A stretch of 21,564 nucleotides of DNA. Source: a bacterium (GTDB lineage: Bacteria; SAR324; NAC60-12). Below are positions 1 to 21,564 of the stretch, one piece after another. Below the pieces are notes generated by a model. The model saw nothing but the letters and a program-made list of their open reading frames with translations. It ran no database searches and was not told the DNA's origin. Position 1 is the stretch's first letter, and every line of letters begins with the position of its first letter. Location: assembly GCA_965233585.1 (NCBI GenBank), contig CBDDTI010000108.1:1-21564 (forward strand), read 5' to 3'. The translations under genes and the position numbers were made by a program.

Positions 1-244
1 CATGGAATCTTTAAGGTGCAAAACACAGCAGGAAAAATGCTGGAACTCCCAACTCTAGTGATTCATGAATTAATGACATCATTTTCCCATATGTTTTTCC
101 CAGTGTTATGGCTACATTTCGCCATTTTCAAACAACGAGCTCTGTATTTTTCCGCGTTCAAAAGAGCGCGGGTCGAGAAATGGGGATCACCCCCGTCATT
201 CAAGTTATGGATGACCATTGTAAAACAACCGTGACATAAACAAC

Positions 245-1597
245 CCGTCGCGCCGTTTTCCGTACGTGCGTTTTGCACAATATCATCATCAGGTCCACTT
301 AAAGTTCATTTCGTGTGGGAGGCATTAAGCGTTTTTTGTTCAGCATGCACAAAATGATGTGGAAATTGGCTGGTGTTTTTGGAAAAAGTCATATTTCGCT
401 TGTGTTTTCATGCAATTTTGACCGAGAATTATGTGAAATTTAACATCGTTTGGAATAGGCTCTGCCCGCATAATATGTGTCATCGCATCAAAATAGGAAA
501 GAGAAAACGTGGCCTGCGTGGCATATTCATCATCATTTTTGTCCAAAATTTGTCGAAATCAGTACGCATTTAGAGTGGTTTTACTTTTGTTTCTCCCTTC
601 TCGCTGTGGTGCCGTACATGTATTTCTTCAAAGTGCTGTTTTCCCAATGACATGCCATCACAACACAGTCTGCGCACTTTGTTTTCTTCTTCACTTTCGC
701 AGCAAGTTGAGCTGGTTGATGGTCTTCGTGCGAATCAGAGTGAGGCGATTGACATACCTCCACTGGAACGCGCGCAAGAAAACCTCAATCAATTCTGATT
801 GGCTTCCCAGCTGTTTTGGAATGAATGCTTTGCACCCAGCTGTTTTCCCCCCAAACCCATTTCACAAGAGTATGTGCAGAGACGTTCACAGACGTGTGCT
901 AGCGTAGCATCCAATGCGTGCCAGCAAGTACGTGAGACGGTGCTAGCGTAGCATGCCGTCATAGAATAAAGACGATCATCTAGAGACAGACGCCAAGAAC
1001 GTTATTACACCCCCCACCCCCCCAAACCCATTTCACAAGAGTATGCGCAGAGACGTTCACAGACGTGTGCTAGCGTAGCATCCAATGCGTGCCAGCAAGT
1101 ACGTGAGATGGTGCTAGCGTAGCATGCCGTCATAGAAGAAAGACGATCATCCAGAGACAGACGCAAAGAACGTTATTACACCCCCCACCCCCCAAACCCA
1201 TTTCACAAGAGTATGTGCAGAGACTTTCACAGACGTGTGCTAGCATAGCATCCAATGCGTGCCAGCAAGTACGTGAGACGGTGCTAGCGTAGCATGCCGT
1301 CATAGAAGAAAGACGATCATCTAGAGACAGACGCCAAGAACGTTATTACACCCCCCACCCCCCAAACCCATTTCACAAGAGTATGTGCAGAGACTTTCAG
1401 AGACGTGTGCTAGCATAGCATCCAATGCGTGCCAGCAAGTACGTGAGACGGTGCTGGCGTAGCATGCCGTCATAGAAGAAAGACGATCATCTAGAGACAG
1501 ACGCCAAGAACGTTATTACACCCCCCACCCCCCCAAACCCCCCATATGAGAAACGTCAAAAACCTGCATTTTACTAGTACGGTTTTCGGCGCGTAGG
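245..1597. mobile_element. Non-autonomous element with imperfect 21-bp terminal inverted repeats, flanked by 10-bp direct repeats
   Basis: Left end ccgt-cgcgccg-tttt-ccgtac (245-265). Right end gtacgg-tttt-cggcgcg-tagg (1577-1597) has reverse complement ccta-cgcgccg-aaaa-ccgtac. cataaacaac directly flanks both ends (235-244, 1598-1607). No credible coding region inside. Confidence 0.65.
847..1540. repeat. Tandem repeat, 4 near-identical copies of a 170-171 bp unit
   Basis: ccaaaccc(atttcacaagagtatg) recurs at 851, 1022, 1192 and 1362, with a partial copy at 1533. Units differ by only a few substitutions. Confidence 0.95.
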
Positions 1598-2293
1598 CAT
1601 AAACAACAATTAAATAATGTTTTCTTAATGATAACCATGGTCATTATATAAATAAAAACTTATGTGACTTATTTAAACGATTGTTATTTTTTCCATGGAT
1701 GTAGCTTAGCGCCTTTTTCTAATACCAGTGATCAATTTGAAACAACCACGGTGGAGATCCGGAAGATGATGGAAGATGTTAGCCCCAAATCCATTGGCTT
1801 ATCAATCCCCATCACAAATGGTACCTTTAGGGATAAACAAATGGTTAGAGAACTAGGTCAATCTTACATGGATACTTTAATCCTTTAGTCTTTTGGTATT
1901 AATGGGATTATCTACTAATTAGCAAAAAAAACTAGTTTTTTGCAGGGTATCTAAGATTGGCAATGAGTATGTATCCCCATTTCTGGGGCAAAAACGTGTT
2001 TTTTAGATACACAAAAAATATCCATGATTCATTAGTAAGATTATGTTTGTTTTGTTTGTTAAATGGTTTTCGAAAAAAACACATGATGTTAGTTATAGTG
2101 GCATAAACTAACTTAGCTAAAACACTGGGCACCACCACTATGGCTATGGTTAAATCTACATGTTTGATGGCTAAATTCTCATTTTTTCATGTTTTGTCCC
2201 GAGAAAGGGCTGTATGTCATGGCAGTTGCTTAATTCAATGTGCCTTTTATCTCGTTCTCGTTGATTAAATCCAAGTTGTCTGGGCGTGTCTGA

Positions 2294-2900
2294 AGATGGG
2301 ATACCTGTGGAGGCACAGGCATTATAGGCACATTCAACCAGAACAATGCTGCAGTACACACAGCCTACACAGACTCTCTGGCGCACAGTGAGAACATCAG
2401 TCTGCGTGACGCCGCAGAATTGCTTCGCGGAGGATGGGGCGGTGATGACGCATTTCATGGGGCCTGGCGCCCAGTCAACCTGGAGCGATTCGTTGAAACA
2501 GTCAAGCAGCGTTGGAACCCGCCCGTGAAGATTGAGTGGCAGAAGATTTCATCAAAGCCGGACAAGAATTGGGCAGGAATCAAGATGTTTGGTTACGAGT
2601 GCCTTCCAAAGACTGCAATTGCGAAGGACTTGGAAGCTGCAGGTATTGCAATTGACGGGCCAGACGCACCGTTGCACGGATGGAAACGCTTGACTGATAA
2701 AGCCTTAATGCGTTCCACTGTCTCGACCTCACGAAGCTGGCAGGGTTACCACGAGGCAAAGCGAGCCGAACTGGAAGCCTTTGTGCACGAACCTGAATAC
2801 TTCCAACTTGTGAGGAGCCAGCTCGAAGAACTTCGGCATCACTGGAGAGGCAAGGGGCCGGCAGCTCGAGAATTTCTGCGCCGCAGACCAGTGCCCGCAA
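2294..2900 (+). pseudogene. Putative endogenous viral element: 5'-truncated RNA-dependent RNA polymerase fragment (Pisuviricota/picorna-supergroup-like)
   Basis: Extending ORF 2420..3001 upstream to the TGA at 2291 gives RWDTCGGTGIIGTFNQNNAAVHTAY...LLRGGWGGDDAFHG...VKQRWNPPVKIEW...IKMFGYECL...KALMRS...ELEAFVHEPEYFQLVRSQL. This holds motif B (TGxxxTxxxN, 2315-2344), motif C (GDD, 2441-2449), D- and E-like segments (MFGY at 2585) and a thumb motif (2774-2803) in canonical order. The segment is visibly GC-richer than its flanks. Motifs F and A are absent. Confidence 0.72.
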
Positions 2901-3048
2901 TAGTAAATCGAAAATCCAAACTCTTCCCCAAGGCTTCTGTAAGGTTTCGACAAATCCTCTCTTTTCTGATAGGCTCTGATGCGATCTTCATTGGATTCTG
3001 ATTGAGAACCTCTGTTTTTTGATAGGCTTGGATGGGATTCTCATTGAC

Positions 3049-4632
3049 TGAACAAGGTAAAATTTTGGATGTGGTAAAGGTTTGCTTTGTTTTTGCTTTT
3101 GAAAAGCATGCAAGCAAATTAAAAAACCATTCAACCACAATTGAAAACACAAAGGAAAAAGTGAAAAAAATCAGCTAGAGCCAGAAAGGTTGTTTATTAT
3201 TGCAAGTGCTAATTCCAATTTTTCATTGCAAATGCAAGGACCTGCAAGGGGGTACCCTTTGTGGACCTGTTATTTGCAATTCTTTCGAAGGATTTTATAA
3301 AAGAAAACAGCTCTTTCGAACAAGGTAAAGTTTTGGATTTGGTAAAGCTTTGCTTTGTTTTTCGCTTTTGAAAAGCATGCAATCAAAAGTTAAAACCATT
3401 CAACCACAATTAAAATCACTAAGGAAGAAGGAAAAACATACAGCTAGAGCCAGAAAGGTTGTTTATTATTGCAAGTGCTAATTCCATTTTTTTAATTGCA
3501 AATGCAAGGACCTGCAAGGGGGTACCCTTTGTGGACCTTTCTTTTGCATGTTCTTAAACATATTTTAAAAAAGAAACTTTTTTTTGAGCAAGGTAAAGTT
3601 TTGGATTTGGTAAAGGTTTGTTTTGTTTTTGCTTTTGAAAAACATGCAAGCAATCACACTTAAAAACCATTCAACCACAATTAAAAACACAAAGGAAAAA
3701 GTGAAAAAAAATGCGCTAGAGCCAGAAAGGTTGTTTATTATTGCAAGTGCTACTTCCAATTTTTCATTGCAAATGCAAGGACCTGCAAGGGGGTATCCTT
3801 TGTGGACCTGTTTTTTGCAAGTATTTAAACAGATTTTAATAAAGAACCAAATTCTTTTGAACAAGGTAAACTTTTGGATTTGGTAAAGGTTTGCTTTGTT
3901 TTTGCTTTTGAAAAGCATGCAAGCAAATTAAAAAACCATTCAACCACAATTGAAAACACAAAGGAAAAAGTGAAAAAAATCAGCTAGAGCCAGAAAAGTT
4001 GTTTATTATTGCAAGTGCTAATTCCAATTTTTCATTGCAAATGCACGGACCTGCAAGGGGGTACCCTTTGTGGACCTGTTATTTGCAATTCTTTCAAAGG
4101 ATTTTATAAAAGAAAACAGCTCTTTCGAACAAGGTAAAGTTTTGGATTTGGTAAAGGTTTGCTTTGTTTTTCGCTTTTGAAAAGCATGCAATCAAAAGTT
4201 AAAAACCATTCAGCCACAATTAAAATCACTAAGGAAAAAGGAAAAACATACAGCTAGAGCCAGAAAGGTTGTTTATTATAGCAAGTGCTAATTCCATTTT
4301 TTTAATTGCAAATGCAAGGACCTGCAAGGGGGTACCCTTTGTGGACCTTTCTTTTGCATGTTCTTAAACATATTTTAAAAAAGAAACATTTTTTTGAGCA
4401 AGGTAAAGTTTTGGATTTGGTAAAGGTTTGCTTTGTTTTTGCTTTTGAAAAACATGCAAGCAATCACACTTAAAAACCATTCAACCACAATTAAAAAAAC
4501 ACAAAGGAAAAAGTGAAAAAATGCCTGCTAGAGCCAGAAAGGTTGTTTCTTATTGCAAGTGCTAATTCCAATTTTTCATTGCAAATGCAAGGACCTGCAA
4601 GGGGGTACCCTTTGTGGACCTGTTTTTTGAAA
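3049..4632. repeat. ~269-bp satellite, block 1 (about 6 monomers, ABC higher-order trimer of ~809 bp)
   Basis: caaggt anchor at 3053, 3321, 3589, 3862, 4130 and 4399. Conserved core ggacctgcaagggggtaccctttgtggacc. Monomers three apart share diagnostic variants. Confidence 0.95.
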
Positions 4633-4680
4633 TTGTTCCCCACCTGCCAGGTGAGGGTTGTTAGATTTTATCAGAGCTGT

Positions 4681-4730
4681 TCTCCTCCTCCTCCGCCTCC
4701 TCCTCCATCTCCTCCTCGTCCTCCTCCTCG
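4681..4730. repeat. Imperfect (CCT)n microsatellite
   Basis: tctcctcctcctccgcctcctcctccatctcctcctcgtcctcctcctcg. Confidence 0.9.
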
Positions 4731-5005
4731 CAGTCCAGATCCCACTGGCACAGCCGGACCTCCACCGCGAGCTCCAGATCCCAGTGGGCACTGCCGGACC
4801 TCCACCGCGAGCTCCAGATCGCAGTGGGCACTGCCGGACCTCAACCGCGACTTCCAGGTTGCAGTGGGCACTGCCGGACCTCAACCGCGATTTCCAGATC
4901 GCAGTGGGCACTGCCGGACCTCAACCGCGACTTCCAGGTCGCAGTGGGCACTGCCGGACCTCAACCACGAGCTCCAGATCCCAGTGGGCACTGCCGGACC
5001 TCAAC
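4731..5005. repeat. 40-bp GC-rich minisatellite, ~7 copies
   Basis: c(t/a)gccggacc recurs at 4751, 4791, 4831, 4871, 4911, 4951 and 4991. Confidence 0.95.
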
Positions 5006-5007
5006 GG

Positions 5008-5445
5008 CCAGATAGAATGCCAGAAGATATGCCAGATGGAATGTCAGATAGAATGCCAGAAGATATGTCAGATAGAATGCCAGAAGATATGCCAGATAGA
5101 ATGCCAGAAGATATGTCAGATAGAATGCCAGAAGATATGCCAGATAGAATGCCAGAAGATTTGCCAGATAGAATGCCAGAAGATATGCCAGATAGAATGC
5201 CAGAAAAAATGTCAGAAGATATGCCAGATAGAATGTCAGAAGATATGCCAGATAGAATGCCAGAAAGAATGTCAGAAAGAATGTCAGAAGATGTGCCAGA
5301 TAGAATGCCAGAAGATTTGCCAGATAGAATGCCAGAATATATGCCAGAAGATATGCCAGAACATATGCCAGAAGATATGCCAGATAGAATGCCAGATAGA
5401 ATGCCAGAAGATATGTCAGATAGAATGCCAGAAGATTTGCCAGTA
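5008..5445. repeat. 12-bp minisatellite of alternating gatagaatgcca / gaagatatgcca variants
   Basis: Directly visible; it produces the spurious MPED-MPDR and CQIE-CQKI translations. Confidence 0.95.
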
Positions 5446-5491
5446 AGAAAATGTATAAATATCATGGTGGGGATCACACGAAGTAAAGTAA

Positions 5492-6020
5492 TTTAAACAG
5501 ATTCTAATAAAGAAACCAGTTCTTTTGAACAAGGTAAAATTTTGGATGCGGTAAAGGTTTGCTTTGTTTTTGCTTTTGAAAAGCATGCAATCACACTTAA
5601 AAACCATTCAACCACAATTAAAAACACAAAGGAAAAAGTGAAAAACATCAGCTAGAGCCAGAAAGGTTGTTTATTATTGCAAGTGCTAATTCCAATTTTT
5701 CATTGCACATGCAAGGGCCTGCAAGGGGGTACCCTTTGTGGACCTGTTATTCGCAATTCTTTCAAAGGATTTTATAAAAGAAAACAGCTCTTTCGAACAA
5801 GGTAAAATTTTGGATTTGGTAAAGGTTTGCTTTGCTTTTCGCTTTTGAAAAGCATGCAATCAAAAGTTAAAACCATTCAACCACAATTAAAATCACTAAG
5901 GAAGAAGGAAAAACATACAGCTAGAGCCAGAAAGGTTGTTTATTATTGCAAGTGCTAATTCCCATTTTTTTAATTGCAAATGCAAGGACCTGCAAGGGGG
6001 TACCCTTTGTGGACCTTTTT
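5492..6020. repeat. ~269-bp satellite, block 2
   Basis: Completes the interrupted monomer, then anchors at 5530 and 5798. Ends at gtggacctttt. Confidence 0.95.
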
Positions 6021-6748
6021 TTTTCCCGAATGCGTAGCAAGGGTTCCCGTTTCACTCTGGGGGTCTGGGGGTTGAGGGTGTGTTCGCTCGACGTTGCGTT
6101 TGTGGTCGCAACCTTCCGCAACCGTCCGCAACCGTTCGCGCGATTGCTATATGGCCGTACCTATGGTAAGTTTTGCAGAGGTGGGCTTTTTGGTAGTTTC
6201 AGACGTCTCGTTGCTTCGTTTCGCGTGGCAGGCGTGGCACTTCGTGACATTCAGACGTGTTCTGTATAACGTGTCGAAAGTCGTTTTGTGCAGGCGCAAT
6301 ACTTTTGCGCCGTTTGCAGAAGATGTGTTGCAGTTTTCGTGGCAGGCGCAGCACTTTGGACGTGTCCATCGTCATTTTTCGTGGCAGGCGCAGCACTTTA
6401 GACGTGTCGTGTTGCGTGTTTTTTGCAAATCGCATTGGCAGGGCTGCGTCAAGTGGCGACAAGGTGCAAATTCCGTGGCAGGCGTGGCATTTTGTGGCAT
6501 GTGCTGAAAATTGACGGAAGCCTCGCGCGAAACATCGATTTTGAGGTTGCAAAATTTAGAGGTTCCTAGGAAAACTCGTAGGAAAAGGTCGATTTTGAAA
6601 CTACAAGGTGTGAAAATTGGAGGAAGTCTCGCACGAAATGCTCGTTTTGGTGCTCCCACGTGTCTCGTCTCGAGTCTCTGGTTTTCACGTGGCTTCGCCG
6701 TGTCTATGGGGGAAGCTGCAAAACCTGTCCTTTTGTCATGTTGCCAAC

Positions 6749-9063
6749 TGCTAAATTGCGTAATTCCAGGTGGAAACTTTTAAAAAAGGGTTATATTCCT
6801 GGCCAAAGCTTGTTAGTGTGCAATGAAGGCTGAGATAGCAGCTATTGATTCAGCATGCAGTGGAAACATTTATCCGTTTGTATATGGGCAAACCACTGCA
6901 GCTATTGAATCAGCATGTAGTGGAAACATGTGACAACCGATAAGCTACTTAGCTAATTAGCTACTAAAGTGGAAACGAAAAAGTGTTTCACCAAAATATA
7001 ATTCCAAAAAAAGTATATAGTTATAGTTCATTTTTCTTGGAACTATAATTTTGGAATCCTTTTTCAAAAAGTGTTTCACCAAAACATAATTCAAAAAAAA
7101 TATAGTTCCTTTTTTCCGGAACTATAATTTTCGAATCCTTTTTCAAAAGTGCTTCACCACAATATAATTCCAAAAAAAAAATGTCATTTTTTTCGGAACT
7201 GTAATTTTGGAATCCTTTTTCAAAAGTGTTTCACCAAAATATAATTCCAAAAAAAGTATATAGTTATAGTTCATTTTTCTTGGAACTATAATTTTGGAAT
7301 CCTTTTTCCAAAAGTGCTTCACCAAAATATAATTTCAAAAAAAAATATAGTTCCTTTTTTTTTCGGAACTATAATTTTGGAATCCTTTTTCAAAAGTGTT
7401 TCACCAAAATATAATTCCCAAAAAAAATATAGTTCCTTTTTTTCGGAACTATAATTTTGGAATCCTTCTCAAAAAGTGTTTCACCAAAATATAATTCCGA
7501 AAAAAAAATATTGTTCGTTTTTTTTGGAACTATAATTTTGGAATCCTTTTCAAAAGGTGTTTCACCAAAATATAATTCAAAAAATATAGTTCCTTTTTTT
7601 CCGGAACTATAATTTTGGAATCCTTTTTCAAAAGTGTTTCACCAAAAGATAATTCCAAAAAAATATAGTTCCTTTTTTTTCGGAACTATAATTTTGGAAT
7701 CCTTTTTCAAAAGTGTTTCACCAAAAGATAATTCCAAAAAAATATTGTTCCTTTTTTTTCGGAACTATAATTTTCGAATCCTTTTTCAAAAGTGTTCCAC
7801 CAAAATATAATTCAGAAAAACAATATAGTTCCTTTTTTTTCGGAACTATAATTTTCAATGCTTTTTTCCAGACATGTTGCTAATACATTGTCACCGTTTT
7901 GGGCCCAATTTTGCTGGAAAAAACATTGTTTTGTATTAGTGCGTAAGCACCTTGCTAATACTAAACAAGGTTTTTTTTCAGCAAAATTGGTTCCAAAACG
8001 GTGACAATGTATTAGCAACATTTCTGGAAAAAAGCTTTATAAATTATAGTTCCCAAAAAAATGGAACTATATTTTTTTTTGGAATTATACTTCGGTGAAC
8101 ACTTTTGAAAAAATAATTTCAAAATTAGTTCCGAAAAAAAAAGGAACTATATTTTTTGTTGGAATTATATTTGGGTGAAACACTTTCGAAGAAGGATTCC
8201 AAGATTATAGTTCCGAAAAAAAAGGAACTATATTTTTTTTGGAATTATATTTTGGTGAAACACTTTTTGAAAAAGGATTCGAAAATTATAGTTCCGAAAA
8301 AAAAGGAACTATATTTTTTTTTGGAATTATATTTTGGTGAAACACCTTTTGAAAAAGGATTCCAAAATGATTGTTCCGAAAAAAAAGGAACTATATTTTT
8401 TTTGGAATTATATTTTGGTGAAACATTTTTGAAAACGGATTCCAAAACTATAGTTCCGAAAAAAAAGGAACTATATTTTTTGAATTATATTTTGGTGAAA
8501 CACCTTTTGAAAAAGGATTCGAAAATTATAGTTCCGAAAAAAAAGGAACAATATTTTTTTGGAATTATCTTTTGGTGAAACACTTTTGAAAAAGGATTCC
8601 AAAATTATAGTTCCGAAAAAAAAGGAACTTTTTTTTTTTGAATTATATTTTGGTGAAACACTTTTGAAAAAGGATTCCAAAATTATAGTTCCGAAAACAA
8701 GGAACTTTTTTTTTTTGGAATTATATTTTGGTGAAACACATTTGAAGATGGATTCCAAAATTATATTTCCAAAATAAAGGAACTATATTGTTTTTTGGAA
8801 TTATATTTTGGTGAAACACTTTTGAAAAAGGATTCCACAATTATAGTTCCGAAAAAAAATGATTTTTTTTTTTGAATTATCTTTTGGCGAAAAACTCTTT
8901 CGTTTTCACTTTAGTAGCTAATTAGCTAAGTAGCTTATCGGTTGTCTTCCGTTTGTGTTTAAGTCGTTTTAAGTGTTTTAAAACTTATGACAGGTACCTG
9001 CAGATATATAACGCTTTTTTGTTTTTTCTTTCCTATAGAGGCTAGGGTTTATGAAATTTAGCA
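6749..9063. mobile_element. 2315-bp non-autonomous TIR element with 8-bp target-site duplication
   Basis: TSD ttgccaac at 6741-6748 and 9064-9071. Termini tgctaaattgcgtaa ... ttatgaaatttagca (9-bp perfect, 13/15 inverted match). Removing it restores the host reading ttgccaactgtgaaaattg. Confidence 0.85.
6932..8946. repeat. ~2-kb foldback palindrome: two ~1-kb inverted arms, each with ~11 copies of an ~80-bp unit, and a 15-nt loop
   Basis: Left arm starts gacaaccgataagctacttagctaattagctactaaagtg and the right arm ends with its reverse complement. Units read gtgtttcaccaaaatataattcc on the left and ggaattatattttggtgaaacac on the right. Arms pair up to 7939/7955; loop 7940-7954. Confidence 0.95.
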
Positions 9064-9606
9064 TTGCCAACTGTGAAAATTGCCGGAAGTCTCGTACGAA
9101 ATGCTGGTTTTTCTGCATCCACGTGTCTTATCTCGAGTCGCTGGTTTTCCTGTGGCGTCGCCGTATCTATGGGGGAAGCTGGACAACCTCTCCTATTCGA
9201 ATGTGTCCACACAGGTTGTCATGTCGTTTTGCGTGGCAGGCGTGGCACTTTGTGACATTCCAACCTGTTTGATAATGTGTCGAAAATGTCAAAATTTGAG
9301 GAAGTCTCGTACGAAATGCTTGTTTTTCTGCATTCACGTGTCTTGGCTCGAGTCGCTGGTTTTCCTGTGGCGTCGCCGTGTCTATGGGGGAAGCTGCAAA
9401 ACATATCTTTTTTGAAGGTTTCCAAGCAGGTTGTCATGTTGTCTTGCGTGGCACGTGTGGCACTTCGTGACATTCCAACCTGTTTGATAACGTGTCGAAA
9501 ATATCAAAATTGGAGGAAGTCTCGCACGAAATGCTCGTTTTTTTGCACCCACGTGTCTCGTCTCGTGTGTCTGGTTTTCCTGTGGCGTCGCCAAGTCTAT
9601 GGGGGA

Positions 9607-10298
9607 ACACTCCACACTCCCCACTTTACACTCCACACTCCACACTTTACACTTTCCACTCCACACTCCGCACTCCACACTCCACACTTTACTGTACACT
9701 CCACACTCCACACTTTATACTTTACACTCCTCACTCCACACTCCGCACTTTACACTCCTCCCTTTTCACTCCACACTCCACACTCTACACACCACACTAC
9801 ACTTTCCACTCCAGACTCCACACTCTACACTTTACGCTCCACACTCCACACTTTACACTCCACACTTTACACTCCACACTCCACACTTTACACTCCTCAG
9901 TCCACACTTTACACTCCTCACTCCACACTCTACACTTTACACTCCACACTCCACCTTTTTACACTCCACACTTTACACTCTACACTTTACACTCTACACT
10001 TCACACTCTACAATTTACAAACTCCACGCTCCTCACTCCACACTTTACACTCCTCACTTTACACCCCACACTCCACACTTTGCACTTTACACTCCTCACC
10101 CCACACTCTAGACCCTACACTCCACACTCCACACTCTACACTCCACACTCTACACTTTACACTCCATACTCCACACTCTACACTTTACACTCCGCATTCT
10201 ACACTTTACACACTCTACACTCCCCACTCCACACTTTACACTCCACACTCCTTACTTCACACTCCACACTCCACACTCTACACTTTCCACTCCACACT
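9607..10298. repeat. 7-bp minisatellite (cactcca / cacttta / cactcta)n
   Basis: Directly visible, almost G-free on the + strand. It produces spurious His/Thr/Leu-rich ORFs. Confidence 0.95.
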
Positions 10299-10445
10299 GC
10301 AGACTGGTAACAAGGGAAACATGTACAAGACTGTTCAACTAAACTATTGCAGAAAGGTATTGTGCGTGACTGCATATCCATGTGTTTTGACATCTGTACC
10401 AGTAACATACGTGTGAGCATTCGGGTTCGTGGGCTGCATCTTGTT

Positions 10446-10888
10446 GGATTTTTTAGACAGATTTTAATAAAGAAACCCTTTTTTTTGAGCAAGGTCAAGT
10501 TTTGGATTTGGTAAAGGTTTGCTTTGTTTTTGCTTTTGAAAAACATGCAAGCAATCACACTTAAAAACCATTCAACCACAATTAAAAAAACACAAAGGAA
10601 AAAGTGAAAAAATGCCTGCTAGAGCCAGAAAGGTTGTTTCTTATTGCAAGTGCTAATTCCAATTTTTCATTGCAAATGCAAGGACCTGCAAGGGGGTACC
10701 CTTTGTGGACCTGTTATTTGCAATTTGTTCAAAGGATTTTAATAAAAGAAAACAGCTCTTTCGAACAAGGTAAAGTTTTGGATTTGGTAAAACTTTGCTT
10801 TGTTTTTCGCTTTTGAAAAGCATGCAATCAAAAGCTAAAACCATTCAACCACAATTAAAATCACTAAGGAAGAAGGAAAAAATACAGC
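10446..10888. repeat. ~269-bp satellite, block 3
   Basis: Anchors at 10490 and 10766. Similarity stops after aaaaaatacagc (10888). Confidence 0.93.
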
Positions 10889-10987
10889 AGAACTGTAATT
10901 GGTTCTCATTTTTTTCTTGCATCCATCCTAAATATTAATTTGCCCCTTTACATTTTAGCATTGGAACAATATAACAATTTGAAAATT

Positions 10988-11141
10988 TTCTGAAAATTCT
11001 TTGTAGCTATTGCGAATGAACGAAATTTATTGCAGATGCTCTGGACCAAGATTGATGTCTGCAATTTAAAATCAATAAGGCCCAATTTAACATCAATGGG
11101 GGCTGAAAAATCAGATTCTGACAATTCTTTGTAGCTATTGC
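10988..11141. repeat. 26-bp direct repeat pair, 128 bp apart
   Basis: ttctga(a/c)aattctttgtagctattgc at 10988-11013 and 11116-11141. Confidence 0.85.
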
Positions 11142-11493
11142 ACGCGTGTTACTATTGTCCATCCAACATTATCATATAATATAGATATATCTACCAGGAT
11201 CTACCAGGTATAATTTCTTTGATCAGTTGTAACACCAGTCCACCCCCAAGTGCGTTGGTGGAGGCCTAGGTGACGGCGGTCCTTCCGAGAGTGCGTTGAT
11301 TCAAGAAGCTCCTTCCGAGGCGGTCGTGTGTCGGGATCAACATTTTTTTTAAATGGACGGATGGTTTAAAAATCCTGCGCCAGTTGGAAAAACTATTGGC
11401 AAGTATATGAAACACTGTAAATAACGGGATGATAGATAATAAGATAAATGATGATAAATGTAAGTAGTGGAAAGATAATAGGATAAATCTATA

Positions 11494-11597
11494 TACCCTT
11501 TGGTAAACTAACATAACTATGGAAAATCACAATTTTTCATGGGATAATTAACTGTAAATTGTGATTTTCCATAGTTATGTTAAATTACCACAGGGTA
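11494..11597. mobile_element. Palindromic MITE-like repeat (taccct...agggta family)
   Basis: Arms taacataactatggaaaatcacaattt / aaattgtgattttccatagttatgtta, with TA at both ends. Related copy at 12589-12692. Confidence 0.7.
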
Positions 11598-11706
11598 AAT
11601 ACTCCAGCAGCTAGTTCGGGATTTCCGTCCACATGTGGATTCGATGAGGGCATATTGCCGGGAAGAATGGGAGATGGGATAACGTAAACTCAGTGGGTTA
11701 TTGCAA

Positions 11707-11812
11707 CTGGCTGGTGGTTTGGAACATGAATTTTATGACTTTCCATATGTTGGGAAGAATACTCCCAACTCACTTTCATATTTTTCAGAGGGGTAGGTAT
11801 ACCACCAACCAG
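11707..11812. mobile_element. MITE-like repeat (ctggttggtgg...ccaccaaccag family), copy 1
   Basis: 11-bp terminal inverted repeat with one mismatch. Internal sequence is shared with 12332-12441 and 15078-15201. Confidence 0.75.
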
Positions 11813-12331
11813 ACACTGTTTTACAGTTTGGATAATGTTTAACAATGGGAAAATGAGGGGATATTGCCATGTTGTACAATGACTGGATCAATGTGGTGTT
11901 TTGTGGGATATTCCTAGGGATTGAACGTGAATGGGAATATATAGTCGGATATAACACTTAGCAATCACAATCAAATGTTGGAATTTATACCCAATTATAG
12001 AATTGGTTAGTAACCCCTATGCCTATAGCTGGATATACAAATCACTAACTCCATGTCCTATCTGCCATATATGCCATGGTCAAGATTTGGGTATAATTGT
12101 TGCCTATGCTCCCGTTACAATGGTTACATTTACATATGTATATATATATATAATTGATAATAGTAGTACATCAATAAAATTGAATATCAATAAATATCAG
12201 TAAATATGTGGGGATGGTCATCAAACCACTAGGGAGTTATATCTCAATTGTAAGGACGCACAAGAATGCTGTGATGATTGTATCTCAGAAATACCATCCT
12301 TTGATCATGGCACCTATCATGGGATTAAAAT

Positions 12332-12441
12332 CTGGTTGGTGGTTTGGAACATGAATTTTATGTTTCCATATATTGGGAATGTCATCATCCCAACTGACGA
12401 ACGCCATCATTTTTCAGAGGGGTAGGTATACCACCAACCAG
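12332..12441. mobile_element. MITE-like repeat (ctggttggtgg...ccaccaaccag family), copy 2
   Basis: Perfect ctggttggtgg / ccaccaaccag termini and the shared core tttccatatattgggaatgtcatcatcccaactgacgaac. Confidence 0.78.
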
Positions 12442-12588
12442 TAATGATTATATATACCCTCACGTAATCAGTGACACGACAATGGAAAATCAACCATTTA
12501 GTTCGAAGAGACTTCCCCTGAAAACCTGGATTTCAAAGTGTGCTCTCGGATGTTGGATGACACCGGAAATTAGATGAGTTCTGGGATA

Positions 12589-12692
12589 TACCCTCTGGAA
12601 AAAAAAACTATGGAAAATCACCATGTTTAATGGGTAAATCCACTATTTCTATGGCCATGTTCAATAGCTATGTAAACGTTTAACAGAGGGTA
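12589..12692. mobile_element. MITE-like repeat (taccctctg...cagagggta family), copy 2
   Basis: 9-bp terminal inverted repeat; shares aactatggaaaatcac with 11494-11597. Confidence 0.65.
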
Positions 12693-14968
12693 TTGAGATG
12701 ATTTGTTCCAGCACAGATGAGTTCTGGGATTCTGATGAGAGGATTTATAGCATATACATTAACAATCGTGGCCATAGAGTTAGGGCTTAATATCGTTTTT
12801 GATGCAGAAAATCGATGCAGCTATGGCGATTTACCAGTTATAACTTGTTATTTCTATGGGATTATACATTCTATACATTCTATAAATGGGGTTATGTTAG
12901 TACTTATAGCTGATAAATGGCCATAACTGTGATGAATGGCTCTCGGAATTGATGCCTTTTCCAGGACCCGGCCCGGGAGTCCGGTGCGTGACGGAGCTCA
13001 GGATCACCGCAGCTCAAGGACTCCACAGATCCGAGAACGAGCTCTTTAAATCGTTCACAGACGAGATGCCCAGCTGGCCCCTACATCACAGCTTCCAAGC
13101 ATGAAATCTTCATCAGGGCCAACCCGTTCTACTGGTAATCAGTGTGGTTATTATCGTATTTGATGGAAAGAATAGGGACAAAACATCTGTGAATGTGGGT
13201 ATTCATGGGCATCAATGGGGCTTGTACCAACCATCTTTATGGGATATTTCATGGATACTAATTAGTCAGGACATAACCAACCATAACCAACCAACCGACC
13301 AACCATATGATATGATGTAAGTTTCCCATATATGAGCTGTTTGGTTTCTATCTACAGCCACTAGCTCACGTTTTAAAAATCACTTTATTTTTGGGGGTAC
13401 TCGATTTTTCTTTAAAAAACACGTTATATTTTTTTTAAAAAAAATGTATGGGGATGAATGAAAACCTATGATACTCTGTTGTGGCAGACATTGATTTGCT
13501 GTCTTCAATTGTTACCAGGGCACGCGTCGCTGGAAAAGCAAATGATACCAGGCCGGCGAATCCGTTTGTTTTTCAGATGTTTTTTTTTAAAATATGTAAG
13601 CCATCTATAAATGGGCCATTTCCCATAGCTATATGATCAAACAATATCAAACAATATCAAACACATTTTTTTAATCCCATGTTCATTTCAATGGGATTTT
13701 CAGGATCCTAAAATGTAGGTACTGTACATTACTGTACAATATGTCTGGCTATATTTTGTGGGGATATTCCCTGAAATTTAGGCCTGAAAAATATGCCTTA
13801 TATATATATATGGTAGGTATCTCCAACCAATTGGTTCCTGAACCGGCCATTGAATATGGGGGTTCAACAGTCAGTAGAGCCAGTAAAGGATAAGAGTCCC
13901 ATGAAAGGACAGGCTTTGGTAGCTCCATGTTTGATGGCGCAACAGTTTGGACCATTCCCTTGTTGTAGTTCCTCCAGATCTCAATCCATCAGCCCACACA
14001 AACTCTACATGTAGTTGGGGTGTCCACGAGGTGACTCTGTCATCAACTGATGTCAGGTCTTTTTGCAGAGATTGCATACCATCCCGGAAGAAGGAGCGGA
14101 CGGGTCGAATTTTTCCGACGCATCCAAGGGAAGTGGTATGAAATTATAAGGCGCAGTGCTCCTGGCAGAAAATCATCTGTAGGAATGAACAATTCCTCTG
14201 CAGTTTGTAGGTTTGGTGATTGATTACTCCGCAGGCAAGGATTGCAAAACTCGATGGATTGGAAGTTTTTCAACCTCTTTCCACGTGTTTGACCTGGCTT
14301 CACTGAAATGCATGTAGTGAGGATTCCCTGTGGCCCCATATCGCTGCAATTCACAAATTTGTACCATTTGTTTTTTCACTGCCAAACATTACCGACATCC
14401 GCATTTTTTGATGCTGGTCTTCTCACTCTCTCAAGTAACTTGAACATAGACTTGATGCTATCCCCATGATCATTGTTGTGCTACGATCTGCTAAGAGTAT
14501 GTATTTCATATGTATTGACAGCCCCACAAGTATTGTTGATTCATTTGCCCATTGCTGAAAACTGAATCTGGGGGAGATACACCCTCAAAAATACACTTGA
14601 ACAGAGGAAATTAATTTAACATTCAGCAGATATTTGGTTCTTGTGTCAACATCTTGAGACAAACTGGAATCATGGTGTTCGTGATATATCCACCATGTCA
14701 CCGAAAGATTTCCCATCAAATTCATTGTTAAATATTATGTCATATTACTATATATTACTAATATTTATCAACTAAAAGACAAAGACGTAAAATCAAAGTT
14801 GAACTAAACGGTGCAACATGTTTCCATTCTAAAACTGCTATCCCCATTAAATCTCTGTTGGTGAGCTGTATGATATTTCCATGAATTACTTTGTTCCCAG
14901 TATATGTTGGTGCAATATGCCATTCAACATTCCATATTGTTCAACAGTGACCGCACAATCCCTTCCCC

Positions 14969-15210
14969 CAATGGATTGGTTTAAAGTTTAAGGGAAAATC
15001 TTCACCGGAAATCATCTAGATTTTCCCCATGAAATATGGGGCTTTTCCGGTGAAAATTTTCCCCAGCAAACCAATCCCTGGTTGGTGGTTTGGAACATCA
15101 ATTTTATGAATTTCCCATCATATTGGGAATGTCATGATCCCAACTGACGAACTCACTCCATCATTTTTCAGAGGGTGATTGGTGGCTCAACCACCAATCA
15201 GAATCCATTG
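14969..15210. mobile_element. Palindromic MITE-like repeat (caatggattggttt...aaaccaatccattg) interrupted by copy 3 of the ctggttggtgg family (15078-15201)
   Basis: The right arm reads aaaccaatcc | insert | aatccattg, duplicating aatcc. Internal arms ggaaaatcttcaccggaaa / tttccggtgaaaattttcc. Confidence 0.7.
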
Positions 15211-15979
15211 ATTCCACCTAAGACGATTTTTTCTGCAGAAATCTTCCTTGGAGGATCTGCAGAAAGGGGGGGTATTTGGTGTTGGAAAGATGACTTGGAG
15301 GATCCACCTTGGTGAGTGGTTAACAACCAGCATAGTTACAATCCATGTGCAAATTGGATACACAACACAAACGGGGACTTACTAGTCAAGGTGATGAACC
15401 ACATTTTAACAACCAGATATATATATATATATATCAATATACATTCTTGTAAATAATTAGTCCTAATATATCCCCAGTGATAGATGATTTTCCTATTAAA
15501 TATATATATATATATATCCACACAAATGAAATATTAACCACTTCCGATACATGGGATGATCCTTTGCAGGAGCCTCCTGCGAGTTCGATGACGCGAGTTT
15601 GCTGGCGCCGGCGGGAACAGCTCAGGGGCGCTCGGGCTTGGTCCGGCTTCAGGTTTTCCATTTTTTCCAGATGGGGTTCTTTCAGGTTCCAGGTTTCCTA
15701 TGGCTAATATGTGATGATTTTCCTATTTTTTCCAATTGACGTGTTTTCCTGCGTGTGTTGAGGGTGTTTGTTTTTTTTGTTTGTTTCAGTGGAAAATCCA
15801 CTCTGACTGGGGAATATGGTTGGTTGGTTGGTTCGAAGTCCAAAGGACAAATTGGGGGGGCTCCAACAGGCAGCAACAGCATCCAATCATGGAATAGCAG
15901 GGACCCCAACATGGAGTCTGCAGGACCCTTACCTCAGTAAAAGGCCCAAACAGCTCCATGCCACCTGCAGCTGTTTGAT

Positions 15980-16354
15980 TTATTCCTTCCAGAATAACCG
16001 CGCTCGCCGAACTAGTTCCTGAGCAAACAAGGCCACCGGCATGTAGCCAGGATGGCTTGGATGAATGTCAAAATCAAGCCTCTGCGGGAAATAAACAAGA
16101 CAGGGCATTCGGACATCTACCAAGCCAGCACAGGCGTTCACAATGTGAAATTTCACATTAGAATACCTCTTCTGACATAAGATGCATTCCTGGACCCTGG
16201 CTTTGGACTTCTTGCCGTTTACGTGCCCAAAAACAACATAATCCCGTCGGACTTGAATGACAGCTCTTTGGCTGAGCAGGACATTCCACGGCAAATTGAG
16301 CCCCAGACTGTCTTTCAAATAGGTACTTCCAGTTTTCATTAAAGTATGTTTCAC
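15980..16354 (-). pseudogene. C-terminal part of LINE ORF2 with CCHC zinc knuckle, separated from ORF2 by one in-frame TAA
   Basis: Starts at the codon immediately after the TAA (16355-16357), in the same frame. Contains CILC-QKRYSNVKF-H-IVNA-C (C-x2-C-x9-H-x4-C, 16130-16186). Confidence 0.82.
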
Positions 16355-19300
16355 TTACTGCTTGTAGGACCCAGTCTCAGCAGCTCTTCTGCTCACCCAA
16401 GTGGGCCAGTCAAGGATATCTTTGCTGGCAAGAAATTGACGAGAGATGGATGCCCATGAGGGAACATTAGAAACATGACTTGAACGGAAAAGACGACCAG
16501 CAATGGTACCTTCCAAAGTCCAAAGTCTCTGCCGTACTGAAGCAATATCAAAAGCAATACGGTCAGACGCATCAAAAGTCCAACCCAGATCTGCTTGACA
16601 ACTAGCAGCGTTATTCCAAGGCTTTGCGCCAAGGAGCTGCCTTGCCCAGTTCTCGTATGTAGTAGTCAAAAAACATTGGACCTCTGAAGAAAGCCCCCAC
16701 AACCAACGCCCAAATCTCAGTGTTGCTTCCACTTTCAACTCAAAGAGGACTGCGACAACAGCAAGTGGAACTCTAAAGGAATCCATAAAAGAACACAACA
16801 AATTCACCATAGAAGAGCAAGCAGCCACAGTAACCATAGCATGGTGCATCCATTCACCAGAAACAGACCACCGAAGCCCCAACCACTTGTGAGAGGAAAC
16901 TTGCATCAAAGGAGCAGGGAGGGCTGGAGGACGGCACGGAAAAAACAAAGGTTGCGCCAAAAATGTCGGCCCTTCTGCGCTTCCAGAGAAAGCTTGCACA
17001 ACTGTCTTATTAGACCCTAGATGCAAAGAAGCCTTGACATCATGTGCCCAGTCAGCCACAATAGATAAGACCCGCACAGCCTCACCTCGACTGGAAGCGA
17101 GAAACACTGGATCATCAGCGTGAAATAAAACAGGAATTCTATGAGGATCACACAGATCCAAAGCCCGCGCGCAAGTTGCTTCCAAAGATGGCGACTGCCG
17201 CAAAGCAGATGCAGGTGGAAGCGTCTCTTGGTTTGCTATCCTCCTTGCCAAAATAGCTGCTTCAGCTTGGTTGGGTACCCCTTGGCCGGTCCATTTGTGG
17301 GAAGCCCAAGCTGCAGGCACCCAGCCCGACGTGGCTACTCCACAGTTGGCCAGCCGAAGCCTGCTGATCAATGTGTTTGGGAGCAAGTTGAAACAAGGTG
17401 GGCCTAATTTGCTGCCTTCAGGAATGCCGTGGGACCTATGAACCACAGAATCGCCACTCAGTGTAATTCGCCAATAATCTTCTTTCAAGATTGAAGCGAG
17501 CAAAGCCAAAGCACCATCCCTAATACCAGCAGAAACACCAGCTTCAACTAAAATCAAGGCTCTCCAGGCTCTCGGAAAAGCATGAACAAAATCAGCAAAA
17601 AATTCAATAAAAGCACGTTTCCAGAATCGGTATTCATCTTGCAAAGTATGCAAGGTAAATTGGTGAAGCATGACATCGAACCTGTACCCCGTCTGAACAG
17701 AGTCAACACAGTTGAACAAAGAACTTCCTATACGATGCAAAAGCAATTCCTCTTGTAACAGACCATGCAGGTCAGCAACAGCGATGTACCGATAGGAAGA
17801 GGCGTGGGCAATTGCACCTTTCTTGAAAACAGTGGTTAAGAAACGAAATCTCCATAAAAACGGACGGTAGCATAAGGAAGAGGGCCCACATAGGTTTTGC
17901 AAATTCGAAGCCACAGACCACCAAGAAGAGTTAGCGCATTTCAACAGAAGCCTGTGGAGCAAAAAGGGTGTACAAGCTCTTGAAGTGTTGATTCTTTCTG
18001 CAGCCCTGTGCCACTCAGCGTCATCAATCCGGCCATCAAAAACACCTTGGCCAATGTGAGCCCTCGCACTTTGGACCTGTTTGGCAGCTGCACTTTCAAT
18101 ACTATCATGGAAAGATTGGTTGAAAGAAATTGGCCAACTTCCTTGTAACGTAAGATGATGGACCCAGGCTTGGTGACTGTCCGCCCTTGAAAGAAGGGTA
18201 CCGTCACACTGTAACCTACCAGGAGGATCATGAGTAAGAGGTTTGAGCCACTTGAGACAAGTCTTGACGCAGGACTGGGGCCAGCCATGGTCTCTTTGGT
18301 TCCTGAGCAACATTGCCTCAAAGTCATCTTCGTCACTGAAAACTAGGTTCTGTTGGGACTGCCTCTTTCGTTTCCGGCCCTCAAGGTCGGCAAAGAGCAC
18401 CCAGCCATCTCGCACACAGGATTCCACAACACAAAGTAATAACGTGAGCACTTCCACCGCCCACACTACCCAATCAGGCAGACAGGCTTTACGGAAAACG
18501 CTAGGTTGAACCATCTCCTGGAAAGTGCGGACTAACTCGTCAAGGCCCAGCAAAACAGAAGAGCATCTATTGAAACCATGCTCCCACAGACTTGACTCGT
18601 GCCAATGATGGGGCATTTTGATCGCACTTGGCTCATCCAATCTCACACTCACATCTTCAAACGTGACGTCCAAAAGAAAATGGTCACTACCTGTAAATCC
18701 AAAACAATCGTCCCAGTCACAACCTGCCTCTTTACAATGCAAAGAATTGTGAATAACCACAGAGCCGGAAAGATCAGGAGATCCATAAACAAGATCAAGA
18801 GTTCTACTTACACCAGGTCCGCCGTTACAGTGGTGAGTATCAGAAGGTACCAAAGATACCGTTTTCCGCCGACGTGGAAGAAAAAGGGAGCATGGCACAC
18901 CACCAAAACCTGGTGGGTTCCACAAAAGCACAGACCACTTCTTAATCAAAGATTCCCACCGTCTGTCACGAGAAGGCTTGGGGTCCGCTCCCTTTCCCAT
19001 TGCCGAAGGCTGCAAATTAGCATCACCCATCCAAAACAGAATTGGAATTTGTGGACTTGCCTGTGAGAAAATGGTTGCGGCATCCCTGTCAATACCATCC
19101 ACTTCTTCATGCCAACGCGCTTCGTCATTGGCTGGCAAATAAAATACCAGCCAAAAGAAGCAGCGGCCTGAACAAGGCTGAACTTTCAGCCAGAGCCTCC
19201 TGTTACTACCAATCCCATCAACTTTCGAGAAGCAACTCGAAAAGTCAGTCTGGAATGCAACCGCAACACTGTTGTAATCAGCCTTACCCACAGAAATAAG

Positions 19301-19789
19301 TCTGAATCCGCAGTCACTAGGCAGACGAAAATCCATAGGTAACCTGACCCCTGCCAAACCAATAGCATGCAAGCCTGTGTTGGCAAACGCGGCTTGAATG
19401 GAAGTAGGATGGCGGAGCAAAACCCGCATCTTAACAGTGACCCCCTGAGCATCCAAGCATCCAGTGGTGGAAGGAGAACCAAAACCAAGTTTGAGGCAAA
19501 GAGGCACAGAAGCATCATCGGAGGCGGGAGAAGAAAGGAAGTCAGTTTGAGCAGTGATAAATCTCACAGAATCGCAGAGGGCACCTTTCAAGGTGTGAAA
19601 CGCACGTTGCCCATTGTTGTCCAGATGTCTCACACGAGGGAAAGAGTCACGCATTTGCAAGGCATGTTTCAAAAGGATATCCCAGCTAGCTTTAACCAGA
19701 CTAGCAAAGGCCACGTTCACAGGGCGGCGACCACATTGCTGACTGGTGCTGCGAAGAAAAGAAAGAAACTCGTCACAAAAAGATGACAT
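16355..19789 (-). CDS. LINE ORF2: APE-family endonuclease plus reverse transcriptase (likely start MSSFCDEF at 19789; the frame is open up to 20224)
   Basis: Endonuclease motifs VFYLP, WMGDAN, THH, LDLVY, GSDHF. RT motifs VFKKG..SYRYIAV, QTGYR, FADFVHAF, GIPEGSKLGPPCFN, LFHADD, KTVV, KWLGL. Confidence 0.9.
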   Translation of the reverse strand: MSSFCDEFLSFLRSTSQQCGRRPVNVAFASLVKASWDILLKHALQMRDSFPRVRHLDNNGQRAFHTLKGALCDSVRFITAQTDFLSSPASDDASVPLCLKLGFGSPSTTGCLDAQGVTVKMRVLLRHPTSIQAAFANTGLHAIGLAGVRLPMDFRLPSDCGFRLISVGKADYNSVAVAFQTDFSSCFSKVDGIGSNRRLWLKVQPCSGRCFFWLVFYLPANDEARWHEEVDGIDRDAATIFSQASPQIPILFWMGDANLQPSAMGKGADPKPSRDRRWESLIKKWSVLLWNPPGFGGVPCSLFLPRRRKTVSLVPSDTHHCNGGPGVSRTLDLVYGSPDLSGSVVIHNSLHCKEAGCDWDDCFGFTGSDHFLLDVTFEDVSVRLDEPSAIKMPHHWHESSLWEHGFNRCSSVLLGLDELVRTFQEMVQPSVFRKACLPDWVVWAVEVLTLLLCVVESCVRDGWVLFADLEGRKRKRQSQQNLVFSDEDDFEAMLLRNQRDHGWPQSCVKTCLKWLKPLTHDPPGRLQCDGTLLSRADSHQAWVHHLTLQGSWPISFNQSFHDSIESAAAKQVQSARAHIGQGVFDGRIDDAEWHRAAERINTSRACTPFLLHRLLLKCANSSWWSVASNLQNLCGPSSLCYRPFLWRFRFLTTVFKKGAIAHASSYRYIAVADLHGLLQEELLLHRIGSSLFNCVDSVQTGYRFDVMLHQFTLHTLQDEYRFWKRAFIEFFADFVHAFPRAWRALILVEAGVSAGIRDGALALLASILKEDYWRITLSGDSVVHRSHGIPEGSKLGPPCFNLLPNTLISRLRLANCGVATSGWVPAAWASHKWTGQGVPNQAEAAILARRIANQETLPPASALRQSPSLEATCARALDLCDPHRIPVLFHADDPVFLASSRGEAVRVLSIVADWAHDVKASLHLGSNKTVVQAFSGSAEGPTFLAQPLFFPCRPPALPAPLMQVSSHKWLGLRWSVSGEWMHHAMVTVAACSSMVNLLCSFMDSFRVPLAVVAVLFELKVEATLRFGRWLWGLSSEVQCFLTTTYENWARQLLGAKPWNNAASCQADLGWTFDASDRIAFDIASVRQRLWTLEGTIAGRLFRSSHVSNVPSWASISRQFLASKDILDWPTWVSRRAAETGSYKQ

Positions 19790-19799
19790 GCAGCAAGGA

Positions 19800-20100
19800 G
19801 CTTGAGCCAGCACAAACACAAAACCAGCCAGCAGACAAAACCAGCAAGAGAAACCGACAGGGAAACGAGACGAAACACAAAGAGGAGGAGAAAGAAAGAG
19901 GCCAAAAAAAAAAAAACAGCAAGAAGAAGAAACAAAGAAGAGACGAGGAGGAGACAGGAAAAGGAAAGAAAGAGAAAAAAAAGAGAAAGGGCGAAAGAGA
20001 GAGGAGAGAGAGAGAAAGAGAGAGAGAGAGAAGGAAAACAAGGAACACAACACAGCAAGAACACCCACAAAAGGCAAGACCCACAAAGAAACCAGAAAAA
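19800..20100 (-). other. Polypyrimidine-rich (sense strand) low-complexity spacer between ORF1 and the ORF2 core
   Basis: The + strand is dominated by A/G runs including (GA)n. Overlapping low-complexity ORFs appear in several frames. Confidence 0.75.
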
Positions 20101-20233
20101 TAATATCATTTTTGACCCTGCGCGCCGGAAACAAGAAAGTGATACCTGAATTTGGCGTATGTACACGACACAGCCTACAACCATCCAAACGGAAAGTCAT
20201 CCATTCAATTAGAAATTGCAAAAATCAGGGCAA

Positions 20234-21133
20234 CTACTTGGACGTCCACGTCGCACGGACGGCATCCACGGAAGGAAGCTCAGCACCTACTTTAGCTAAA
20301 GCAGTGCAAGAAACAGAAATACTATCCAACAACTTGACCAATTTGGTCCTGGCCTGCGAATTTCCATCTACAATGATCTTTCCTGTCCTCAAGTACAAAG
20401 ACACGCTGCCGCCAAAATTTGGCTTTACCAGAATACCGGTCACTTTACCCTCGGTCATATGATCCTTTGTGACATGAGGCGGGCCATACAGATTAGCAGA
20501 GAGCAACAATGCAGCTGCATCCGTGACCTGTGAAATTTTGGTGCCTGGCTTCACAACTCTATGACATTCATCCGCCGCAATTGATGCTTTGGATCGCAAA
20601 TACTGGGCAGTCTTGGCTTGGTCTAACAACGTATCAACTGAAGGCAGAAGACTCTCTTTGTCAACAGGATCATTGCAGTGGATCTCTTTCAGTGAGGCAC
20701 ACCGGACCCTGCGCAAAGGAGAGCGGGACCTTGTGCGCTCCCACTCCTCTGTGAGTTCCTTTGCCCATTGCTCAGCTTCCTCCCATTTCACCTGCACACT
20801 TCGCAGGGTACTCTCCTGTTTCTCAATTTCATCTGCCCAGATGGAAGCCCAGAGCGGGGCCGAATCCCCTGCGTCATTCTCAATCTCCTGGGCCCACGTC
20901 AACGCCCAAGAAGGAGGTACATCTGTGGCTTTCATTTGAACTCTTCCGTCAGGCACAGTATTCAGGGATGCTTGTGTTTGAATGCCGGATATAGGCACTG
21001 TGACTTGGGTGCCTTTATGACTACTGCTGCCAAACATAGTAGTGCCTGTCCTTGGCCGACAAAAGCTTCTCATAGAATTCTGTAGCTGTACTTTTAGATC
21101 AGGGGGCAGATTATCACCCACCATACGGCCCAT
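20234..21133 (-). CDS. Probable LINE ORF1 protein (first ATG at 21133; the track starts it at TTG 21187)
   Basis: ~300 codons, intronless, directly upstream of and in frame with ORF2. It has an acidic Trp-repeat helical segment, an RSRSP motif and a globular-looking C-terminus. No family firmly recognised. Confidence 0.65.
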   Translation of the reverse strand: MGRMVGDNLPPDLKVQLQNSMRSFCRPRTGTTMFGSSSHKGTQVTVPISGIQTQASLNTVPDGRVQMKATDVPPSWALTWAQEIENDAGDSAPLWASIWADEIEKQESTLRSVQVKWEEAEQWAKELTEEWERTRSRSPLRRVRCASLKEIHCNDPVDKESLLPSVDTLLDQAKTAQYLRSKASIAADECHRVVKPGTKISQVTDAAALLLSANLYGPPHVTKDHMTEGKVTGILVKPNFGGSVSLYLRTGKIIVDGNSQARTKLVKLLDSISVSCTALAKVGAELPSVDAVRATWTSK

Positions 21134-21564
21134 GTCCGCGACGGGCGAATTGAACACAGGACTTGATCCAAAATTGGAAACATTCAACAGGTAATAGGTG
21201 AGAAATCATATGCCAAAGGTGCCAGGGTGAAATCACAGGCTGCAGCACAAAAGAAAAGACCTTGCCACTTGGTCGAAGAGATAGCATGTAGATTCAAGAT
21301 TCAAACCTAATAAGTATGCAAACGTGCTCCAATGAGCAAAGCAAAGCAAAAACAATGCAGGAGGAAAGGGGAAGAAGGGGCGAGGAAAAAAAAAATCAGA
21401 TAAACGCTTACATCCCAAGAAACAGCTGCAGAAGTTCCATATAATACATGGATCACATGCACATCGTGTAGCTGATGCACAGCTTCCTCACTGTCATCAC
21501 CTTTGCCAGCAACACTTGTGACAACCTACTCCCCAACAACAGCACCAACAAAAACAAAACAAAA

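Follow-up and report, generated by a model that had tools for sequence, protein, structure and literature searches.

According to a recent preprint (bioRxiv 10.64898/2026.08.03.742603), the order Hypofuvirales is defined by the RdRP-S2H tandem, and the helicase of these viruses is closest to DEAH helicases of the HrpA/HrpB type. The ICTV profile of Fusariviridae also gives an RNA-dependent RNA polymerase (RdRp) followed by an SF2 helicase as a hallmark. The same preprint describes Hypofuvirales-related endogenous viral elements (EVEs) in dinoflagellate genomes, which were detected via RdRp profiles and BLASTP matches to known viruses with E < 0.05 (bioRxiv 10.64898/2026.08.03.742603). Another group of EVEs is related to dinoRNAVs, which are described as small two-ORF viruses encoding a replicase with an RdRp and a major capsid protein; no helicase is part of this description (PMC9651163). 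In the accounts of dinoRNAV EVEs, LINE-like reverse transcriptases are located some kb away, relic spliced leaders are found nearby, and the RdRp-like inserts have a GC content of ~54% (PMC10235124, PMC9651163). RNA-virus EVEs in Symbiodiniaceae are already known, and Hypofuvirales-related dinoflagellate EVEs were reported in 2026; what is notable in the present case is the divergence beyond standard profiles and the presence of a genome-length unbroken relative in DNA.

The window (the whole stretch of 21,564 nucleotides that was analysed) was deposited as part of a bacterial genome. Positions 2309-2896 of it are probably an EVE derived from the RdRp of a capsidless hypovirus-like (+)RNA virus and located in dinoflagellate nuclear DNA. 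Domain order and weak fold matches point to a Hypofuvirales-like affinity of the protein family to which this fragment belongs. As in Hypofuvirales (Hypoviridae, Parahypoviridae, and Fusariviridae), the RdRp-like part of the family precedes an SF2 helicase within a single large polyprotein, and the helicase resembles HrpA-type DEAH enzymes; the nearest named match is Beihai hypo-like virus 1. Unlike these viruses, the family has no significant match to RdRp profiles and is encoded in DNA, its apparent host is a dinoflagellate and not a fungus, and the window contains the part from motif B to the thumb only. The RdRP-S2H tandem is present in the relatives P0009 and L004, and the window fragment stops before the helicase.

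The dinoflagellate EVEs of the preprint (Stelpaviricetes/Hypofuvirales) and the window fragment are of the same kind with respect to both object and host; in contrast to them, no exogenous relative of our family is detectable in the collections that we searched. The dinoRNAV EVEs are also similar in that they are reported as RdRp fragments from non-retroviral RNA viruses located in repeat-rich DNA of Symbiodiniaceae (PMC10235124, PMC9651163), whereas the RdRp-like part of our family lies in a 3774-aa frame with a helicase 3' of it and no capsid gene seen. A dinoRNAV-like identity of the fragment was considered and set aside given the helicase context, the length of this frame, and the hypovirus-like fold matches.

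The open frame and its boundaries

The initial annotation described an uninterrupted frame with RdRp-like motifs, and every motif string that it quoted was found at its place in a stop-to-stop frame of the forward strand (2294-3001, 235 codons), which is bounded at the 5' end by a TGA codon (2291-2293). This frame contains GGTGIIGTFNQNN, which holds the motif-B-like TGIIGTFNQN (2315-2344), and WGGDDA, the GDD of which (2441-2449) is located 42 residues past the T of motif B; it also encodes WNPPVKIE, IKMFGY, and ELEAFVHEPEYFQLVRSQL. ORF callers begin at TTG 2420, and motif B is therefore missed, as had been suspected: the database protein P0003, 193 aa in length, is exactly the product starting at this codon and is devoid of motif B. 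Of the 5737 open frames in the 12-Mb assembly that have 150 codons or more, only one, the window frame, contains the pattern [ST]GxxxTxxxN followed by GDD 20-50 residues further on. The motif pattern in this frame is beyond a common chance event. The frame is also conserved in further assemblies. The features of the window discussed in the text are as follows.

2309..2896, forward strand: probable virus-derived fragment, which comprises the RdRp C-terminus with motifs B and C, the remainder of the palm, and the helical thumb, as delimited by tblastn
2315..2344, forward strand: motif-B-like TGIIGTFNQN with GG just before it; aligns with GGMTGSGTVYGLN of P0009, P0010, and P0017
2441..2449, forward strand: motif-C-like GDD; of the 9 family rows covering motif C, 8 have it and P0004 has GDG
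2294..3001, forward strand: the whole open frame of 235 codons, of which the first 5 and the last 35 are not virus-derived
2291..2293, forward strand: TGA closing the frame upstream; it sits in the host flank and is not a break in the viral sequence
1850..1966, no strand assigned: very high-copy interspersed repeat, 340 bp 5' of the fragment, recognised by word depth; also found in L006
2897..3048, no strand assigned: high-copy repeat segment in place of the native 3' continuation, recognised by comparison with L003 and by depth
3049..4629, no strand assigned: 268-bp tandem array of 5.9 copies adjoining the locus; L003 has ~2 units there
16355..21205, reverse strand: non-LTR-retrotransposon-like element with two consecutive long frames coding for 1289 aa and 323 aa, at a distance of 13 kb from the fragment

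In the window, the homology with the family extends from 2309, where it begins with GGTGII, to 2896. Motifs F and A and the conserved segment preceding motif B are absent in every frame upstream of 2309. In a tblastn search of positions 1-2420 with the N-terminal parts of six family members, in which E-values up to 50 were accepted, the only match with an E-value below 0.03 was GGTGIIGTFN at 2309-2338. It had been suggested that the insert reaches ~2234 and that the TGA at 2291 is a mutated TGG. However, the 2234-2290 segment is unlike the pre-motif-B segment of the family according to tblastn, and the start of the insert is placed at ~2309; the mutated TGG is also unsupported. The same TGA with its flank is present in L003.

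L003 is a 48-kb metagenome contig carrying the same locus; window positions 1598-2895, with the flank and the TGA included, align with it at 97.8% identity. The L003 locus has the native tail (RRRPVPSREHLLRRFYLSKGK...), as do P0007, P0009, and P0010, whereas the window has a repeat from 2897, which is followed by the 268-bp array. The tail of the frame from 2897 on resembles the repeat-derived protein P0008, loose contig ends are found at 2897, and the depth across 2897-3048 is 500-3000. Within the frame, the window and L003 differ at 4 of 602 positions (two synonymous and two non-synonymous differences, no indels) compared with 24 of 696 alignment columns in the flank, which hints at constraint, the numbers being too small for a claim. 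In another assembly, the window locus contains a frameshift (P0005). The GC content of the fragment is 54.6% versus 33-36% in the flanks.

An RdRp-profile match and a palm fold had been named in the initial annotation as the checks of its reading, and neither was obtained with the window's own sequence. A Pfam search with the window frame, with and without the TGA read through as X, revealed no family at E ≤ 10, and the RdRP_1 model had no match at E ≤ 10 in the whole assembly. The PDB sequence search with the window frame returned noise only and no RdRp, and the Rfam scan of the window found no family. The AlphaFold2 model of the fragment is unusable (mean pLDDT 39.4). Among the 50 matches listed in a Foldseek search of BFVD with this poor model, six are hypovirus/fusarivirus proteins and two are astrovirus replicase proteins; no row is significant.

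Relatives of the fragment and probable RdRp ancestry

The word-indexed search yielded six homologues of the window frame, and no longer relatives of it among 3640 candidates. An exhaustive HMMER search of 1.84 billion representatives, seeded with the longest of the six, P0004, yielded 19 proteins with E ≤ 1e-3, none of which is named. The largest relative, P0009, is a protein of 3774 aa encoded by one frame on a 103-kb DNA contig; a search for its full-length relatives returned P0009 alone among 3930 candidates. Its window-homologous part comprises residues 2301-2525, and window positions 2309-2896 pair with residues 2317-2512. The P0010 protein has 613 aa. In tblastn comparisons with the fragment, P0009 shows 44% identity over 196 aa and P0004 64% over 206 aa. 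Two subgroups can be distinguished: the window-type proteins P0004, P0006, P0007, and P0016 are 61-71% identical to the window, P0010, L004, and L005 are 59-68% identical to P0009, and the identity between the subgroups is 38-44%. The 3774-codon frame is unbroken in both P0009 and P0024. All family members seen are encoded in DNA contigs, and the cluster members sit on contigs of 0.19-1.2 Mb.

Four scans of IMG/VR revealed no exogenous RNA-virus relative. The sole IMG/VR candidate (L002) was rejected, being a carbamoyltransferase-like ORF that matches just the glycine-rich pattern. None of the 159 pattern matches in GTDB genome contigs was confirmed, and no further parts of the P0009 polyprotein were found in the assembly to which the window belongs.

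Viral palm-domain RdRps have the catalytic motifs A (DxxxxD), B ([ST]GxxxTxxxN), and C (GDD) in this order. A motif-F-like segment (KxE...KxR) is located 5' of the window part in P0009, P0010, P0015, P0006, P0019, and L005, and in the same six sequences it is followed by a motif-A-like K-L-D-x4-D and then L-V/P-P-E-L. The motif order F, A, B (GG-x-TG...N), and C (GDD) is observed in P0009, P0010, P0015, P0006, and P0019. Both Asp residues of motif A and GG.TG are invariant in the alignment A4, which comprises the P0009 stretch, P0015, P0006, and P0019. The initial annotation considered TG in place of SG and the WGGDD string as signs of a divergent lineage; the divergence holds, but WGGDD is not a lineage-wide feature, since the relatives have F/Y-DGDD.

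An SF2 helicase is encoded 3' of the RdRp-like part: the Pfam DEAD model scores 26.8 bits in P0009 and 26.1 bits in L004, with a cut-off of 26. In P0009, the RdRp-like part occupies residues ~2190-2530 and the DEAD domain residues 2858-2911. HrpA DEAH helicases from the PDB match the helicase region of the family with E 9e-4. DEAD is the only Pfam domain identified in the 3774-aa P0009; no capsid domain was detected, and for the greater part of the protein no domain could be assigned.

Three other loci of the family, L004, L005, and L006, come from one and the same metagenome and are truncated or broken in different ways. The L004 sequence starts at GDD and continues as an open frame of 1017 codons that extends through the helicase; it is 60% identical to P0009 residues 2355-3371. 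In L005, a frameshift separates motif A from motifs B and C, which are therefore in a different frame, and L006 contains a short family piece. The varied truncation, together with 37-66% identity and frames that are mostly open, suggests that diverged viruses were captured several times and that a single decaying insert was not simply duplicated.

Several tests were applied to the relatives. The best match of the Pfam RdRP_1 model among the 19 members is to P0015, where residues 169-247, from motif A to motif B, correspond to profile positions 229-305 of 450. This match is in the right register and sub-threshold, scoring 11.6 bits where the cut-off is 23.9, with E 0.12 computed against 24,736 models; it amounts to ~5e-6 per model and to ~1e-3 if about ten RdRp models and 19 members are allowed for. 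A comparison of ESM Atlas features for residues 1-300 of P0010 gave viral RdRp clusters in all ten matches listed (of 30), with scores of 0.93-0.94, on a scale on which 4-10% of shuffled proteins reach 0.9. For P0004, the model of which has a pLDDT of 0.27, there was no usable match.

The AlphaFold model of the P0009 stretch is poor overall. In a Foldseek search of BFVD with this model, the top match is the polyprotein of Beihai hypo-like virus 1 (E 5e-3), and Trichoderma harzianum hypovirus 1 comes next; Cryphonectria hypovirus 4 is found at rank 7, and calicivirus and picornavirus RdRp fragments are found at ranks 5 and 9. Foldseek against the PDB and a wide structure search with the same model gave nothing above noise. 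The PDB searches with profiles A3 and A4 and with single family sequences revealed no RdRp, the noise matches being 2-oxoglutarate dehydrogenase and serine acetyltransferase with E-values of 0.2-2. The predicted secondary structure of P0009 has a loop and a long helix at motif B (pLDDT 72-90), after which GDD is predicted at the turn of a beta-hairpin, followed by a helix, a hairpin, and a helical C-terminal domain. This predicted order would fit a palm and thumb.

The negative searches and the poor structure models are what would be expected if the resemblance to RdRp motifs were accidental and the family were a non-polymerase domain, a piece of which is contained in the window. Against such an accident, four independent methods converge on a family predicted in advance: the canonical order of motifs F, A, B, and C, in which the catalytic residues are the most conserved, the right register of the RdRP_1 match, the viral RdRps among the language-model neighbours, and the hypovirus-like top matches in BFVD. 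The helicase context adds to these. We regard accidental resemblance as improbable. The RdRp identity proposed initially fared differently at two levels: the checks on the window's own sequence, which could have refuted it, were negative, and the relatives, along with several weak converging lines (motifs, Pfam, the language model, and BFVD), back it. Although each of these tests is weak individually, their convergence makes an RdRp ancestry of the family very probable.

Integration into host DNA and origin of the insert

The stretch is present in 20 runs from 13 studies, and six of these runs are coral metatranscriptomes. The 5' edge of the fragment is bridged by contigs from runs of three studies, namely X1 (1940-2926), X2 (1940-2931), X16 (2099-2678), and X15 (2134-2331), and the 3' edge is bridged by the contigs of X2 and X15 (2580-2948). 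In X1 and X2, the fragment is at single-copy depth, and the flanking repeats are hundreds to thousands of times deeper; the word depth in X1 reaches ~73,000 at 1850-1966 versus ~14 for the fragment. The virus-derived sequence is joined to repeat-rich host DNA on both sides. The initial annotation described the sequence as both reverse-transcribed and integrated, and its integration is borne out by the independent contigs spanning the two junctions and by the same locus with flanks in L003; reverse transcription is the presumed route. Neither a poly(A) tract nor a target-site duplication was seen at the fragment. The element at 16355-21205 matches RVT_1 weakly (E 0.0024, 18 bits, cut-off 29.6). 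This element could have supplied reverse transcriptase; nothing links it to the insertion.

The sister locus L006 contains, with 0 mismatches, the full 21-nt dinoflagellate spliced leader; for its 15-nt core, ~3e-5 chance matches are expected in 18 kb. L006 and the window have two interspersed repeat families in common. The window has no spliced-leader relic, the best match in it having 2 mismatches in 15. Given the shared repeats and the spliced-leader relic of L006, the host appears to be a dinoflagellate, probably a coral symbiont. A dinoflagellate host, as the initial annotation had considered, is the most likely one, and the coral metatranscriptome runs are in line with it. The window contig appears to be eukaryotic and to have been misbinned into a bacterial MAG. 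This MAG, which is part of a reference collection, has mostly eukaryotic contigs.

The fragment would have been copied into DNA from the 3' portion of the RdRp gene of a virus with an RdRp-then-SF2-helicase polyprotein, and it was presumably integrated through reverse transcription by a host retroelement. The copy is truncated at both ends: it starts at motif B, so that motifs F and A are missing, and the host repeat has supplanted its native 3' continuation. The fragment is best read as a genomic fossil of a past infection. Since it has no motif F, motif A, start codon, or native 3' end, the window copy is almost certainly not a working polymerase; at most, a read-through transcript may give rise to non-coding or antisense RNA and feed small-RNA pathways. 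Transcription of the fragment was considered and not accepted: RNA-library contigs cover the fragment and the non-coding flank alike, no splice joints within the fragment were found among these contigs, and RNA libraries may contain DNA.

All the members seen are DNA-encoded, the 3774-codon frame of P0009 and P0024 is intact, and the searched collections contain no exogenous RNA-virus relative, so the family could be non-viral in origin, i.e., a gene of a dinoflagellate, of a DNA-borne mobile element, or of a DNA virus, with the window as a pseudogene fragment. We consider such an origin unlikely. To our knowledge, a palm-type RdRp and an SF2 helicase in a polyprotein of several thousand residues with transmembrane-rich N-terminal parts occur in RNA viruses only. 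The nearest fold-library matches are hypovirus polyproteins, the copies are scattered, variously truncated, 37-66% identical, and mostly open, as would be the case with separate captures, and the GC content of the fragment is ~20 points over that of the flanks. The RdRp-helicase polyprotein is, in addition, the hallmark of Hypofuvirales as presented in the preprint (bioRxiv 10.64898/2026.08.03.742603).

Even less probable is co-option, in which the host would express the fragment as an exon or gene (e.g., an RNA-binding thumb domain or an antiviral small-RNA template) and selection would maintain it. The 235 open codons, the low number of differences from L003 (4/602 and no indel, versus 24/696 in the flank), and the contigs from two RNA libraries covering the fragment agree with co-option; however, the frame has no ATG, TTG 2420 being the only in-frame start-like codon that gene callers use, half of the four differences are non-synonymous, the P0005 version is frameshifted, and the repeat disrupts the 3' end in the window and not in L003. 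In addition, the contigs from the RNA libraries continue colinearly into the non-coding flank without splice joints in the fragment, and they may come from DNA in the libraries. As for a chimeric assembly or contamination with an exogenous RNA virus, to which the misplacement of the contig in a bacterial bin could point, its probability is negligible: independent runs from different studies bridge both junctions, and the locus with its flanks recurs in another, separately assembled metagenome and on scaffolds as long as 0.95 Mb. The preferred explanation is still the EVE derived from a hypovirus-like virus.

Significance for dinoflagellate viruses

The window and its kin (the GGGTGIIGTFNQ/WGGDD subgroup: P0004, P0006, P0007, P0015, P0016, and P0019) might represent a lineage of capsidless hypovirus-like viruses of Symbiodiniaceae that is undescribed and has the rank of a family; this lineage would be separate from the P0009 subgroup and would have no known exogenous member. 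Coral symbionts might also still express the genome-length copy of P0009, which would then be an endogenous replicon or a domesticated gene. Taken together as one proposal, these suggestions are tentative, and we would sooner doubt than assert them.

Hypovirus-like viruses have so far been regarded as fungal. The RdRp-helicase relics in dinoflagellate DNA back the recent proposal of protist hosts for this virus class. Reading the motifs can reveal an RdRp overlooked by Pfam, PDB, and Foldseek searches. Viral fossils in Symbiodiniaceae genomes are among the few routes to learning about the viruses of coral symbionts, and the sequences of this family are concrete queries for living relatives in coral metatranscriptomes.

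Long relatives of the fragment and a spliced-leader relic

Two long relatives of the probably RdRp-derived fragment, P0009 and its second copy P0024, lie outside the window; the DNA contigs that carry them measure 103 kb and 26 kb. Each is encoded by an uninterrupted frame of 3774 codons that includes RdRp-like motifs as well as a DEAD helicase, and 7 of the 3774 residues differ between them. P0009 and P0024 appear to be a hypovirus-like element of genome length, present in DNA. A Pfam search revealed no domain in the approximately 2100 N-terminal residues of this protein. By eye, numerous hydrophobic stretches can be noted in the same region.

The sister locus L006, which contains a short piece of the family, carries the following feature:

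L006 2233–2253, minus strand: relic of the dinoflagellate spliced leader, free of mismatches

An apparent partial second copy of the spliced leader follows about 20 bp after the relic; such an arrangement would be typical of retroposed mRNAs that have been recycled.

Repeats and a retrotransposon-like element in the window

The window contains several tandem arrays, an interspersed repeat near the fragment, and two consecutive long frames:

847–1540: tandem array of a 170-bp unit, 4.1 copies that are 97% alike
1850–1966: interspersed repeat, about 115 bp
4734–5449: 40-bp and 24-bp arrays
7022–7866: 79/80-bp tandem array, about 10.7 copies, about 26% GC
8041–8896: 79/80-bp tandem array, about 10.7 copies, about 26% GC
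9076–9607: 215-bp unit, 2.5 copies, ahead of the ACACTCC repeat
9607–10298: 7-bp repeat ACACTCC, about 99 copies, 71% match, strong negative GC skew
16355–21205, minus strand: long frames of 1289 and 323 aa, one after the other, resembling a non-LTR retrotransposon

In runs X1 and X2, whose contigs cover the fragment, the word depth of the interspersed repeat is roughly 5000 times that of single-copy sequence. The numerous contigs that end at 1852/1853 and at 1966 suggest an element of the SINE or MITE type. The 170-bp array is missing from the otherwise colinear L003, a metagenome contig representing the same locus. The consensus units of the two 79/80-bp arrays resemble each other's reverse complements, and the arrays would thus make a large inverted pair. 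The 40-bp and 24-bp arrays form an open frame of 333 codons (PEDMPDRM...), which is unlikely to be a gene. The reverse transcriptase of the retrotransposon-like element matches Pfam RVT_1 weakly (E 0.0024), which points to a very divergent enzyme.

Composition of the assembly

Long ORFs cover less than 0.4 of the sequence in 643 of the 747 contigs of the assembly (6.9 of 12.0 Mb), and a cover of at least 0.6 is confined to 42 contigs that total 3.9 Mb, one of them the 1.07-Mb C747. The assembly goes by the label of a SAR324-like bacterial MAG, but non-prokaryotic-looking DNA is the greater part of it. Since the interspersed repeats of the window are common to only 12 contigs, the assembly may contain DNA of more than one eukaryote.
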